64,000 bases of DNA from an uncultured Candidatus Saccharibacteria bacterium (GTDB taxonomy: Bacteria; Patescibacteriota; Minisyncoccia; Phycocordibacterales; UBA918), in NCBI GenBank assembly GCA_964593375.1, contig CAZQIF010000001.1, positions 6,405 to 70,404 of the forward strand, written 5' to 3'. Made by a program: the position numbers and the translations under genes. Every line of letters begins with the position of its first letter. Within the stretch, counting starts at the first letter, position 1. Shown one piece after another: positions 1 to 64,000 of this stretch. Below the pieces are notes generated by a model. That model was not told where the DNA came from, made no database searches, and saw only the letters and a program-made list of their open reading frames with translations.

Positions 1-2
1 TC

Positions 3-635
<633 letters not shown>

Positions 636-637
636 TT

Positions 638-889
638 ATGGCAGAGCAAGCAACATTTACCCTCACCATAACAAACGTTGATTCACCACTTTTTGATGGT
701 GCAGTTGTTTCGATTACGGTACCCGCGAGTGAAGGCGAGATGACGATACTTGCACACCACGAACCAACCGTTACGCTTCTTAAAAATGGTACCGTCACTG
801 TCCGCGTAAATGATACTGATCATAGAACATTCGATGTAGTAAACGGCGTACTTGAAGTAAGTAATAACCACGCAATAGTGCTACTATAA
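638..889 (+). CDS. atpC: F0F1 ATP synthase subunit epsilon (short, N-terminal beta-sandwich domain only)
   Basis: 83-aa ORF immediately after atpD with an epsilon-like N-terminus (MAEQATFTLTITNVDSPLFDGAVVSITVPASEGEMTILAHHEP). A hairpin follows. Confidence 0.85.
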   Translation: MAEQATFTLTITNVDSPLFDGAVVSITVPASEGEMTILAHHEPTVTLLKNGTVTVRVNDTDHRTFDVVNGVLEVSNNHAIVLL

Positions 890-892
890 AAA

Positions 893-921
893 AAGCGCCG
901 CATGTTTCTAACCGCGGCGCT
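893..921. terminator. GC hairpin (GCGCCGC...GCGGCGC) after atpC, flanked by an A-tract upstream and T-rich sequence on the opposite strand; possibly a bidirectional terminator
   Basis: Inverted repeat 894-901 / 914-920 seen in the sequence. Confidence 0.5.
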
Positions 922-1035
922 TGTAGGGTTAATTCCCACCAGGGAGAGAGGTGAGATGACCCAGACAGGAATCTATATAATAGCACGAATTCTTAAATAA
1001 GCAAGTCATTAATTAATGTAATAAATACTAACTAT

Positions 1036-1329
1036 ATGTTCGGAAAAGCAAAAAATTTCATGATGAAGAAGCTACTTGAGCGCCAGCTCAAGAACGCTCC
1101 ACCAGAACAGCGCGAAATGATATTGACTATGTTGGACAAGAACCCAGCGCTTTTTGAAAAAATTGCACTCGAAATGCAAGCTGAAATGAAGGGTGGAAAA
1201 GACCAAATGGCTGCCGCTATGAGAGTACTGCCAAAGTATCAATCAGAACTACAAGCAGCGCTTGGAGACAAAATGCCGACGAAGGGAAGTGGTGCCCAGT
1301 TCAACCCAAATGGTTCAATTCACAGATAG
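1036..1329 (+). CDS. hypothetical protein (97 aa, Lys/Glu-rich, helical)
   Basis: Clean ORF of typical composition. No recognisable family. Confidence 0.55.
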   Translation: MFGKAKNFMMKKLLERQLKNAPPEQREMILTMLDKNPALFEKIALEMQAEMKGGKDQMAAAMRVLPKYQSELQAALGDKMPTKGSGAQFNPNGSIHR

Positions 1330-1339
1330 GGGTTACTTA

Positions 1340-1600
1340 AATTTTTAATTTAAGTCTCTGTAAATTGAAAGTCGGACTGAGAGCTTTGCTCGAAGGAGAC
1401 CGGTGAGGAAGTTCTTAGCGAGTGAAGCGAGCTTAGAAACTTGACCCCGATTCATCGATAGGGCACAAAGCATCAGCACCAACACGAAAGTGTTAGTGCT
1501 GTTATGATTTTGTAGTCCTAAGATGGACTCCAAGGCGGAGCCGGGGCCCCTTTGGGCCGGCGAGCCAGGATAGCTAAAACAATATGGAATATTGTTTTAG
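1340..1600 (+). ncRNA. candidate structured ncRNA with weak RNase P RNA-like motifs (GAAAGUCGGACU, GAUAGGGCACAAAG, GAAAC..ACCCCG); the assignment is not verified
   Basis: This stretch of about 260 nt is noticeably GC-rich, has no credible ORF, and contains several GC stems (for example GCCGGGGCCC..GGGCCGGC at about 1527-1552). It is followed by an AT hairpin (1576-1598) and a strong terminator at 1682-1706. Confidence 0.3.
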
Positions 1601-1681
1601 GCTTAGTATTTTGAATGTATGAAAAATACTTAGTGAATTGCGTCGATTCATCGTTAGACCAGAAAATATATATAAATGAAA

Positions 1682-1706
1682 CCCGCGATTGCTCGCGGGT
1701 TTTTTC
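1682..1706. terminator. intrinsic terminator hairpin CCCGCGA-ttgc-TCGCGGG followed by a T6 run (+), with an A-rich tract on the other side (serves minus gene 1720..2151 as well)
   Basis: Perfect 7-bp GC stem plus TTTTTT seen in the sequence. Confidence 0.65.
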
Positions 1707-1719
1707 GAATACTCAGCGT

Positions 1720-2151
1720 CTACGCGCTGTAGTACATCGAGCTTGGCCTGAATTTTCTATTCTGAATATCAACAGAGCCGAGCCTAAGGACACGAATGTC
1801 CATCGTTCCATTTTCATCAGTGACTGTCTCGAAAACTTCGTATTTCTGGCCAGTTTGCTGAAACTTGCTACGTGCGTGATCGATAAGTGTGCGGACATCA
1901 GTCACAACACAATCATCGATTATCACTTGGACTTCTTTCTTGTCTACAAGCAAGTATCCTTTGCATCCGGATTTGTACGGTACATGTTCTTTGTCGCTCG
2001 CAAATGCACTTCCGAAACACATCGTAATCTCCCGAAACGTTTGAAGCCAGCTCTCCCGTAGATCTGGCAGAACAAGCATATTCCTCAATTTGTCCAATGT
2101 CAATCGTATCGATGTCTGTCTATGTGAATATTGTTGGAATGTTTTTAACAT
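1720..2151 (-). CDS. hypothetical protein (143 aa)
   Basis: Minus-strand ORF that ends right at the bidirectional terminator. The overlapping plus ORF 1615..2061 is antisense and runs through the terminator, so the minus frame is preferred. Confidence 0.5.
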   Translation of the reverse strand: MLKTFQQYSHRQTSIRLTLDKLRNMLVLPDLRESWLQTFREITMCFGSAFASDKEHVPYKSGCKGYLLVDKKEVQVIIDDCVVTDVRTLIDHARSKFQQTGQKYEVFETVTDENGTMDIRVLRLGSVDIQNRKFRPSSMYYSA

Positions 2152-2203
2152 ATCAAAAACTAGTTACATGACACATATGATAATATCTAGGTAACAATAA
2201 CTT

Positions 2204-2779
2204 ATGAAAAAAATTCTCGTTGTACTTGGACATCCGAATACTGACACCTATTCTGGGAGACTTGCAACTGCATATGAATTATCTGCACGTAATGCTGGAA
2301 ATGAGGTTGAACGTATTAATATTGCTGACCTTCATTTCGACCCAAACTTACACATGGGGTATAAGGTAATTCAAGAACTTGAACCAGACCTCAAGATGGT
2401 ACAGGAAAAAATATTGTGGGCAGATCATATCGTGTTCGTGTATCCAAATTGGTGGTGTACGATGCCTGCACTCATGAAGGGAATGTTTGACCGCATGTGG
2501 CTCCCCGGATTTGCATTTAATTTTGATAAAGAAACTAAAAAGCTCGTACAGCGATTAAAAGGGAAAACAGCTCGCGTCATTATCGTTGCGGGAACACACA
2601 GCCCATTTAAAACGTGGTGGAAGTTTGGTGATTTCACCAATGAAATTGCGCACGGCATTCTTGGATTTTCAGGTATCAAGGCACGTGTGTGCGCGTTTGG
2701 ACCAACAGAGCGTGTTCTTCCTAAAAAGCTCGACGAGTGGGCCATTAAAGTTGAAAAACTTGGAGCAAAAGCTCTCTAA
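2204..2779 (+). CDS. NAD(P)H dehydrogenase (quinone) family protein, flavodoxin-like fold (MdaB/KefF/general stress protein 14-like)
   Basis: The N-terminus MKKILVVLGHPNTDTYSGRL and the motifs ...ADHIVFVYPNWWCTMPALMKGMFDRMW...GKTARVIIVAGTHSP are typical of the Flavodoxin_2 / NQO-like family. Confidence 0.8.
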   Translation: MKKILVVLGHPNTDTYSGRLATAYELSARNAGNEVERINIADLHFDPNLHMGYKVIQELEPDLKMVQEKILWADHIVFVYPNWWCTMPALMKGMFDRMWLPGFAFNFDKETKKLVQRLKGKTARVIIVAGTHSPFKTWWKFGDFTNEIAHGILGFSGIKARVCAFGPTERVLPKKLDEWAIKVEKLGAKAL

Positions 2780-2840
2780 ACTCAGAAACTCAATAACAAA
2801 AGAATCACTCATTCGCGAGTGGTTCTTTTGTTGATTTTGG

Positions 2841-5800
2841 TTACGAAGGCAACTTCTTATCGAGAAGTCTCTTTTCATTCCTATAGAACAGTGTTGGTAC
2901 GAGTACGAGTGTAAGAATCATCGCGAACGAAAGTCCGAACATGATTGCAAATGCGAGTGGACTCCAAAAGTCAGAGATAGTCGAAAGTGGAATCATACCA
3001 ACAACCGTTGTAATGGTCGTAAGGAATATTGGACGAAGTCTTGATACGGACGCATCAGCAACAACCTCCATGAGTGAATCACTTGGCACCATTCTTTCTC
3101 GATAATGAATCATTGAATCAAGAAGAATAATAGCGTGATTGATGATAACTCCTGCGAGTGCAATAACACCGAGAAGTGAGGTGAAGGAAAGTGCTTGACC
3201 GGTCAGAGCAAGCCCCGCAAACACACCAATGAGTGAGAGTGGAACTGCGAGGAGTAGATATATCGAGTAACGAATCGAGTTAAAAGAGAGCACCAAGATA
3301 GCAAGCATGAGGAGAAGGCCGGCGACAAACGCAAGACCCATCTCTGTAAATGACTTGTTAATGTCTTCTGCTTCACCGCCATATGAGATTCTCACTGTAG
3401 GTGGAAGCGCAAGCTCAGTAGCGCGATTTTTGAATTCAGCAACAATTTCAGCTGCAGTGACACCACTCTGTGTGTAAGCGGTTACAGTTTCAATGCGCTC
3501 CTCATCTTCATGAGCAATATTTGCATTTGCAGGTGCAAGTCGCTCTTTTACAACCGAGCCAAGGAGTACAGACTTTCCGGTTACCGAGGTAATCGACAAA
3601 TTTCTGAGTGTATCAAGGGTAACCGTTGGTGAAGCAGAAAAGTCAGTTTCATTTGGATCAAGTTCAAGCTTTACAACGATATCGGTATCTTCACCGTTTT
3701 GTGTAAAGGTTGTCGCCGTTACCCCAAACACTGCTGAACGGAGCACTTCACCAACCGCTGCGGGTGAAATTCCTGCAGCGCTTGCCTTACTCCTATCAAC
3801 CTCAAGAATAAGTTCAGTTGCATTATTTGAAGTACTGAGTGTGACGTCACGTGTACCGTTAATCGATGCTAGAATCGCTCCAGCTTTTTCAACAACAAGC
3901 GCAAGCTCATTTAGGTCAGAACCGATGAACTTAAGCGTAACCGGTGCACCGGTAGGTGGACCATTTTGCTGTTCGATTACTTTGACATCAACATTTGGAA
4001 GAATTCTGAGTGAATCCCTCAGGTCAGTTGCAATTTCATCACTCGATTCAACACGGTCAGGATTTAATGTGAGCGTTATATTTGCTTGTTTTGCTCCACT
4101 CTTACCTTCACCGGTAAATGCTGAGCCAGCTCCTGCGGTTGAGGTAAACGATTCAACATATCCTTTGTCGTAGAGAAACTCTTCAGCGGTGCGAAGAGCG
4201 AGGTCAGTTTGACCGAGCGTTGTTCCTTGTCGTGTCTCAAGTTCGACGAAAACATAGTCAACGTTTTCTGGTGGGAAGAAAATCACCTTAAGAAGACCAC
4301 TTATTGGAAGTACGAAGACGAGAAGAAAACTGAGTCCAAGTGTCCACATAAATATTTTCTGAGCTCGTGCATTGTGTAGGAAGCTAATGAGTTTAGCGCG
4401 ATACCATGCCTGAGCGCGTTTGGTATATTCATCTTGTTTTGCTTCAAATTTGTTTGAGTGGGAGTGTTTGGTGAGGTATACCGCAATGAGAGGCACCATA
4501 CCGAGGGCCACCACAATTGAGGCGATGAGCACAAATATGATAGTGAACGGAATAGACTTAATGAATTCACCAACAATACCTGAGAGGAAAAAAAGTGGCG
4601 CAAACACTGCAACGGTTGTCATTGTTCCTCCAATGAGTGGCCATGCGTATTCACGAATAGCAGCCTTTGCAGCCTCGTCTGCATTTCCATACTTCTGCAT
4701 GCGCGTATGAATCGCCTCAGTAATCACGATACCGGAATCAACGAGAATACCCACTGCAAGAATGAGTGAGAAAAGTGAAATGAAGTTAATGGTGTTGCCC
4801 GAAGCGTAGAGACCAATAAAGGCTATCACAAACGAAAGAGGAATTGAGAGCGCAGCAACAAGGGATTCTCTCCAACCAATCGTGAAGAGGAGACAAATGA
4901 CAACCAAAAGAACCGTTTCAAAACCAGACTTCACAAGTTCAGAAAGATCTTTCTTAACATTTTCACCTTGGTCATATACGACAAGCACCTGAGAAGAAGC
5001 GAGAAGACCACCATCATTTTTCATTGCCTCCATTTTGTCGAGTACCGCGCTCGACATTTCCGTAACATCAACACCGGCTCGTTTGAATATTGAAAGCGTG
5101 AACGCAGACTCAGCAAGTTCTCCGTCGACTGAAACACGAGAAATACTTGTCTCACGTTCAACACCATTCGTAACGGTCGCAACATCGCGTACGTAGACGG
5201 GCACGCTATTCATCATGCTTACTGGAATACTTTCAATTTCAGAAATTTCAGTAATTTTGCCCTCATACCGTACTGCATACTCAATATCGTCGGTGACTAC
5301 AGTACCAACGGGCAACGTAAGATTGGCGAGACCAAGTGCACGGCTTACATCACTGAGTGTGAGGCCATACGAGGTGAGTGCCGACTCCTTCACAATCACT
5401 TGTACTTGGTGAGGCCGTGTTCCTTCGATAAGGACATCAGATACACCTCGCACATTCTTAAACTCATCAGAAAGTGTTTCTGCAAGTTCGGTAAATTCAA
5501 GTGCAGGCAGGTCTGATGAAACAGAGAGCACAATAATGGGTTGATTTGCAAAATCTACTTTACTCACCATAGGGTCACGTGCATCAGCAGGAAGTTCGCC
5601 CTTTGCATTATCGACAGCATCCTTAAGGTTTTGAATAGATTTATCAATATCGGCATTTGCATCAAAGTTCACCACAATCACCGAAGCACCGTCACGTGAA
5701 GTTGAAGTCAGTGAATCAAGGTCATCAACATTTCCAATCTCTCGCTCTAACTTATTCGTAATAAGTTCCTCGATATCGAGTGCTGAGGCGCCAGGAAAAA

Positions 5801-5951
5801 TGGTCGAAACAATACCAATTGGTACGATTACTTCCGGCGCTGATTCTTTTGGAATAGCAAAAAGCGAGTAGGTACCAATACCAACAAGCGTCACCATGAG
5901 AAGCAGACTAAATTCTCGTTTACGGAGAAAGAAAAACCAAAGTGCATGCAT
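2841..5951 (-). CDS. efflux RND transporter permease subunit (AcrB/HAE family, 1036 aa)
   Basis: Twelve-TM architecture with two large periplasmic loops and conserved RND TM4 / C-terminal regions (..SGIVITEAIHTRM.., ..LAVPLSLIGVFAGLALTG..). It is translationally coupled to the upstream adaptor gene (1-bp gap). Confidence 0.9.
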   Translation of the reverse strand: MHALWFFFLRKREFSLLLMVTLVGIGTYSLFAIPKESAPEVIVPIGIVSTIFPGASALDIEELITNKLEREIGNVDDLDSLTSTSRDGASVIVVNFDANADIDKSIQNLKDAVDNAKGELPADARDPMVSKVDFANQPIIVLSVSSDLPALEFTELAETLSDEFKNVRGVSDVLIEGTRPHQVQVIVKESALTSYGLTLSDVSRALGLANLTLPVGTVVTDDIEYAVRYEGKITEISEIESIPVSMMNSVPVYVRDVATVTNGVERETSISRVSVDGELAESAFTLSIFKRAGVDVTEMSSAVLDKMEAMKNDGGLLASSQVLVVYDQGENVKKDLSELVKSGFETVLLVVICLLFTIGWRESLVAALSIPLSFVIAFIGLYASGNTINFISLFSLILAVGILVDSGIVITEAIHTRMQKYGNADEAAKAAIREYAWPLIGGTMTTVAVFAPLFFLSGIVGEFIKSIPFTIIFVLIASIVVALGMVPLIAVYLTKHSHSNKFEAKQDEYTKRAQAWYRAKLISFLHNARAQKIFMWTLGLSFLLVFVLPISGLLKVIFFPPENVDYVFVELETRQGTTLGQTDLALRTAEEFLYDKGYVESFTSTAGAGSAFTGEGKSGAKQANITLTLNPDRVESSDEIATDLRDSLRILPNVDVKVIEQQNGPPTGAPVTLKFIGSDLNELALVVEKAGAILASINGTRDVTLSTSNNATELILEVDRSKASAAGISPAAVGEVLRSAVFGVTATTFTQNGEDTDIVVKLELDPNETDFSASPTVTLDTLRNLSITSVTGKSVLLGSVVKERLAPANANIAHEDEERIETVTAYTQSGVTAAEIVAEFKNRATELALPPTVRISYGGEAEDINKSFTEMGLAFVAGLLLMLAILVLSFNSIRYSIYLLLAVPLSLIGVFAGLALTGQALSFTSLLGVIALAGVIINHAIILLDSMIHYRERMVPSDSLMEVVADASVSRLRPIFLTTITTVVGMIPLSTISDFWSPLAFAIMFGLSFAMILTLVLVPTLFYRNEKRLLDKKLPS

Positions 5952-5952
5952 A

Positions 5953-7458
5953 TTAGTTTTGTGTTACTGATACTTTGTCACCTTCCTTGAGTCCGCGGGC
6001 ATCGGTAATGATTCGACTGTCTGAAGTCAGTCCGTCGGTAATAAGTACTGAATCACCAGTGATGCTTCCCAGTGTAACGGGGTATGCAACAAGCGTTCCA
6101 TCGTCGCTTACACCAAAGGCAACAGACACTGAAGCAAGAAGCTTCAGTGCTTTAAGTGGTACGACAATAGTAGCATCTCCAGTAGCTTCCTTCGTAGGTG
6201 CAAATACAACCGAAACAGTGCTCCCGTTCTTAAGTGTCAGTGATTCATCAACACTTATTTTTACCTCACTCTTTCCTGTAAGAGGATCAATTGCAGGTGC
6301 AATTTGAGAAATGGTTCCCGTAGCGGAGTTGTTTATGAATACAGTGTCTCCAATATGCACACGTGCAAGGTCCTTTTCGCCGAGCGCGGTACTAACCTCA
6401 AGTGCACCATTGTTTGCAACAATGGCTGCAGGCTGTCCGGGGTTTATATACTCTCCTGTTGTTACGTAAAGGGCATTTACCACACCACCGATAGGAGTGC
6501 GTACGAGTGTTTTCTCGTAGGTAACTTGTGCACCGCGGAGTGTACCAAGTGCACCTTTGAGAAGTGCACTTGATTGTGACACGGTATCAGATGAAGATGA
6601 GAGTACAGCCTGATCGTATCTGAGTCTTGCTCCAGAAATAGAAGCAAGTGCTCCATCGAGTGATGCACGTGCTCCAGCTAGCCGAGACTGATATTCTTCA
6701 ACTTCTGATTCTGAAAATTGTTCAGTAGATTTCTTATCTGTTAGAGCAAGAGCAAAAGCTGCTGTTAGATTACCTACATCAGTCACAACAAGTTCAGCAT
6801 AAGCAAGCATTTCTGATTCACTTATCTGTATAGAATTGTCGAGAATATCTTCAGACCAATTATCTAACTTAATCTCAATATCCTCACGCTTGCTATTAAA
6901 CTCAGGGGCTTTTCCTGTCCCTCCAAGTTTAAAATATACAACTGTCTCTGTAGGTCTCGAATAGAATTCATCGATTAAATTCCTTACTACATTCTCTACT
7001 GTCGAAAAAGTATCTTTGTAGGTGTTGCGCACACCTACTTTGGCTTCATCAAGACTTGAACCACTCTGGAGAGAGCTCGCAAGAGCAGATTCGTACGCTG
7101 CTTCAGCTTGGAGAAGCTGTGCACGTTCGCGAGCATTATCAATCGAAGCAAGTACGGTACCCGCACTAACTCTATCTCCAATTTTCACGTTCACCGAAGT
7201 GATTCTACCACCCGCTTCAGCTTGGAGTGTTGCTTCAGAGATGGCTCGTACGGTTCCTACGACAGAGAAGCCCCCACTTGAGCTGAATGATGAAACACTT
7301 TGTAGTGTCACCATAGGAAGTATCTCGGCGGTCTCACTCTGATTTTCATCAGAACCACTGAGTACAAAGTACAGTGCTACAACTACGAGTAAAACGAGTA
7401 CAGAAAGTACTCCGATGACAACACGTTTCCCATACCAACTATAAAGACGGTTTAACAT
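5953..7458 (-). CDS. efflux RND transporter periplasmic adaptor (HlyD/membrane fusion protein family)
   Basis: N-terminal TM anchor, then long coiled-coil segments and a beta-barrel / lipoyl-like C-terminal domain (..GDRVSAGTVLASID.. / ..HIGDTVFINNSATG..). It sits immediately upstream of the RND permease on the same strand. Confidence 0.85.
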   Translation of the reverse strand: MLNRLYSWYGKRVVIGVLSVLVLLVVVALYFVLSGSDENQSETAEILPMVTLQSVSSFSSSGGFSVVGTVRAISEATLQAEAGGRITSVNVKIGDRVSAGTVLASIDNARERAQLLQAEAAYESALASSLQSGSSLDEAKVGVRNTYKDTFSTVENVVRNLIDEFYSRPTETVVYFKLGGTGKAPEFNSKREDIEIKLDNWSEDILDNSIQISESEMLAYAELVVTDVGNLTAAFALALTDKKSTEQFSESEVEEYQSRLAGARASLDGALASISGARLRYDQAVLSSSSDTVSQSSALLKGALGTLRGAQVTYEKTLVRTPIGGVVNALYVTTGEYINPGQPAAIVANNGALEVSTALGEKDLARVHIGDTVFINNSATGTISQIAPAIDPLTGKSEVKISVDESLTLKNGSTVSVVFAPTKEATGDATIVVPLKALKLLASVSVAFGVSDDGTLVAYPVTLGSITGDSVLITDGLTSDSRIITDARGLKEGDKVSVTQN

Positions 7459-7767
7459 AATACCTGCGCAAATTAAGCTATTTAGAACTAAGACAGCTAC
7501 AATACAACATAATACACACTTTGTCTATATCGAGGAGGTCACAGCAGTACAAATTATACGGCTTCATAAATATGTAAATCTTCAACATCACTTGGGGCTT
7601 GGATTGTGATGAATTCGAGTATATAAGTGTAAACAATTTCAACAGCTTTCAAATTATATAAACCGCTGTCATTTAAGGATTATAGCGGGTCATCATACAC
7701 CACCACATCTGATGCGCCGTGAAAGAAACTACCATAATATGCGTAGTAGTAATAGAATACTCTTTGA

Positions 7768-8346
7768 ATGGACGGAGCAACAGAACAAACCGATGAACAA
7801 CTTGTCGCGCTGTCATTAAAAGACAAGGAGGCTTTTGGACTACTCATCAATCGATATGATGCACCACTTTCAAGATATATCAGGCGACTAGGAGCTCATG
7901 ACGATGAAGATATACTCGACATTCTCCAAGAGACCTTTATTAAGGTGTACAGAAATCTCAATGAGTTTGATACCTCGCTTAAGTTCTCATCATGGATTTA
8001 CCGTATTGCACACAACGAAGCTATTAGTTGGTTTCGTAAAAAGCATGTTCGACCCGAAGGACATTTGGTCCACGATAGTGAGGCAGTTATCGAACTTTCG
8101 CACAGTGAAGAGTGGGGAAGTGAATATCACTTTGATACATCACTCAGTGCTGATGTTCTCAATACTGCAATTGAACAATTGAGCGACAAATATCGCGAGG
8201 TAGTCATTCTTCGTTTTTTTGAGCATAAAGAATATGATGAAATTTCTGACATTCTTAAAATACCAATTGGTTCCGTTGGCACACTTGTACATCGAGCAAA
8301 AAAAGAAATTAAGAAGAACATCGACCGAGAAAAAATTCATATATGA
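7768..8346 (+). CDS. RNA polymerase sigma factor, ECF (sigma-70 family group 4)
   Basis: Region 2 (FGLLINRYDAPLSRYIRRL...FIKVYRNLNEFDTSLKFSSWIYRIAHNEAISWFRK) and region 4 (YREVVILRFFEHKEYDEISDILKIPIGSVGTLVHRAKKEI) are present. Confidence 0.9.
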   Translation: MDGATEQTDEQLVALSLKDKEAFGLLINRYDAPLSRYIRRLGAHDDEDILDILQETFIKVYRNLNEFDTSLKFSSWIYRIAHNEAISWFRKKHVRPEGHLVHDSEAVIELSHSEEWGSEYHFDTSLSADVLNTAIEQLSDKYREVVILRFFEHKEYDEISDILKIPIGSVGTLVHRAKKEIKKNIDREKIHI

Positions 8347-9251
8347 ATACGATTACATCACCACAGAATAATGACACGCTCAAAAAAGAAGTACTTGAGC
8401 GAATTGTACGTGAGGAAATTACGCCGGTTTCTAAGACACTCTTTGCGCTTAAAAATATTCTATTCTGGACACTGTGGATATTAACGATGCTTCTTGGAGC
8501 ACTCGCCGTTGCGGTGCTCATTTTTACCGAACTCAATATTGGGTGGGAGTTCTATGAGATGACACACAAGAACGCACTTACGTTTTTTGCACATTCACTG
8601 CCGTATCTTTGGATACTCCTTTTGGGGGCGGTGGTAATTCTTGGCATCTACAACCTTCGACATACAAAAACAGGATATCGCTACTCACTAGTTGTCGTAG
8701 TGCTTGTGGGTGTCTGTGGAAGTGTTCTCGGAGGAGTAGTCCTTCATAGCTACGGAATGGGTAAAGTACTCGATGAGGGATTTGGAAAATTTATGCCCAT
8801 GTATGTACCGGTGCGAAGTGAACGAGAAGGTTTTTGGAGACAGCCTGAACGAGGACTATACACCGGCACGATAACAGCGCTCGACAATGAGCAGATGGTT
8901 ATGACACTTGTTTCAACTGATGGGATTACCCATGTCCTTAGTACAGCATATGTACCTCAAACTCAGCTTTCAGAAATTGAAGTAAACACTCGCGTACGAA
9001 TCATGGCAACATCGAGTGATGAAGATGAGAGCATCTTTGTGTGCCGAATTCATGAATGGGAGGATGACGAGGCGCTGACATTTGGTGATATGCATGAACG
9101 TAGACAGATGTTTCGAGATGTATTTGAGAACATTGAAGAGCGAATTGAAGGAGAAGTACCAGAGGTCACTCCTTGTACACCACTTAAACAGGGCGGGGGT
9201 ATGAAAATGAACCGCCCACCTATGCCTGTACTTCCACCTGAAATAAATTAA
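8343..9251 (+). CDS. putative anti-sigma factor / membrane protein, co-translated with the ECF sigma
   Basis: Start overlaps the sigma-factor stop (ATGA, 4-bp overlap). Several TM helices after a cytoplasmic N-terminus. The assignment rests on position in the operon. Confidence 0.55.
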   Translation: MNTITSPQNNDTLKKEVLERIVREEITPVSKTLFALKNILFWTLWILTMLLGALAVAVLIFTELNIGWEFYEMTHKNALTFFAHSLPYLWILLLGAVVILGIYNLRHTKTGYRYSLVVVVLVGVCGSVLGGVVLHSYGMGKVLDEGFGKFMPMYVPVRSEREGFWRQPERGLYTGTITALDNEQMVMTLVSTDGITHVLSTAYVPQTQLSEIEVNTRVRIMATSSDEDESIFVCRIHEWEDDEALTFGDMHERRQMFRDVFENIEERIEGEVPEVTPCTPLKQGGGMKMNRPPMPVLPPEIN

Positions 9252-9312
9252 ATGTTCATGCGTAGTAATAGATGCAGGAGAATGAGCTCCTGCATTCATT
9301 CTTTAAATTACT

Positions 9313-9825
9313 ATGACAACATTTACACAAGATCAAAAACTCGCATTACTCGTAGTTCCCGTGCTCCTTTTTGGGATTCTTGGTAGTAGTTACGCACTTG
9401 CATATGAAACAGACCTTACCGATGAGCAAAAGGAAGCAGTAATTGAAGCTCATGAACTTCGTCAGGCTGGAGATTTCGAGAGTGCACGAAGTATTTTAGA
9501 GAAAGCGGGAGTCAAAGATAGAGTTCTCGGTAATGGCATGGGTAGAAACGGAGTCATGCACGAAAAGCGGGAAGCAATTCGAGAAGCTGTTGAAGCAAAT
9601 GACTATGATGCATATGTAGAGGCAACTAAGGATACGCTCTTTGCAGAAACGGTTACAAAAGATATGTTCAGTACAATAGTTAAAGCACACGAGCTTCGTG
9701 AAGATGGAAAGTTTGCAGAAGCAGAAGCATTACTCGATAAAGCAGGTATTGAACGCCCAGGTCACATGATGGGTGGACGAACTGGTGGCGGTATGGGGAT
9801 GCATCGTGGCATGGGACAAAATTAG
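9313..9825 (+). CDS. hypothetical secreted/anchored protein with an internal duplication (EAHELRQAGDFESARSILEKAGV / KAHELREDGKFAEAEALLDKAGI) and a Gly/Met-rich C-terminus
   Basis: ORF with an N-terminal hydrophobic segment. The repeat is seen directly in the translation. Third gene of the sigma operon, followed by a terminator. Confidence 0.6.
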   Translation: MTTFTQDQKLALLVVPVLLFGILGSSYALAYETDLTDEQKEAVIEAHELRQAGDFESARSILEKAGVKDRVLGNGMGRNGVMHEKREAIREAVEANDYDAYVEATKDTLFAETVTKDMFSTIVKAHELREDGKFAEAEALLDKAGIERPGHMMGGRTGGGMGMHRGMGQN

Positions 9826-9855
9826 TCTTTCAAGACCAGATTGATACAGAATTCA

Positions 9856-9884
9856 AACCGGCGCGCCAAAGTGCGCCGGTTTTG
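9856..9884 (+). terminator. intrinsic terminator (CCGGCGC-gccaaagt-GCGCCGG followed by TTTTG)
   Basis: Seen in the sequence. Confidence 0.65.
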
Positions 9885-9901
9885 TGTAGTATGATATACA
9901 A

Positions 9902-10831
9902 ATGTTCACACAAATTTTCATATTTGCTGTTTCCTTGTTTATCGTGATTCAAAGCTCTGTACTTGCGACAAGATATGCAGCACGCATAGCTAATGGTTTT
10001 AATCTTTCGAAATACACCGTCGGATTTATTGTTATTGCAATTATTTCCATTCTACCTGAGACCTTTATTTCAGTGAATTCTGCACTTGAGGGTGTCCCAT
10101 CATTCGGGTTCGGTATGCTTCTTGGTTCAAACGTTGCGGATCTTACCATCGTATTTGCACTTATAGCATTTTTTGCACATAGACCGCTTAAAGTAGAAGG
10201 TCAAATTCTCAAAAGTCATGTTCTCTATCCCTTCATTCTGTTACTTCCAATCGTACTCGGACTGAATGGTGAACTGAACCGTCCTGAGGGTGCAGGACTC
10301 ATTCTTACGGGAATTATTTTTTACTATATGACGCTCAAGCGCGGTAACAAGGTATCGCATACACAAACGCATTCAAAAGGTCAAACAAAATCTATCCTCC
10401 TACTCCTCTTGAGTATGGCACTTCTCCTATTAGGGGCGCATTTTACGGTCACCTCTGCATCTTCACTTGCGATACTCATGGGAATTAGTCCTGTATTAAT
10501 TGGGATGCTCATTGTCGGGCTCGGTACGACGATGCCGGAGTTTTTCTTTTCACTTCGTGCTGTTCGTGCTCATGACGACTCGCTTGCGATTGGCGATATT
10601 CTTGGCACCGTTCTCGCTGACGCAACGATTGTGGTGGGTATCCTCACACTCATTCAACCGTTTACATTTCCAACAGAAATCATTTATGTTGCAGGTGTCT
10701 TCATGGTTGCTGCTGCATTTATTCTCTTTAGCTTTATGCGCTCAGGTAAAAACATATCAGGGAAGGAAGCATTTGCACTCCTTGTGCTTTGGATAGCATT
10801 TATCGCTGTAGAATGCATTGTTAATCTGTAA
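9902..10831 (+). CDS. cation:calcium antiporter family membrane protein (CaCA / YrbG-like Na+/Ca2+ exchanger)
   Basis: Two repeated alpha-repeat regions (..GFIVIAIISILPETFISVNSALEG.. and ..IVGLGTTMPEFFFSLRAVRAHDDSLAIGDILGTVLAD..) in a roughly 10-TM protein. Confidence 0.8.
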   Translation: MFTQIFIFAVSLFIVIQSSVLATRYAARIANGFNLSKYTVGFIVIAIISILPETFISVNSALEGVPSFGFGMLLGSNVADLTIVFALIAFFAHRPLKVEGQILKSHVLYPFILLLPIVLGLNGELNRPEGAGLILTGIIFYYMTLKRGNKVSHTQTHSKGQTKSILLLLLSMALLLLGAHFTVTSASSLAILMGISPVLIGMLIVGLGTTMPEFFFSLRAVRAHDDSLAIGDILGTVLADATIVVGILTLIQPFTFPTEIIYVAGVFMVAAAFILFSFMRSGKNISGKEAFALLVLWIAFIAVECIVNL

Positions 10832-10878
10832 TAAAGAAGTTCACAGAGTCATACATGTAGAAGAACAATGAATATTCT

Positions 10879-11343
10879 TTGGTGTATGATTATAAAATGT
10901 TTACTCTTGAATTTGTAGGATTGTTTTTGTTTATTGCAGGTTTTGTGATTGGTTTAGGTGCCGTTACAGTTATTGACCTCCACGGTTTTCTCGGTCGCCA
11001 CTCATCATATTGGACTCTCGCGACGACACGTACTCACAAAATCACTAAACCGCTCATTTGGATTGGTCTATTACTCTGTATTGTGGGAGGACTGATATTT
11101 TACCAGCACGAGCCTATAGAAAAAGTACTTCTTTTTCATGTGGCAACACTTCCTGTCATGATTCTAAATGGATTATTTCTTTCGTTCCGCATCAGCCCAC
11201 TTCTTCTGCAGAGAGAAAAGGAAGGAAAGGCTGATGTTATTCTTCATCAATCACTACAGGTTCAAATAACTGTTAGTTTTATTTTTTCATTTATCTGCTG
11301 GTGGGGGAATCTTCTCGCACTTGTGTTTTTCCTCACAAACTAG
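10879..11343 (+). CDS. hypothetical membrane protein (4 TM)
   Basis: Hydrophobic ORF with no recognisable family. Confidence 0.55.
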   Translation: MVYDYKMFTLEFVGLFLFIAGFVIGLGAVTVIDLHGFLGRHSSYWTLATTRTHKITKPLIWIGLLLCIVGGLIFYQHEPIEKVLLFHVATLPVMILNGLFLSFRISPLLLQREKEGKADVILHQSLQVQITVSFIFSFICWWGNLLALVFFLTN

Positions 11344-11357
11344 TATACCGATCACTT

Positions 11358-11600
11358 ATGTCGCATCCTTTTTCCAAAATGTTTGAGAAGGCACTCGCGA
11401 AGAGTTACGGTGATGAAAACTTTGTGCTTGCCGAGGCAGAAAAGCTTATGCAGAAAGGGTATAACGCTCATGAGATTTATACTGTGCTTGTAAAGCTGGA
11501 GAAATCACTTATCCAAGATGCTGATGTTGCAATACTCTCTGAAGCTGTTGAAGAATTTAGCCAGTATGTTGACCACCCAGATGAAGAAGTATTGATATAA
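11358..11600 (+). CDS. hypothetical small protein (80 aa)
   Basis: The ORF track begins at 11301 and overlaps the upstream gene. The first ATG that avoids the overlap is at 11358 (MSHPFSKMFEK...). Confidence 0.45.
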   Translation: MSHPFSKMFEKALAKSYGDENFVLAEAEKLMQKGYNAHEIYTVLVKLEKSLIQDADVAILSEAVEEFSQYVDHPDEEVLI

Positions 11601-11628
11601 TACTGAATCTGTGATATAATCTCAAACA

Positions 11629-12213
11629 ATGAATAACTTCAAAAAAGACGGCTTCCGAAAGGGAGGTGCAGGTTTTGGTGGTAAACCAAAATTCGGAGGT
11701 GGTAAGTTTGGCGGACCAGGACGTGGACATGATAGAGGACACGGTCGCGATGACCGAGGTGGAGAAAAAACTGAAATGTTTTCTGCAACTTGCTCAGCAT
11801 GTCATAAGGCATGTGAGGTTCCATTTCGTCCATCAGGCGACAAGCCAGTGTACTGTCGCGAGTGTTTTATAGAAAAGGGACCAAATGATAACCGTGTTGG
11901 AAAAAGCTTTGAGAAGCGCAGTGACTTTAGTCGAGAAGCTCGCCCACAGCGAGATTCACGACCTTCATATCGCGACGAAGCACCTGCGCATAAATCTTCT
12001 GGAAACGAAGAGCTTAAAAAGCAAATTGCAATACTTGAGACAAAACTAAATCGTGTCATTGAACTCTTGACGGTAGAAACGGTAAAGAAAGTTGAGGTTA
12101 TAACACTTCCAGATACTAGTGAAACTCCCAAGAAAGCAAAAAAAACTAAAATTGAAAAAGTAAAAGTTAAAAAAATAACTAAAAAGAAGGGAACAAAGAA
12201 AGTTAAAGAATAA
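11629..12213 (+). CDS. FmdB-type zinc-ribbon protein with a Gly/Arg-rich N-terminus and a Lys-rich C-terminal tail (putative nucleic-acid binding)
   Basis: CSACHKACEVPFRPSGDKPVYCRECF matches the CxxC-x17-CxxC FmdB-like ribbon. It is flanked by GGxGGKxKFGGG repeats and a KKxKKxK tail. A terminator follows. Confidence 0.7.
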   Translation: MNNFKKDGFRKGGAGFGGKPKFGGGKFGGPGRGHDRGHGRDDRGGEKTEMFSATCSACHKACEVPFRPSGDKPVYCRECFIEKGPNDNRVGKSFEKRSDFSREARPQRDSRPSYRDEAPAHKSSGNEELKKQIAILETKLNRVIELLTVETVKKVEVITLPDTSETPKKAKKTKIEKVKVKKITKKKGTKKVKE

Positions 12214-12223
12214 TGCTAAAGAA

Positions 12224-12258
12224 ATCCCCCGGAACGCTTCGCGTTCCGGGGGATTTTG
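12224..12258. terminator. bidirectional intrinsic terminator (CCCCCGGAACGC-ttc-GCGTTCCGGGGG) between convergent genes
   Basis: 12-bp perfect stem with T-runs on both strands. Confidence 0.75.
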
Positions 12259-13302
12259 TCATACAACAATCGAATTGTTCTCAAAAATAACTGTTCCATC
12301 TGCTGTGACCCTATCAATGACTGGAAAGAGGTCGACGTGGTAGCGAGTTTTGTCGATAACGATTCCAGCTTTCTTGTAGACGCTATGTTTTTCTCCCATT
12401 GAAACATGGAGTCCGAGAATACGTTCAAACGCAGTGATGTCTTTGAGATAGTGTTCTCGTGTAATCGCACGATTAAGTCCAAAACCAATTTCGCGAATGA
12501 GCGGTCGCTCATTTTGTTTTACGAGCGCGACAATTTCACCAAATGATTTTGGTGCATTATCAGCCCAGGAAACAACGATTCCATTTTCTATATCAATGCG
12601 AAATGGCTCATACATATTCATAAGAAAATCTTGTCCGGCAAATCCATAAATCATAAGTGAACCATTTACTTGTGATAAATCTTTTGCTTCAGTAAATACC
12701 TCACCAATAGGAAATGTTCCACCAATGTTGGTCATGCCGGTATAATCACCAATATTGAGTTTGGGTTCTTCGACACCATTTAGGATTGCTAGTGTCGTCC
12801 CGGGCCCTTCTAACTTGAGTGTTTCAGTATTAAGGAGAGCAGTTTTAAGTCTCTGTCCGACTCCACGAAACCAAGTAGGGTCATACGCGAGCGCATTAAT
12901 GTACGTAATCCATGAGTCTGGAGTATTGCGATACAAGTGGAGATGGTCGATTACTTTGAGTCCGTGCTGAAAGAGATGAATACGAATACGAAATTCATTC
13001 AGTCTGAAATCAGTACTTTGAATAAGCACCACAAGGTCTTTGGGCGCGAGCGCATCCATTTTTTTGATAATCTCCTCCTTGCTCGTGGTATTGAAATCAA
13101 TGAACTCTCCATCAGGTAGAGCAGTTCTGTATGCTTCTGTGAGAATGTTGGTCAGACCATTCTCAGTATCAAAGATAACGAGAGCTTTGTGGGGCGCTTT
13201 GTGCTCGAGGGCAATGGTCACGATATCACGAACATTCCGAGTTGCTATTTGAATAAGCTCATTACTATGTGTATCTGATATCGTTTCTGTTTGCGCTTGC
13301 AT
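12259..13302 (-). CDS. aminopeptidase-like protein (peptidase M29 / AmpS-AmpT family-like); family assignment tentative
   Basis: 347-aa ORF. The segments LKLEGPGTTLAI....GTFPIGEVFTEA resemble the ..HFQGPGTDLTV....PTEEVFTAP.. core of thermophilic M29 aminopeptidases. This is recalled from memory and not aligned. Confidence 0.55.
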   Translation of the reverse strand: MQAQTETISDTHSNELIQIATRNVRDIVTIALEHKAPHKALVIFDTENGLTNILTEAYRTALPDGEFIDFNTTSKEEIIKKMDALAPKDLVVLIQSTDFRLNEFRIRIHLFQHGLKVIDHLHLYRNTPDSWITYINALAYDPTWFRGVGQRLKTALLNTETLKLEGPGTTLAILNGVEEPKLNIGDYTGMTNIGGTFPIGEVFTEAKDLSQVNGSLMIYGFAGQDFLMNMYEPFRIDIENGIVVSWADNAPKSFGEIVALVKQNERPLIREIGFGLNRAITREHYLKDITAFERILGLHVSMGEKHSVYKKAGIVIDKTRYHVDLFPVIDRVTADGTVIFENNSIVV

Positions 13303-13308
13303 AGAATT

Positions 13309-13800
13309 TTATTTCTTACGATACAATCTATCGAGATACAACAGAGAAAAAGGTACAAGGATGCCAATGAGTGAACCCACCAAAATTTGAAATGGTGTGT
13401 GTACATGAATAGTTAATCGCGAAAGTGCCACAATAATTGCAGGAATGAATACGAGCGTCTGTAATCCTAGTACATACAGTTGTTTTATGTGTACATGTTC
13501 ATAGATAAACCAACTAAACATAAAAGCAAAGAACATACTGAGCGCTGCATGGTTGCTGGGAAACGCATATCCAGTAATAGGTACAAGAGCACCTTCTGGG
13601 CGCGGAACCGCAAATATAAATTTAAGGAGAAGACCCAAGGAAGCGGTAACAATTAATGAAATCATAAAAATGAGTGCATCACGTCTGAAATGCACGAAAA
13701 GGAGTGTGAGTACAACGCAAACAGAAAACACGCCAAACACTAGTTCAGGTGAGTAATAATGAATGGCGAGTGCAATATGTAACGGAACTAATGTGTCCAT
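13309..13800 (-). CDS. PAP2 superfamily phosphatase (phosphatidic acid phosphatase type 2 / undecaprenyl-diphosphatase-like)
   Basis: All three PAP2 motifs are present: KFIFAVPRPEG (KxxxxxxRP), FPSNHAA (PSGH) and SRLTIHVHTPFQ (SRxxxxxHxxxD). The protein is a 5-6-TM membrane protein. Confidence 0.85.
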   Translation of the reverse strand: MDTLVPLHIALAIHYYSPELVFGVFSVCVVLTLLFVHFRRDALIFMISLIVTASLGLLLKFIFAVPRPEGALVPITGYAFPSNHAALSMFFAFMFSWFIYEHVHIKQLYVLGLQTLVFIPAIIVALSRLTIHVHTPFQILVGSLIGILVPFSLLYLDRLYRKK

Positions 13801-13898
13801 AAGTACGAGTATAACAGTAGTTATGGGATTTCTTCATATGGGACTGTATACCAAAAAGCTCACATGAAGCGAGCTTTTATTGTAGTAATCAGAGTGAG

Positions 13899-14960
13899 CT
13901 AAAGCTTGAGTAGCTTACGCACATTGTCGAGCGCAACTACATAGAGACTTTCGGCCCATCCGAGTGGAATATTCTCATTTGAATCCTTGGTATGTGAGTA
14001 GTAGAGCTCAGGAATTTTTCCGTCAGCGTTAATGGTTCGTGAGGCTCGCTCAAGATATTGAAATGCCTTTTCAGCATTGCCCATTTCTGCATAAATAATT
14101 GAGAGCCATGCGAGTCCCATAGACCACTCTGCTTCCTCACTATAACCATCACGATTCTTATTGTAGTAACGGTCGTTGCGGTAGCGGATAACACCCATGT
14201 CGCGCGTAAGAAAGTATTCAACATTCGCAAGAATCAGATCTCGTTCCTCGTTTGTTACTACACGGAAAGGGTAGAGCAGTGAGAGAAGTGCCAAATCACA
14301 AAACTTTTGTTCAGATTCTCGTGGAAGAAGCATGCGAAGCGCCGATTCACCATTCTCTATCATGTTTTCTGGTACGGTTAGAAAAGGAATTTGTCGCGCA
14401 AGGCGGAGCGCAGCAACAACCGCACCGACTGATGATGCGTGAAGTTCATGATTTTCCTCCCAAATACCTGAATCAGGGTCATGCCAGTACTCAATATTGT
14501 AAAGGTAATCGATGAGTTTTTGTGCCATCTTGCGTTCCTCGTCGGTTTCAAGAATACTTTGTCCAGCAAGTTCAAGTTCACAAAATAAATGAAGTACTTC
14601 TGCAACTGCATCATTCTGTTTGTTACCCCATTCCTCCCAGTATTCATCAAATGTTTCAGGGTTGTAGCGGGCATGGATGTACTGCCATGTTTCTGAAGGC
14701 TTATTGTGAATTGCCCAGTCAATCTTATCGGTGTGTTTTAAAAGAATCTGAAGGAGTGCTCGTGCAAGCTTTTTTACTGTGTCCCATTCACCGGTCACCA
14801 TGAACCCAAGTGACATAAAATATGCATCGCGAAGCCATGCTTTGTTGTATCCGGTCGAAACGTTGTGTGCTGAGGCAGTAAAGAGGCCGGTTGGTGCTTG
14901 GAGGGCACGAACTTCGGCTAAGTGCTTTGCGATTTCACTTTTTAAATCAATATCTGACAT
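13899..14960 (-). CDS. glycoside hydrolase family 15 protein (glucoamylase/glucodextranase-like catalytic domain)
   Basis: WLRDA motif, (alpha/alpha)6 barrel signature regions (..GLFTASAHNVSTGYNKAWLRDAYF.., ..YWHDPDSGIWEE.., ..LGWAESLYVVAL..). Confidence 0.8.
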   Translation of the reverse strand: MSDIDLKSEIAKHLAEVRALQAPTGLFTASAHNVSTGYNKAWLRDAYFMSLGFMVTGEWDTVKKLARALLQILLKHTDKIDWAIHNKPSETWQYIHARYNPETFDEYWEEWGNKQNDAVAEVLHLFCELELAGQSILETDEERKMAQKLIDYLYNIEYWHDPDSGIWEENHELHASSVGAVVAALRLARQIPFLTVPENMIENGESALRMLLPRESEQKFCDLALLSLLYPFRVVTNEERDLILANVEYFLTRDMGVIRYRNDRYYNKNRDGYSEEAEWSMGLAWLSIIYAEMGNAEKAFQYLERASRTINADGKIPELYYSHTKDSNENIPLGWAESLYVVALDNVRKLLKL

Positions 14961-14964
14961 AGAA

Positions 14965-15177
14965 CTATGGTTGTTTCTTTTTGTTCAGTTCAAAACGTTG
15001 GCCTGCCTCTTTCCTGAGCGCAGCAAGCGAAGCATCGTTTTCATCAAGTAGTTTCGCAGCTTCTGGATAATGTGCAAGGATATCTGCATAAATTGCAGTT
15101 ACGCGCTCTTGAGATTCAAATAAATCAAGAAGTTTCGCGAGTGCTTTTTCTTTGTAATACTCATCCTTGGTAGCCAT
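14965..15177 (-). CDS. hypothetical small protein (70 aa)
   Basis: Compact ORF in the same orientation, between prmC and the GH15 gene. Protein-like composition. Confidence 0.4.
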   Translation of the reverse strand: MATKDEYYKEKALAKLLDLFESQERVTAIYADILAHYPEAAKLLDENDASLAALRKEAGQRFELNKKKQP

Positions 15178-15373
15178 TTCTGTGTGTAGTTAAATCCTCA
15201 CTAATGATTTTAATGTAGTCACCGTATGTACCCGGTGTATTGAAAACTTTTCGAATAGCATCACATAATTCCTTTTCAATAATTTTTTCGCCCGACTCAA
15301 GAGCAATTTCCTTTTTTTCGACATTTGCATCGGGGGTTTCGGATGAGTGAACAAAAAATTTATCTATACCCAT
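15161..15373 (-). CDS. hypothetical small protein (70 aa)
   Basis: Compact ORF in the same orientation that overlaps the next ORF by 17 bp. Confidence 0.4.
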   Translation of the reverse strand: MGIDKFFVHSSETPDANVEKKEIALESGEKIIEKELCDAIRKVFNTPGTYGDYIKIISEDLTTHRNGYQG

Positions 15374-15454
15374 ATAAAAAGTTTGATGAATAACGTCTGA
15401 CTATTTTACCGCAGTTACAAAATATAGACACCTTGCAACGTGCGTAATTCTATT

Positions 15455-16204
15455 TCACTTTCTGAGCACAACGTTTGGTGTCGCACTGTATGGGTCGGGC
15501 CAGAACTCAAGCTTTGACCATTTTGTTCCTTTGACCATTTCTTTGATATTTTCGTCTTGATCCATGTCTGCTTCCATGTACAGTGTTCCGCCATCATTAA
15601 GTTTGTCCCATGCGGTTTCGATAAGAAGCTTATGAAAAGCACTTCCGCCGTCATCTGCAAAGAACGCAAGGTGTGGCTCGTAGTTAATCATCTCAGGGTC
15701 GAGGTCAGGAAGTGCTTCGCGAGCAACATAGGGAGGCACTGCAAAGATTGCATCATACGTACCGGTAAGCCCATTAAGGGCACTTTCTGAAATAATTGTA
15801 TAACGTGAAGCTTCGATGTTGTTTTTAGCGCAAGATATTTGAATCTGCTCTTTGAGTTCTGGGTCAAGTTCAGAAAAATCGACAGTGGCATCAGGAAGGT
15901 GCTTAAGGAGCGCAATACCAACATTTCCGGAGCCTGCAAACGTGTCCGCAAGGCGAAGTGGCTTGTTTAGTGCTTTGAGTTCGGCTATTGCACGCTCTAC
16001 CCAAAAAGCTGTTTCATAGCGAGGAATCATAGGTTTTTTAGAGAGGTCAATGTGACAACCGAGAAACTCGGCGAAACCAAGAACATATTCAAAAGGTTCA
16101 CCATTTTCGAGTCTTATTACATCAGCAAAAAACTCAGGGGTATTATTACCATTATATTTCATCGAGAGAAGCTCAGCTTTTTGCTTTTCCTTAAATGTTT
16201 GCAT
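15455..16204 (-). CDS. prmC: peptide chain release factor N(5)-glutamine methyltransferase (HemK/PrmC family)
   Basis: SAM-binding motif (LADTFAGSGNVGIAL) and the catalytic (N/V)PPY motif (FAVPPYVA). Confidence 0.85.
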   Translation of the reverse strand: MQTFKEKQKAELLSMKYNGNNTPEFFADVIRLENGEPFEYVLGFAEFLGCHIDLSKKPMIPRYETAFWVERAIAELKALNKPLRLADTFAGSGNVGIALLKHLPDATVDFSELDPELKEQIQISCAKNNIEASRYTIISESALNGLTGTYDAIFAVPPYVAREALPDLDPEMINYEPHLAFFADDGGSAFHKLLIETAWDKLNDGGTLYMEADMDQDENIKEMVKGTKWSKLEFWPDPYSATPNVVLRK

Positions 16205-16245
16205 AAGACTCCACAGTATAGCGTATTTCGTGTACTCTAGTCTGT

Positions 16246-16626
16246 ATGACCGATACTGAATTTGAAGGCTTCGTGCAAGAGGGAATTAGAGAACTCCCAA
16301 AGTGGGTTCAGGAAAAACTCGTGAATGTTGTTTTCTTTGTGAAAGATGATTTGAGTACAAAACAACGAAAGGATGAGGAATTGGATGACGACGAAACGCT
16401 CTTTGGTCTCTACGAGGGCGTACCACTTTCTGTGCGTGGAAATAATCCACCAGAACTTCCTGATACCATTACCATTTTTAAAAAACCAATTTTAGAGCAT
16501 TACTCAAATACTGAAGAGGTGCGTCAGTGTGTAATTAATACCGTATGGCACGAGGTAGCACATTTCCTTGGCCACGATGAAGACTGGGTTGAAGCAGAGG
16601 AGCAAAAAAGAGGGATGATTCTCTAG
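16246..16626 (+). CDS. zincin-like metallopeptidase family protein (HExxH; PF06262-type)
   Basis: C-terminal WHEVAHFLGHDEDW with an acidic N-terminal region, typical of this small putative Zn-peptidase family. Confidence 0.75.
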   Translation: MTDTEFEGFVQEGIRELPKWVQEKLVNVVFFVKDDLSTKQRKDEELDDDETLFGLYEGVPLSVRGNNPPELPDTITIFKKPILEHYSNTEEVRQCVINTVWHEVAHFLGHDEDWVEAEEQKRGMIL

Positions 16627-16700
16627 TGGACAACATTGCTTTTCGCTGTTAGGGTAATTTCGGATTTAGGGTTCTTCACAACGAACAAAGGAGTATAGAA

Positions 16701-18242
16701 ATGGCCAAGATTCCATCAGCTGTTGCTGAATCGCATCTGTCACATCTTCTCGGGCGCTATTTGCACCGTTTCCACCAAGGCAAGGTTCGGGATTCATACC
16801 TGCTTCCGGATTACGACGACCTCATGCTCGTTGTTGCAACCAATCGCTGCAGTATTTTTGACTTTGTCCTCAACACCACCATTCCGCACAAAGGAGCAAT
16901 CCTCACGGCAATGAATGTGTTTGGAACGAAGTACATCGTCGGCGACCTTTGCCCAACCGACTTAGTTGCCTGTGGAAGCGACATTGTGCGGTATCTCCCA
17001 CGAGAACTTCGGGGAAATATCGAACTGCAAATGACAGGAACGGTTGCGCGGAAGTTCATACCGCCGACGGTTGAGGATGTGGTGCGTAACGCAATAACGG
17101 GAAGTGGCTACAAGAGTTACTGCAAGGATGGCACCATTTGTGGTCACCGTCTTCCACCTGGACTTCAGAATGGTAACTTACTTCCGTATCTGCTCTACAC
17201 ACCAACAACAAAAGCATCTGTTGGTCATGATGAGCCGATTACCGCTGATAGCGTAGGTCTGCAATTTGGACCAGCACGGGAGCGACTCAGTTTGCAACTC
17301 ACTGCGCTTGCCGTACGTCATGCACTTTCGCGCGGTCTCATTCTCGCTGATACAAAGGAAGAGCTCAGTTACTTCGTGAATAAGAACGAAGAGCGCGAGT
17401 GGGTACTCGTCGACGAACGTTTTACGCTTGACTCGTCGCGTATCTGGGACAAACGTGCGTGGGAAATGGCGCAACGCGAAGGAAAGTTGCCACCATCGTT
17501 CGATAAGCAGTATGTGCGTGGCTGGGGCGAAGACAATGGCATCAATGGGACGCTCAATCCCGAAGATGAAGAAGTTCTCGCTCGTGTTCACGCACAAGTT
17601 GTCCCCGATGATGTGGTTCTGGCCTCCACAAAGCTATTTCGCTACGGTTTCTGGCGGTGGACTGGTCAGAAGCTGGAGAATTTTCAGCGAATTGAAATGG
17701 GAATTGACGTTCATGTTCCAAGGCCGAGTGTGCATGTAATCGTGGGGAGCAATAGCGATTTCTTGCAAATTGAGCACGGCATCTCGCACTTTGAATCACA
17801 TGGAATTGAGCACAAGGTGCACGTCATCAGTTGCCACCGCAACCGCGACGAGTTGGCGAATTATGTTGCTGACATTGCACAGCACCAAGAAGGTCGTCCT
17901 GACCGCATCATCGCTGGGGCCGGTATGGCTGCAGCACTCCCTGGAGTGCTTAAAGCTGAGCTCTGCAACTTTGGCCTCAAGGAGATTCCGGTCATTGGTG
18001 TTGCATTTCAAGGAAAGTCTGACACAGACAATCTCGCTGCACAGCTGTCTATCGAGCGCCTTCCTGAAGAGCCTGTTGAGCTCGACAAGGCCGGCAATGC
18101 GTACTTTGGCTCTGAAGGGTTCATGAGAGCATGTGACTCAGCGATACACGATGAATTTCTCACTCGTGGATATACGCACAAACCAGCACAGTTCAACGCT
18201 GACATTCGTCCATATCTTGCTGAAAGGGGTGTTCTCTCCTAA
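16701..18242 (+). CDS. bifunctional SAICAR synthetase (PurC-like, N-terminal) / AIR carboxylase-N5-CAIR mutase (PurE-like, C-terminal) fusion protein
   Basis: N-terminal GKVRDSYLLPDYDDLMLVVATNRCSIFDFVL matches the SAICAR synthetase signature. C-terminal VHVIVGSNSDFLQIEHG...ISCHRNRDEL...IIAGAGMAAALPGVLKAELCNFGLKEIPVIGVAFQ matches PurE. The gene is markedly GC-richer than its neighbours. Confidence 0.85.
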   Translation: MAKIPSAVAESHLSHLLGRYLHRFHQGKVRDSYLLPDYDDLMLVVATNRCSIFDFVLNTTIPHKGAILTAMNVFGTKYIVGDLCPTDLVACGSDIVRYLPRELRGNIELQMTGTVARKFIPPTVEDVVRNAITGSGYKSYCKDGTICGHRLPPGLQNGNLLPYLLYTPTTKASVGHDEPITADSVGLQFGPARERLSLQLTALAVRHALSRGLILADTKEELSYFVNKNEEREWVLVDERFTLDSSRIWDKRAWEMAQREGKLPPSFDKQYVRGWGEDNGINGTLNPEDEEVLARVHAQVVPDDVVLASTKLFRYGFWRWTGQKLENFQRIEMGIDVHVPRPSVHVIVGSNSDFLQIEHGISHFESHGIEHKVHVISCHRNRDELANYVADIAQHQEGRPDRIIAGAGMAAALPGVLKAELCNFGLKEIPVIGVAFQGKSDTDNLAAQLSIERLPEEPVELDKAGNAYFGSEGFMRACDSAIHDEFLTRGYTHKPAQFNADIRPYLAERGVLS

Positions 18243-18258
18243 GCAATGTTTGGTACAG

Positions 18259-18290
18259 GCCGCCCGGAAGTTTCGGGCGGTTTTCTTTTG
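18259..18290 (+). terminator. intrinsic terminator (CGCCCG-gaagttt-CGGGCG followed by a T-run)
   Basis: Seen in the sequence. Confidence 0.7.
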
Positions 18291-18297
18291 CGTAGAA

Positions 18298-18333
18298 TAA
18301 TCCCCCGCGAAGGCAAAGCCTTCGTGGGGGATT
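18298..18333 (-). terminator. intrinsic terminator for minus gene 18351..18986 (CCCCCGCGAAGG-caaag-CCTTCGTGGGGG)
   Basis: 12-bp stem with one GU-type pair, followed by a T-run on the minus strand. Confidence 0.6.
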
Positions 18334-18350
18334 ATATTCAGAGCGAGTAG

Positions 18351-18986
18351 CTAGTTCCTTGCAGTTCCAATCGTGACGGCAGTTTCACCATCAGTTGAAC
18401 CAATGCTAATGATGACACTATCTTCACCTTGTGTAGCAGAAACCATTCCGCCATCGGTGGTTACCATTGTCGCTTCTATCGTCCAGCCTTTATCTGCTAA
18501 TTCTGATTTATAAAATTCAGTTACCTCACTCATTGAATCACGTGTGGTAAACGCAACAGTTTGACCAGATCCATCTGCACTTCCTCCACTTTGTGCATAC
18601 GAAATTTTTGCGTCATTAGGAAGAGGGATTGAACTTGGCCAATTATCAGGAAGTTTTATATTTTCACCAGTGCTGATATTGATTTGTTCTCCATCGTCAC
18701 CCTTAATTTGCATGGTGCCTTGACCGTCATCATTTGTATTCATTTCATAACCATCACCCTTTACCTTAACACTCCCATCGCGGTCAATGTCGACATCGTA
18801 TTGACCTCCGGTTGCTCGCTCAAGCATTTTCTCAGATAGTCGTTCGGGGTTAAAAAACATCGACTGAATAGCTCCAAGAGCAACGAGCACAACAATACCA
18901 ATGATAATCCACTTAGTAGTTTGTGATTTCGCCGGTGTGGCAGTTGTTGCTACTGGCTCAGGTGTTTGATTTTGTGTTTCTTCCAT
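18351..18986 (-). CDS. hypothetical membrane-anchored protein (N-terminal TM, Gly/Asp/Thr-rich extracytoplasmic domain)
   Basis: 211-aa ORF bracketed by terminators. Confidence 0.7.
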   Translation of the reverse strand: MEETQNQTPEPVATTATPAKSQTTKWIIIGIVVLVALGAIQSMFFNPERLSEKMLERATGGQYDVDIDRDGSVKVKGDGYEMNTNDDGQGTMQIKGDDGEQINISTGENIKLPDNWPSSIPLPNDAKISYAQSGGSADGSGQTVAFTTRDSMSEVTEFYKSELADKGWTIEATMVTTDGGMVSATQGEDSVIISIGSTDGETAVTIGTARN

Positions 18987-19067
18987 ATATAAAAATTTAG
19001 AATAAGTAACGTCGTAGTGTTAATTGTAATGTACTCTGGGGGAATTACAACGACTCTACACAAATGA

Positions 19068-19095
19068 AAAGCCGCCAGAAATTCGGCGGCTTTGG
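19068..19095 (-). terminator. hairpin (GCCGCC-agaaattc-GGCGGC) downstream of minus ORF 19114..19326
   Basis: Seen in the sequence. Confidence 0.45.
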
Positions 19096-19113
19096 TGTTA
19101 AACATATACAGCC

Positions 19114-19326
19114 TTAGCGCTGCTGATTGTTCACGAGAACTTGCTGACCTTGTTGTTGCTTGACGTTTGTGGTCGACGAAACTGAAACGCGAGGGATCCA
19201 ACCATCAATCCCACAAACCTTGCAAAATACTCTGAAGAATTCAGCTTTGCGAGCATTCCCGCAAGGACATGGTACTTGGGTCAATTTTTTCTCCTTATTG
19301 TTGTAAGAACTAAAAACGCCACGCAC
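19114..19326 (-). CDS. hypothetical small Cys-containing protein (70 aa; CPCG...CKVCG)
   Basis: ORF followed by a hairpin. It lies in a GC-rich region where several frames are open. Confidence 0.3.
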   Translation of the reverse strand: MRGVFSSYNNKEKKLTQVPCPCGNARKAEFFRVFCKVCGIDGWIPRVSVSSTTNVKQQQGQQVLVNNQQR

Positions 19327-19389
19327 TCGCGTGACTGTGATAGTCTCGCACTAAATCAGTGGTTTGTCAAACTCTTCCCGTACTATTAT

Positions 19390-19416
19390 TAAGCCCCGCG
19401 CAACTTCGCGGGGCTA
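19390..19416 (-). terminator. hairpin (GCCCCGCG-caactt-CGCGGGGC) downstream of minus ORF 19425..19616
   Basis: Seen in the sequence. Confidence 0.5.
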
Positions 19417-19424
19417 TTGTTTGT

Positions 19425-19616
19425 CTACTTCCAACCACGATCAAGCAAGTCCATCGTTTCCGGACCAATGAGATCGCAATGGATATCACGTGCGACTTCA
19501 TCGTGGTCTGGATCATAGACGTACTCGATTGCTCCTCCACAAGGACAGGTCTTAACATCTTCTTTTGTGTGCGAACTTCGACCCTTACACTGACCAATTT
19601 GTGGACATGTCATTTG
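19425..19616 (-). CDS. hypothetical small Cys-rich protein (63 aa; CPQIGQC...CPCGG...HCD), putative zinc-binding
   Basis: ATG with an upstream GAAAGG Shine-Dalgarno-like sequence, followed by a terminator. Other ORFs overlap in alternative frames. Confidence 0.35.
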   Translation of the reverse strand, partial: QMTCPQIGQCKGRSSHTKEDVKTCPCGGAIEYVYDPDHDEVARDIHCDLIGPETMDLLDRGWK

Positions 19617-19722
19617 TGACCTTTCTTTGAGCTTTACGTGCGAAGAACCAATTACCATATCAATGGTATGCCTATGCAAAATTTTAGCAACTGAGTAATC
19701 AACTGTTTAACCACATTAACAA

Positions 19723-19750
19723 ACACCCGAATGGCAAACCATCCGGGTGT
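19723..19750 (-). terminator. hairpin (ACACCCG-aatggcaaaccat-CGGGTGT) overlapping the stop codon of minus gene 19750..20091
   Basis: Seen in the sequence. T-rich tract downstream on the minus strand. Confidence 0.5.
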
Positions 19751-20091
19751 TACTTAACACTTCGTGTGTTCTTAGCGTAGAGTTGTGGGTAACTGCGAAG
19801 AAACTTCTGAATTTCCTTTTCAATTTCTAACCGTGCGTAAACAAAATCTTCTTCTTTAGATTCAGGGTTTCTTCGAAGACGTTTTTGTAAGCATCCAGCT
19901 TTACTTGCGAGTTGTTCGGCAATGTAGTTTTTCCGAGTAGCAACGTACTTCATCGGACGAATGACTTCTTTGAAATAGTCACAATTCAGTATGTCTTCTT
20001 TGGTAAATGCCACATATTCGATTCGTGACACTCCTTCAACTTTTCTTCCTCGTATGAGTAACTTCGCAAGTCTGTATACGTTTGAATCCAT
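19750..20091 (-). CDS. hypothetical protein (113 aa, basic)
   Basis: ORF with a terminator at its 3' end. No recognisable family. Confidence 0.45.
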   Translation of the reverse strand: MDSNVYRLAKLLIRGRKVEGVSRIEYVAFTKEDILNCDYFKEVIRPMKYVATRKNYIAEQLASKAGCLQKRLRRNPESKEEDFVYARLEIEKEIQKFLRSYPQLYAKNTRSVK

Positions 20092-20224
20092 TTCTCCTCC
20101 TCATTTCTTGTTTTGAACCAACATAAGAACCTCTCATTCAATACTACCATCTCAGAAACACGATTTATATCAGACCACGATAATGAAGAGGGCCCAAGCG
20201 TGAAGCTTAGGCCCGGGTCGTTTC

Positions 20225-20625
20225 CTACGGAAAGAACATGTGTTCGACACTTCTTGGGTTGCGTGTCGTGCGCTTGTAGATGACAGACTGAAGTGCCCGG
20301 CGAAAAACATCGACGAGTTTGTCTGCAACTTCGTGCCACGACTTAGTTCTTGCAGCGTCACGTTCAAGCACAATCTTGTCTTCGAATGCAACCACTCGCT
20401 CGATTTCAGGAATCGACTCAAGCTGTGCATAAACGTCGGCCAATTCGTCGTGTCAATGTCATTCAACCGAAGAATCGTTGATCCCTCACGCAACAGTGAA
20501 GTTGAGGGAATGAGATGGAGAGCATAAGCACCATTGTTGTGATGTCCCACGCACACATGTTGGTCACTAACTCGTAAGGGTTCACCTCGAAGAAAATCTT
20601 TTCCGGTAATCATTCTTTCTTCCAT
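20225..20625 (-). pseudogene. HIT-like (histidine triad superfamily-like) gene apparently disrupted by a frameshift near 20444-20455
   Basis: The N-terminal frame (20446..20625) MEERMITGKDFLRGEPLRVSDQHVCVGHHNNGAYALHLIPSTS resembles the Hint-like core (..DD.CLAFHDISPQAPTHFLVIP..). It continues in a different frame (20225..20443, ..ADVYAQLESIPEIERVVAFEDKIVLERDAARTKSWHEVADKL..). The continuation of the first frame is low-complexity Ser/Thr junk. Confidence 0.35.
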
Positions 20626-20853
20626 CCTAACCTCCTAGGTTGGGTTTTTACCTTATGTACAATTGTCTGTATGCATTATAGACATATATTCGTGCACCAT
20701 GTCAAGCTATGACTGTAGGTTTCCAAAAACTCATTTCATTGTGTAATTGTTACTAGTTCGTCGAAGTACGCCTCGTGGCTTAACCCGAGGATACTGCGAC
20801 ATTAAGAATGTATCTTCGGTGGACGATACACCTGCTAGAATAAACGCCAGGTT

Positions 20854-20901
20854 CAGCACGCTATACCCCGTCAGCTAGCTGCTGCGGGGTATAGCGTGCT
20901 G
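20854..20901. repeat. long near-perfect palindrome (17-bp arms CAGCACGCTATACCCCG / CGGGGTATAGCGTGCTG around the palindromic core CAGCTAGCTG); possible regulatory or terminator hairpin
   Basis: Seen directly, upstream of the META-domain gene. Confidence 0.6.
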
Positions 20902-20955
20902 ACGTTTCTACATTCCTTCATACGGCTCGTAAGTAACTGTATAATTAACTATATT

Positions 20956-21876
20956 ATGAAACTTTCACATTTTTTTGTTCTCGCTCTCATCGTGATTATT
21001 ATTGTCATTGCCTATATCAGTTATCAAAATAAACCTGTTGTAACTGTCCCACCAGAAGTACCCGCTCAAGTCACTTCAAATCCAAAAGATATTACCTACG
21101 AAATCGACCACATCATTTTCACACTCGTGAATGGGTATGCAGAACAAGCAGTTGTTCCTGATTCTGCTTCAAAATCAACCGTGCGCATGTTCGGTGAACC
21201 GGTATACGGCGATCTCGATGGCGACGGCGACGAGGACGCAGCTGTACTCCTCACGTACGACGGTGGCGGAACCGGCACGTTCTACTATGCATCACTCGCT
21301 ATCAAGCACTCAGGTGGATTTAGGAGCACCAACACGCTACTCCTCGGCGACCGCATCGCACCACAGACCATAGAGATTCATGACGGCAAAGCAGTATTCA
21401 ATTATGCTGAACGAAAAGCAGGCGAACCGATGACTACTATGCCATCAGTAGGTAAAAGTCTTTGGATTCATCTTGACTCAAAGAAAAATGAAATTGGTGA
21501 GCTTGTACAAAATTTCGAAGGCGAATCGAGTTCAGAGCAAATGACACTCACCATGAAGCCGTGGACATGGGTACGCACCGAGTATGCTGATGGCACCATA
21601 TTCACACCGCGCCAAACGAGTGCGTTTGCAATTACCCTAAAAGAAGACGGTTCCTTTGGAGCAACAACCGACTGCAACAGCATGGGTGGTTCATACACAA
21701 AGACCTCGAGCTCACTCGTTTTCAGTGAAATCATGTCGACACTCATGTACTGCGAGAATTCTGACGAAGCAACCTTCTCCTCACTCCTTAATGAAGTGAA
21801 AACATATCGATTCACGAGTAAAGGTGAGCTCCTCCTCGATACCGACATGGGGCTTAAAACCGCAGTCTTCCGCTAG
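20956..21876 (+). CDS. membrane-anchored META domain-containing protein (HslJ-like)
   Basis: C-terminal MKPWTWVRTEYADGT...FAITLKEDGSFGATTDCNSMGGSYTKTSSSLVFSEIMSTLMYCENSDEATFSSLLNEV matches the META/DUF306 pattern. The ORF track starts at GTG 20896 and the first ATG is at 20956 (MKLSHFF..., signal anchor). Confidence 0.75.
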   Translation: MKLSHFFVLALIVIIIVIAYISYQNKPVVTVPPEVPAQVTSNPKDITYEIDHIIFTLVNGYAEQAVVPDSASKSTVRMFGEPVYGDLDGDGDEDAAVLLTYDGGGTGTFYYASLAIKHSGGFRSTNTLLLGDRIAPQTIEIHDGKAVFNYAERKAGEPMTTMPSVGKSLWIHLDSKKNEIGELVQNFEGESSSEQMTLTMKPWTWVRTEYADGTIFTPRQTSAFAITLKEDGSFGATTDCNSMGGSYTKTSSSLVFSEIMSTLMYCENSDEATFSSLLNEVKTYRFTSKGELLLDTDMGLKTAVFR

Positions 21877-21896
21877 TACTAAATATTCTTTGTGAC

Positions 21897-22445
21897 ATGA
21901 AAATCGCTATCGGTACGCTCCGCAAACCAAAAATCGACGGCATTAAAGAAGGTGTGAGCTCATGTCCGTATTTTCGTGATGTTCTTGAATCGATTGAATT
22001 CATTCCCACTGAAGTCTCTTCAGATATCAGCCATATGCCACTCACAATTCAAGAAGTAATGCAGGGAGCATTCAACCGCGCGAGAAATTTAATTAAACTC
22101 GGCATAGAAGCTGATTACTACATTGGCATCGAAGGTGGTGTCTCTCGTTTTGGTGAAAAAGCGTACATTTTCGGATGCGTATACATACAAAATGCTACAG
22201 GAGAAGGTCACTATGGTTTTTCACCCATGGCAGAAGTACCAAAACTCGTTGATGCACGACTCTATGAGAATGGGGAAGAGCTTGGACACATAATGGGAGA
22301 ACTTTCAGGAAGAACCGATATTCGTTCCGAAAACGGAAGCATGGGCGCATGGACTGATGACATGTTCACAAGAAAAGATGAATTCGTCGACGCCTTCAAA
22401 GCCGCCATCGCCCCGTTTTATAATTCGTTTTATACACTCAAATAA
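21897..22445 (+). CDS. yjjX: inosine/xanthosine triphosphatase (non-canonical purine NTP phosphatase, YjjX family)
   Basis: IGIEGGV, AGEGHYGFSP and a C-terminal ...AFKAAIAPFYNSFY that parallel E. coli YjjX (..AIEAGI.., ..ALSPFHNAVY). Confidence 0.8.
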   Translation: MKIAIGTLRKPKIDGIKEGVSSCPYFRDVLESIEFIPTEVSSDISHMPLTIQEVMQGAFNRARNLIKLGIEADYYIGIEGGVSRFGEKAYIFGCVYIQNATGEGHYGFSPMAEVPKLVDARLYENGEELGHIMGELSGRTDIRSENGSMGAWTDDMFTRKDEFVDAFKAAIAPFYNSFYTLK

Positions 22446-22447
22446 AT

Positions 22448-22463
22448 ATCAACACGTGTTGAT
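22448..22463. promoter_or_regulatory. perfect 16-bp palindrome ATCAACACGTGTTGAT between the yjjX stop and the toxin gene; candidate operator
   Basis: Seen directly. Confidence 0.4.
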
Positions 22464-22482
22464 GAATTATCGGTAAGTATTT

Positions 22483-22932
22483 GTGTACACCAATGTTAAG
22501 ATTTTATCGATGGATATGTACAAAAAAGATTTTGATAAGTGGAACAGTGAAAAGAAACTAATAAACGAAAACCATAGAAAGGTTTTTGGTTACCCTCGTG
22601 AAGTATGGTGGTGTTCACTTGGTGTCAATGTAGGGTCTGAAATAGACGGAAAGAACGAAAATTTTGAACGCCCTGTTATTATCCTTCGTGTATACAACAA
22701 GGAAACCATGCTTGTACTGCCAACTACCGGTAAAGTTCAGGATAACAAATTCCATTTACCAATTGAGATTGAGACATACAACCCAGAGACTAAAAATACA
22801 TACAACAAGACCGTGTATGTAAAATTGACACAAGCTCGTGTGATAAGTAACAAACGATTGCTACGTAAAGTTGATGTGATTAACGAAAATGAGTTTGAGA
22901 AGATACGGGATGCGTTCAAATCATTCACCTAA
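22483..22932 (+). CDS. type II toxin-antitoxin system PemK/MazF-family toxin-like protein (solitary; no adjacent antitoxin ORF)
   Basis: The core ..GYPREVWWCSLGVNVGSEIDGKNENFERPVIILRV...MLVLPTTGK...VKLTQARVISNKRL follows the MazF/PemK fold pattern. The ORF-track start is GTG 22483 and the first ATG is 22510. Confidence 0.7.
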   Translation: MYTNVKILSMDMYKKDFDKWNSEKKLINENHRKVFGYPREVWWCSLGVNVGSEIDGKNENFERPVIILRVYNKETMLVLPTTGKVQDNKFHLPIEIETYNPETKNTYNKTVYVKLTQARVISNKRLLRKVDVINENEFEKIRDAFKSFT

Positions 22933-22937
22933 ATACA

Positions 22938-22968
22938 TCGATACCCCACATTACTGTGGGGTATCTCG
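22938..22968 (+). terminator. hairpin (GATACCCCAC-attact-GTGGGGTATC) after the toxin gene
   Basis: 10-bp perfect stem with a weak T-run. Confidence 0.45.
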
Positions 22969-23128
22969 GAGGCCGAAGCCCTAATGCATATATAATACCT
23001 GATTGAAAATTTTACGCAAGGATGAATAGTATATTCACTTTTCAAAAACTGCGTTCAGTGAAAGAATCGTACAATTCTATCAACACCCGGACCTTTACCC
23101 TCTTTGGACAGGAGTATACTGAAAGTAT

Positions 23129-24565
23129 ATGAAAAAAGAGATACCCCTAGGTCAAAGTAGGGAAGTGGTAGAAGAGATGGCAGAAAAAATTGAGCAGACG
23201 CTCAACGCGTTTGATGTACCCATCAAAGTAGTAAAAGCAATTGAAGGGCTACACAGCTATCACTTTCACCTCAAAACATTAAAGCCGGTACGAATGAAAG
23301 CGATTGAATCATTCGAACAAGATCTTCGGTATGCACTCGGTTCAAGCAAAGTTGAGATACAGGCACCAATACCTGATGAGGTGCTCATCGGTATCAGTGT
23401 GCCTAAAAGTGATTCAATTCCAATGCTACTGTGGAGTGATGCTGTAGAAGCAGAAGAATTTGCTGATTCCGGCTACCTCGTTGTTCCGCTCGGGCAGGAT
23501 GAATTTGGCGAAGAAGTTAATCTCAAGATTCCACGACTTCCACACGTACTCATTGGTGGTGCAACTGGTTCTGGTAAGACTGTTCTTCTCTATTCCATCA
23601 TCAATTCGCTTATGTTGAAGCATAGTCCTGATGAAGTCCGTTTTATTTTTGCTGATCCAAAACGGTGGAGTCTCGTTCAATACAATGGTATACCACACCT
23701 CCTTACGCCGGTTATTACTGACGCAAAGCGTGTGATTCTCGCACTCAAACATTGTATTAAAGAAATGGAACGAAGACTTGATATTTTTCTGGAAAACAGA
23801 ATTCTAAATATTTCTTCGTACCATACAAGTATCTACCAACCCGCTATTGAGAAATTTAAAAAGAGAGGTTCACGAGAAGATGAACGCGATGATCTCCCAG
23901 AACCGCTCCCGTACATTGTTATAGTGCTTGATGAGCTTTCTGATTTGATGGCGGCATACCCAAAAGAACTTGAAGCGTGCATTGTACGATTAGCACAAAA
24001 AAGCCGTACTGTTGGGATACATCTCATACTGAGTACACAACGTCCATCAGTGAATGTCGTAACCGGTCTCATGAAGGCAAATATTCCAACACGTATTGCG
24101 TTTCAAGTAACTTCCTCAATTGACTCACGTACTATTCTTGATCAATCAGGGGCGGAAAAATTGCTTGGCAATGGTGACATGCTCTACATAAACGCAGAAA
24201 TGTTACAACCAGCACGAATACAGGGATACTATATTTCTGATGAGGAAATGTTGAAAAACATAGAATTAATTAGAATGAAATACGACATGCCAGAACTTGA
24301 TTCTATACAATTCAGTAATAATAACTCTACAAATGGAGCATTTTTCAGTAATGATGAAGAAGATGAAGATGATGACCTGTACGAAGATGTAAAAGCGGTT
24401 GTAGTTGAAACAGGGAAGGCATCAACTTCATTTTTGCAACGAAAATTTGGTATCGGATATTCTCGCTCAGCAAAACTCATCGATTTACTCGAGGAGCGTG
24501 GTGTGATCGGCCCCAGCAATGGTTCAGAGCCACGAAAGGTACTTATTCCAAAGGAGGAAGACTAA
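23129..24565 (+). CDS. FtsK/SpoIIIE-family DNA translocase, soluble form (no N-terminal membrane domain) with a C-terminal gamma winged-helix domain
   Basis: Walker A GGATGSGKTV, Walker B IVIVLDELSDL, gamma domain SFLQRKFGIGYSRSAKLIDLLEERGVIG. No TM segments are apparent in the first 130 aa. Confidence 0.85.
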   Translation: MKKEIPLGQSREVVEEMAEKIEQTLNAFDVPIKVVKAIEGLHSYHFHLKTLKPVRMKAIESFEQDLRYALGSSKVEIQAPIPDEVLIGISVPKSDSIPMLLWSDAVEAEEFADSGYLVVPLGQDEFGEEVNLKIPRLPHVLIGGATGSGKTVLLYSIINSLMLKHSPDEVRFIFADPKRWSLVQYNGIPHLLTPVITDAKRVILALKHCIKEMERRLDIFLENRILNISSYHTSIYQPAIEKFKKRGSREDERDDLPEPLPYIVIVLDELSDLMAAYPKELEACIVRLAQKSRTVGIHLILSTQRPSVNVVTGLMKANIPTRIAFQVTSSIDSRTILDQSGAEKLLGNGDMLYINAEMLQPARIQGYYISDEEMLKNIELIRMKYDMPELDSIQFSNNNSTNGAFFSNDEEDEDDDLYEDVKAVVVETGKASTSFLQRKFGIGYSRSAKLIDLLEERGVIGPSNGSEPRKVLIPKEED

Positions 24566-24576
24566 CATCACGTACC

Positions 24577-24948
24577 ATGCAACCACTCGATGAAATACAT
24601 AATCCCGAACTACTTGAAATAATTGAAATTATTTCAATGGTGTACGAAAAATTTGAAATGCCAATCGAAGTTGAGGGAGTTTCTGAAGAAGATTTGCTAT
24701 ATGTCGTTCACTGTCTCGAATTAAATCATGCAAAAATCGATAAGGTAGATAAGTTACCTTCAACAATAGAATACACACTCAATAGAAAACCTGTCACCAT
24801 CAATCGACTATCCGAAGAACCAGACGACTACCGCTTTGAGATTCGTGTTCCTATGAAGTATGAAGAACCTGAAACGGCAATGGTTAAGGAAGAAAAGGAC
24901 AGTATCTTTATAATTTTCAATCCACTTGAATCGCCTGGTTTTGCTTAG
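24577..24948 (+). CDS. hypothetical protein (123 aa, acidic)
   Basis: ORF directly after the FtsK-like gene with no recognisable family. Confidence 0.55.
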   Translation: MQPLDEIHNPELLEIIEIISMVYEKFEMPIEVEGVSEEDLLYVVHCLELNHAKIDKVDKLPSTIEYTLNRKPVTINRLSEEPDDYRFEIRVPMKYEEPETAMVKEEKDSIFIIFNPLESPGFA

Positions 24949-25104
24949 TGATTTGAAGCAAACGCTTCTAAAACAGCCCGCGCCTTCGACGCGGGTGAAG
25001 GCAAAAAGTGAATTGAGTAAACCTACCTTAAATGCTACGATTTGCTATGTCACTTACAATACAATCGACATCCAGTTACGTCATGAAATCAAATAAGCGA
25101 AGCT

Positions 25105-27891
25105 ATGAGAATAAACTTTTCTGAAGTACAACGTAATGTCTCCGAGATTGCTAATCGCCAACAGTATACAATCAATGTGCTATATGAACTGATGGCTGCT
25201 TATGGTCGCTCTGCTTCATCAATCACGAAGCTTAGAAACGGAGTCAATAATCTCGCCGCTGACAAAAATACTACTGTTCTCCAACGCGGTGTAGTTTATT
25301 TTAAAGTCATTCAAAATACCGGCAGTTTGCCAGCTCAAGTCGAAAAACTAGAACAAGACCCTTTAACACAGCGCTACAACCCACGCTTTTTAATTGCGAC
25401 TGACTTAAAAAACTTTGCAGCAAAAGACACGAAGAAAGGAAACACACTTGAAATTGACTGGACTAACATAGACAGAAATGTTGATTTTTTTTATGGCTGG
25501 ACCGGAGACGAGGTTACTAGCGAAAAGACCGAAGCCGTTGCTGACCGCAGAGCTGCAGATAAAATGAAGGAGCTATACCAAGAAGTCGAGAAGGTCAATG
25601 CAAGCAAGTTCAAAAAAACCGGAAAGGATTTTCGTCACAATCTCAATGTATTTTTCACACGCCTGCTTTTCTGCTTCTTTGCTGAAGATACCGGGGTTTT
25701 TGCAAAAGAAGAGAGAGGAGTTTTTACAAGTGCAATACGTGATTATACGCAGATAGACGGTTCGGACTTAGATCAATTCCTCGGGACACTTTTCGAGTCA
25801 CTTGATGAAGAAGATAAAAGTATCTTCACTAGTCCATTTTCTAAGTTCCCATATGTAAATGGAAGATTGTTCGATAAGACTTATGGAATAGAAATTCCAA
25901 AATTTAATGCGCAGTCACGGCATCTTATTCTTGAATGCGGTGCACTTAGTTGGGCCCAAATCAATCCAGACATATTTGGTTCGATGTTCCAGAGTATTGT
26001 TGATGAGGAACATCGCGCTACTCACGGGATGCACTACACAAGCGTGCCAAATATTATGAAGACTATAGAGCCCCTATTCCTAGATGAACTCCGTGATGAA
26101 TTTGATAAATATTATGATGACCCAAAAAAGTTACAAAAACTGCATGAAAGGATATCAAAGATAAAAATATTTGATCCAGCTTGTGGCTCAGGAAATTTTT
26201 TAATCATTGCTTATAAGGAACTCAGAAAACTAGAACATGCCATTATTGAGCGTCTGTTTGAAGATGAATACATTGCCAATCAGCTTAAGAATAAGCTGCA
26301 ATCAAGTATTGACCTGAATAATTTCTACGGAATTGAGATAGATGATTTTGCGTGTGAGGTTGCTGTACTTTCGCTTTACTTGACTAAACATCAAATGAAC
26401 TTGGAGTTTGAAAAGCAGTTTGGTAGGGAAATCAAACTCATCCCACTTGTAGATAAGGCCAATGTTATTCACGGGAATGCAACCAGACTCGATTGGCAAG
26501 AAGTTTGCCCAAACGTCCCAACAAAGAAAAGTATGATTACTGAGCTGCAAGGACAGCTAATTGTGACTGAAGAAAATACCAATCACCTTCTGATGGAGAA
26601 TGAATGGGATGAAATATATCTCATTAGTAATCCTCCGTACTTGGGTCAACCTAATCAAGAAGATTCGCATAAAGCGGACATGGATTTTGTATTTGGGGGG
26701 TTACAGGGTAAGTTTAAGAAACTTGACTATGTCGGGTGTTGGTTTTTTAAGGGTACAGAATACATATCCAATACAAAAGCAAAATTAGCATTCATATCAA
26801 CTAACTCCATTTTTCAAGGTGTTCAAGTTGAGCAACTTTGGCCAAAATTATTCAGTCATAATATCGAGATTCAGTTTGCTTTTTCTCCTTTCAGGTGGAC
26901 TAACAACGCAAGAGATAATGCGGGTGTGTATGTGACTGTGGTCTCCTTAAGAGTGAGAGGAAAGTCAGATAAGTATTTGTTTATTGATGGAATCAAGTTG
27001 AAAGCGCGGAACATTAACGCATACTTGATTGATGCAGATAACATAATCGTAGGCAAGACAAAGCATTCGATTTCAAGCCTACATCCAGTGCTAGGGGGGT
27101 GCCAGCCACGTGAGGGTGGGCATCTCATGCTGTCCGATAAAGAGAAGCATGAGTTGTTAAAAAGATCTCCAGAAGCAAATAGATTCATCAAACCGATGAT
27201 TGGCACAAATGAACTAATTAAGGGAACTCGGAAGTGGTGCATTTGGATAGAAGATTCAGAACTAGATGAAGCTTTCAAGATTAAGGAAATCAAGGAAAGA
27301 GTAAACTCTGTCCGAGCGCATAGAATCTCTGGAAATTCAGTTGAGCGAACATTTGCTAACGTTCCTCATAGGTTTGTTACAATCAAACGCCCAATGGCGC
27401 ATCAAATTGTAATTCCTAACTTAACACCCATTGATAAACCTTATCTTCCATTAGGATACTTAAATAGAGAGTACATTGTAAATAAGCAAGCATATTGCAT
27501 ATTTGACTCTGGTTTGGAATATTTTGCACTTTTAATATCAAAAACTCACATGAAATGGCTCGAAGTAGTTTGCGGTAGATTGGGCAACGCAATAAGCTAT
27601 TCTGCACATATTGGATATAATACTTTCCCGGTAAAGAATATGGATGAAAGTGAAGTTAATAAGCTAAGAGCTTCGGCCAGGGAAATATTATTTACACGAC
27701 AAAATCATTCAGAAATGAGTTTGGGAGAGCTGTACTCTACAACCACCATGCCAGATGATTTGCGTGAGGCGCATCATCAAAATGACTTACTGGTAGACAA
27801 GTTATATCGACAAAAACCGTATGCTAATGATGAAGAACGACTGACTGACTTGTTTAAATTGTATGAAGAAATGATAACTAAAGAGAAATAA
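25105..27891 (+). CDS. MmeI-family Type IIL-like restriction-modification protein (N-terminal nuclease-like domain, gamma-class N6-adenine DNA methyltransferase, C-terminal target-recognition domain)
   Basis: There are long collinear matches to MmeI: RLLFCFFAEDT, FPYVNGRLF, IFGSMFQSIVD, HYTSVPNIMKTIEPLFLDEL, FDPACGSGNFLIIAYKELRKLE (motif I), FYGIEIDDF, HQMN, NPPY (motif IV), FISTNSIFQGVQVEQLWP, FAFSPFRWTNNA, AYLID, RKWCIWI, YNTFP. The upstream segment PRFLIATDLKNF parallels MmeI PRYVLVCDFQRF. Confidence 0.9.
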   Translation: MRINFSEVQRNVSEIANRQQYTINVLYELMAAYGRSASSITKLRNGVNNLAADKNTTVLQRGVVYFKVIQNTGSLPAQVEKLEQDPLTQRYNPRFLIATDLKNFAAKDTKKGNTLEIDWTNIDRNVDFFYGWTGDEVTSEKTEAVADRRAADKMKELYQEVEKVNASKFKKTGKDFRHNLNVFFTRLLFCFFAEDTGVFAKEERGVFTSAIRDYTQIDGSDLDQFLGTLFESLDEEDKSIFTSPFSKFPYVNGRLFDKTYGIEIPKFNAQSRHLILECGALSWAQINPDIFGSMFQSIVDEEHRATHGMHYTSVPNIMKTIEPLFLDELRDEFDKYYDDPKKLQKLHERISKIKIFDPACGSGNFLIIAYKELRKLEHAIIERLFEDEYIANQLKNKLQSSIDLNNFYGIEIDDFACEVAVLSLYLTKHQMNLEFEKQFGREIKLIPLVDKANVIHGNATRLDWQEVCPNVPTKKSMITELQGQLIVTEENTNHLLMENEWDEIYLISNPPYLGQPNQEDSHKADMDFVFGGLQGKFKKLDYVGCWFFKGTEYISNTKAKLAFISTNSIFQGVQVEQLWPKLFSHNIEIQFAFSPFRWTNNARDNAGVYVTVVSLRVRGKSDKYLFIDGIKLKARNINAYLIDADNIIVGKTKHSISSLHPVLGGCQPREGGHLMLSDKEKHELLKRSPEANRFIKPMIGTNELIKGTRKWCIWIEDSELDEAFKIKEIKERVNSVRAHRISGNSVERTFANVPHRFVTIKRPMAHQIVIPNLTPIDKPYLPLGYLNREYIVNKQAYCIFDSGLEYFALLISKTHMKWLEVVCGRLGNAISYSAHIGYNTFPVKNMDESEVNKLRASAREILFTRQNHSEMSLGELYSTTTMPDDLREAHHQNDLLVDKLYRQKPYANDEERLTDLFKLYEEMITKEK

Positions 27892-27892
27892 T

Positions 27893-29851
27893 ATGAACAA
27901 GGAAACAATAAACATAATAGAAAATGAGTATGAGCAGACGGGTGCAAGTAAGCGTCAGAATGAATTTGGCATGCGTGAGATGCAAGTGCGAGCCTATGAA
28001 AAACGTAATAGTAATCATTTACTGATTAAAGCTCCACCTGCATCTGGTAAATCTCGGGCACTAATGTTTATTGCCTTGGACAAACTACACAATCAAGGTA
28101 AGAAGAAAGTAATTGTGGCGGTACCCGAAACTTCAATTGGTGCTTCATTTTCTAGTATCAAACTTACAGAAAACGGTTTCTATGCTGACTGGGTTGTAGA
28201 ACCGATGAATAATCTATGTGCAGGTACTTGTGATGATAAAAGTAAAGTTAAGGCTTTTGTTAGATTCATGAATGGTGAAGATCGAATACTTGTTTGTACT
28301 CACGCAACACTTCGCTTTGCTTTTGAGGAGATACCATCCAAAGATTTCAATGACTGCGTATTGGCAATTGATGAATTCCACCATGTCTCAACGAGTGATT
28401 CGAGTCGGCTAGGAGAATTGGTCAGAAATGTGATGCGTGATTCTAATGTTCAAATGATTGCAATGACCGGGTCATACTTTCGAGGTGATGCTGTGCCCAT
28501 ACTTCGTGCAGAGGATGAAATGAATTTTGATAAAGTCACTTACACTTACTACGAACAACTTAACGGGTATGAGTACTTGAAAACCCTGGGCATAGGTTAT
28601 CACTTCTATACCGGAAACTACCTCGATAAAGGCGCGCTCGATAGTGTGCTAGATACAACAAAGAAGACCATCATTCATATTCCAAATGTGAATTCAAAAG
28701 AGTCAACACAGATTGGTAAGGATGAAGAGGTGCAACATATCTACGGTATCATTGGTGAATGGATCGAACAGGATTCCGATACTGGTATAGAAATTTTAGA
28801 AACAGAAGATGGTAGAAAATTGAAGATCGCAAATCTTGTGGAGGATGAACCAATTCATAGAAGCAAGTTAGACAAATATCTAGCTGACGTGGCTCGAGAT
28901 AGTATCGATGGCGTAGACATTATCATCGCACTTGGTAAGGCAAAAGAAGGATTTGATTGGCCATTTTGTGAACAAGCACTCACCATCGGGTATCGAGCAA
29001 GTCTAACTGAAATCGTACAAATAATAGGTCGTTGCACGAGAGATAGCTACAACAAAAACCACGCACAGTTCACAAATTTAATCGTTCAACCAAATGGAAC
29101 ACAGGATGATGTACAGGTATCGGTCAATAACATGCTCAAGGCGATTACCGCTTCTTTACTCATGGAGCAGGTCCTCGCCCCTAACTTTACTTTCAAACCA
29201 AGGACATCCCCACGAGATAAAACTTCTGCAGGGGAGGTGTTTGTCAAAGGACTCAGACAACCAACGAATGAGAAGGTGAAAAGAATACTGGAAACCGAGT
29301 TGGAAGATTTAACTGCTGCTGTTCTGCAAGACACACAATATCAAAGGTCCGTAGCAGCAGACCATTCTCCTGAGTATCGCAAGCACTTGCAATCAAAAAT
29401 AATTCGAGAAAAACTGCCTGGTCTCACTGACGAGGAAGTGGAGACAACAAGACAGTATCTCGCTAGCAACCTGGCGTTTAAAACCGGAAAGATAACTGCA
29501 GATGGAGATAAGAAATTTATTACCATGGCAAATAGTTTCGTTAATCTTGATGATTTGACCATTGACTTGATTGATTCTGTGAACCCATTCCAGCATGCGT
29601 TTGAGGTTATTTCTAAAAAAGTAGGTGCTGATGTATTCAGGGTCATTCAGGATACGATTGCTGGTTCACGTATAGATATGTCAGACGAGGATGCACTTGT
29701 GCTCGTTCCTCAAATAGAGTCGTTTGTCGTCACTCACAATGGTCAACACCCAAAACTGAATTCAAACGACAAGAATGAGAAGTTACTAGCACAGGCAAAA
29801 GCGTATCTCACTGCTAGATATTCTCAAATCATGAGGGATAAGCAAAAATAA
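27893..29851 (+). CDS. SF2 helicase-family ATPase (DExH box), 652 aa
   Basis: Motif I APPASGKS, Ia VAVPETS, II DEFHH, III MTGS, VI QIIGRCTRD. The start codon lies 1 bp after the stop of the methyltransferase gene. Confidence 0.85.
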   Translation: MNKETINIIENEYEQTGASKRQNEFGMREMQVRAYEKRNSNHLLIKAPPASGKSRALMFIALDKLHNQGKKKVIVAVPETSIGASFSSIKLTENGFYADWVVEPMNNLCAGTCDDKSKVKAFVRFMNGEDRILVCTHATLRFAFEEIPSKDFNDCVLAIDEFHHVSTSDSSRLGELVRNVMRDSNVQMIAMTGSYFRGDAVPILRAEDEMNFDKVTYTYYEQLNGYEYLKTLGIGYHFYTGNYLDKGALDSVLDTTKKTIIHIPNVNSKESTQIGKDEEVQHIYGIIGEWIEQDSDTGIEILETEDGRKLKIANLVEDEPIHRSKLDKYLADVARDSIDGVDIIIALGKAKEGFDWPFCEQALTIGYRASLTEIVQIIGRCTRDSYNKNHAQFTNLIVQPNGTQDDVQVSVNNMLKAITASLLMEQVLAPNFTFKPRTSPRDKTSAGEVFVKGLRQPTNEKVKRILETELEDLTAAVLQDTQYQRSVAADHSPEYRKHLQSKIIREKLPGLTDEEVETTRQYLASNLAFKTGKITADGDKKFITMANSFVNLDDLTIDLIDSVNPFQHAFEVISKKVGADVFRVIQDTIAGSRIDMSDEDALVLVPQIESFVVTHNGQHPKLNSNDKNEKLLAQAKAYLTARYSQIMRDKQK

Positions 29852-29854
29852 TTC

Positions 29855-31021
29855 ATGTCTGACAAAGATTTTACAAAAGAATTACGCGAACTTTTTGAAT
29901 CAGAAGCCGGCGCCTTATTTATCCCGAAGGAGACACCCAGGAAACTTACTGTAGATGATAGATTAGCTGAGTCCTTCCAACAGATAATAAATTTTGTACA
30001 AGAAAATGATTGTAAACCAGAAATTGATTCACTAGACTTCAATGAGGCACTGCTATCAAAACGACTTGAATTGATAAAACATACACCAGAAAAAGTTCAA
30101 GCCTTAGAACAATATGATTCTTTAGGGTTGTTGGTACAGCCTGAAACACCAAAGAGTATTGAAGAGTTATTTGAAAAAGATGAGTTTGGACTTTTTAAAG
30201 GTGATGAGAACAAAATCTTCAACATTGAACACATCAAACAAAGGAAGGTTGTAAATCCAGTGGGAGAAAGAGCCACAAGGATTAAATCGGAAGACTTTGC
30301 TGAATTTGAAATAATCTTTAAAGATGCTCAGGAAAAGCTAAAGAGTGGAGATAATAAGCTCTTCGCATTTAAATCCGTCGAACAACTTCACGTAGGACAT
30401 CTTTATATTAACAGTGGACAAATGGTCTATGTTGCAAGTGAGGGTCAGATAGATGAAAAGGCTGGCTATAAGCAGCAGAGACTACGAGTGATTATTGAGA
30501 ATGGCACTGAATCGAACATGTATAGACGCTCCCTCGCTCAACGATTATATGAAGGTGGATATTGTGTAGTTGGTAACGAAGAATTATCTAGTGGTCTTCC
30601 TGATGAATCGGAAAAGATTAAAGGGTACATTTATGTCGTACGTTCTTTGAGTGAAAATTCAAAAATAAATACAATTGCAAATCTCTACAAAATTGGTTTT
30701 TCCAGAACACCGGTTTCTCAAAGAATTGCTAATGCAAAAATCGATCCTACCTACCTGATGTCTGAAGTGGATCTGGTTGAGAGTTACAGATTAACAGGAG
30801 ATTACAACCCACAAAAAGTAGAGGATATGATTCATAGGGTATTTTCAGATGTTGCCCTCGATATGAAGATAATTGATAACCAAGGTCGAGAGTATAAACC
30901 AAAGGAGTGGTATTCAGTACCAATTCATATTATTCGCGAAGTAGTTGATCTTATAGATTCTGGTGAGATTGTGAATTATGTTTATGATTCAAACCAGCAA
31001 AAGATGGAACTGGTAAAATAA
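29855..31021 (+). CDS. T5orf172 (MUG113/GIY-YIG-like) domain-containing protein, 388 aa
   Basis: C-terminal GYIYVVRSLSENSKINTIANLYKIGFSRTPVSQRIANAKIDP...EDMIHRVF...EWYSVPIHII fits the T5orf172 pattern (G.IYV....KIG.T.....R......EWF). The N-terminal 250 aa are unassigned. The start lies 3 bp after the helicase stop. Confidence 0.75.
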   Translation: MSDKDFTKELRELFESEAGALFIPKETPRKLTVDDRLAESFQQIINFVQENDCKPEIDSLDFNEALLSKRLELIKHTPEKVQALEQYDSLGLLVQPETPKSIEELFEKDEFGLFKGDENKIFNIEHIKQRKVVNPVGERATRIKSEDFAEFEIIFKDAQEKLKSGDNKLFAFKSVEQLHVGHLYINSGQMVYVASEGQIDEKAGYKQQRLRVIIENGTESNMYRRSLAQRLYEGGYCVVGNEELSSGLPDESEKIKGYIYVVRSLSENSKINTIANLYKIGFSRTPVSQRIANAKIDPTYLMSEVDLVESYRLTGDYNPQKVEDMIHRVFSDVALDMKIIDNQGREYKPKEWYSVPIHIIREVVDLIDSGEIVNYVYDSNQQKMELVK

Positions 31022-31190
31022 GCAACAAGAAATTTTTTGTATAGTAACTATATCAACCTTACCATGTGATTTTTATTTATTAAAAAAGTAATCGTGAATA
31101 GAATCTAGTTTACCTGATTGTGGACAAATATACGTTCATTAATTTAAAATTTGTAACATCAGTTGATGTGTTCGAAAAATTTGCATTCTT

Positions 31191-32507
31191 TCATTTAACT
31201 TTTTTTAGTTTGTGAAAATCTACGAGTGTCTTTCCGAGTCTGTCAATGACACCTACAACAAGAGCGTTTCCCATGAAGAAAGCTCTCCGCGCGTCGCCAT
31301 GTCCTTGTGTGTGATTGTCAGGGAACATGCACAGTCTTTCTAGTTCAAGTGGTGTGAGGCGTCGAAGACCTTTCTTAGTCTGAACCACATGTTTAAACCG
31401 TGATGGACTCTTTCCACCTTCTCCAGTAATTATAGTCCGAGAGGGTTTATCAAGTGGGTCAGGGAAGACCATACCTCCTTCTGTGTATATGAACTCAAAA
31501 CCATTTGCCGCCTTTCTTGGTTCATTCTTCGCTCCTTTTAAATACTCCCAACGTTTTAAATCATTCTCTGAAATATAGAAATCATCAGGAACATCCGTTT
31601 CATCTAACAAAATATCGCCGATTGTGATTGAGGACCCTTCATATTTTGGTTGTACCTTTACAGTGTGAATTTTGTAATCAAAAGCAATACCTGCGTTTTT
31701 AAATGGTGAATGATTAGGTTTGTAGGTTTCAAAATCATTAGAGATGATTACTGGGTCTGTGTGAAGATGTCTTGTTTGAACCTCAGAAGCAAATTCAACA
31801 GGAAAAGCTTTTGCAGTTAATCCTTTATCATGTAACCATGACTCGATAGAATTGTGAGCGACAAATTTCTCATGTATTGGAGAACCTTTCTTATATCCAA
31901 GTATAAAAATGCGCCTTCTTCTTTGTGGTAATCCATACTCAGCAGCGTTAATAACTCTCCACTCCACTACATACCCAAGTTCATTTAGAGTTGAAAGGAT
32001 AATTGCGAAATCACGACCGCGCTGTGAGGCTGGGGACTTAAGGAGACGGTCAACATTTTCCAACATAAGGTAGTTGGGTGATTTATCTCCCTTTTTTTTA
32101 AGAATATTATATATAGACCACCAAAGAACACCCTTCTTTCCTTCGAGTCCTTTAGCGGCAGAAAGATTTCTCGCAACAGAATAGTCCTGGCAAGGGAATC
32201 CACCAACAAGTAAATCGTGATCAGGAACCATATCAATGACCCGAGCGATATCCTTATTGGTATATTCATCAAAGTCACCAAAATTTCTCACATAAGTTTC
32301 ATGTGCATGCTGCTTCTTTGTTGAAGGTTCCCACTGATTGAACCAAATGGTTTCGTAGTGCTTGTGATGAGGCTTTCTGTTTCCCTTGTACCCCTCGAGC
32401 CCAAGTCGGAATCCCCCGACACCCGCAAATAATTCAACAACTTTCAAACTATCTGTTTTAGATTTTCTATTGATCTTTTTTTGATTTGTGGTGTTATTTT
32501 GTGTCAT
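31191..32507 (-). CDS. DNA (cytosine-5)-methyltransferase
   Basis: Motif I ELFAGVGGFRLGLEG, motif IV GGFPCQDYS, ENV (LMLENV), QRR (YGLPQRRRRIF). Confidence 0.9.
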   Translation of the reverse strand: MTQNNTTNQKKINRKSKTDSLKVVELFAGVGGFRLGLEGYKGNRKPHHKHYETIWFNQWEPSTKKQHAHETYVRNFGDFDEYTNKDIARVIDMVPDHDLLVGGFPCQDYSVARNLSAAKGLEGKKGVLWWSIYNILKKKGDKSPNYLMLENVDRLLKSPASQRGRDFAIILSTLNELGYVVEWRVINAAEYGLPQRRRRIFILGYKKGSPIHEKFVAHNSIESWLHDKGLTAKAFPVEFASEVQTRHLHTDPVIISNDFETYKPNHSPFKNAGIAFDYKIHTVKVQPKYEGSSITIGDILLDETDVPDDFYISENDLKRWEYLKGAKNEPRKAANGFEFIYTEGGMVFPDPLDKPSRTIITGEGGKSPSRFKHVVQTKKGLRRLTPLELERLCMFPDNHTQGHGDARRAFFMGNALVVGVIDRLGKTLVDFHKLKKVK

Positions 32508-32569
32508 TTAGTGCTAGCATTCTAACATGTGAGTTAAAAGTGATCAATCACTTACACCAACACACCACA

Positions 32570-33376
32570 ATGAACGCAAAAGATCAAGATAATGGTAATT
32601 TAAGTCTTGAATTAACGAGCAAACTTGCTGTAAATCTTGATGAACTCAAAACCAACGTCAGTGGTGTAAGAAGAATTGAAAGAGCAAAAGAGGCAATATC
32701 GTGGTCTTCTGGTTTAGCTTTAGAAAATCAACATTTTCATGAGATTTGGAAAGATAATAATGGTTTTTATTCTGTAAAAATGGCAAAGCCGGGTAAGGAG
32801 TTTTTTGAAACTGCAATCAGATATAAGGACGGTCACCGTGACAACAATCCAAATGATATGAGGCCGACGCTTTTTGTCGGTGCTGTACAGCAATCAAATT
32901 ATGCTACCTTCCAGGAAGTGTTTCATGAGCTCCAAATAACTTGGCGAAAAAGTGAATTTGCTGCTGAATTACTTGCTTGTCTTTTGTTTAGGTCTGCATT
33001 TATGGTTGATCATACAAAAAATAAATTTGGGGAAGAGGGCTACTGGAGATATGTCCCAAATCAAGATGTCGTTTCAATTCTCGAGTCAGAACTCAATTCA
33101 ATGCATGGCATCTCCTGTCTAGCTTTTTTGCATTATCTTGATGCTATAGGTTTAAATGAGGATGTGAAATATCTGACACTGGGTTACCCAATTCAACAAG
33201 GATACGGTAGACGTAACAACCTTCTTACTTATGTAAATATTCTCTCTATGTTTCTTGAGAGGGAGACTTTTGGAGCAGTGGCTGGTGCGTTTTCAAGACC
33301 CCCAGCTGGAGTTGCACCGATATCTCAAAGTAAAGCGATACAATTTTTCCCGTGGCTTTCAAGTGTTCCTCGCTAG
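32570..33376 (+). CDS. hypothetical protein, divergent from the C5-methyltransferase gene; candidate cognate Type II restriction endonuclease (positional inference only)
   Basis: The ORF track starts at TTG 32486 and overlaps the methyltransferase start. The first ATG (32570) gives a 63-bp divergent spacer. No recognisable motifs. The C-terminal 40 aa are low complexity. Confidence 0.4.
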   Translation: MNAKDQDNGNLSLELTSKLAVNLDELKTNVSGVRRIERAKEAISWSSGLALENQHFHEIWKDNNGFYSVKMAKPGKEFFETAIRYKDGHRDNNPNDMRPTLFVGAVQQSNYATFQEVFHELQITWRKSEFAAELLACLLFRSAFMVDHTKNKFGEEGYWRYVPNQDVVSILESELNSMHGISCLAFLHYLDAIGLNEDVKYLTLGYPIQQGYGRRNNLLTYVNILSMFLERETFGAVAGAFSRPPAGVAPISQSKAIQFFPWLSSVPR

Positions 33377-33435
33377 GATATTGACGTTGTCTTTCTTACA
33401 CAGTTTACTTTTATATAATATTTAGCTTAACTTAT

Positions 33436-34632
33436 ATGAATCAAATAATATGTCCACATTGTAAAAAGACTTTCACAATCGATGATGAGGGTTTCGCTAA
33501 TATCTTAGTGCAGGTACGTAACCAAGAGTTTGAGAAAGAGTTACATGAGCGTCTTGAGTTACTAGAGAAAGATAAAGAAAGTGCGATCAAATTATCAGAA
33601 GCAAGTTTAAAGAACCAACTACAAAGTGATTTAGCAATCAAAGATGCTGAGTTGGCGGAGTTGAAATCAAAAGTAAGTAACATTGAACTTGAGAAAAAAC
33701 TTGCCGTAACTGAAGCAGTGACTGCAATTGAAAAGGAGCGCGATGCTCTTTCATCTAAACTTCAAAACAAGGAGCATGAAAGTAAAATTCTTGAAGCCTC
33801 ACTGAAAGATAAATATGAAAGTGAACTGAAATTCAAGGATGAGACGATTGATCGCCTCAAAGATATGAAGTTGAAACTCAGCACAAAGATGGTTGGCGAG
33901 ACACTGGAACAACACTGTGAAACTGAATTTAATAAATTACGCGCCACAGGTTTCAAAAATGCTTATTTTGAAAAAGATAATGATTCAAAAACTGGTAGCA
34001 AAGGTGACTATATTTATCGCGAAGACGATGATTCAGGCAATGAGATTATCTCAATAATGTTTGAAATGAAAAATGAAAGTGATGAGACTACTACCAAGAA
34101 AAAGAATGAGGACTTTTTACGCGAACTTGATAAAGACCGTATTGAAAAGAAATGCGAGTTCGCTGTTCTTGTTTCGCTTTTAGAGTTAGACAGCGAACTA
34201 TACAACACCGGAATTGTCGATGTATTTCACAAGTATCCAAAAATGTATGTCGTTCGTCCACAATTTTTCATTCCAATCATAACCTTGTTACGCAACGCTG
34301 CCTTGAGTTCTCTTGAATACAAAGCAGAGCTTGCAGTAGTTCGAGCACAAAATATTGATATCACGAACTTCGAAGAAAATATGGAGGAGTTTAAAAGTGC
34401 ATTTGGTAAGAATTATGAACTATGGGGTCGAAAGTTTGGCGAAGCAATTGAAGGCATCGATAAGACAATTACTCAGCTAGAGAAAACAAAAGCTGCACTT
34501 CTTTCTTCAGAGAATAATCTTCGACTAGCAAATGGTAAAGCCCAAGACCTTACCATTAAAAAATTGACCCGAGGTAATCCTACAATGAAAGTAAAGTTTG
34601 AGGAGCTTTCAGATACTAAAAAGCCACTGTAA
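33436..34632 (+). CDS. DUF2130-like protein (N-terminal CxxC zinc ribbon, long coiled coil, conserved C-terminal domain)
   Basis: [13 protein letters not shown]..., then about 150 aa of coiled coil, then the C-terminal region ..[27 protein letters not shown].. typical of the family. The family name is recalled from memory. Confidence 0.65.
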
Positions 34633-34634
34633 AA

Positions 34635-35006
34635 ATGAAAGCAAATAATAAAAGTATTTTAGGTCTACTAAACAGAGCAAAAATTTATGGCCTCCCAGAG
34701 GAAAAATTAAGGGAAATTTTACTGAGAGATAAAAACTGTATTTTTTGCGGTATAAAAATGAAGACTCACGTATCCTCTATTGGAACACCACGAGATAAAA
34801 AGACAATTGAGCATTTTAGTAATAAAGCTGAATGGGGAGAAGCGGTTGATGTCGGTATTTGTTGTGGTAGCTGCAATTCGAGTAAAAGTAATAAAAAAAT
34901 ATTTGATTGGTTTAAAACTAAATATTGCCTAGAACGAAATATCAATGAAAGAACAGTGGCAGAGCCAGTCAAAGATTATATTAAGAACAATAGTAAAAAG
35001 AGTTAA
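34635..35006 (+). CDS. HNH endonuclease family protein (small)
   Basis: CIFCGIKM...KTIEHFSNKAEWGEAVDVGICCGSCNSSK gives the CxxC...H...CxxC HNH/zinc-finger arrangement. The start lies 3 bp after the DUF2130 stop. Confidence 0.7.
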   Translation: MKANNKSILGLLNRAKIYGLPEEKLREILLRDKNCIFCGIKMKTHVSSIGTPRDKKTIEHFSNKAEWGEAVDVGICCGSCNSSKSNKKIFDWFKTKYCLERNINERTVAEPVKDYIKNNSKKS

Positions 35007-35052
35007 TAAGTATCATATAGTTCATCATATGTAACTAGTTTGAATAAGGAAT

Positions 35053-35358
35053 ATGGAAATCAAGAATAGCATTGAGGAAATAACTGAATTGGCTGAAAAA
35101 AGTGAGGAAGATACGTACATGGGATTAAAATACTCTATTTTGATGAGTGTTGTTGGAGCTTTATTATGTTATTACGCACATGGATTGTTATGGTGGGGAG
35201 GAGTTTTTTTGTTAGGACTTGCATTAAGGGATTTTTTTCAGAGAGAAGGATATCAAAAAGGATTCATCAGTGGATATGATGCCGGTGTTGAAGATGCGTC
35301 TCCAGATAGTACTGAATATAAAAACTGGTTATCCGGAAATGAGGACAGTCACGATTAA
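35053..35358 (+). CDS. hypothetical small membrane protein (101 aa)
   Basis: ORF with one or two hydrophobic helices. Confidence 0.5.
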   Translation: MEIKNSIEEITELAEKSEEDTYMGLKYSILMSVVGALLCYYAHGLLWWGGVFLLGLALRDFFQREGYQKGFISGYDAGVEDASPDSTEYKNWLSGNEDSHD

Positions 35359-35467
35359 TTTCAAAGTATCGGGCCACCTCACGGGTACTTCTTCCTTCGC
35401 GCACCATACGCACCGCCTGTGCGTGGAGACGTGGTAGTTTATCATTTGTGCAATATGTCATTTTCAT
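35267..35467 (-). mobile_element. transposase N-terminal helix-turn-helix fragment (remnant of an IS element; truncated)
   Basis: ..DKLPRLHAQAVRMVREGRSTREVARYFEI.. resembles the HTH of IS3/IS630-type transposase N-termini. Only about 66 aa are open and it overlaps the 3' end of the preceding gene, so it is a decayed remnant. Confidence 0.4.
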
Positions 35468-35580
35468 ACCTTAAGCCATATGTGATTACAAAGTACTGAA
35501 CAATTGCGATTGATTGACGAGCATCGATATAAATTGTATAGTTCTGTTGTTAGAGGTGGTAAATAACTCACATTTTTTAT

Positions 35581-37203
35581 ATGAAAAAGGCCATTATTTC
35601 GTTCGCCGTTGCACTCATTCTGGTACCATCAATTTCCTTTGCGGCAACACCTCCCAATATGGCCGCTCTAGAGGCACATAAAATTCAGATAATGGAGCAA
35701 CTTATCGTGCTTCTTAAAGCACAAATCGAACAGCTTGTTGCCATTCTCGCACAGCGTCAGATGGTTTTGGGGGTAAGCACAACTACTCTTACCTCCTCGC
35801 CTACTACAACCACTGAAACGACTGTCCCCATAGTTAAAAAGAAACGGTCTGGCGGTGGTGGAGGTGGTGGTTCTTCGCACAGCAATCCTCCCCCAGAACC
35901 GCTCGTTCTCGATATGACTGCGCTCGAGAATCATTTCACTATTTCTGCTAATTACCCACTCGACCCACAGTTCATCACAGTGACCCTTAACCAAGCACCT
36001 GAATATACAGAAATACCGACAGTGCTTTCACTCCATAGTGCTGTGAGTGATGGTTCATTTCAAGATATTGAACTCACCAAAGTACCAAACGAACTCGCAT
36101 ACACCGTTGATATGCGTGCACGACTTGGGGCTGGTTTGAGTTTTATTGGAGAGTTTGATGTAGTCTTCCCTGATGCTCTTCTTCCTGAAGTATTTGAGTA
36201 CACCACCTATTGGGACGGCAATGGTGTAACAAGAACTACTAGTATGACAAATCCGGGCTTAATAGGAGATGACCTCAATTTTATGCAATCAGCCGAAAAC
36301 CCAGATGCGATGACTTTTGCTCTTGATGAGGATGAAAAAGTTGAATACGGCATCTTCGCGTTTGACCTCTCCACTGTAGAGAGTGTTGGCTACGTTACTC
36401 TCAATCAAATTAGCATCAACGTTACTGTTGGAACATTCGCATCAGGATCAAATCTAGATACGCTTGTTAATGACTTTCGTATTGAAGTTGATGGAGTGTC
36501 TTATGATGCTGAACCATATGTAGGAACTGGTTCTTCTGCATTAATAACTTTTGACATAAATGGTGAGCTAGCAATCCTCAGAAATCAGACTGTAGCTGTC
36601 GTTCTATTTGCTGACTTCAATTCGATGGATAGTGTAGACGAGGGTTCGACAATAGTCGCTTCTGCCTCAGCATCAGGTATCAGTACCATCGAACCAATAA
36701 CGGTGGATGGAGGAACGGTCACGGGAGATACGCACACATTAAGGGTTAGTGGTGCTTTTAGTGAAGCAACCGATGAATCAGTATCAATGCAAGAAAATAG
36801 CGATTTTACTACTGAGGATAATTCAGGAATCTTCACCATTGAGTTTGATGTGACGGGATTTGGAACGGACTTGTACATCGATGATTCTGCTGTTCAGGGA
36901 ACGAATCTCGGTATCGAAGGAGTGAATTACTTAATGATGACAACGGATGGTGCAACGACCTCTGGTTCAGCGGTTGCGTCGGTTAGTTCTACTGCAAGTA
37001 ATGAAGGTGGGCGTTACTTAGTCTCTGAAGGTGAAACCGAAAGCTTTACACTTACCGTTGAGTATGACCCAGTGTCATCAGCATCGTATAGGATGCAACT
37101 ACACAGCTTGAACTTTAAGAACATAAATGGTGACCCCGACACACAGCAACTAACAATTCCTGTTGAGGATTATCGAACCAGCAATCTTGTGATTTTGAAT
37201 TAA
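35581..37203 (+). CDS. hypothetical secreted protein (signal peptide, Thr-rich linker, Gly8 tract, large beta-rich domain)
   Basis: MKKAIISFAVALILVPSISFAATP signal peptide. No family recognised. Confidence 0.75.
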   Translation: MKKAIISFAVALILVPSISFAATPPNMAALEAHKIQIMEQLIVLLKAQIEQLVAILAQRQMVLGVSTTTLTSSPTTTTETTVPIVKKKRSGGGGGGGSSHSNPPPEPLVLDMTALENHFTISANYPLDPQFITVTLNQAPEYTEIPTVLSLHSAVSDGSFQDIELTKVPNELAYTVDMRARLGAGLSFIGEFDVVFPDALLPEVFEYTTYWDGNGVTRTTSMTNPGLIGDDLNFMQSAENPDAMTFALDEDEKVEYGIFAFDLSTVESVGYVTLNQISINVTVGTFASGSNLDTLVNDFRIEVDGVSYDAEPYVGTGSSALITFDINGELAILRNQTVAVVLFADFNSMDSVDEGSTIVASASASGISTIEPITVDGGTVTGDTHTLRVSGAFSEATDESVSMQENSDFTTEDNSGIFTIEFDVTGFGTDLYIDDSAVQGTNLGIEGVNYLMMTTDGATTSGSAVASVSSTASNEGGRYLVSEGETESFTLTVEYDPVSSASYRMQLHSLNFKNINGDPDTQQLTIPVEDYRTSNLVILN

Positions 37204-37294
37204 AGGAAAATAGGGACAGTCATGATTAACTCATGGGCAAATCATAAGCACTTAGTCATGAGACGGCAAGAAGGAGTCCGTATATAATTCATAG

Positions 37295-38410
37295 ATGCTC
37301 GAGAATAATTTCTTACTCAGACTCTATCGAGGTGATATTGATTTTGTTGTATCCTTTTGGGTTTACTCAATATTTGTTCCGATTGTTACTTTTTGTATCG
37401 TTGGCTTCTTTATTGATGTATTTAGTGACGATATATTTCTCGCAATCGCAATTTTTTATATTTTTTATGTCATCATTGCATGGATTGGTACGTGGCGAGC
37501 AGGAAGAAGGCATGCTGGGTCTGTGAAAATTAAAGAAGCATTGCAAGCACTTTTTATTCTCATCATTGTCTACGGTGTATACAGTGTCAGTTCGGAGAAT
37601 ATGGCTGACAAATCACCTGAGAAAGTAATCATAACGCAGGGAACAACAACTATTACGAATAATGTAGATAATCAGACAGAAGCTGATTCTGAAGCAGCCA
37701 CAGAAGATAAGTGTAATGTTGTTGCGATTGAAATGCATGGTGGTCTGCTCACGTACATTCCAACAAAAGGCTACGACGACATGTTTGAAAATTATGGTGA
37801 CACAGTCGCGAGTGAAAATATAACATCAACTATTACATCAGCAAATAAAACTGAGAATATTAAAGCAATCATAATAGAAGTTGATTCGGGCGGAGGTTCG
37901 CCGGTCGCGGCTGAGGAAGTAGCTATTGCGATAAAAAATAGTGAGAAACCAGTCGTTGCATTTATTCGTGAAGGAGGACTTTCTGCTGCGTACTGGGGAA
38001 TTAGTAGTGCAGATAAAATCTACGCATCAAAAAATTCAGACGTGGGGAGTATCGGTGTAACTATGTCGTATTTGAGTAATGCTGAAAACAATGAAAATGC
38101 TGGTTATCGGTATGAGCAACTCAGTTCAGGCAAATTCAAAGACTCTGGTGACCCTGATAAATCGCTCACTGACGAGGAGCGAGAACTTTTCATGAGAGAC
38201 ATTAATATTATTAGTGAAAACTTCATTCAAGCAGTGGCAGAAAATCGAAACATACCGATTGAAGAGGTGACAAAAATTGCTGACGGTTCGTCAGTGCTTG
38301 GTGAGGCTGCTAAAAATTTAAGATTGATTGATGAAATTGGTGGACTTCCTGAGGTTTTGAAGGAAATTGAAGCTCGCATTGGTGAAAAACCAGTCCTTTG
38401 TTGGGATTGA
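37295..38410 (+). CDS. sppA: signal peptide peptidase SppA (S49 family, 36K type) with an N-terminal multi-TM extension
   Basis: S49 core IIIEVDSGGGSPVAAEEVAIAI...SAAYWGISSADKIYA...GSIGV. Confidence 0.85.
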   Translation: MLENNFLLRLYRGDIDFVVSFWVYSIFVPIVTFCIVGFFIDVFSDDIFLAIAIFYIFYVIIAWIGTWRAGRRHAGSVKIKEALQALFILIIVYGVYSVSSENMADKSPEKVIITQGTTTITNNVDNQTEADSEAATEDKCNVVAIEMHGGLLTYIPTKGYDDMFENYGDTVASENITSTITSANKTENIKAIIIEVDSGGGSPVAAEEVAIAIKNSEKPVVAFIREGGLSAAYWGISSADKIYASKNSDVGSIGVTMSYLSNAENNENAGYRYEQLSSGKFKDSGDPDKSLTDEERELFMRDINIISENFIQAVAENRNIPIEEVTKIADGSSVLGEAAKNLRLIDEIGGLPEVLKEIEARIGEKPVLCWD

Positions 38411-38466
38411 TATTTTATCGACACATACGCCTTTAACGTGCGAGTGTTGGTGTATCATTAATCCAT

Positions 38467-38811
38467 ATGGCCTACGTTGAGGACTTATACGATATTCAAG
38501 AAGTTACAAATGCGCTTCATGAACTATTTGCTGGCTCTGGACTTCAGGTGGAATTTGAGGAGGTGTACATTGGCGACCTCCACACAAGTTATCTCATAAA
38601 CTTGCCACAACCCGAACAACTCGCGGAATACAAACCACTTTTATATGATGCGGTTGCAGAACTTCTCGGTACGACAAACTTCACCATCGAAGCTCCTGTT
38701 GGGGAAACCAATAATCAAATGCTCATAACGCTGCTCATTCCATACATTGAAAGTGAGGAAAGTTTTTTTGATACCATCAAGTCATACTTTCAAAGTTGGA
38801 ATGATTTTTAG
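38467..38811 (+). CDS. hypothetical protein (114 aa, acidic)
   Basis: ORF with no family recognised. Confidence 0.55.
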   Translation: MAYVEDLYDIQEVTNALHELFAGSGLQVEFEEVYIGDLHTSYLINLPQPEQLAEYKPLLYDAVAELLGTTNFTIEAPVGETNNQMLITLLIPYIESEESFFDTIKSYFQSWNDF

Positions 38812-38841
38812 TACACAATCCCTGAGTGATATAATATTTTA

Positions 38842-40107
38842 ATGAAATTAACTAAAAAACAGCTTTTCGGTTTACTTGCAGTTATTTTTATTTTTGGAGC
38901 AATATATTACATATTTTTTTATTCACCTTCGTATTTTTCATACTCAAGTTGTAGCAACAGTAGTCTTGGATTACCAAATCGAATTGAGTCTGTGGAATGG
39001 TCTGGTAATGATTTGATAGTACACACGAAAGCAAATGCTAATTGCGCAATACGAAAACTTGTAGGTAACTACTCAGTTTCAGGAGAAACGATTACTCTTA
39101 CGGTTGAATCAAAATTCTGGCCTGTATTTGCAATGTGTAATTGTGCATACAACAGTACGTTTGTGCTTGATTCTCTACCCAAAAAGGATTATACGATTAA
39201 CTTACTTATCGAAGGGAGACAAACCGACACTTTAACGTACAAATCAAATGGTGAAGTGAGTGATTATTGTGATAGTGATAGAAGTTATACGTGCTATGCC
39301 TCATACGCAGGAGATGTCCAACGGTTTAACCTCTTCACTAAAAATATGGAGACAAAGGTGACTCAACCAATGATTGTATACGATACAGAGGAAAACAAAC
39401 GTATAGCAGAAAGCGACCCAAATTTTCTCAGACTTTTCAAAAAATATGATATGCCTTACGTGAATAACTACAAAGTGGTACGTTTCTATTTTGATGAAAA
39501 CTCACAAGGCATTCGTATAAAAAGCACCGACTCAGTTGAGAGTGAGTCCGGGGCAGACAGCCCGCTTTCAGTACGTGACTCAAGCGCAAGAAATTTTACA
39601 GAAGGAGTTGAGCAGTATGTTGCAGCAAAATCATTCTTGGAATCTCAAGGTTCACTCGAGTGGAATTTGAAAAAACGACTTAATTTAGAAAATCTTAGCA
39701 TCCATGCAAACGAAGCGGGCTTTGATTTTTCCATCAATGGTGAACCATATTCTTATCAAGGTCCATTTAGTGGTTATGAACAAAAGGGGAGTATAAATTA
39801 CGGCGATATGCGATTTGATTTTGAAACTGGATTTCCGACTGTGTCAGAACTCGAGCGCACAACATTAAACTCGTTCATTGATGTTGTGAATAGAGTTCAT
39901 ACGCTCATCATAAACGACACTAACATTGATGCAGAGAGCATAATCTTCATTTCAATTGACATGCAAAAAATGACTGCAAGCTTTAATGCACAGACAAATC
40001 CAGAAAAGGAAGGGAAGGAAGAACACATAACCGTACATAATTACGACATTACGAAATACATTCCAATACAAAAATCGTATAATCTTGATATTAGTCTTCC
40101 AGAATAA
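38842..40107 (+). CDS. hypothetical membrane-anchored/secreted protein (421 aa, Cys-containing extracytoplasmic domain)
   Basis: N-terminal TM anchor. No family recognised. Confidence 0.7.
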   Translation: MKLTKKQLFGLLAVIFIFGAIYYIFFYSPSYFSYSSCSNSSLGLPNRIESVEWSGNDLIVHTKANANCAIRKLVGNYSVSGETITLTVESKFWPVFAMCNCAYNSTFVLDSLPKKDYTINLLIEGRQTDTLTYKSNGEVSDYCDSDRSYTCYASYAGDVQRFNLFTKNMETKVTQPMIVYDTEENKRIAESDPNFLRLFKKYDMPYVNNYKVVRFYFDENSQGIRIKSTDSVESESGADSPLSVRDSSARNFTEGVEQYVAAKSFLESQGSLEWNLKKRLNLENLSIHANEAGFDFSINGEPYSYQGPFSGYEQKGSINYGDMRFDFETGFPTVSELERTTLNSFIDVVNRVHTLIINDTNIDAESIIFISIDMQKMTASFNAQTNPEKEGKEEHITVHNYDITKYIPIQKSYNLDISLPE

Positions 40108-40119
40108 TTATCTAATCAT

Positions 40120-40371
40120 ATGAGTATAGAAGGAGCACCAAAATCACAGTCTAAAGGCCCACAACCAAATTTATCTGATCCCGAGGCACGAAATGCTGAA
40201 ATGATACGAGAGCGCGACCGAATTCAAGGAGAAGTTGATGAAATACAGACAGAGATTTTTGAACTTAATGAAAGTACTGATCCAGACAAATACTCAAAGA
40301 TTAAGGAACTACATCGCAAACAAGAAATGTTAGGAGCGGAAATGGAAGCGATGATGAAACGGTATTCGTAG
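40120..40371 (+). CDS. hypothetical small coiled-coil protein (83 aa)
   Basis: ORF with charged helical composition. Confidence 0.5.
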   Translation: MSIEGAPKSQSKGPQPNLSDPEARNAEMIRERDRIQGEVDEIQTEIFELNESTDPDKYSKIKELHRKQEMLGAEMEAMMKRYS

Positions 40372-40428
40372 CAAACTCTCTAAGAGACCGTAGAGAGTTT
40401 GACTTTGGTGTTGATATATAATAATTCA

Positions 40429-41046
40429 ATGTTGATTTTCATTGATGATTCTGGTGATCCTGGATTTAAATTTGAAAAGGGTTCTTCAAAATATTTTGTT
40501 ATTGCTTTACTAATTTTTGATGACAATCTTGAAGCAGAAAAAATGGCAGTTGCTGTAAAAGAGTTAAGAAGGCAGTTTAAATTATCAGATCGTGAGGAAT
40601 TTAAATTTAATAAATCAAACGATAGAATTCGTAAAGCATTTCTAATTAAAATATGTGAGTATTCGTTCAGAATTCGCTGTCTTATTGTTAATAAAACCCA
40701 TATCTACAGTCCTGAGTTAAAAAATCAAAAAGATAAATTCTATGCGTTTTTTATTAAAGAAGCGCTCAAATATTCTAATGAAACAATTATCGATGCGAAA
40801 ATTCGTATAGATGGAAGTGGCGACAGGGAATTTAAAAAACAGTTTTTTACTTATCTCAGAAAAGAATTAAACTCAAAAGATAAAAGTATTATAAAAAATT
40901 GTAAAATGGTTAACTCAAGAACTGATGTTTTGATTCAAACTGTTGATATGATTGCTGGTGCTGTACGAAGATCTTATGAAAAGAATGAAAAAGTTTATAA
41001 AAGCATTATTCAAAAGCATATCGAAGATGAGTGGTATTTTAGATAA
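40429..41046 (+). CDS. DUF3800 family protein (RNase H-like fold family)
   Basis: N-terminal MLIFIDDSGDPGF matches the hallmark i-y-iDESG start of DUF3800. The gene is very AT-rich. The ORF track starts at TTG 40399 and the first ATG is 40429. Confidence 0.65.
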   Translation: MLIFIDDSGDPGFKFEKGSSKYFVIALLIFDDNLEAEKMAVAVKELRRQFKLSDREEFKFNKSNDRIRKAFLIKICEYSFRIRCLIVNKTHIYSPELKNQKDKFYAFFIKEALKYSNETIIDAKIRIDGSGDREFKKQFFTYLRKELNSKDKSIIKNCKMVNSRTDVLIQTVDMIAGAVRRSYEKNEKVYKSIIQKHIEDEWYFR

Positions 41047-41052
41047 CAAAAA

Positions 41053-41074
41053 ATATCCCGCGAGGGATATTTCC
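41053..41074 (+). terminator. hairpin ATATCCC-gcga-GGGATAT after the DUF3800 gene, preceded by an A-run
   Basis: Seen in the sequence. Confidence 0.45.
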
Positions 41075-41204
41075 AACCACTCGGTCTAGACTGGTTGTCC
41101 CAGCCACGCCACCATCCGGTGACAGTTCGACACGAAAGTTTTTGTATATACACTATATCACTTGACAGACTGAAAATCAATTGTTTTCCACAGACGATTC
41201 AAGT

Positions 41205-41313
41205 ATTTGAAAAACGTAAATATAGTTCAAATTTGAGTATAATTTACGTTTTTCATAGCAAAATACGTAAATTTGAACGAATTCTTAGGTAAATTTACGT
41301 TTTTCAAATTTGA
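41205..41313. repeat. iteron-like array: four copies in alternating orientation of the core ACGTAAAT/ATTTACGT (TGAAAAACGTAAAT, AATTTACGTTTTTCA, AAAATACGTAAATTTGA, AAATTTACGTTTTTCAAATTTGA) plus three AAATTTGA units; a TATAAT sits at 41238-41243
   Basis: Seen directly. A strong terminator follows at 41326-41357. Confidence 0.6.
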
Positions 41314-41325
41314 TAACACATACTA

Positions 41326-41357
41326 ACCGCGAGGGGCGAAGCTCCTCGCGGTTTTTG
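41326..41357 (+). terminator. intrinsic terminator (CCGCGAGG-ggcgaagct-CCTCGCGG followed by TTTTT)
   Basis: Seen in the sequence. No protein-coding gene lies between the previous terminator and this one, which implies a short non-coding transcript. Confidence 0.7.
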
Positions 41358-41470
41358 AAGTGATTTTTGATGCATAATTTCGAAAATCTGGTACGCTAAC
41401 GTCTTACCCCAGTCGCAGAAACTTCCTTACGTCGTTTCGCACGGGGCAGGTGTCATTAACTTTTTAAACT

Positions 41471-42571
41471 ATGAGTTTAAGTGTCGGGATAGTTGGTTTA
41501 CCTAATGTTGGCAAAAGCACGCTTTTTAATGCGCTTACCAAAAATTCTGTACCGGCGGAAAACTATCCATTTTGTACCATTGACCCATCGGTCGGGGTAG
41601 TTCCCGTTCCTGACCATCGACTCGAGACGCTCTCTAAGATTTCAAATTCTGAAAAAATTATTCCTGCGATTGTTGAATTTGTTGATATTGCCGGCATTGT
41701 GAAAGGAGCTTCTGAAGGAGAGGGGCTTGGAAACAAGTTTCTCTCAAATATTCGTGAAGTCGATATGATTGCAGAAGTGGTGCGCATTTTCGATGACCCC
41801 GATGTCATTCACGTCGGTGGTGCCGTTGATCCACTTTCCGACATTGAGGTGATTAACCTTGAGCTCATTCTCGCTGATGCTGAAACCGTTTCAAAAAGAC
41901 TTGGCAACGTCGAAAAGGATGCACGCCGTGGTGATAAGACTGCGATTAAAGAAAAAGAGATGCTCGAACGACTCCTTCCACATCTTGAAAATGGACAACT
42001 TGCAAACACACTACCTATGGACGAGGAGGAAATGTTTATTCTGAAAAGCATTCATCTCCTTACCATGAAGAAGTTCCTTTATGTGCTCAATAAGAAAAAC
42101 GGTTCGTACAACTTTGATGAAACAAATGACGACCGTTGGACTGAGCTTATGGAATTTATGGAAACAACCGGCTCAGAATATGTGCTCATTGATGCCGGTA
42201 TTGAACAAGAGCTTAAAGATTTGGATGAAGCAGACAAAGTTGAGTTTCGTCGTGAGTATGCAACACTCGATTCAGGAATCGATTCACTCATCAAAGCGTG
42301 TTATCACCGCCTTGGACTCATGTCGTATTTCACGACAGGAGAGAAGGAGACACGCGCATGGACGGTACGACAGGGTGCGACTGGCCCAGAAGCAGGTGCA
42401 GCGATTCACACTGATTTTCAGACGAGATACATTCGCGCACAAGTAGTAACATTCGATGATTTGGTGAACTGCGGTTCAATCGCTCAAGCACGCGCAACGG
42501 GAAAGCTTCGTACTGAAGGAAAGGAATACATTGTGCAGGAAAGCGATGTTATTGAATTCATGATTGCATAG
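41471..42571 (+). CDS. ychF: redox-regulated ribosome-binding ATPase YchF
   Basis: G1 [17 protein letters not shown], the conserved NYPFCTIDP, and the TGS-domain C-terminus ..[21 protein letters not shown]. Confidence 0.92.
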
Positions 42572-42732
42572 AGTTTGTTCAAAAACTTCTCATACTGCGT
42601 TGCACTTCGTTCGAAAACACTCATCGTATGTTTAATACGTCTTGTATTTTCTCACTTGTGCGCCTTGTCTGAGAAGCTTTTAACCACACTCTTTACGAGA
42701 TATATAATCAAAAGGTAAACAAGAAATATAGT

Positions 42733-43002
42733 ATGGCTTGGTTTGTATATATTTTACGATGTAGCGACGGCTCACTCTATACGGGAGTGACGACCGATAT
42801 TGATAGACGTTTTATTGAACATAAGGAAGGGAAGACGGGTGCGAAATATACGCGTTCAAGGTTTCCTATTGAAGTTGTGTATCGGGAGACCTGCGCTTCG
42901 CGGAGCGAGGCGCAGGTAAAGGAGTCTGCGCTCAAAAAACTACGGAAAGCAGACAAAGAACTGGTCGTAAAAACATACAGAAAATCTAAGCGAAAACATT
43001 GA
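42733..43002 (+). CDS. GIY-YIG nuclease family protein (UPF0213 / YhbQ-like, standalone)
   Basis: WFVYILRCSDGSLYTGVTTDIDRRFIEHKEG... Confidence 0.8.
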   Translation: MAWFVYILRCSDGSLYTGVTTDIDRRFIEHKEGKTGAKYTRSRFPIEVVYRETCASRSEAQVKESALKKLRKADKELVVKTYRKSKRKH

Positions 43003-43024
43003 CAAAATCGAAACTAATCGTATA

Positions 43025-43558
43025 GTGTCGCCAGTAACTTTGTTCACTGAAAGGGAGAACACAATGGAATTTGAACAACGTATTGAATCACTTTGCTACG
43101 GCGCACAGCCGACTGCGCGCGAAGCAGTGAAGCTTGGTAGGGCGTTTGAACTGCCAAACAAAATCAAGAAGGTAGCCACCTTCACAAACAACTTTGGCGA
43201 GGTGTCGGATATATCGTTTATTCCACACCACTACGCATCGGCGTATCCAAGACTTGAACAACATGACGGGGGCGGCGATATTTCGTCGGGCATTGTCGCA
43301 CTTCCACAACGCTTCAACTGGATTTATCTTGTCATCATGTTGCAAGAGTACAAGGATAATGAAGAAACTAAACAAACAAACGAGATTGACAGCGTCGTGT
43401 ATGCTGACTGGTGGATTGTCGGTAATAGACTTGAACTTCCTCAGGAGCAAGATGGCGCCAAGTGGGTCAAGTATTTCGGGAGCTGGGCGCACTCATCCAT
43501 TTGGCTCATGCGTCCGTCTGGGCTTGGCGTGTTCCTAGCCTGCCTCTACAGATTCTAA
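43025..43558 (+). CDS. hypothetical protein (GC-rich ORF)
   Basis: A strong intrinsic terminator 7 bp after the stop supports the plus frame. There are alternative overlapping ORFs on both strands. Confidence 0.4.
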   Translation: MSPVTLFTERENTMEFEQRIESLCYGAQPTAREAVKLGRAFELPNKIKKVATFTNNFGEVSDISFIPHHYASAYPRLEQHDGGGDISSGIVALPQRFNWIYLVIMLQEYKDNEETKQTNEIDSVVYADWWIVGNRLELPQEQDGAKWVKYFGSWAHSSIWLMRPSGLGVFLACLYRF

Positions 43559-43564
43559 GCAACC

Positions 43565-43597
43565 GGGCGTCGCGAACTTGCGACGCCCTTTCTTTTG
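43565..43597 (+). terminator. intrinsic terminator (GGGCGTCGC-gaactt-GCGACGCCC followed by TTTCTTTT)
   Basis: Seen in the sequence. Confidence 0.75.
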
Positions 43598-43659
43598 GTA
43601 CACTCGCGCACTATTTTTTGTTTACGCAATCATGTGTCACTGATAAAATTTATGCATAC

Positions 43660-44226
43660 ATGAAGAAAAAGCACAAGCGCGTATCCATCACCACTGATGA
43701 ATGGTTTGTTATTGGCTCTATTGCTGCTCTTGCAACGACACTCATCGCACTCCTTCCACCCATGATGAATTCTCCATGGTTCACGGATTTGATTCCACCT
43801 ATTCAATATTTGATATACAACATTGGATTCATACTGCTTACTATCGTCCTCATTGGTGTTCCTATTTCTTACTTACATGACCAAGCGATTGAATACTGGA
43901 ACGTTTTTCGTAGTGGTGTGAGTTCATGGCTTATCTTTAGTTTTATTCTTGACGTATGGCAACCACCATTTGCGTTTGGTACGAATGGTAGCTCACTCAT
44001 CAATGACCCACATTCTTTGTACGGAGCAAGTGTTGACCATATGCTCGGCTGGGTCTACCTACATTTTGTTGATCCAACCGTATTCTTTAATCTACCAGTG
44101 TTAGGCCCTGTTTCATTTCTGTTTATTCTTATTTACTTTATTACACCAATTTGTGCGGTATTTGTCTCTGCACTCCTCTTCAAACCCGGTTTTCTCGTGA
44201 GTATGTTCGGAAATGAGGTATTGTAG
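43660..44226 (+). CDS. hypothetical membrane protein (5-6 TM)
   Basis: The first ATG that clears the upstream terminator (MKKKHKRVSITTDEWFVIGSIAALATT...). The ORF-track frame opens at 43462 inside the previous gene. Confidence 0.6.
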   Translation: MKKKHKRVSITTDEWFVIGSIAALATTLIALLPPMMNSPWFTDLIPPIQYLIYNIGFILLTIVLIGVPISYLHDQAIEYWNVFRSGVSSWLIFSFILDVWQPPFAFGTNGSSLINDPHSLYGASVDHMLGWVYLHFVDPTVFFNLPVLGPVSFLFILIYFITPICAVFVSALLFKPGFLVSMFGNEVL

Positions 44227-44286
44227 CCCAAAGTGTGGACTAACATTTGACTAAATAGCAATTTTCTAGTACTCTGTCACCACTTC

Positions 44287-44310
44287 GCGCCCCACGCTGG
44301 CGCATTTTTA
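44287..44310 (+). terminator. hairpin GCGCC-ccacgct-GGCGC followed by ATTTTTA
   Basis: Seen in the sequence. Confidence 0.55.
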
Positions 44311-44319
44311 TTTCATTGT

Positions 44320-46116
44320 ATGCACGGAAAAGAAACACGAAACATTGCGATTATCGCACACGTTGACCATGGTAAAACAACGCTCACTGACGCCATTATG
44401 CGCCAGACTGGTGCGGTAACAGACGCAAATGTCACCATGGACAGTAACGCACTCGAACAAGAGCGCGGTATTACTATTTACGCAAAGAACACCTCAATCG
44501 AGTACAAGGGTACTAAAATTAACATTGTTGATACACCGGGACACGCAGACTTCGGTTCTGAAGTGGAGCGTGTGCTTCGTTCAATCGACTCAGTGCTTCT
44601 CATCGTCGACGCTCAGGAAGGGCCGATGCCACAAACACGCTTCGTACTTAAGAAATCTCTCGAACTCGGACTCAATCCGATTGTCGTCATTAACAAAATC
44701 GATAAGCCTGCAGCTGACCCACACAAGGCAGAAGAGCAGGTACTTGAACTTTTCCTTGAACTCGGTGCGCATGATGAGCAAGCTGATTTTCCTGTTGTAT
44801 ACGCAATTGGACGACAGGGAATTGCAAAGCGAAAACTCACCGACGAATCGAGTGACCTCACACCGCTTCTCGATGTGATTCTTGAAAACGTTCCACCTGC
44901 AAAAGGATATTCAGAAGGTGAAATTCTTCGTGCACAGGTGTTTAATCTTGGCTATGACAATTTCCTTGGGCGTCTTGCAGTAGCACGCATCTACGAAGGT
45001 GAACTCAAAAATGGACAGAATGTGCATATTCTTCATAATGGACAAACACCACGCAAAGGAAAAGTTGCCAAGCTATTCACCTTCAAAGGTATTGAGCGCG
45101 TTGAGTCAGAAAGTGCTTATGCGGGCGACATAGTAATCGTCGCAGGGTTCAGTGATATCAATATTGGAGAAACGATTAGCGACATTGACGGTGCGCAACC
45201 ACTTGATGCGATTGCAGTAGACCAACCAACGATTGCGCTTGATTTTGTGGTCAACAACTCACCCTTTGCAGGACGAGAAGGAAAATTTGTGACCTCACGA
45301 CAGCTTCGTGAGCGACTTGAGAAAGAACTTGAAATCAATGTAGGACTCAAGGTAGATTTTAATAACGGTGATTCGTTCAAAGTGTATGGACGAGGAGAAA
45401 TGCATATTTCTATTCTTCTTGAGAATATGCGCCGTGAAGGATACGAAATGCAGGTGTCACAACCACAGGCGATTATTGAAGAACGAGAGGATGGGAAGTA
45501 TGAACCGTTTGAGGAAGTAACTGTTGATATTCCAAGCGAGTACCAAGGAGCAGTTATTGACCGCCTCGGACGACGTGCATTCATCATGACCGATATGATT
45601 ACTCATGGTAATCAGGTACGGCTCATTCTCGAAGGTCCAACACGTGGACTTCTTGGCTACAAAGGACAATTTATTATTGACACACGTGGCGAAGGAATTC
45701 TTTGTTCTCGTGTACTCGGTTTCAAGCCATACGCAGGAGAAATCAAAAAACGACAGGCTGGTTCAATGGTTTCAATGGCGAGTGGGAAGGCGCTCGGATT
45801 TTCTCTCTGGAATCTTCAGGATCGTGGACAACTCTACATCGGCCCCGCAACTGAGGTGTATGAAGGAATGGTTATTGGTAACACCTCAAAGGGTGAAGAA
45901 ATGATGGTGAACCCAACGAAAGGAAAACAACTTTCTAACGTGCGTTCTTCAGGAACTGACGAGGCGCTCACGCTCGTGCCACACCGTCCTGTTTCGATTG
46001 AAATTGGTCTTGAAATCATGGCTGACGATGAATATCTCGAGGTTACTCCGCAATCAACGCGTATTCGAAAGCAGGTGCTCAAAGAGACTGATAGAGTTAA
46101 GTCACGAAGAAATTAG
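44320..46116 (+). CDS. typA: translational GTPase TypA/BipA
   Basis: [43 protein letters not shown], and the full domain set through a TypA-specific C-terminus. Confidence 0.93.
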
Positions 46117-46126
46117 CTATTACAAC

Positions 46127-46202
46127 TAGCACTTAGCTTTTAGCTTCTGGATTTCTGGTCAAGCCGGAATGACAGACGCGACTAGCATTTAGCTTCTGGA
46201 TT
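46127..46202. repeat. intergenic repeat: two direct copies of CTAGCA(C)TT(AGCTTT)TAGCTTCTGGATT separated by a ..GCCGGAATGACAGA.. spacer; related copy at 63045-63215
   Basis: Seen directly. Confidence 0.5.
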
Positions 46203-46237
46203 GCTTCACTTCGTTCGCAAAGACGTAACTTGCTTAT

Positions 46238-46287
46238 ATTCCATATTCAATATTCTCTATTCCATATTCATTATTCTCCCGTATAAT
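46238..46287 (+). promoter_or_regulatory. tandem 21-bp repeat (ATTCCATATTCAATATTCTCT / ATTCCATATTCATTATTCTCC) followed by a TATAAT -10 box 10 bp upstream of the next start codon
   Basis: Seen directly. Confidence 0.35.
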
Positions 46288-46296
46288 GAAATACAC

Positions 46297-46683
46297 ATGA
46301 AAACGACATACATTTATATTGCACTTATCATTGTGCTCATTGTTGGGCTTGTAGTTGCTCGAAATGCTTCAGATAGACAAATTGTTACCGTAACCTCAAA
46401 GTACGATGTGTTTGCTGAATGTATCAGTAATGCGGGAGCAAAATTCTATGGAGCGTACTGGTGTCCTCACTGCCAAGACCAAAAAAAACTTTTTGAGAAT
46501 TCAAAGAAGCTTCCGTACATTGAGTGTTCTACCCCAGACGGAAAAGGGCAGACAAAGGTATGTGCTGAAGCGGGTGTAACTAGCTACCCAACCTGGAAAT
46601 TTGCTGACGGAACAACTGAAGATGGCCTCCTCCAATTTGATAAACTCGCTGAAAAAACTAATTGTTCTGTACCAACTGAATGA
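46297..46683 (+). CDS. membrane-anchored thioredoxin-fold protein with a CPHC active site (DsbA/thiol-disulfide oxidoreductase-like)
   Basis: GAYWCPHCQDQK. Start set at the first ATG (MKTTYIYIAL...). The ORF-track frame opens at 46201. Confidence 0.75.
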   Translation: MKTTYIYIALIIVLIVGLVVARNASDRQIVTVTSKYDVFAECISNAGAKFYGAYWCPHCQDQKKLFENSKKLPYIECSTPDGKGQTKVCAEAGVTSYPTWKFADGTTEDGLLQFDKLAEKTNCSVPTE

Positions 46684-47204
46684 TAGAGACCATACAAACA
46701 ACAAATTATATTCTGGCGCTCGGCGGTATAGTAATTTTTTTGTTATCAACACTATTTGTTGTTGATTTGTACACAAGCAAATCGCTCAAGCCACTCATTT
46801 CGAGGTGGTGGCTTTGCTTAGCGCTCGCTACAACATTTGGCTCCTCTATGATGACTCTCGTCTACTCAGAAATTTTTGGACTAGTACCTTGTGGCCTTTG
46901 TTGGTTAGGGCGACTATTTCTCTTTCCACAAGTTTTTCTGCTTGCGACTGCTCTCTATTACAAAGATAAAATGTTCGCGCGATACGGAATCGTGCTTTCA
47001 TCATTAGGATTCTGTGTTTCGCTTTATCATCACTATATACAAATGGGTGGAAGTGAGTTCATTAAATGTCCAGCCTCAGGAGCGAGCTGTACACAACGAT
47101 TTCTGTTTGAATTTAACTTTATTACGTTTCCACTCCTTTCAGCGGGGCTCTTTTTCTTTTTAATTGTGCTCTATTACTACGTGCTCAAAGTAGGTAGTGA
47201 TTAA
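46680..47204 (+). CDS. disulfide bond formation protein B-like / VKOR-like membrane oxidoreductase (partner of the thioredoxin-fold protein)
   Basis: Four TM helices. Cys pairs sit in loops (LVPCGLCW; FIKCPASGASC). It overlaps the thioredoxin-like gene by 4 bp (ATGA). Confidence 0.65.
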   Translation: MIETIQTTNYILALGGIVIFLLSTLFVVDLYTSKSLKPLISRWWLCLALATTFGSSMMTLVYSEIFGLVPCGLCWLGRLFLFPQVFLLATALYYKDKMFARYGIVLSSLGFCVSLYHHYIQMGGSEFIKCPASGASCTQRFLFEFNFITFPLLSAGLFFFLIVLYYYVLKVGSD

Positions 47205-47476
47205 CTCATCTCAGTCGGTGGGTTTGCCTTTTGTACTGGGCTTACGATATTCGGATTCCATTCAGCGACAATTTTGCCATGCGCAGTTTCATATTGTTCT
47301 ATCTCATGCGTGAGATATTGAAGTAATCGCTTAGTATGTCCGGGGGTAAGCGAGTAGATTGTTGCCTGTGTTCCTGAGCTCATGCCGATAGCAAAAAATT
47401 CTGGAGTAAATCCAATTTTGATATTTTCACAAAAAAGTTTTGGTGCTTTCTGAAGATCTTCTGATTGCATACGCAT
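47201..47476 (-). CDS. hypothetical protein (DUF3467-like, 91 aa)
   Basis: ..LFCENIKIGFTPEFFAIGM.. resembles the DUF3467 core. The family name is recalled from memory. Confidence 0.5.
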   Translation of the reverse strand: MRMQSEDLQKAPKLFCENIKIGFTPEFFAIGMSSGTQATIYSLTPGHTKRLLQYLTHEIEQYETAHGKIVAEWNPNIVSPVQKANPPTEMS

Positions 47477-47562
47477 TATATTGATGGACTTATAATAAAA
47501 CAGCAGTATACTCCAAATTAGGTAGTTTTGTATTTTAAATCACTTACGCGGAAAGGACTAGG

Positions 47563-47754
47563 ATGTTCTACAATCGACCCATACGTCTATGGAAAGACTC
47601 AGGGTACTATCCCGAACAGTATCAGAGTAACACCACGAACTACGCAAAGAGACTTGATTTGCGACTCTTGCGCTGGGATCTCAAGGATGCGTGCACTATC
47701 ACGCAAACGTGCACGGTTCTCATCAAGATTCTTGTACGAAAGCTCGCTCCATGA
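47563..47754 (+). CDS. candidate small basic protein (63 aa), or else part of a GC-rich ncRNA
   Basis: A GGAAAGGA Shine-Dalgarno sits 5 nt upstream of the ATG, and the stop lies 10 nt before a strong terminator. The locus is GC-rich relative to its neighbours, and an overlapping 77-aa TTG-start ORF also exists. Confidence 0.3.
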   Translation: MFYNRPIRLWKDSGYYPEQYQSNTTNYAKRLDLRLLRWDLKDACTITQTCTVLIKILVRKLAP

Positions 47755-47764
47755 ACAATAGCAA

Positions 47765-47790
47765 GGGCGACCTCCGGTCGCCCTTTCTTA
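47765..47790 (+). terminator. intrinsic terminator (GGGCGACC-tcc-GGTCGCCC followed by TTTCTT)
   Basis: Seen in the sequence. Confidence 0.75.
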
Positions 47791-47842
47791 AGACAAGGTA
47801 TGTACTGTACAAATCCGTAAAACAAGCGCACAATTTAGACGT

Positions 47843-48865
47843 ATGATAAGTCTAATAGCATTAGGCTTAATAGTGCTGGTCATTGTCGTACCAGCAACCT
47901 TATTATCAAGCTTTAATACTAACTCTATGGAAAATACTGCAAAAAACTTTGCTCTACAATTGGGCTCACTCGTTTCACTCTACGTCTCAATTACCGCACT
48001 CATTATGATGCTTTTTGGCATCATCACGATTCAATATCCTGACGTTGCACAAGGGTACTATGAATATGATTCAGCGAGCTCTGGCATTCGCTTTGGTATC
48101 GCCCTTCTCATTGTATTCTTCCCAACGTATATTTTGCTTACCCGTCTGGTAAACAACATTCGAAGGCGTGAACAAGGCACCTACCTCATGCTTACCAAAT
48201 GGCTCATCTACCTTTCACTCCTCATTGGTGGCGCAACAATCCTCGGTGACCTTGTAGCAGTGGTAAACAGTTTTCTCATGGGAGAACTCACCATTCGCTT
48301 CGTACTTAAAGCACTTTCATTCTTCATCGTTGTGAGTGCTGCATTTGTGTACTATTTGCTTGACGCAAAAGGATATTGGCAAGCTAATGAGAAAATCTCA
48401 ATTCAATATGCAGGAGGCGTTGCCGTGTTTGTTGTTATCGCGCTCATACTTGGATTTACACGAGTTGAGCCACCAACAAAGGTGCGCGAAATGAAAATTG
48501 ATGCACAACAGATAAATGATTTGAGTATTATTCAATCCGGTATTGAAGAGTACTATGCAGTAAACGGAAACTTACCTGACACGATAGATGACGTATATGT
48601 TGATGTTCCTGCCCCAACGGCACCCGAAGGGCGAACACCATACTCGTATAATCTCACAAGCGCAGGCTCGTTTGAGCTCTGTGCACGTTTTGAAAGTGCT
48701 TCATCGAAAGCTGAACAAGCACAGTATTCTGAACCAATGTTTGACACCGGACGAATCATAAAGAATCCATACAACTGGACACATGCAGAAGGGAACGTGT
48801 GCTTCTCACGCACACTGAACGTCATGGATGCATCTGCTGTACCGAGTGTACCCGTTAAGAAATAG
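47843..48865 (+). CDS. hypothetical membrane protein (6 TM N-terminal domain plus a soluble C-terminal domain)
   Basis: ORF with no family recognised. Confidence 0.7.
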   Translation: MISLIALGLIVLVIVVPATLLSSFNTNSMENTAKNFALQLGSLVSLYVSITALIMMLFGIITIQYPDVAQGYYEYDSASSGIRFGIALLIVFFPTYILLTRLVNNIRRREQGTYLMLTKWLIYLSLLIGGATILGDLVAVVNSFLMGELTIRFVLKALSFFIVVSAAFVYYLLDAKGYWQANEKISIQYAGGVAVFVVIALILGFTRVEPPTKVREMKIDAQQINDLSIIQSGIEEYYAVNGNLPDTIDDVYVDVPAPTAPEGRTPYSYNLTSAGSFELCARFESASSKAEQAQYSEPMFDTGRIIKNPYNWTHAEGNVCFSRTLNVMDASAVPSVPVKK

Positions 48866-48869
48866 TTGG

Positions 48870-49180
48870 TCTGTAGTTTGCTTTACTAGTTCGTCGCAGA
48901 ATGAATCGACAGCTCTGCTGCGAGAATGAATGCGACAAATGTTTAGTATGGCAGAGGCCATATCCTTAGCTAGAAAACTGCCCATGGTCCTATGCGGTTA
49001 GCACAGGGCAGTTTACTGGTGAGCGCCAAGAATGCCCTGTCTCGTTAGAGCGGGGCTGAATTGGCGATTAAAATTGCGTCTGCGGTGGCAGACTCATATG
49101 CCAGAACAGCAACCTGGTGTTTGTTGCAACTCACTAATGCTCTGCATTAGTGAGTTGCAACAAACTTGCTTTACTTGTTA
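48870..49180 (+). promoter_or_regulatory. structured 5' leader of leuS ending in a 22-bp perfect terminator/attenuator hairpin (49119-49140 / 49144-49165) 55 bp before the start codon; candidate T-box-like or other attenuation element
   Basis: Several nested hairpins (GTCGCAG..CTGCGA, AAACTGCCC..GGGCAGTTT, GTCTGC-ggtg-GCAGAC), two GAATGAAT units, and a GGTGG motif upstream of the terminator. The T-box consensus is not convincingly matched. Confidence 0.45.
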
Positions 49181-49233
49181 CCAATTAATGGCATAATGAC
49201 GCCACTGTTAGTCGCGTATACATAACGTTCATT

Positions 49234-52080
49234 ATGCATAAAAAATTTGACCACGAATCGATAGAAAAGAAATGGCAGAAGGAGTGGAAGGAACGTGGTC
49301 TCTATGACGTCGGTGAACGCGACCTCGCTAAGGAAAAAGAGTACGTACTCGTTGAATGGCCATATCCCTCTGGCAACCTCCATATTGGGCACTGGTTTGC
49401 CTTCGCGGTTGTCGACATCTATGTACGCACAAAACGCATGCAGGGAAAGCAGGTGCTTTTCCCGATGGGTTTTGATGCATTCGGCCTTCCAGCTGAAAAT
49501 GCTGCGATAAAGCGAAATCTCGACCCAAAGGCGTGGACATACGAGAACATGGCGTTCATGCGCTCACAGCTTGAGAGTATGGGAAATGCATTCTCGTGGG
49601 ACAAAACTACAAGCTCAACAGACCCTGAGTACTACAAGTGGACACAATGGATGTTTATCAAGTTTTTTGAGAACGATATTGCGTTTCGTGGAAAGGCAAC
49701 CGTGAACTGGTGCCCAGGGTGTAACACGGTGATTGCAAATGAACAGGTCTTGCCTGATAACACCTGTAACCGATCGGGGGATGTTATAGAGAAACGTGAT
49801 GCAGAACAGTGGATGCTTCGCATAACAAAGTACGCTGACAGGCTCATTGATTCACTCGACACACTTGATTGGCCAGAGCATATTAAGGAATCACAACTAC
49901 AGTGGATTGGGCGAAGTAAGGGTGCCGAACTGACGTTCCCACTTTCAACCGGCGATTCACTTACGGTTTTCACCACACGTCCTGACACACTTTTTGGGGC
50001 AACATATGTCGTGCTTGCTCCTGAACATGAGCTAGTTTTGAAAAACAAGGACTTGATAACAAACTGGATTGAAGTCGAGACATATATCAAAGAAGCGTCA
50101 CAGAAAGATGAGATTGACCGAACGAATGCGAATAAAGAAAAAACTGGTGTACAACTTCAGGGAATTACCGCAACAAACCCCGCAACAGGTGAAGAAATTC
50201 CAGTGTATATTGCCGATTATGTACTCAAAGGCTACGGAAGCGGTGCAATCATGGCAGTGCCGGCACACGATGAACGCGACTTTGCGTTTGCAACTAAGTT
50301 TGGTCTCAAAATTCAACAAGTTATTGCACCTCTATTCGTTGAAAAGCATAACCCACCAAAAGAAGGTCTTAAGGATGTAAGGAGAGATACTATTCTTGTC
50401 TTTCTGCGTGACACCGTTACTGACACATACGCTCTTCTTGACTGGCATAAAACACTTGAAGGTATTACCACAACCATCATGGGGGGTATTGAAGAAGGAG
50501 AAGATGTGCAGACAGCGGCACTTCGAGAAATTGCTGAGGAAAGCGGAATAACATCAGCACGTTTTGTTAAGGAATCACCATGGATTTCTGAAGCAAAGTA
50601 TTGTGCCTCACACAAAAATGAGAACCGGCATGCAATTGCAAAGGTATGTCTTTTTGAGGTTGATGGCGTTTCGCCGGAAATCAGTGTGGCAGAAAACGAA
50701 ACTGAAAATCATACGCTTCGATGGGTTCATCGAGATATGATTGAGAGTTCACTTACACCTCCGCACCAAAAGTTCTGCTGGAGAACAATACTTTCTGATT
50801 TTGCAATATCTGAAAGTGGTAATCTCATCAATTCAGGAGAGTTTACGGGAATGAATTCAGAGGAAGCTAAAATTGCAATCACAACGAAAGTTGGCGGTAA
50901 GCTTGCTAATACGTATCGTCTTCGTGATTGGTCTATCGGGCGACAGCGCTACTGGGGAGTTCCTATTCCTATTGTCTATGATCCAGAGGGGAAAGCACAC
51001 GCAATACCAAAGGAACATTTGCCATGGCATCTGCCAACCGATGTCGATTTTAAACCAACTGGTGAGGCACCACTCGCAAAGAGTCAGGAACTTAAAGAGC
51101 GAGTTAAGAGGATTTTTGGAAAGGGCTGGACACCTGAGGTTGAAACGATGGACACCTTCGTAGATTCTTCTTGGTACTTCTTCCGATACTTTGACAACCA
51201 CAATGAGCTCGAACTTTCATCAGTCGAAAAACAGAAAGAGTGGATGCCGATTGATATCTATTTTGGTGGTTCGGAACACAACACGATGCACCTTCTCTAT
51301 TCTCGCTTCTGGACTAAAGCACTTTACGATTTGGGTCTTTCAATCGTCGATGAGCCGTACGAGCACCGTATCAATCGTGGGTTGGTGCTTGGGCCCGATG
51401 GTAACAAAATGAGCAAGTCAAAAGGGAACGTTATTGACCCAGACGAGCAGGTGAAACGACTTGGTGCTGATACGGTCAAAATGTACCTTGCATTCATGGG
51501 CCCATACGGTGAGATGGCAAACTATCCATGGGACATGGGCGGAATTGTTGGTCTCCGACGATTTCTTGAACGCGTCTACGGACTTCAAGACCACGTTATT
51601 GAAGCAGAGCCACTTCTGACATCTCAATTACTCCACCGCACCCTTCAAAAACTCAAAAGTGATATCAATGCCTACAAATTTAATACGGCAATCAGTGCGC
51701 TTATGATTTTTGTAAACACTGCAGAAAAATCTGGACTTACTAAAGAAAGCTACCAAATATTTCTCAAGCTTCTTGCCCCATTCGCACCACACCTTGCTGA
51801 TGAACTTTGGCATGAAGTGGGGAATGAACATTCAGTCCATGAGGAAGCCTTTCCAGAAGCGGATTCAGAGCTTGCGCGAGTGGATGAAGCAACCATTGGT
51901 GTGCAGGTGAATGGAAAGATGAGAGGTTCTATCACAATTTCGAGTAATGCAACCGAGGAAGAGGCAGTGAAAGTCGCACTCAAGAACACTGCCATTAGTG
52001 AACGTGTGGGGAAGGGTATAACAAAGGTTATCTATAAGCAGGAGAGAATCCTTAATCTCATCGTATCCGAGTCAAGCTAG
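49234..52080 (+). CDS. leuS: leucine--tRNA ligase carrying an inserted Nudix hydrolase domain
   Basis: HIGH (NLHIGHWF), editing-domain signatures (TTRPDTLFGATYVVLAPEH, AVPAHDERDFAFATKFGL), KMSKS (KMSKSKGN) and the C-terminal domain are present. Between ..GLKIQQVI and ..LINSGEFTG the gene encodes an extra stretch of about 165 aa containing a perfect Nudix box GGIEEGEDVQTAALREIAEESGI (nt about 50482-50550). Confidence 0.93.
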   Translation: MHKKFDHESIEKKWQKEWKERGLYDVGERDLAKEKEYVLVEWPYPSGNLHIGHWFAFAVVDIYVRTKRMQGKQVLFPMGFDAFGLPAENAAIKRNLDPKAWTYENMAFMRSQLESMGNAFSWDKTTSSTDPEYYKWTQWMFIKFFENDIAFRGKATVNWCPGCNTVIANEQVLPDNTCNRSGDVIEKRDAEQWMLRITKYADRLIDSLDTLDWPEHIKESQLQWIGRSKGAELTFPLSTGDSLTVFTTRPDTLFGATYVVLAPEHELVLKNKDLITNWIEVETYIKEASQKDEIDRTNANKEKTGVQLQGITATNPATGEEIPVYIADYVLKGYGSGAIMAVPAHDERDFAFATKFGLKIQQVIAPLFVEKHNPPKEGLKDVRRDTILVFLRDTVTDTYALLDWHKTLEGITTTIMGGIEEGEDVQTAALREIAEESGITSARFVKESPWISEAKYCASHKNENRHAIAKVCLFEVDGVSPEISVAENETENHTLRWVHRDMIESSLTPPHQKFCWRTILSDFAISESGNLINSGEFTGMNSEEAKIAITTKVGGKLANTYRLRDWSIGRQRYWGVPIPIVYDPEGKAHAIPKEHLPWHLPTDVDFKPTGEAPLAKSQELKERVKRIFGKGWTPEVETMDTFVDSSWYFFRYFDNHNELELSSVEKQKEWMPIDIYFGGSEHNTMHLLYSRFWTKALYDLGLSIVDEPYEHRINRGLVLGPDGNKMSKSKGNVIDPDEQVKRLGADTVKMYLAFMGPYGEMANYPWDMGGIVGLRRFLERVYGLQDHVIEAEPLLTSQLLHRTLQKLKSDINAYKFNTAISALMIFVNTAEKSGLTKESYQIFLKLLAPFAPHLADELWHEVGNEHSVHEEAFPEADSELARVDEATIGVQVNGKMRGSITISSNATEEEAVKVALKNTAISERVGKGITKVIYKQERILNLIVSESS

Positions 52081-52167
52081 GTTACTTGACGACTGTACTT
52101 TATCGTGATAAAAAGGTGTTACATTTACATAAATATTAGGTGATATCAAAGGAAAACCGAAATTACT

Positions 52168-53193
52168 ATGATTACATTTAAACCAAAAGTCGTCACAAAG
52201 AAGCTGCTCTCAGTCCTTCCTGACCGAGCGCGCGATGTACTTAAAAAGCGATATGGACTCGGAGATTCTTCAGAAACTCAAACTCTTGAGTCAATCGGTT
52301 CTACCTACGGCATCACCCGTGAGCGTGTACGTCAGATTGAAAACTATGGCATCCAGAGTATTCAAAAATCTGAAGTATACAAAGAATTCAAGTTAGTTTT
52401 TGATGAAATTCATGCTCAAGTTGAGGCACTCGGATGTGTGGTAAACGAGGAGGAACTTCTTAGTGAGCTTTCTACTGACCCTACCGTTCGCAACCACATG
52501 TACTTCCTCCTCGTCATTGGTAGTCCATTTTTCCGCAGTCGAGAGGACGCATATTTTACCCATCGCTGGTATATCGAGAAGAAAATTGCCGACAAGGTTG
52601 AAACTGCACTTAAAAATATTTTCGAGTCACTTCAGGAAGAAGAACTTATTCCAGAAGAAGATATTATTGCTCGCCTTAAAGACCACGTTATTGATCTTGA
52701 AGAACGTTACCATGATGACAAGATTCTTCGAAGGTGGCTCGCTATTTCTAAGGAGATTGACCGTAACCCACTTGGCGAATGGGGTCTCGCTTCAAGTCAC
52801 AATGTACGCGCGAAAGGAATCCGTGACTATGCGTACCTTGCAGTGAAGCGTCACGGTTCTCCTATGCACTTTAAAGAGGTTGCGGAGTCAATTCAGCGAC
52901 TTTTCAGCAAGAAAGCACACATTGCCACTACTCACAACGAACTCATCAAAGATAAGCGTTTTGTTCTCGTCGGCAGGGGACTTTATGCACTCACCGAATG
53001 GGGTTACTCAGCGGGAGTTGTAAAGGATGTCGTACGAGAAATTTTGAAACGCTCTGGCCCACTCACGCGTGAAGAAATTATTGATAAAGTTCGTAAAGAG
53101 CGATATGTAAAAGACAATACGATTATCGTCAATTTACAGGATACGACACTGTTCAAGAAACTTCCTGACGGAAACTATATTGTTATCGAATAA
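52168..53193 (+). CDS. DNA-binding protein with an N-terminal sigma-70 region 4 HTH and a C-terminal HARE-HTH-like winged helix
   Basis: LPDRARDVLKKRYGLGDSSETQTLESIGSTYGITRERVRQIENYGIQ is close to RpoD region 4.2. The C-terminal ..SPMHFKEVAESIQ...DKRFVLVGRGLYALTEWGY resembles the RNAP delta N-terminal (HARE-HTH) pattern. Confidence 0.7.
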   Translation: MITFKPKVVTKKLLSVLPDRARDVLKKRYGLGDSSETQTLESIGSTYGITRERVRQIENYGIQSIQKSEVYKEFKLVFDEIHAQVEALGCVVNEEELLSELSTDPTVRNHMYFLLVIGSPFFRSREDAYFTHRWYIEKKIADKVETALKNIFESLQEEELIPEEDIIARLKDHVIDLEERYHDDKILRRWLAISKEIDRNPLGEWGLASSHNVRAKGIRDYAYLAVKRHGSPMHFKEVAESIQRLFSKKAHIATTHNELIKDKRFVLVGRGLYALTEWGYSAGVVKDVVREILKRSGPLTREEIIDKVRKERYVKDNTIIVNLQDTTLFKKLPDGNYIVIE

Positions 53194-53206
53194 TCTATCT
53201 GTGCAT

Positions 53207-53243
53207 AAACCCCGAGAAAGGCTGCGCCTTTCTCGGGGTTTTG
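53207..53243 (+). terminator. intrinsic terminator (CCCCGAGAAAGG-ctgcg-CCTTTCTCGGGG followed by TTTTG)
   Basis: Seen in the sequence. Confidence 0.75.
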
Positions 53244-53271
53244 CGTTAGAATATATCTATACACAGAACAT

Positions 53272-54609
53272 ATGAAAACGCCGATTGAATTCGTCGAAGG
53301 TTTCGGAGTGAATGCTGCGTGGATTTTTGTAGCACTTGGACTCGGGCTTTTTTATGTTGTCTTTACGTTTATTGAAGTCCCTTCATGGGAAGTCTTTAAT
53401 TGGATGTTTATCACTGCTCCCGTCTGGCTCCCCGTGATTACGTTTTACCTTTTGCACGAATACTGGCTCTATTTCGTGCGCAAGCAGTTTGATATTGCAC
53501 AAGGAAGAGTGACGCTCGAAATAAAGTTACCTCAGGAAGTATTTAAATCCCCAGAGGCTATGGAACTCGTGCTCATTCAAATGCACCAAACAGCTGCACC
53601 CGATAACCACACCCAAACATATTGGGACGGAAAACATCCACCCGTATATGGTCTTGAGCTTGTTTCAAGAGGGGGTGATGTTCGCTTCTATATCAGTGTC
53701 CCACGCAAGAAGTTTAAAAATATTGTTGAGACACAGCTGTATGCGCAATACCCTGGGGTTGAAGTACATGAGCTTGATATAGACTACACTGCAGAAGTGC
53801 CGTGGGACACGAGCAAGTTTTCCTATTTTTCACTCCATTTTGGACCCAAGAAGGCTGACGCGTACCCAATAAAAACATATCTCGATTACGAACTCGATAA
53901 GATGCCAAAAGAAGAAGAAAAAGTTGATCCAATTAGCTCAATGCTTGAAGCTCTTGGGAGCATAAAACAGGGTGAATACTTGTGGGTACAAATTCTTATC
54001 AGTGCACACCGAGAAGAGAACTTCAAAGTTGGTGCAATCGGGACTCACCCAGATTGGAAAGATGAAGCAAAAGCAGAAATTAAAAGAATTATTGAAAATG
54101 CAAATAAGCGTGTAGGAATTGATCCAAAAAAAGACAAAACGAAGACGCTCACGATGATGAACGTTTCAGATGCTGAAAAGGAAACCATTAAATCGATTGA
54201 GAGAAGCATCGGCAAGAATGCTTACAATACGGCTATTCGTGGCATGTACATAGGCAAAAATGAAGCCTATCTTCCAGGAGAGCGCATCGGTGCGCTCATT
54301 ACCGGTTGGCGCTCTTTTGATGATCTCAACCGCAATGCAATCGGCGTGAAGTGGCGTACGGACTTCGACTGGAATTGGTGGCAAGACCCGAGAGATAAGC
54401 GAAAGACTGCACTCAAGAAACAAGAGCTCGATGAATACAAACGCCGTGTGTACACAAACCACAATAGCAATGATAAAAAGAAAGTGATGACCACTGAAGA
54501 GCTCGCGACGATTTTCCATCTCCCTGGAAAGGTCATTAACACCCCATCGCTTGGTCGCCTGCAATCAAAGCGTGGTGAACCACCCGTTAATCTCCCTATC
54601 AGTGGGTAG
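53272..54609 (+). CDS. hypothetical membrane protein (N-terminal 3 TM, large basic soluble domain)
   Basis: ORF with no family recognised. Confidence 0.7.
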   Translation: MKTPIEFVEGFGVNAAWIFVALGLGLFYVVFTFIEVPSWEVFNWMFITAPVWLPVITFYLLHEYWLYFVRKQFDIAQGRVTLEIKLPQEVFKSPEAMELVLIQMHQTAAPDNHTQTYWDGKHPPVYGLELVSRGGDVRFYISVPRKKFKNIVETQLYAQYPGVEVHELDIDYTAEVPWDTSKFSYFSLHFGPKKADAYPIKTYLDYELDKMPKEEEKVDPISSMLEALGSIKQGEYLWVQILISAHREENFKVGAIGTHPDWKDEAKAEIKRIIENANKRVGIDPKKDKTKTLTMMNVSDAEKETIKSIERSIGKNAYNTAIRGMYIGKNEAYLPGERIGALITGWRSFDDLNRNAIGVKWRTDFDWNWWQDPRDKRKTALKKQELDEYKRRVYTNHNSNDKKKVMTTEELATIFHLPGKVINTPSLGRLQSKRGEPPVNLPISG

Positions 54610-54610
54610 T

Positions 54611-55606
54611 ATGCAACCTCTCATACTTGAACCTGACGATGTTCTCACAAGCAAGTCTATTGTTGGACGAACTTTTCTTTTCATTGTTCTCATTGTTATT
54701 GTTGGCTTAGTCGTAGTCCTCTTTTCTTGGTTTCGAACCCTAGAAGAACCTCCAGAACTTTTTCCCGTTAATGTAGATATCACAATCCCCGAAGGGGCAA
54801 CTGTTTCTGCTGTTTCAGATCATTTCGACGAACTCGGACTCGTAACCTCAGGTTTTTACTTTTATCTAATTCTTGAATCAGATTTTAGTAATAATTTCAT
54901 TCAAGCAGGAACATATCGCTTTCCTCGACCTCTTACAGTCACTGAAATCAGTCAGGCAATTACTACCGGTGATTATTCTTCACCTCCGGTATCTGTGACC
55001 TTTCCAGAAGGTTTTAAAGTAAAAGATATGCTCCAATATCTTCCCGAGTCATATGACACCATCGACGTCGAAGTTTCTCAAGATAGAGAAGGGTATCTTT
55101 TCCCTGACACGTACTTTATTAAATCGGACACCACGTTTGCAGAACTGCTGGAGACGATGCGTGAAAATTTCGATGAAAAGATTAAACCACTTCAGACTCT
55201 TATCCTAGAATCTTCACTTTCGTTAGAAGAAATTATCACACTCGCATCAATCGTTGAACGCGAAGGAAATGACAAGGCTTCAATGGGAATGGTTGCGGGT
55301 ATTTTACAAAAACGACTTGAACTCGGGATGCCGCTACAGGTTGATGCTACACTTGATTATCTTTTAGGAAAAACGAGTGAGGAGCTGACTGGTGATGACC
55401 TCGAGATTGATTCACCTTTTAATACGTACTTGTACAAAGGCTTGCCCCCAGCGCCAATTTCTAATCCAGGTATTAACGCGATTATGGCAGTACTCGAACC
55501 AATTGATTCACCGTATCTCTACTACCTCACCGGAGATGACGGTGAGTTCTACTACGCGAAAACATTTGAGGAACATAAACAGAACAAGGCACGGTACCTG
55601 AGATAA
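54611..55606 (+). CDS. mltG: endolytic murein transglycosylase MltG (YceG family)
   Basis: N-terminal TM anchor and the C-terminal ..ASIVEREGN.. ..NTYLYKGLPPAPISNPG.. signature. The start is the ATG 2 bp after the upstream stop. The ORF-track frame opens at 54551. Confidence 0.85.
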   Translation: MQPLILEPDDVLTSKSIVGRTFLFIVLIVIVGLVVVLFSWFRTLEEPPELFPVNVDITIPEGATVSAVSDHFDELGLVTSGFYFYLILESDFSNNFIQAGTYRFPRPLTVTEISQAITTGDYSSPPVSVTFPEGFKVKDMLQYLPESYDTIDVEVSQDREGYLFPDTYFIKSDTTFAELLETMRENFDEKIKPLQTLILESSLSLEEIITLASIVEREGNDKASMGMVAGILQKRLELGMPLQVDATLDYLLGKTSEELTGDDLEIDSPFNTYLYKGLPPAPISNPGINAIMAVLEPIDSPYLYYLTGDDGEFYYAKTFEEHKQNKARYLR

Positions 55607-55653
55607 ATTTAAAAACTAAAATTTAAAAACTAAAATTTTAGTTCATATTTATA

Positions 55654-56739
55654 TTGTTATATGATACGTTTGATTTTATGAAGAGAGAAACCGTATATGT
55701 AGGCCTATCGGGAGGCGTCGATTCTGCAGTGAGCGCAAAGCGTTTAATTGATGCGGGTCACAACGTTGTGGGCGTTTTTATAAAGGTGTGGCAACCTGAT
55801 TTTTTGTCGTGCAACTGGGAAGCAGAGCGCCTTGATGCGATGCGTGTTGCAGCACACCTCCAAATTCCGTTTCTCACCTTTGATGCTGTGGATGCTTATA
55901 AAAAAGAGGTGGCTGATTACATGATTTCTGAATATAAAGAGGGAAGAGTGCCAAACCCCGATGTGATGTGTAATCAACATGTAAAATTTGGTGCATTTCT
56001 CCAGTTTGCGCGGAGGAGCGGTGCAGATAAAGTTGCGACGGGACACTACGCACAGGTCAAAAAACAGGGTGACCGTTTTGTACTTCACCGTGGTGCCGAC
56101 CAAACAAAAGACCAAAGTTACTTTCTCTGGACACTCACGCAAGAACAACTTGCTCATATATATTTTCCTGTCGGAGATACTCTGAAGGTTCAGATTCGAA
56201 AAGAAGCAGAGCGTGCAGAGCTTCCCGTCTTTAATAAGCACGACAGTCAAGGAATTTGTTTCCTTGGTCAGGTTGATATCGAAGAATTTCTCTCACACTA
56301 TATTAAAACTGAAAAGGGTCGTGTCCTTGATGTCCAAGGAAATCATATTGGAACTCACCATGGAGCGGTCTACTACACACTTGGGCAACGACAAGGGTTT
56401 AGTATTTTCGTTGCGGGCACAGAGAGTAAAGCACACTATGTCGTTAAAAAGGATTTACATACAAACACCATAACCGTTGATACAAAACCGCGCGTGCTCA
56501 TTTCTTCAAAAGAAAAAATTATGTTGCGAAGCGTTAATCGAATTCAACCTTCGCTTGAGGGAATGTTAACGGCCGAATTTAGATACCGACAAAAACCTTT
56601 TCGAGTAGAAATAAGAGAAGAGAGTGATGATTATGTTATGCTTACAGTGCTTGATGAGGGAATTGAAATTCCTTCAGTCGGGCAATCATGTGTACTCTAT
56701 CGTGATGATGAGTGCATTCTAGGTGGAATCATTTCGTAA
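55654..56739 (+). CDS. mnmA: tRNA-specific 2-thiouridylase MnmA
   Basis: PP-loop VGLSGGVDSAVSA and the conserved Cys regions. The true start may be the second ATG at 55678 (MKRETVYVGLSGG). Confidence 0.9.
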   Translation: MLYDTFDFMKRETVYVGLSGGVDSAVSAKRLIDAGHNVVGVFIKVWQPDFLSCNWEAERLDAMRVAAHLQIPFLTFDAVDAYKKEVADYMISEYKEGRVPNPDVMCNQHVKFGAFLQFARRSGADKVATGHYAQVKKQGDRFVLHRGADQTKDQSYFLWTLTQEQLAHIYFPVGDTLKVQIRKEAERAELPVFNKHDSQGICFLGQVDIEEFLSHYIKTEKGRVLDVQGNHIGTHHGAVYYTLGQRQGFSIFVAGTESKAHYVVKKDLHTNTITVDTKPRVLISSKEKIMLRSVNRIQPSLEGMLTAEFRYRQKPFRVEIREESDDYVMLTVLDEGIEIPSVGQSCVLYRDDECILGGIIS

Positions 56740-56902
56740 AAACATCTGCCTGCGGTACCCCGCAGTAAGCTCTTGGGGCATTACGGGGGCAGAACCAGGT
56801 GTTTGTTCTAGCAGAAGAATCGTCCGCCGACGATGCATATTAATGTCGCATTCATCCTCGAGGCAGAGCCCCGAGGCATTCTGCGACGAACTAGTAATAA
56901 TC

Positions 56903-57730
56903 ATGAAAATAACTAAAGCAGACGGAACACAAGAGGAATTTAAAACACAAAAGTTACGCTCATCACTCAAACGTGCTGGTGCTGGAAACAATGAAGTCAA
57001 TCGCATCGTTGCGCAAATTGAATCAACACTTACTGACGGAGCACATACGCAAGAAATTTATCGAAAAGCATTTGATTTACTTCGTGAGAGCAACGATCCA
57101 GTTGCAGCAAAGTACTCTCTACGTAGGGCAATATATGGACTTGGTCCAACCGGTTTTCCGTTTGAAGATTATCTGGCACGACTTTTTGAAATCGAAGGTC
57201 ACCGAACACGAAAGCGTCTTATTCTGAAGGGACACTGTGCAACACATGAGGTGGATTTAGCAGTGTACACACCAACCGAAACCTTTGTTGCTGAAGCAAA
57301 ATTTCATATGCAACCAGGTATCAAATCTGACTTGCAAGTAGTCATGTACTCATACGCGCGATTCCTTGATTTACGTTCACGACCCGTCGCACGAGACGAT
57401 AAATTTGGAATTTCTTCACTCTACATTATTACCAACACAAAGTTTACACAAGCTGCGATTAAATATGCTGATTGTGTAGGTATCAAACTCATTAGTTGGG
57501 ATTATCCAAGAGTTGATTCACTCCAAGCGCGTATTGAACGAGCAGGTGTATACCCCATTACTGTGCTCACACGTTTGCCTCTTGCGCAGAAGCGTCGCCT
57601 CATTGAAATGGGAGTCATTCTCTGTGTTGATTTAGTTAAAAACCCCAGTATCTTGCATCTTATGGGCCTTTCGAATATAAAAATTGACTCAATTATTGGT
57701 GAGGCATCGATGCTTTGTGGCTCAAAATAA
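56903..57730 (+). CDS. ATP-cone domain fused to a restriction endonuclease-like (Mrr-type PD-(D/E)xK) domain
   Basis: N-terminal MKITKADGTQEEFKTQKLRSSLKRAGAGNNEVNRIVAQIESTL is an ATP-cone. The C-terminal ..GHCATHEVDLAVYTPTETFVAEAKFH.. is an Mrr_cat-like nuclease core. Start set at the first ATG after the GC-rich spacer. The ORF-track frame opens at 56723 and overlaps mnmA. Confidence 0.7.
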   Translation: MKITKADGTQEEFKTQKLRSSLKRAGAGNNEVNRIVAQIESTLTDGAHTQEIYRKAFDLLRESNDPVAAKYSLRRAIYGLGPTGFPFEDYLARLFEIEGHRTRKRLILKGHCATHEVDLAVYTPTETFVAEAKFHMQPGIKSDLQVVMYSYARFLDLRSRPVARDDKFGISSLYIITNTKFTQAAIKYADCVGIKLISWDYPRVDSLQARIERAGVYPITVLTRLPLAQKRRLIEMGVILCVDLVKNPSILHLMGLSNIKIDSIIGEASMLCGSK

Positions 57731-57796
57731 GGAAATTGACACTTTTAGCCATTTAATGCCGTAATACTGTGGCCTTCACACGTGCTAAAAAATGCG

Positions 57797-57805
57797 TGTT
57801 ATAAT
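57797..57805 (+). promoter_or_regulatory. extended -10 promoter element TGtTATAAT about 40 bp upstream of the 57845 start
   Basis: Seen in the sequence. No well-spaced -35 is present (the TTGACA at 57736 is too far away). Confidence 0.35.
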
Positions 57806-57844
57806 CGCCGAGATATTATAGGAGTTAGCAGAGTTAAGCATAAT

Positions 57845-58402
57845 ATGTCAGAAACAGAAAAGCAGGAGGGACAAAAAACAGTAGTAGCGTTTATCGCAGG
57901 TCTTCTTATTGGCGGACTGCTCGTCTGGGTATTTTCATCAACACCAACAGACAAGTCAGTCGAGAAAGCAGTCGAAACAGACAATACTACAGAGACAGCA
58001 AAGACAGACAATACCCCAAAGACTGCTCCTGTAGAAGTTAAAAAGGATGTAGTAACAACACCAGAACCTAAAGTTAGCACCATCAAAGCAGGTGATGCAA
58101 CACTCAAGGCAGATGATCAGGTCGCTGGAAAAGTTGTAACCATAGCGGAATCAAAGTATCCAGCAGAGGCAGGGTGGGTTGTAGTTCGTGATTACACCGA
58201 TGGCGTAGCAGGGTGGGTTCTCGGGGCAGCACGATTCAATACTGAGGAAGGACTTACTCCAACAGCCGTAAACCTACTTCGTGACACTGTAGCAGGAAAC
58301 AGCTATCAGGTTGTGTACTACAGCGACAATGGCGATAAGGTTTTCGATTTAGGAGATGACCTCGTTATCGATGGTGTTTCAGCTTCATTCAAGGCTAAAT
58401 AA
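57845..58402 (+). CDS. hypothetical membrane-anchored protein (Thr/Lys-rich linker, C-terminal beta domain)
   Basis: The first ATG is at 57845 (MSETEKQEG...). The ORF-track start is GTG 57782. Confidence 0.65.
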   Translation: MSETEKQEGQKTVVAFIAGLLIGGLLVWVFSSTPTDKSVEKAVETDNTTETAKTDNTPKTAPVEVKKDVVTTPEPKVSTIKAGDATLKADDQVAGKVVTIAESKYPAEAGWVVVRDYTDGVAGWVLGAARFNTEEGLTPTAVNLLRDTVAGNSYQVVYYSDNGDKVFDLGDDLVIDGVSASFKAK

Positions 58403-58483
58403 TCAACGATTTTACTACAAAAATGCTCCATATTGGGGCTTTTTTGTATTTACTAACACGTGTGATGATATACTATCCTGAAT

Positions 58484-59266
58484 ATGGCTGAATACATAAA
58501 AAAATACAACCCAACACGCTCTTCTGAGTGGAATTACGGTGGTCCAAAATGGAAGCTTTCACGCTCAAAAATTGATTTATTCATAGAATGTCCACGATGC
58601 TTTTATCTCGATAACAAACTCGGCACGAAACGTCCGAGTATGCCATCCTTTAATCTCAACATTGCGGTTGATACACTTTTTAAAAAAGAGTTTGATGTAC
58701 ATCGCAATAACAAAACACGCCATCCAATTATGGAGGAATATAACATCGATGCGCTTCCACTCGTACATAATGACTTAGATATATGGCGTGACCCGTTTGT
58801 CGGCGTTACCCACTTGCATACACAAACAGGACTACTTGTTTCGGGAGGTGTTGATGATATCTGGGAAGCGAGTGATGGTTCACTTATTGTTGTTGACTAC
58901 AAAGCAACCTCAAAAAGCGAGCGCATCGTGACACTCAGTGATTCACCATGGGAAAGCCAGTATCGAAGACAGATTGGAGTGTACCAATGGCTTCTCAAAC
59001 AAAACGGTTTCAAAGTTTCAAATACAGGGTACTTTGTGTACGCAAACGGAAGCACTGATGTGGGTGGCTTTAATAACACGCTCACGTTTGAAACCACACT
59101 CGTACCCTGTGAAGGAGAGACAGATTGGATAGAGCCTACACTTCTTGAAATTAAAAAATGCCTCGAGAGCGACATCTTCCCAAAAAGCGGAGAAACATGT
59201 GAATTCTGCCCATACCGTGAGGCATGTGGAAAAAAGCTACAAGCAATTCATAATGGTAAAAAATAA
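58484..59266 (+). CDS. PD-(D/E)xK nuclease superfamily protein, Cas4/RecB-like, with a C-terminal Cys cluster
   Basis: ..IVVDYKATSK.. (D-x-K core), ..QYRRQIGVYQWLL.., C-terminal CEFCPYREAC. Confidence 0.7.
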   Translation: MAEYIKKYNPTRSSEWNYGGPKWKLSRSKIDLFIECPRCFYLDNKLGTKRPSMPSFNLNIAVDTLFKKEFDVHRNNKTRHPIMEEYNIDALPLVHNDLDIWRDPFVGVTHLHTQTGLLVSGGVDDIWEASDGSLIVVDYKATSKSERIVTLSDSPWESQYRRQIGVYQWLLKQNGFKVSNTGYFVYANGSTDVGGFNNTLTFETTLVPCEGETDWIEPTLLEIKKCLESDIFPKSGETCEFCPYREACGKKLQAIHNGKK

Positions 59267-59531
59267 AGCTTTACAATTGATTTTTACCGAATCGGTCAAG
59301 GCAGTGGTACGCTCGATTCCAAAGGGTAGCACGCTCTCGTACTGTGATGTCGCCAAGCGCGCTGGGAATCCAAGGGCAGCACGTGCAGTTGCACGCATTA
59401 TGGCAGGAAATTATGACCCCTCCATACCATGTCACCGCGTTATACGAAGTGATGGTACAATGGGCGGGTATAATAGAGGAGGCGCAGAAGTGAAAAAAGA
59501 AAAATTAAAAAAGGAAAAATTTAATATATAA
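59253..59531 (+). CDS. MGMT-family DNA-binding domain protein (6-O-methylguanine-DNA methyltransferase-like, PCHRV motif)
   Basis: ..IPKGSTLSYCDVAKRAGNPRAARAVARIMAGN...IPCHRVIRSDGTMGGY. It overlaps the upstream nuclease gene by 14 bp. The start is the ATG at 59253 within ORF-track frame 59145. Confidence 0.7.
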   Translation: MVKNKALQLIFTESVKAVVRSIPKGSTLSYCDVAKRAGNPRAARAVARIMAGNYDPSIPCHRVIRSDGTMGGYNRGGAEVKKEKLKKEKFNI

Positions 59532-59534
59532 ATT

Positions 59535-59897
59535 ATGAATAACGCTGACGCTCTAAATGCTGTAAAAAAGGATATTGCTCGAATTAATGCTGACATTACA
59601 AAAATTGAAACGCAAGAGAATGATGCAAAGAGAGAACTTGCAAAAGCAAGTGCAAAAGTACTCGAGGAAGAAAAGAAAGTAACTAAAGCGGAGCAAGAGC
59701 TTGCTCGAGCCAACGAAGATCTAAACAGGGTAGAATCAGTCGTTCGTCAAATCAATAGTAAGCAAGAGGGAATTGTGACCGAGAAGAAAAATATAACAAG
59801 CTTACTCACTGCAAAAAATTCAGAAATGGAAAAGCTTACCTTAGCAGTAAAATCAGATGCAGATAAAGCTAAGAAAGACTCTGAAACAACGAAATAG
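59535..59897 (+). CDS. hypothetical coiled-coil protein (120 aa)
   Basis: ORF with Lys/Glu/Ala-rich heptad-like composition. Confidence 0.55.
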   Translation: MNNADALNAVKKDIARINADITKIETQENDAKRELAKASAKVLEEEKKVTKAEQELARANEDLNRVESVVRQINSKQEGIVTEKKNITSLLTAKNSEMEKLTLAVKSDADKAKKDSETTK

Positions 59898-59902
59898 GTT
59901 CT

Positions 59903-60499
59903 ATGAGTTATTCGTATCGAATTGAACAGGCAATCCGCGCAGCGTCGGTCCTTCACAAGGGGCAGGTGCGTCGTGGACAAACACCATTTCCATATGTCAC
60001 CCACCTCTACGCCGTGGCATTTTTGGTAGCGGATTATACTGACGATGAAGATGTTATCGTCGGCGCACTGCTCCATGACACACTCGAAGATACCGACTAC
60101 ACACCTGAGGAACTACAAAACGACTTTGGTGGTACCGTAATGGAACTGGTGCTTGGAGTTACTGAGCCAGTAACTCCAACTGGAGAGAAGGTAAATTGGA
60201 AAGATAACAAAAAGCGCTATTTGAAACAACTGAGTAAAGCACCTAAAGGTTCACTCATGATTGCGGCTGCTGATAAAATCCACAATATGCGTTGTGTCGT
60301 TGAAGAATACTACGACAACCACTCACAGTTCCTCGCAGATTTTGGTGGTTCACTCGAGGAACGCTTGTTTATGTACCAAGAAATTAGTAATATCCTCAAT
60401 CGGAATCTCGATAACGGCATTCTCGCAGAGTTCAACCACGTATTTAAAGAATATAAGAATTTTATAGAGCAAGTACAACGAAACAATGAATATGCCTAA
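59903..60499 (+). CDS. HD-domain protein resembling the (p)ppGpp hydrolase domain of RelA/SpoT (small alarmone hydrolase-like)
   Basis: ..PYVTHLYAVAFLVADYTDDEDVIVGALLHDTLEDTDYT.. matches the SpoT HD signature (H..HD..ED). Confidence 0.75.
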   Translation: MSYSYRIEQAIRAASVLHKGQVRRGQTPFPYVTHLYAVAFLVADYTDDEDVIVGALLHDTLEDTDYTPEELQNDFGGTVMELVLGVTEPVTPTGEKVNWKDNKKRYLKQLSKAPKGSLMIAAADKIHNMRCVVEEYYDNHSQFLADFGGSLEERLFMYQEISNILNRNLDNGILAEFNHVFKEYKNFIEQVQRNNEYA

Positions 60500-61781
60500 A
60501 CGCACCTCTACCCTGAAAGCGCAGTTTAAGAAACTTGTGACGGTAGGCAATATCACCGAATACACATTTCAAAAAAACGGAATGCGTATTTTGAATGTAC
60601 GTGCAGACGCGTGCCCTACAGTTACCACCTGTATCGTCTATGGTGTTGGTTCACAGCATGAAGGGAAAGGTGAGACCGGGCTCGCGCATATGCTCGAGCA
60701 CATGCTTTTTAAAGAAACAGGAACGCAAGGCCCCACATGGAAGAAGCTCGAAGAAAAGGGTGCGGTACTGAATGCCACCACATGGCTCGATCGTACACTG
60801 TACTACTTCAATCTTCCAAAGCAGTATCTCGGCGACATGCTCGCGGTCGAAGCTGACCGTATGCGTAATGTAAAACTCACCAAGAAGGAATTCGAACCAG
60901 AGCGTACGAATGTCCTCAGTGAATACGAAATGCACAACAGCGAAGCTGAATCGGCGCTCGAATGGAACATCGTTGCGTCAGCATTTCAATCACACGGATA
61001 CAAACACGACACCATTGGATTCCGTACTGATATTGAAAACTACACAACCCTGAAACTACAAAACTTTTATAACAAATTTTATTGGCCTAACAACGCAACG
61101 CTCATCGTTGTGGGTGATATAGGAAAAATGGAACTATTTGAGAGTGTTGCACAGCACTTTGGGCACATTCCTCCGAATTTTGATTCAAAGCTTCATGAGA
61201 CGACACGTGAAATGAAGCAAGAGGGTGTACGACGCGTGGTACTTGAGCGCGAGACACCTATTCGTGCTGTCCATATTGCATTCAAGGCGCCTCCGTTTAC
61301 GAGCCGTGAGTGGACTGCACTCTATCTCGCGATTCTCCATCTTACTGACGGAAAGACAAGTGTTCTCTATAAAAAGCTTGTCGATACGCATCTTGCGACT
61401 GCAGTTGGGGGAAGTCTCTATCCAACCAAAGATCCATTTCTAGCTGAATTTTCTGTTACCGCGACCGAGAAGTCCTCGTATACAAAAATTGAACACGTCG
61501 TACGCACTGAAATTGATTTCCTCAAAAAGCATCCGATTCCTGCAAAACGACTTAAGGAACTGAAAACGTATGCGCATGCTGAAGAGCTTTTTTCACGCGA
61601 TGGTACACTCCGCATAGCTTCCCAGCTTGCTGAATACGTTGCAACGGGTGACTGGACGAGGTACGAGACTGAACTTACCGAATTAAAACAGATAACGGCG
61701 AAAGAAATTATGCAAGCGATAGCAACCTACCTCACGCTTCCACAGTCGACTGTTGGCACTATAGAAAAACCTTCACTATGA
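60486..61781 (+). CDS. M16 family zinc peptidase (pitrilysin/insulinase-like), probably the active subunit
   Basis: Inverted zinc motif HxxEH (GLAHMLEHMLFKET) and a downstream E (..EFEPERTNVLSEYEM..). Confidence 0.88.
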   Translation: MNMPKRTSTLKAQFKKLVTVGNITEYTFQKNGMRILNVRADACPTVTTCIVYGVGSQHEGKGETGLAHMLEHMLFKETGTQGPTWKKLEEKGAVLNATTWLDRTLYYFNLPKQYLGDMLAVEADRMRNVKLTKKEFEPERTNVLSEYEMHNSEAESALEWNIVASAFQSHGYKHDTIGFRTDIENYTTLKLQNFYNKFYWPNNATLIVVGDIGKMELFESVAQHFGHIPPNFDSKLHETTREMKQEGVRRVVLERETPIRAVHIAFKAPPFTSREWTALYLAILHLTDGKTSVLYKKLVDTHLATAVGGSLYPTKDPFLAEFSVTATEKSSYTKIEHVVRTEIDFLKKHPIPAKRLKELKTYAHAEELFSRDGTLRIASQLAEYVATGDWTRYETELTELKQITAKEIMQAIATYLTLPQSTVGTIEKPSL

Positions 61782-63046
61782 ACTACACTTCACTAGCTCA
61801 CCTTGGCGCCGTAACTGTACAAAGTATCGTGCCTGTTGACGCACGCATGGTAACGGTCGCCATTTCGGTAAAAATCCATGGATACATGGAATCGATGAGC
61901 GATGAGCTCCTTCTGGCATATACACACCTCGCACTTTCCGGAACAAATGAAAAGGATGAGGAATCGATTGATGCGCATCTTCGCAGTAACGGTATAGTGC
62001 TCAGTGTGAGCACCGACCTTGGATTTGTGCATTACAAACTCACCACCGAAGCTTCATTACTCAAAAAAGGTCTCTCTATGGTGCACGAGCTCATTCACAA
62101 ATCGGTTTTTCCCCATGCTCATGTGAAGCGAACAATTGCACTTATGCTCGAAGAAAACCGAGAAGCACACGACGATGCAAAGCGCCGAGCTGAAGCTGAT
62201 TTTATAAACACACTGTACGCCTATGATTCGTATGTGCGCTACCACACGTTAGCGGAAGAGCGCGAAGAGATTACAAAGGTTTCGCGACAACGACTGCTTA
62301 ATTTACTACTCAATATTCGAGAGGGTGAGTGGTATATTTCTGTTGTCGGCAATGAAGTTGCTCTGCGAGAAGTCAAAGCATTTGCAAAGCAAGCAGGAAA
62401 ACATTCGACCAAAGTTGAGCGCGATGAGCTTGAGTATGCACATATCCAAAGTGCCCATACGTTCACAACCATCACAGGTAAAACTAATGTCGAAGTCCGT
62501 ATAGGAAACAGACTCCCCATTACTTTTCTCGAGAAGGAATATGTACCGCTCTCATTTGGACTTACCGTACTTGGTAAGATGGGTGGATTTTCAGGAAGAC
62601 TCATGAGCATAGTTCGTGAAAAGGAGGGACTCACCTATGGGATATACACAAAAATGAGTGCACCTGATATTACAAGTCTGGGTCACTGGAACATCTTCAC
62701 TTTTTTCACTGGAAAAGATCTTGCCCAAGGATTAACTTCGACCCTACGTGAAATCAAAAAAATTGTCACAAAGGGAATAACCGACAGGGAACTTGTGGTG
62801 TTTAAAGAAATTCTTGATAATCAATTTCTCATTGCACATGAATCAAACCGACAGCGTCTAGCGTTGTACCACTCGGTGGTGCTACAAGGAGGAACTGAGT
62901 TACTCATTACCGAAAACAGAATGAGGACACAAAAACTCACAAAACATGAAGTGAATGAAGCGCTCAAAAAATTCATTAATTCAAACAACCTTGCAGTAAC
63001 AGGCGCCGGTCCTGTCACCGAGGAGGGAATAGGAATAGTAAGTTAG
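61778..63046 (+). CDS. M16 family peptidase-like protein (second subunit; no HxxEH motif, so probably non-catalytic)
   Basis: Overlaps the preceding M16 gene by 4 bp (ATGA). It has M16 C-terminal-domain-like composition. The HxxEH motif is absent. Confidence 0.75.
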   Translation: MNYTSLAHLGAVTVQSIVPVDARMVTVAISVKIHGYMESMSDELLLAYTHLALSGTNEKDEESIDAHLRSNGIVLSVSTDLGFVHYKLTTEASLLKKGLSMVHELIHKSVFPHAHVKRTIALMLEENREAHDDAKRRAEADFINTLYAYDSYVRYHTLAEEREEITKVSRQRLLNLLLNIREGEWYISVVGNEVALREVKAFAKQAGKHSTKVERDELEYAHIQSAHTFTTITGKTNVEVRIGNRLPITFLEKEYVPLSFGLTVLGKMGGFSGRLMSIVREKEGLTYGIYTKMSAPDITSLGHWNIFTFFTGKDLAQGLTSTLREIKKIVTKGITDRELVVFKEILDNQFLIAHESNRQRLALYHSVVLQGGTELLITENRMRTQKLTKHEVNEALKKFINSNNLAVTGAGPVTEEGIGIVS

Positions 63047-63215
63047 CTCTTAGCGACTAGCTGTTAGCACTGAGCTTCTGGGTCCCGAGTCCCTGCCTGT
63101 CCGGTAGGCAGGGCAGGCAGGAAGCCCAGGATGACAAATGGATTAAAATTATATAACTAAATTCTGAGTTTGTAATTTAGCTTGTACTAAGAGCTAAGTG
63201 CTAAAAGCTAATTTT
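63045..63215. repeat. intergenic repeat element related to 46127-46202 (..CTAGCTGTTAGCACTGAGCTTCTGGGT..), with an internal 8-bp GC hairpin (CCCTGCCT-gtccggt-AGGCAGGG), a ..CCAGGATGACAAA.. block and an inverted TAGCTCTTAG.. copy at the far end
   Basis: Seen directly. It lies between the second M16 gene and alaS. Confidence 0.45.
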
Positions 63216-63261
63216 TCTTGTATAGTATGACTCATTACCTATTTACATTAAGTGTTTTACT

Positions 63262-64000
63262 ATGTCTGGGAACGAAATTCGAAAAAAATATCTTGATTTC
63301 ATGGCTAAAAATGGGCATGCAATAATCCCATCGGCCGCGCTCGTGCCCCAAAATGATCCCACAACCCTCTTCACGGGCAGTGGCATGCAACCACTCGTCC
63401 CATATCTCATGGGCGAGAAGCACCCAATGGGAACACGCCTCAGTAACTCACAAAAATGTTTCCGTGCGGATGACATCGAAGAGGTAGGTGACAATCGACA
63501 TACAACTTTTTTTGAGATGCTCGGTAACTGGTCACTCGGTGACTACTTCAAGAAAGAACAGCTTCCTTGGTTTTACACATTTGTTACCGAAGAGGTAGGA
63601 CTTAATCCTGAAAATATTTATGTAACTGTTTTTGCCGGCAGTGAGGCGGACAATATTCCACGAGATGATGAGACAGTAGCGATTTGGCAAAGTGAGTTTC
63701 TTAAGCGTGGAGTTTCTAATGGTGTCGCACATATCGGTTCCGAAGAAGATGGTGGAAAGCGAGGAATCAAAGAGGGTGAACGAATTTTCTTTTACGACTC
63801 AGCTAAGAACTGGTGGAGTAGAGCAGGGAAGCCAGAAAAAATGCCCGTAGGTGAAATCGGTGGTCCTGATAGTGAAATGTTTTATGATTTTGGTACCCAG
63901 CACGACACGAAGTTTGGTGAGTACTGTCACCCAAACTGTGATTGTGGACGTTTTCTTGAAATTGGAAACTCAGTATTCATGGAGTACATCAAAACTGAAA
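63262..64000 (+). CDS. alaS: alanine--tRNA ligase, N-terminal part (continues beyond the window)
   Basis: MSGNEIRKKYLDFMAKNGHAIIPSAALVPQNDPTTLFTGSGMQPLVPYLMGEKHPMGTRLSNSQKCFRADDIEEVGDNRHTTFFEMLGNWSLGDYFK matches the AlaS N-terminus. The frame is open to the window end. Confidence 0.9.
   Translation, partial: MSGNEIRKKYLDFMAKNGHAIIPSAALVPQNDPTTLFTGSGMQPLVPYLMGEKHPMGTRLSNSQKCFRADDIEEVGDNRHTTFFEMLGNWSLGDYFKKEQLPWFYTFVTEEVGLNPENIYVTVFAGSEADNIPRDDETVAIWQSEFLKRGVSNGVAHIGSEEDGGKRGIKEGERIFFYDSAKNWWSRAGKPEKMPVGEIGGPDSEMFYDFGTQHDTKFGEYCHPNCDCGRFLEIGNSVFMEYIKTE

Follow-up and report, generated by a model that had tools for sequence, protein, structure and literature searches.

A YeeA/DnmA-branch MmeI-family protein with a degenerate PD-ExK domain, encoded with a helicase and a GIY-YIG-type protein in a Saccharibacteria genome

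Introduction

Bifunctional Type IIL restriction-modification enzymes of the MmeI family cleave DNA in a Mg2+-dependent manner, 20/18 nt from their recognition site. Inclusion in the family has been based on a PD-ExK motif that aligns with residues D70, E80 and K82 of MmeI (Morgan et al., 2009, NAR 37:5208; PMC2731913). The same work described a second set of MmeI homologues without PD-ExK, which differ from MmeI over the first 100 residues, 'substituting a domain', and are flanked by genes for a YeeB-like helicase and a YeeC-like GIY-YIG protein. Purified YeeA and MslORFHP (the latter from M. osloensis) showed no endonuclease activity, and cleavage by the partner proteins was already suggested for the YeeA group (PMC2731913). 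DnmA of B. subtilis generates m6A on one strand of the asymmetric sequence GACGAG (Nye et al., 2020, Fernandez et al., 2023).

Published phenotypes of YeeABC-type systems conflict. In B. subtilis, dnmA-yeeB-yeeC neither restricted transformation nor provided phage defence, and its authors interpret the cluster as a relic whose methyltransferase is an orphan (PMC7261158, PMC9973331), whereas yeeAB of Vibrio crassostreae protected against some phages (Piel et al., bioRxiv 10.1101/2021.05.05.442762). Our literature search found no biochemical characterisation of a three-protein YeeABC-type system. Here, we analyse a locus of this kind in an uncultured Candidatus Saccharibacteria bacterium. It lies in a stretch of 64,000 nucleotides (GCA_964593375.1, contig CAZQIF010000001.1, positions 6,405 to 70,404 of the forward strand), which we call the window and to which all coordinates refer.

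Results

Domain layout of the MmeI-like protein

The ORF at 25105-27891 falls into the YeeA/DnmA branch of MmeI-type proteins, of which it is an ordinary new member, because the arrangement of its locus was described in 2009. Its product is organised as follows.

25105..27891, + strand: YeeA/DnmA-type MmeI-family protein, 928 aa, ATG-initiated ORF
25105..25599, + strand: N-terminal domain, residues 1-165, MmeI PD-ExK endonuclease homologue without catalytic residues
25273..25311, + strand: strand 2, turn and strand 3, residues 57-69, TVLQRGVVYFKVI, at the place of MmeI D70...E80-M-K82
25459..25599, + strand: best-conserved segment by identity among 118 homologues, residues 119-165
26104..26982, + strand: N6-adenine methyltransferase domain, residues 334-626, Pfam MmeI_Mtase 4e-98
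27034..27639, + strand: target-recognition domain, residues 644-845, Pfam MmeI_TRD 3.5e-62

A Pfam profile search recovered all five MmeI domains in the 928-aa protein (MmeI_N 4e-14, MmeI_hel 6e-21, MmeI_Mtase 4e-98, MmeI_TRD 3.5e-62 and MmeI_C 3.2e-17), arranged in the order of a nuclease-like N-terminal domain, a helical spacer, a gamma-class N6-adenine methyltransferase, a target-recognition domain and a C-terminal bundle. The protein also matches the PADLOC model REase_MTase_IIG (PDLC03598) at 5.8e-265, and phmmer aligns its residues 87-924 with MmeI in PDB 5HR4 at 4.9e-143. Over residues 3 to 927 it is 41% identical to a methyltransferase encoded in an operon of the same type on a plasmid of Bacillus sp. 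BD59S, and its link to B. subtilis YeeA (NP_388558) runs via this plasmid homologue and the family definition.

The AdoMet motif FDPACGSGNFL and the catalytic motif NPPY are present in the methyltransferase translation and both align with MmeI. Variation is greatest in the target-recognition domain, whose mean identity is only 36% in homologues with overall identities of 54-70%. The helical spacer, methyltransferase, target-recognition domain and C-terminal bundle are all intact. By analogy with MmeI and B. subtilis DnmA, the target of the protein is most likely an asymmetric site, in which a single adenine would be methylated on one strand only.

Partner genes and synteny

The methyltransferase gene is followed in the same orientation by two further genes, with which it is co-transcribed.

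27893..29851, + strand: YeeB-type SF2 (DEAD/ResIII) helicase, 652 aa, Pfam DEAD 9e-08 and ResIII 3.9e-07
29855..31021, + strand: YeeC-type protein, 388 aa, predicted nuclease subunit, Pfam MUG113 2.8e-11 and T5orf172 1.9e-10
30623-30955, + strand: T5orf172/MUG113 (GIY-YIG superfamily) domain within the YeeC-type protein, C-terminal, about residues 257-367

None of the three ORFs is disrupted, and they are tightly coupled: the helicase start codon lies 1 nt past the methyltransferase stop, and the gap before the YeeC-type gene is 3 nt. The arrangement recurs in 30 related loci drawn from genome assemblies, in which the helicase gene directly follows the methyltransferase gene at 27 of the 28 loci whose sequence continues downstream, and both the helicase and the GIY-YIG-type genes are found downstream at every locus that extends far enough (25/25). 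An earlier note on this DNA had spoken of a dedicated helicase and a GIY-YIG-like partner, and the short gaps and near-constant company of these genes bear this out. Annotated Bacillus and Ligilactobacillus plasmids carry the identical gene order, and the Bacillus plasmid orthologue of the YeeC-type protein is annotated as a 'GIY-YIG nuclease family protein'. A megablast search of the operon against plasmids gave no matches.

Both partner proteins retain their characteristic motifs. In the helicase, PPASGKS, DEFHH, TGS and QIIGRxTR (motifs I, II, III and VI) are at least 95% conserved across 21 sequences, and the helicase is 57-88% identical between related loci, exceeding the identity of the methyltransferase at every locus. 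In the YeeC-type protein, the motifs GxIY, KIG, RI, H..F and EWY are conserved across 25 sequences. Decayed versions of the locus also exist: one locus (L020) no longer carries genes for the helicase and the nuclease, and the methyltransferase gene is fragmented on L. salivarius plasmids. The sub-branch to which the window protein belongs is found mostly in metagenome-assembled genomes of Candidatus Saccharibacteria and other CPR bacteria, as seen in a genome scan that used sub-branch-specific motifs and did not have B. subtilis among its matches. In the window, the locus adjoins genes for a MazF toxin and for a separate methyltransferase of the m5C type, a neighbourhood that resembles a defence-island setting.

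The N-terminal domain and the MmeI nuclease domain are homologous

Profile methods connect the N-terminal domain with the nuclease domain of canonical MmeI-type enzymes. Pfam MmeI_N covers residues 10-163 at 4e-14. When compared by hhalign with a profile of canonical MmeI N-termini, a profile of the wider family aligned over 163 columns (residues 1-164) with a probability of 99.2% (E 6.6e-20), and a profile of close homologues aligned with a probability of 93.8%.

Structure prediction agrees with this relationship. AlphaFold2 modelled the N-terminal domain with a pLDDT of 79.6, reaching about 85-92 across residues 11-130 and falling low at residues 137-146. Helices and strands succeed one another in this model as they do in that of a canonical MmeI-type N-terminal domain, and strands 2 and 3 of the two models (residues 57-60 and 64-68 of the window protein) coincide column by column. 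There is no experimental template for the MmeI nuclease domain, because it is disordered in 5HR4. A Foldseek search of the model against the PDB gave nothing at E <= 1e-3, so that conservation of the fold rests on profile homology and secondary-structure order rather than on three-dimensional superposition. The matches that Foldseek did return (aminoacyl-tRNA synthetase anticodon-binding domains and CoaB; best E 7.5e-3, TM about 0.25) were dismissed as noise. On these alignments and models, the domain appears to descend from the MmeI PD-ExK endonuclease domain and to have kept its fold.

All three catalytic residues have been replaced

The earlier note suggested that this nuclease-like domain may lack the catalytic acid of its PD-(D/E)xK motif. 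The profile alignments go further and show that the full triad is absent: MmeI D70 corresponds to T57, E80 to K67, M81 to V68 and K82 to I69. Two accessory acids have also been lost, MmeI E25 being replaced by R18 and E51 by L43. This register is supported by both hhalign runs, by joint MAFFT alignments of the two groups and by the coincidence of the AlphaFold2 strands. It departs from that of the earlier note by two residues. The anchor used there, PRFLIATDLKNF (residues 93-104) paired with MmeI PRYVLVCDFQRF (108-119), is reproduced in the phmmer alignment to PDB 5HR4, and the translation does contain VVYFK at residues 63-67 and an aspartate at position 53. Their proposed pairing with the MmeI triad (D70/E80/K82 with D53/Y65/K67), however, does not hold; it would require two extra gaps, and neither of the profile alignments agrees with it, nor do MAFFT and the strand positions. 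Consequently, the catalytic glutamate is not replaced by an aromatic Tyr/Phe, as had been claimed, but by a conserved Lys/Arg: E80 faces K67, and Y65 faces MmeI L78. D53 is no candidate for the catalytic aspartate: it faces MmeI G67 in the loop that leads into strand 2, not at the start of that strand, and is Asn in 15% of close homologues. The note had named an acidic residue opposite E80 as the finding that would speak against it. Residues 58-69 (VLQRGVVYFKVI) contain no Asp or Glu, and its claim of a missing acid therefore stands.

The loss extends throughout the family. Among 119 close homologues, position 67 is Lys in 113 and Arg in six, position 69 is V/I/T/L/A/F, hydrophobic in 112 and never Lys, and position 65 is Tyr in 116 and His in three. 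Position 57 is variable in these proteins (T/E/D/S/A); in the wider family, it is Glu or Asp in about 72%. Among 150 cluster representatives of the wider family, those members that were checked for Glu or Lys at the triad positions all lacked a D...ExK arrangement. Because position 67 is basic in 119/119 close homologues and the triad D70, E80 and K82 is invariant in 121/121 canonical MmeI-type N-termini, chance mutation and sequencing error are excluded, and the loss of the triad is a fixed family trait. With all catalytic positions replaced, DNA cutting by the 928-aa polypeptide at the canonical site would seem impossible.

The N-terminal domain is highly conserved

A domain that has lost its catalytic residues is nevertheless the most constrained part of the protein, spacer/linker segments (residues 178-333) aside. 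Across 118 homologues, its mean identity is 72%, compared with 59% for the methyltransferase domain. Conservation culminates at residues 119-165 (mean identity 83%; 64% of columns at least 95% identical), which follow the pattern ..DIDRxVDFFYGWTGDExTxEKTEAxADRRAADKM..LYxEIE. The acidic residues E28, D100, D108, D123 and D127 are near-invariant, and D100 matches the invariant D115 of canonical enzymes. The pattern of substitution thus indicates a degenerate homologue held under strong purifying selection, neither a swapped-in nor a decaying sequence. Residues 119-165 are a candidate docking surface for partner proteins.

Discussion

Why would a nuclease domain that has lost its active site be conserved more strongly than the methyltransferase to which it is attached? 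One answer would be that it was never a nuclease domain, and that the first ~100 residues were swapped in from an unrelated source. The YeeA group has been described as 'substituting a domain' and as unlike MmeI over its first 100 residues (PMC2731913), pairwise phmmer alignment to MmeI sets in only at residue 87, and Foldseek finds no nuclease in the PDB. Profile comparisons, however, carry the homology through residues 1-164 with a probability of 99.2%, Pfam recognises MmeI_N at residues 10-163 (4e-14), and the order of secondary-structure elements is identical in two AlphaFold2 models, so that we give domain replacement almost no credence. Alternatively, the domain may still be a nuclease that uses relocated residues, for example E28, D100, D108 or K67. 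In some PD-(D/E)xK enzymes, catalytic residues have indeed migrated, and the near-invariance of E28, D100, D108, D123 and D127, the equivalence of D100 to the invariant D115 of canonical enzymes and the preference for Glu or Asp at position 57 in the wider family (about 72%) could all be read in this way. Yet position 57 is Thr in the window protein and varies freely among close homologues, the metal-binding Glu has become basic in 119/119, the catalytic Lys is hydrophobic in 112/119 and in no case retained as Lys, and no endonuclease activity was seen with purified YeeA and MslORFHP (PMC2731913). We therefore consider a non-canonical active site very improbable.

It could also be that the entire system has decayed, that only the methyltransferase matters, as an orphan epigenetic regulator, and that the N-terminal domain is a leftover without a role. 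The behaviour of B. subtilis dnmA-yeeB-yeeC, which left transformation, phage killing and plaquing unchanged, fits such a relic (PMC7261158, PMC9973331), as does the existence of decayed loci such as L020 and the L. salivarius plasmids. In the lineage of the window, however, the three ORFs are undisrupted and lie in tight succession, the helicase keeps its motifs and 57-88% identity between loci, and the N-terminal domain is better conserved than the methyltransferase domain. The hypervariable recognition domain (36% identity) is what diversifying selection for specificity would produce, the MazF toxin and m5C methyltransferase neighbours have the look of a defence island, and Vibrio yeeAB protects against phages (bioRxiv 10.1101/2021.05.05.442762). 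Taken together, these observations render a relic unlikely for the locus described here.

We consider it probable that the window encodes a three-subunit restriction system resembling Type I and Type ISP systems, in which a YeeA/DnmA-branch protein with a dead nuclease domain would leave cleavage to the GIY-YIG subunit. We envision that the three proteins would form a physical complex, in which the methyltransferase-recognition subunit would locate unmethylated sites, the conserved dead-nuclease domain, chiefly through residues 119-165, would act as a docking or switch module for the helicase, ATP would drive translocation, and the GIY-YIG subunit would cut the DNA. Cleavage would thus be delegated to the partners, as the earlier note had also supposed. 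A bolder version of this scenario, which we offer tentatively and would not quite bet on, sees in the dead PD-ExK domain not a leftover but an exapted pseudo-nuclease, an allosteric docking and licensing module by which the recognition of an unmethylated site would be linked to helicase loading and GIY-YIG firing. If true, this would define a structurally distinct, three-subunit class of restriction systems with single-strand methylation; only its mechanistic detail would be new, because Morgan et al. (2009) outlined the idea.

That MmeI homologues lacking PD-ExK are always accompanied by the helicase YeeB and the GIY-YIG protein YeeC is likewise already known, having been published in 2009 (PMC2731913). 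What our analysis adds is the view of the N-terminal domain as a degenerate homologue under strong purifying selection, a corrected mapping of its former active site, and an intact, well-conserved sub-branch that resides chiefly in Saccharibacteria/CPR genomes. Given the conflicting phenotypes reported from Vibrio and B. subtilis, well-conserved operons like that of the window could serve for reconstitution.

How does the locus compare with known systems? With the YeeA group it shares an MmeI-like protein without PD-ExK, whose pairwise alignment to MmeI begins at residue 87, followed in the same order and orientation by genes for a DEAD-type helicase and a GIY-YIG/T5orf172 protein, in an operon without a companion methyltransferase. 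It differs from most of the wider YeeA family in having Thr rather than Glu/Asp at position 57, and its sub-branch stands apart by the unusual conservation of the N-terminal domain. MmeI and the Type IIL enzymes (PDB 5HR4) have the same five-domain architecture and homologous N-terminal domains and resemble the window protein strongly from its residue 87 through to its C-terminal end, but they retain the D70/E80/K82 triad that is replaced here by T57/K67/I69, and they are encoded by a solitary gene rather than with two conserved partners. Like PglX of BREX and DrmMI of DISARM, which act within multi-gene defence systems, the window protein is an MmeI-related methyltransferase-recognition protein without a nuclease of its own. 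Membership in BREX, DISARM or MADS was nevertheless rejected because scores are far too low and partner genes absent: NCBIfam BREX-1 PglX, for which the cut-off is 500, reaches 40.9 bits, the BREX models as a whole stay at 14-41 bits where 400-900 would be needed, PADLOC DrmMI matches the 928-aa protein at 2.1e-25 as against 5.8e-265 for the Type IIG model, and none of BrxA/B/C/L, PglZ or DrmA/B/C/D is encoded among the neighbours.

A likely functional parallel is found elsewhere. As in Type ISP enzymes (LlaGI, LlaBIII) and Type I systems, a gamma-class adenine methyltransferase-recognition module is accompanied by an SF2 helicase motor, the nuclease forms a module apart, and by this analogy the window locus likely encodes a translocating, ATP-dependent restriction system. 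The parts are distributed differently, however. Type ISP enzymes unite all of them in one polypeptide with an Mrr/PD-(D/E)xK nuclease, whereas helicase and GIY-YIG-type nuclease are separate ORFs in the window; in Type I systems, nuclease and motor reside together in HsdR, and HsdS is a separate subunit. The system in the window instead comprises three polypeptides, with a GIY-YIG-type nuclease and with a vestigial PD-ExK domain on its methyltransferase subunit.

Gene organization of the locus

The MmeI-like protein is the first product of a three-gene operon. Its sequence has all five MmeI domains of Pfam, fits the PADLOC Type IIG model PDLC03598 along its full length (5.8e-265) and carries the methyltransferase motifs FDPACGSGNFL and NPPY. 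MmeI (5HR4) is its sole match among solved structures (E 4.9e-143), with a pairwise alignment that starts no earlier than residue 87 (MmeI residue 102).

Genes of the operon
25105-27891 (+): ORF with ATG start, 928 aa; MmeI_N (residues 10-163, Pfam 4e-14), MmeI_hel (6e-21), MmeI_Mtase (4e-98), MmeI_TRD (3.5e-62), MmeI_C (3.2e-17)
27893-29851: SF2 helicase (Pfam DEAD and ResIII), starting 1 nt past the methyltransferase stop codon
29855-31021: third ORF, with a C-terminal T5orf172/MUG113 domain (Pfam; GIY-YIG superfamily)

Related loci were compared in species-representative genomes, 30 in all and for the most part from MAGs of Candidatus Saccharibacteria and other CPR bacteria. Of the 28 loci with sequence downstream of the methyltransferase gene, 27 have the helicase gene directly after it, and the helicase and GIY-YIG-type genes keep their order in all 25 that extend far enough. 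Of the three proteins, the helicase varies least between loci (57-88% identity); conservation of at least 95% is seen in its motifs I, II (DEFHH), III and VI and in the third protein's GxIY / KIG / R / H..F / EWY motifs. The exception is a decayed locus in a Candidatus Saccharibacteria MAG (L020, JAGQNK010000054.1), where an intact YeeA-type gene (131-2914) precedes a KilA-N domain gene (2918-3790) and a helicase gene reduced to a 23-codon piece of its start (~3781-3852), and the GIY-YIG gene is absent. Plasmids of Bacillus sp. BD59S and Ligilactobacillus salivarius carry the same trio, annotated as 'DNA methyltransferase - DEAD/DEAH box helicase - GIY-YIG nuclease family protein', and the BD59S methyltransferase shares 41% identity with residues 3 to 927 of the window protein. 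The YeeA-type gene of L. salivarius plasmid NZ_CP101531.1 (8971-11670) is broken into pieces, the N-terminal one annotated 'type IIL restriction-modification enzyme MmeI', with the helicase and GIY-YIG genes kept; many L. salivarius megaplasmids have a similarly split gene.

Several further features surround the operon.

Neighbouring features
22483-22932 (+): PemK/MazF-type toxin gene
23129-24565 (+): FtsK/SpoIIIE gene with alpha, motor and gamma domains, after the toxin gene
24577-24948 (+): 123-aa ORF without family match, just upstream of the operon
31191-32507 (-): C5-cytosine DNA methyltransferase gene (Pfam 7.5e-60)
32486-33376 (+): divergent 296-aa ORF without Pfam match, overlapping the m5C methyltransferase start
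33436-34632 (+): DUF2130 protein (Pfam 2.4e-87), downstream of this pair
41072-41140 (-): DUF3800-IX RNA motif (50.3 bits vs gathering score 36.8), the only Rfam match in the window

The m5C methyltransferase and the 296-aa ORF probably make up a Type II m5C restriction-modification pair of their own, whose position directly beside the operon suggests a small defence island.

The N-domain is a diverged nuclease domain without its triad

Residues 1-165 (the N-domain) were compared with the PD-ExK nuclease domain of MmeI using 119 close homologues (54-70% identical), 120 canonical N-termini retrieved with the MmeI N-terminus as query (121 sequences in residue counts), and, for the wider family, 150 cluster representatives drawn from the 465 matches (E <= 1e-3) that a profile search against 1.84 billion proteins gave. 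With hhalign, the close-homologue profile aligned to the canonical one over 166 columns (probability 93.8%), and the more diverse wider-family profile over 163 columns (probability 99.2%, E 6.6e-20). AlphaFold2 models of residues 1-180 (pLDDT 79.6; about 85-92 at residues 11-130) and of the canonical N-terminus P0147 (pLDDT 81.5) have an identical helix/strand order, and five strands match column by column in the joint alignment; the N-domain is therefore the nuclease domain in diverged form. A non-homologous replacement domain, the other conceivable origin, is rejected by this profile and secondary-structure evidence and deserves almost no credence.

One and the same register emerges from the two profile alignments and from MAFFT. 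MmeI D70 faces T57, the first residue of strand 2; G75 faces G62, E80 K67, M81 V68 and K82 I69; the accessory acids E25 and E51 face R18 and L43, and D115 is retained as D100. An earlier note had equated D53...VVYFK67 with the triad, placing an aromatic residue at the catalytic Glu. Its anchor, PRFLIATDLKNF against PRYVLVCDFQRF, was reproduced in the pairwise alignment to 5HR4; the residue mapping was off by two, as Y65 faces MmeI L78, D53 sits in the loop that leads into strand 2 and it is K67 that faces E80. The core observation stands nonetheless: no acid opposite E80 occurs within about two residues of Y65, and the loss of the triad holds despite the shifted mapping since neither Asp nor Glu occurs in residues 58-69 (VLQRGVVYFKVI).

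This loss is a fixed trait of the lineage. D70, E80 and K82 are invariant in 121 of 121 canonical sequences. Among the 119 close homologues, position 67 is K (113) or R (6), position 65 Y (116) or H (3) and position 69 V/I/T/L/A/F; position 57 is freely variable (T 41, E 37, D 26, S 9, A 5), and N replaces D53 in 15%. In the wider family, about 72% have E or D at position 57, most have K or R at position 67, and position 69 is mostly hydrophobic. A minority have E at position 67, and all nine of these inspected lack Lys two residues on; among members examined for E or K at those sites, none has a D...ExK arrangement.

The N-domain is under strong constraint

Mean identity to the window protein, over 118 full-length homologues, is 72% in the N-domain, 59% in the methyltransferase domain, 60% in the C-terminal bundle and 36% in the target-recognition domain, whose hypervariability is as expected of a restriction-type system diversifying its specificity. 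The N-domain is thus not decaying: a dead domain more constrained than the catalytic methyltransferase domain must have some other function. The protein's most conserved stretch is residues 119-165 (window 25459-25599; DIDRxVDFFYGWTGDExTxEKTEAxADRRAADKM..LYxEIE), with 83% mean identity and 64% of columns at least 95% identical. Within it, residues 137-146 are modelled at pLDDT < 50 and may become ordered only upon partner binding.

Discussion

How might a protein without its nuclease triad take part in restriction? Morgan et al. (2009) divided MmeI homologues into two sets, one with the PD-ExK motif and the other, lacking it, exemplified by B. subtilis YeeA; genes of the latter set 'invariably' adjoin those for a YeeB-like DEAD helicase and a YeeC-like protein with GIY-YIG motifs. 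Neither YeeA nor MslORFHP showed endonuclease activity on expression, and the authors speculated that the N-terminal domain contacts helicase and nuclease subunits for Type I-like scission (PMC2731913). The earlier note's reading, a triad-less N-domain with dedicated helicase and GIY-YIG-like partners, was thus right and already in print in 2009; we infer cleavage by the partners. YeeA (DnmA) deposits m6A at GACGAG on one strand (PMC7261158). We found no reconstitution of the three-protein system in the literature.

The most likely mechanism runs from adaptor through translocation to cleavage. Judging from MmeI and DnmA, the methyltransferase-recognition subunit would recognise an asymmetric site and protect host DNA by single-strand adenine methylation. 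The vestigial nuclease domain would serve as an adaptor for the helicase. Where sites are unmodified, the helicase would translocate on or remodel DNA, and cutting would fall to the GIY-YIG subunit. Alternatively, the active site may have been relocated within the N-domain; T57, a basic residue in position 67 and the inactivity published for YeeA and MslORFHP make this very improbable. The B. subtilis cluster is held a relic by its authors because it showed neither restriction nor phage protection (PMC9973331); yeeAB shields Vibrio crassostreae from some phages (bioRxiv 10.1101/2021.05.05.442762). That the present system is likewise a relic with an orphan methyltransferase seems unlikely, given that its genes are intact, tightly coupled and strongly conserved.

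In function the operon probably resembles Type I and Type ISP enzymes; its architecture excludes it from those families. The locus belongs to the YeeA/DnmA-YeeB-YeeC group, of which it is an unexceptional and well-preserved member.

Follow-up and report, generated by a model that had tools for sequence, protein, structure and literature searches.

A Nudix-fold domain within the CP1 editing domain of a Patescibacteria leucyl-tRNA synthetase

The leucyl-tRNA synthetase (LeuRS) gene, leuS, of the window (the whole 64-kb stretch of DNA that was analysed) encodes a full Nudix-fold domain (aa 366–523) whose metal-binding box is canonical; this domain interrupts the CP1 editing domain of an intact, native-like synthetase. 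It is one instance of a habit, apparently undescribed and phylum-wide in Patescibacteria, of equipping LeuRS with one to three Nudix domains and with other small hydrolases. Taken as an explanation of the whole, the best reading is that LeuRS carries a tethered, autonomous nucleotide pyrophosphatase, to which we assign a probability of about 0.55. Synthetases are a textbook case of growth by domain accretion, and a search of the literature found no account of a bacterial LeuRS whose editing domain contains an accessory catalytic domain. What emerges is a specific Nudix subfamily bound to leuS over a major bacterial radiation rather than the curiosity of a single genome.

Integrity of the synthetase and position of the insert

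The features of the gene are the following:

49234..52080, + strand: leuS, insert-bearing leucyl-tRNA synthetase, 948 aa (open reading frame and TIGR00396)
49381..49392, + strand: HIGH signature of the class I catalytic site, aa 50–53 (motif)
49909..50328, + strand: CP1 editing domain, part before the insert, aa 226–365 (PF13603 and alignment to T. thermophilus LeuRS)
49972..49989, + strand: TTRPDT, threonine-rich editing motif, intact, aa 247–252 (motif)
50266..50280, + strand: HDERD, editing-site motif with the conserved Asp, intact, aa 345–349 (motif)
50329..50802, + strand: Nudix cassette, aa 366–523, 158 residues, in a CP1 surface loop (site B) (PF00293, AF2, Foldseek)
50482..50550, + strand: Nudix box GGIEEGEDVQTAALREIAEESGI, aa 417–439, canonical GX5EX7REUXEEXGU (consensus)
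50599..50628, + strand: YCASHKNENR subfamily motif with a near-invariant Lys, aa 456–465 (alignment A2)
50803..51390, + strand: remainder of CP1 (from about GNLINSGEF) and second half of the catalytic domain (T. thermophilus residues 376–581)
51391..51420, + strand: GPDG linker followed by KMSKS, aa 720–729, with KMSKS at aa 725–729 (motif)
51628..51963, + strand: anticodon-binding domain, aa 799–910 (PF08264, 71.3 bits)

The leuS product passes the bacterial LeuRS equivalog TIGR00396 with 857.9 bits against a cutoff of 548.4, and the AF2 model of the full-length protein (pLDDT 88.2) gives TMt values of 0.78–0.83 against the E. coli and T. thermophilus (Tth) enzymes. Across 60 homologues (alignment A1), H50, G52 and H53 of HIGH, T247, T248, R249, D251 and T252 of TTRPDT, and H345, D346, R348 and D349 of HDERD are invariant, as is KMSKS. 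With canonical LeuRS (T. thermophilus 1H3N/2BTE and E. coli 4AQ7/4ARC; sequence E-values 1e-201 and 1e-172) the protein has in common the Rossmann HIGH/KMSKS fold, the threonine-rich and Asp motifs of CP1, and the anticodon-binding and C-terminal domains. It differs from them in carrying a 158-residue Nudix domain where they have a 12-residue CP1 loop, and GPDG where they have the leucine-specific domain.

The leucine-specific domain, a feature of most but not all bacterial LeuRS, is missing before KMSKS, where GPDG replaces Tth residues 582–637. The minimal LeuRS of Mycoplasma mobile (3ZIU), from another reduced genome, has the tetrapeptide GKDG in this place, which demonstrates that such a linker can be functional (PMC3643597). 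M. mobile LeuRS is devoid of CP1, whereas the window LeuRS keeps CP1, enlarged by the Nudix cassette. No other synthetase is encoded within the 64-kb window, and an Rfam search of the hairpin in the leuS leader returned generic hairpin matches only, all of them sub-threshold.

A sequence-only reading of this DNA had reported a Nudix domain in-frame within leuS, and this is borne out by the continuous open reading frame and a PF00293 match above its cutoff. The translation of 50326–50820 is exactly the segment quoted there. The same reading placed the segment after the editing domain, ahead of the resumed catalytic core; it lies instead inside CP1 and splits the PF13603 editing profile (201 bits), whose first stretch, aa 223–367, covers profile positions 2–143 of 185. 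The break falls at profile position ~143–146, about 17 residues past HDERD, and the second stretches of both PF13603 and PF00133 are found in 50803..51390. The part of CP1 before the insert can be aligned to Tth LeuRS as far as residue 363; residues 366–523 are extra and stand in place of Tth residues 364–375. Measured against the nearest insert-less relative, the replaced loop comprises 5–13 residues, and insert-less Patescibacteria LeuRS have 11–26 residues at this position.

Fold and nearest relatives of the Nudix cassette

The Pfam NUDIX profile PF00293 matches the insert with 41.1 bits (E=2.2e-10; cutoff 21.1; 36.5 bits when the whole protein is searched) over profile positions 3–128 of 134, which by sequence comparison is far beyond chance. 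The description of its Nudix box as textbook is accurate: GGIEEGEDVQTAALREIAEESGI agrees with GX5EX7REUXEEXGU at every consensus position. The fold is intact as well, as judged from the AF2 model of the insert (pLDDT 91.8), in which the box overlaps helix 64–76 (425–437 in the full-length model), and from Foldseek, which matched the model to 488 Nudix chains in the PDB at E<=1e-3 (best TMq/TMt 0.72/0.83).

An E. faecalis Nudix protein that has not been characterised (2AZW) gives the best structural match overall. In structure and profile comparisons, the characterised proteins closest to the insert are RppH, ApnA hydrolases, AvrM14 Nudix effectors and NudB, the ApnA hydrolases being interspersed, with much the same scores, among RppH, NudB, NudC, NudI and an uncharacterised protein. 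The RppH/NudH and ApnA hydrolase structures compared (E. coli RppH 4S2W/7SP3, human NUDT2 4IJX, A. aeolicus 3I7U, lupin 1F3Y and Chlamydia CT771 4MPO) share with the insert the Nudix α/β/α fold and the canonical box. They are free-standing proteins, whereas the Nudix domain of the window is embedded in a synthetase, and the insert resembles them at an identity of only 15–22% and a TMq of 0.56–0.65, far under the family cutoffs. The near-invariant Lys of the subfamily motif (K100 of alignment A2) is conserved in at least 90% of sequences. The aromatic Y456 of this motif follows the Nudix box by 17 residues; a downstream aromatic signature is a mark of asymmetric ApnA hydrolases of the NUDT2/IalA type.

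None of the curated Nudix-subfamily cutoffs is reached by the insert. For RppH, it scores 36.4 bits against 116 with NF001938 and 22.1 against 118 with NF001936; for the MutT 8-oxo-dGTP diphosphatase (TIGR00586/NF008044), 12.2 against 97.9 and 14 against 148 bits. These scores bear on the idea that the domain is an RppH-like RNA 5'-end pyrophosphohydrolase or decapping enzyme, to which the RNA-binding surface of LeuRS would supply substrates such as 5'-triphosphate or Np4N-capped RNAs, possibly tRNA-Leu precursors. RppH models are indeed the commonest NCBIfam matches (20/25 and 16/25 diverse inserts), the top matches by structure and by profile include E. coli RppH, 3ees (a probable pyrophosphohydrolase) and the AvrM14 effectors, and two free-standing relatives have weak matches to the Nudt16-like decapping profile. 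However, the RppH scores of diverse inserts, at most 36 bits, stay far under the curated cutoffs of 116–118, and the best of them (E=3.1e-09) is the window insert's own. No RNA-binding feature was identified, there is no sign of an unusual tRNA-Leu 5' end, and the 64-kb window contains no tRNA gene. We consider an RNA-directed role very unlikely.

Distribution, origin and conservation of the cassette

An insert of at least 123 residues occupies the same site in about 95 of the best 120 LeuS homologues, which come from independent NCBI, JGI, ENA and Logan assemblies. Genome retrieval with the YCASHKNENR motif, which used an alignment of the window insert's closer subclade, yielded 70 loci, and the same architecture is present in at least 70 species-level Patescibacteria genomes. 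The insertion is specific to Patescibacteria/CPR; neither T. thermophilus nor E. coli-type LeuRS has it, and many sister LeuRS lack it as well. By itself the insert retrieved nothing, its own protein included, from a word-indexed homology search; this was put down to the index, since full-length and exhaustive profile searches returned hundreds. A neighbour-joining tree of the LeuS core is star-like at ~75% identity and uninformative on one versus many insertions.

The Nudix subfamily itself is scarcely found outside LeuS: of its best 150 database representatives, at least 124 are LeuS proteins or pieces of them (120 plus four further LeuS fragments). Individual LeuS proteins carry one to three Nudix copies, spread over at least four different loops, and free-standing genes of the subfamily abut leuS on its start codon side, whether that leuS has an insert or not. 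A separate Nudix gene adjoining leuS together with fused forms is a Rosetta-stone arrangement. The same loops of related LeuS proteins also house HAD, Ham1/ITPase and α/β serine-hydrolase modules. The fusion, which the sequence-only reading had called unusual, is therefore real, but it is no singular oddity, as it belongs to a large LeuS family bearing one to three Nudix domains as well as HAD, Ham1 and α/β-hydrolase modules. Two isolated cases were also observed: one related LeuS has a DUF559/REase-like module, and one free-standing member of the subfamily adjoins a gene for an Fpg/MutM-type glycosylase.

In the closest relative (L071), leuS is syntenic and 89.6% identical in the core, and it contains no insert at all. 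The neighbouring genes of this sister locus are 82–96% identical, and the difference between the two leuS genes is a clean in-frame indel. The cassette is thus dispensable for the synthetase itself, and the window lineage probably gained it after the split from its insert-less sister. P0002, which retains the conserved short loop xGxExLPFxxx, is the closest sequence to the window's leuS over its whole length; no class-I-like flanks and no recombination footprint were found around the insert.

That the insert is a mis-assembly, or a neutral or selfish passenger tolerated in the loop, is effectively refuted. An assembly join, raised earlier as a possible artefact, is excluded in practice by the continuous frame of leuS, by an identical protein on record from a 216,871-bp NCBI contig, and by the ~95 homologues of like architecture among the best 120 from independent assemblies, besides the species-level genomes counted above; the composition of the gene is unremarkable. 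The GC3 of the insert (0.31; core mean 0.444) is slightly below that of every 158-codon core window (0.323–0.563), as a passenger might be, but it is only marginally outside this range and does not decide for a foreign origin. The insert is flanked by an imperfect inverted repeat of 10 nt, which was considered as a mobile-element signature; it was judged to be due to chance, and the boundaries of 46 loci show no enrichment of inverted repeats (7.3 nt, with 7.05 nt in shuffled sequence). The DUF559/REase-like module would also fit a passenger, whereas the conserved catalytic triad and ω values of 0.03–0.14 argue against one.

The ω values come from two unsaturated genome pairs, in which insert and core gave 0.027 and 0.022, and 0.143 and 0.155, respectively. 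As estimated from these ratios, purifying selection on the cassette is equal to that on the synthetase core in close relatives. The E..EE triad is intact in 270/280 family copies at all insertion sites, and in 21/23 multi-copy proteins one box or more is canonical throughout; a first domain with a variant box can be accompanied by an added second Nudix domain that is canonical. Within the window insert's own subclade, 35/41 genes have a non-canonical box (GX5Q, no Arg), and catalysis may therefore be altered in those members.

Such boxes, which lack the GX5E Glu and the Arg and yet are under strong purifying selection, would fit a non-catalytic Nudix fold with a regulatory or stabilising effect on LeuRS, binding a nucleotide or a tRNA or protein partner. 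Non-catalytic Nudix domains typically occur within multidomain proteins (PMC5389931). Against this, the window's own box is fully canonical and the metal-binding triad is retained almost throughout the family; moreover, single-domain, free-standing members occur, and the LeuRS proteins of sister lineages function without a Nudix domain. A non-catalytic role is decidedly unlikely on this evidence.

Possible roles of the tethered domain

The conservation of E..EE and the low ω are indirect signs that the Nudix domain may hydrolyse nucleoside diphosphate-X substrates with the help of a divalent cation. Under the autonomous-pyrophosphatase reading, it would be an Mg2+/Mn2+-dependent nucleoside-polyphosphate pyrophosphohydrolase of the RppH/ApnA-hydrolase/MutT type, performing largely independent 'housecleaning' on free nucleotides, for example dinucleoside polyphosphates or non-canonical (d)NTPs. 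LeuRS would serve as an essential, constitutively expressed and insertion-tolerant carrier in tiny genomes, which would also explain why HAD, Ham1/ITPase and α/β-hydrolase modules occupy these loops. The presence of these modules and the Fpg/MutM-type glycosylase beside one free-standing member support the housecleaning theme. Autonomy of the modules would mean that ultra-small genomes mount their housecleaning enzymes on a carrier that is essential anyway, and it would offer protein engineers natural permissive insertion sites in LeuRS. A pure carrier model, however, leaves the LeuS-specific tie of the Nudix subfamily unexplained. This tie and the repeated physical linkage (at least four insertion sites and operon adjacency) point to some functional coupling.

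One form of coupling makes attachment the point: the tethered domain would destroy Ap4A, Ap3A or p4A arising from ATP attack on LeuRS-bound Leu-AMP or, in a variant, remove damaged ATP analogues before activation. Leu-AMP itself, named earlier among the substrates to assay, is by established chemistry not of the Nudix type. Aminoacyl-adenylates are acyl-phosphate anhydrides and not nucleoside diphosphates linked to another moiety, so that hydrolysis of Leu-AMP by the domain is chemically unlikely. Coupling to LeuRS-made Ap4A is possible. ApnA hydrolases (human, Chlamydia, lupin and Aquifex) stand with RppH among the closest solved relatives, RppH cleaves Ap4A too (PMC10148737), and it is recognised that synthetases produce ApnN (PMC7705103). 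The Rosetta-stone tie to leuS would also be expected, as would the joining of a second, canonical Nudix domain where the first box is variant. On the other hand, the available portions of two Ap4A reviews (PMC7705103, PMC10148737) name LysRS and GlyRS and cite work on PheRS, with LeuRS unmentioned. The sister LeuRS and about 25 of the best 120 relatives do without a Nudix domain, and no connection with Ap4A is apparent for the HAD, α/β-hydrolase and DUF559/REase-like modules that share these loops. We regard the attachment-dependent reading as unlikely.

A broader version, in which LeuRS of Patescibacteria is a docking hub for nucleotide surveillance and its Nudix copies, with the Ham1 and HAD modules of related proteins, act on nucleotides that arise at the active site of LeuRS or pass through it (Ap4A, Ap3A, p4A or damaged ATP analogues, for example), is likewise unlikely. 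If true, it would amount to a third hydrolytic 'proofreading' site on a synthetase, for nucleotides instead of amino acids, and would tie leucine charging to alarmone and nucleotide-pool control in nucleotide-scavenging organisms. Any coupling to LeuRS chemistry would represent a new translation quality control and give direct access to the biology of Ap4A. The sister gene, with its core identity of 89.6%, provides a natural insert-less control, so that either reading can be tested directly on recombinant protein.

Two known systems resemble the fusion in part. NadM-Nudix (NMN adenylyltransferase/ADP-ribose pyrophosphatase, NF003790), a family among the NCBIfam matches of the inserts, also joins a Nudix domain to an adenylyl-transfer enzyme, but as a terminal fusion following the logic of NAD metabolism, whereas the Nudix domain of the window sits internally, inside an editing domain. 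IleRS with an N-acetyltransferase (NF040702, ileS_w_GNAT), likened here by its family name, is likewise a class Ia synthetase with an extra enzyme domain; it differs in the synthetase and in its GNAT fold, and the window protein scores 74.6 bits against a cutoff of 1999.

The Nudix domain lies inside the LeuRS editing domain

ORF calling in the window placed leuS at 49234..52080 on the forward strand, encoding a protein of 948 aa that passes the bacterial LeuRS equivalog model TIGR00396 (857.9 bits; cutoff 548.4). Translation of 50326-50820 returned exactly the residues quoted in the sequence-only reading, including its Nudix box. In a phmmer alignment to Thermus thermophilus LeuRS (Tth; 1H3N), query residues 3-365 pair with Tth 2-363 and residues 524-722 with Tth 376-581. 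Because this pairing skips residues 366-523, they are extra and stand in place of a 12-residue loop (Tth 364-375). The segment had been placed between the editing domain (CP1) and the catalytic core; instead, the CP1 profile PF13603 is split by the insert at about position 143-146 of 185, which puts the insert within CP1, about 17 residues behind the HDERD editing motif (aa 345-349).

Features of the window's LeuRS
aa 50-53: HIGH, synthetic signature, present and invariant across 60 homologues
aa 247-252: TTRPDT, editing signature, present and invariant across 60 homologues
aa 345-349: HDERD, editing signature, present and invariant across 60 homologues
aa 417-439 (nt 50482-50550, + strand): Nudix box GGIEEGEDVQTAALREIAEESGI, within the translated 50326-50820
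aa 725-729: KMSKS, synthetic signature, present and invariant across 60 homologues
window 51391-51420: GPDG directly before KMSKS, nearly invariant in 60 Patescibacteria homologues

In the same alignment, the leucine-specific domain (Tth 582-637) has no counterpart in the window's LeuRS. GPDG is found there, resembling the GKDG linker of Mycoplasma mobile LeuRS (PMC3643597).

The Pfam NUDIX profile PF00293 matched the segment with E = 2.2e-10 (41.1 bits; cutoff 21.1). The match spans profile positions 3-128 of 134, so the likeness is that of a whole domain and not of a chance motif. A full-length AlphaFold model, built with 60 homologues, had a mean pLDDT of 88.2 (about 89-95 in the insert region) and a TMt of 0.78-0.83 to E. 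coli and T. thermophilus LeuRS; the synthetase core is therefore predicted to be native-like. Modelled alone, the insert reached a pLDDT of 91.8 with the topology β-β-β-helix-β and matched 488 PDB chains at E ≤ 1e-3; among the matches listed, 50 of 50 were Nudix proteins. The proposal of a Nudix domain in leuS is thus borne out by both profile and fold, and the domain has all the testable hallmarks of the superfamily.

The best structural match was an uncharacterised MutT/Nudix protein of E. faecalis (2AZW; TMq 0.72), with E. coli RppH, Ap4A hydrolases (human, Chlamydia, lupin and Aquifex) and NudB coming next. Searching the PDB with a sequence profile gave the same neighbours, and in addition the AvrM14 Nudix effectors and NudC. 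The insert missed the curated cutoffs for both RppH (36 bits vs 116) and MutT (12-14 bits vs 98-148). The PDB matches do not single it out as an ApnA hydrolase either, and the most fitting description is a distinct Nudix subfamily associated with LeuS. RppH stands high among the structural neighbours and its curated model is missed by a wide score gap; we consider it quite unlikely that the domain is an RppH-like enzyme acting on RNA 5' ends.

Occurrence, constraint and probable gain of the insert

An NCBI contig of 216,871 bp encodes the identical protein, and about 95 of the best 120 LeuS homologues carry an insert of 123-160 residues at the window's site (site B), nearly all of them flagged PF00293. 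These homologues were drawn from NCBI, JGI, ENA and Logan assemblies, and those with names are Pacebacteria, Kaiserbacteria or Patescibacteria. The window's insert subclade, with the motifs YCASHKxxN and LTPxHQKxxW, was found in 70 different genomes at species level, almost all of which carry the label of a CPR lineage (including RAAC4_OD1_1 and GW2011_GWD2_42_14). Sequence composition along leuS is unremarkable. The LeuS-Nudix architecture is neither an artefact nor unique to the window. One Kaiserbacteria LeuS (P0044, 909 aa) has at aa 366-488 a site B insert of 123-131 residues with neither a Pfam match nor a Nudix box. A word-indexed protein search with the 165-aa insert alone gave 0 matches although the identical full-length protein P0001 is in the same database; nulls from such searches with short, divergent queries are not to be taken as absence.

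Three loci (L003, L004 and L049) with a Patescibacteria-type LeuS-Nudix gene belong to MAGs that bear the label Gammaproteobacteria or Actinomycetes. Mislabelling or contamination of the bins is the probable cause, not a spread of the architecture beyond CPR.

Identity to the window's insert falls to 15-25% over a set of 25 diverse inserts. No variation is seen in this set at the G of GG or at the three RE..EE glutamates, and conservation is 90% or more at a Lys and a Trp further downstream. Of 280 domain instances, 270 retain the whole E..EE triad. The GX5E glutamate and the box arginine co-vary, most copies having E+R and about one fifth Q+A; a fully canonical E/R box occurs in only 3 of 41 genes of the window's subclade, the window's own included. 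In the two locus pairs with unsaturated dS, ω was 0.027 for the insert vs 0.022 for the core, and 0.143 vs 0.155. Since both low-ω pairs carry the Q-type box, even the variant box is kept by selection. That the insert is an artefact or a passenger is highly improbable. A non-catalytic, ligand-binding Nudix domain would have precedent, as a review of the Nudix clan (PMC5389931) notes such domains in multidomain proteins; with the triad so widely intact, we regard this reading as unlikely.

A natural insert-less control exists. When only core columns are compared, identity between the window's LeuS and the insert-less sister P0002 (801 aa) is 89.6%; for all other relatives the value is 72-78%, whichever modules are present. 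The P0002 locus (L071) is perfectly syntenic with the window (DsbB, small ORF, DUF5671, leuS, sigma70_r4-like, DUF8128), its neighbour genes are 82-96% identical to their counterparts, and the two leuS genes differ by a clean in-frame indel. An 11-residue loop, xGxExLPFxxx, is common to insert-less Patescibacteria LeuS and intact in P0002 as SGLETIPFSTT. No foreign flanks were found around the insert, the window being nearest P0002 along its whole length. Because P0002 keeps the conserved loop and the window has no foreign flanks, we infer from these sequences that P0002 probably retains the older arrangement and that the insert was acquired on the window's branch.

The insert is a movable cassette, and no mobile-element signature was found at it. 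A 10-nt inverted repeat bracketing the insert, considered as a mobile-element mark, was not above chance across 46 loci.

Two further features lie near leuS. An ORF of 91 aa at 47201-47476 (- strand), with no domain match, shares 4 nt with the end of the DsbB-like gene. At 92% identity to its L071 counterpart, it probably encodes a genuine, conserved small protein. The 368-nt gap before leuS contains a perfect hairpin with a 20-bp stem (49119-49165; TTGTTGCAACTCACTAATGC, loop, reverse complement) that is unique in the window; the matching gap at L071 is only 76 nt. No Rfam family scored above threshold for the hairpin, which may terminate transcription of the upstream gene or act as a regulatory palindrome.

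Nudix copies and other modules in LeuS loops

An exhaustive profile search of 1.84 billion representatives returned 143 proteins at E ≤ 1e-30, 798 at E ≤ 1e-10 and 25,677 at E ≤ 1e-3, of which the best 150 were classified. LeuS or LeuS fragments account for 120 and divergent LeuS fragments for 4 more, and about two dozen are genuine free-standing proteins of 154-200 aa with a Met start. Within this set, Nudix copies occupy at least four LeuS sites.

Sites of modules in LeuS
Site A: just before TTRPDT
Site B: the window's own site
Site C: tandem, right after LINS
Site D: second catalytic half
Site E: before the anticodon-binding domain

One LeuS protein may carry one, two or three copies, as in P0127 (N-cat, Nudix, Nudix, CP1a, Nudix, CP1b, C-term). 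Of 23 multi-copy proteins, 21 keep a canonical box in at least one copy, and in P0035, P0039, P0040 and P0051 a variant-box domain comes first and a canonical one second. Other enzyme domains, of Ham1/ITPase, HAD and α/β serine-hydrolase type, sit at sites A, D or E of Nudix-bearing Patescibacteria LeuS, and several further segments in the same loops have no domain assignment.

Other modules in the same loops
Ham1/ITPase: P0036, P0078, P0173; P0174 (full domain, 197 bits)
HAD hydrolases: P0141, P0156, P0195
α/β serine hydrolases: P0016, P0150, P0199, P0218, P0140, P0202, P0262
DUF559/REase-like endonuclease domain (PF04480, 106 bits): P0206, a LeuS fragment, aa 278-390, site A

Among these modules, only the endonuclease-like domain of P0206 suggests that some inserts may have arisen as selfish or mobile elements.

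Linkage to leuS and candidate functions

Several free-standing relatives are also linked to leuS, in the manner of a Rosetta stone. The P0160 gene immediately precedes and abuts a leuS of 951 aa that also has a Nudix insert, in the same gene order as in the window. The P0180 gene lies 2 nt upstream of an insert-less leuS (22 residues at site B) in two NCBI assemblies, and a separate Nudix ORF abuts the leuS start in 3 of the 70 subclade loci (L006, L008, L021). P0166 and P0269 have genomic contexts unrelated to leuS. P0226 (170 aa) is encoded 4 nt downstream of an Fpg/MutM-type DNA glycosylase (L076 3016-4513; L077 110-1607), a pairing that resembles the GO system and hints that some members may deal with oxidised nucleotides. 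About 24 of the 70 related loci have, 0.8-1.8 kb downstream of leuS and on its strand, an additional Nudix ORF of a more generic kind (30-48 bits to the insert profile; e.g. L012, L014, L022, L024, L026, L029); the 64-kb window contains no other Nudix ORF.

The evidence shows an intact LeuRS with a tethered Nudix domain that is itself intact and under constraint. The domain is a module linked to leuS, and the synthetase can do without it. The observation stands firm and goes beyond the sequence-only reading; the function is what we infer. With a probability of roughly 0.55, the domain is an active, metal-dependent nucleoside-polyphosphate pyrophosphatase, which would work largely autonomously in housecleaning with LeuRS as its carrier. 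The Ham1, HAD and α/β hydrolase domains in the same LeuS proteins and the MutM neighbour fit such a theme. Nudix hydrolysis of Leu-AMP is chemically unlikely. The main rival, put forward in the sequence-only reading, is that the domain destroys in situ the ApnA made by LeuRS. The nearest relatives of the insert and the strong leuS linkage of the subfamily favour it; however, the sister LeuRS does without the insert, the same loops hold non-nucleotide modules, and two Ap4A reviews (PMC7705103, PMC10148737) are silent on LeuRS. We therefore consider it doubtful and prefer the housecleaning pyrophosphatase.

A full-text literature search found no description of the LeuRS-Nudix architecture, and a 2017 survey of the Nudix clan (PMC5389931) mentions neither tRNA nor synthetase. 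The sequences are already public under the automatic labels leucyl-tRNA synthetase or class I tRNA ligase. The phenomenon appears undescribed, though the underlying data are not new, and a synthetase with an accreted accessory enzyme domain is an already known type.

Elsewhere in the window, a single ORF of 513 aa (16701-18242) joins SAICAR synthetase (PurC) and AIR carboxylase (PurE) domains, another gene fusion in a small genome, which shows that some purine-biosynthesis capacity is present. The region 25105-29851 holds an MmeI-family restriction-modification gene (928 aa, all five MmeI domains), followed immediately by a DEAD/ResIII helicase-like ORF of 652 aa.
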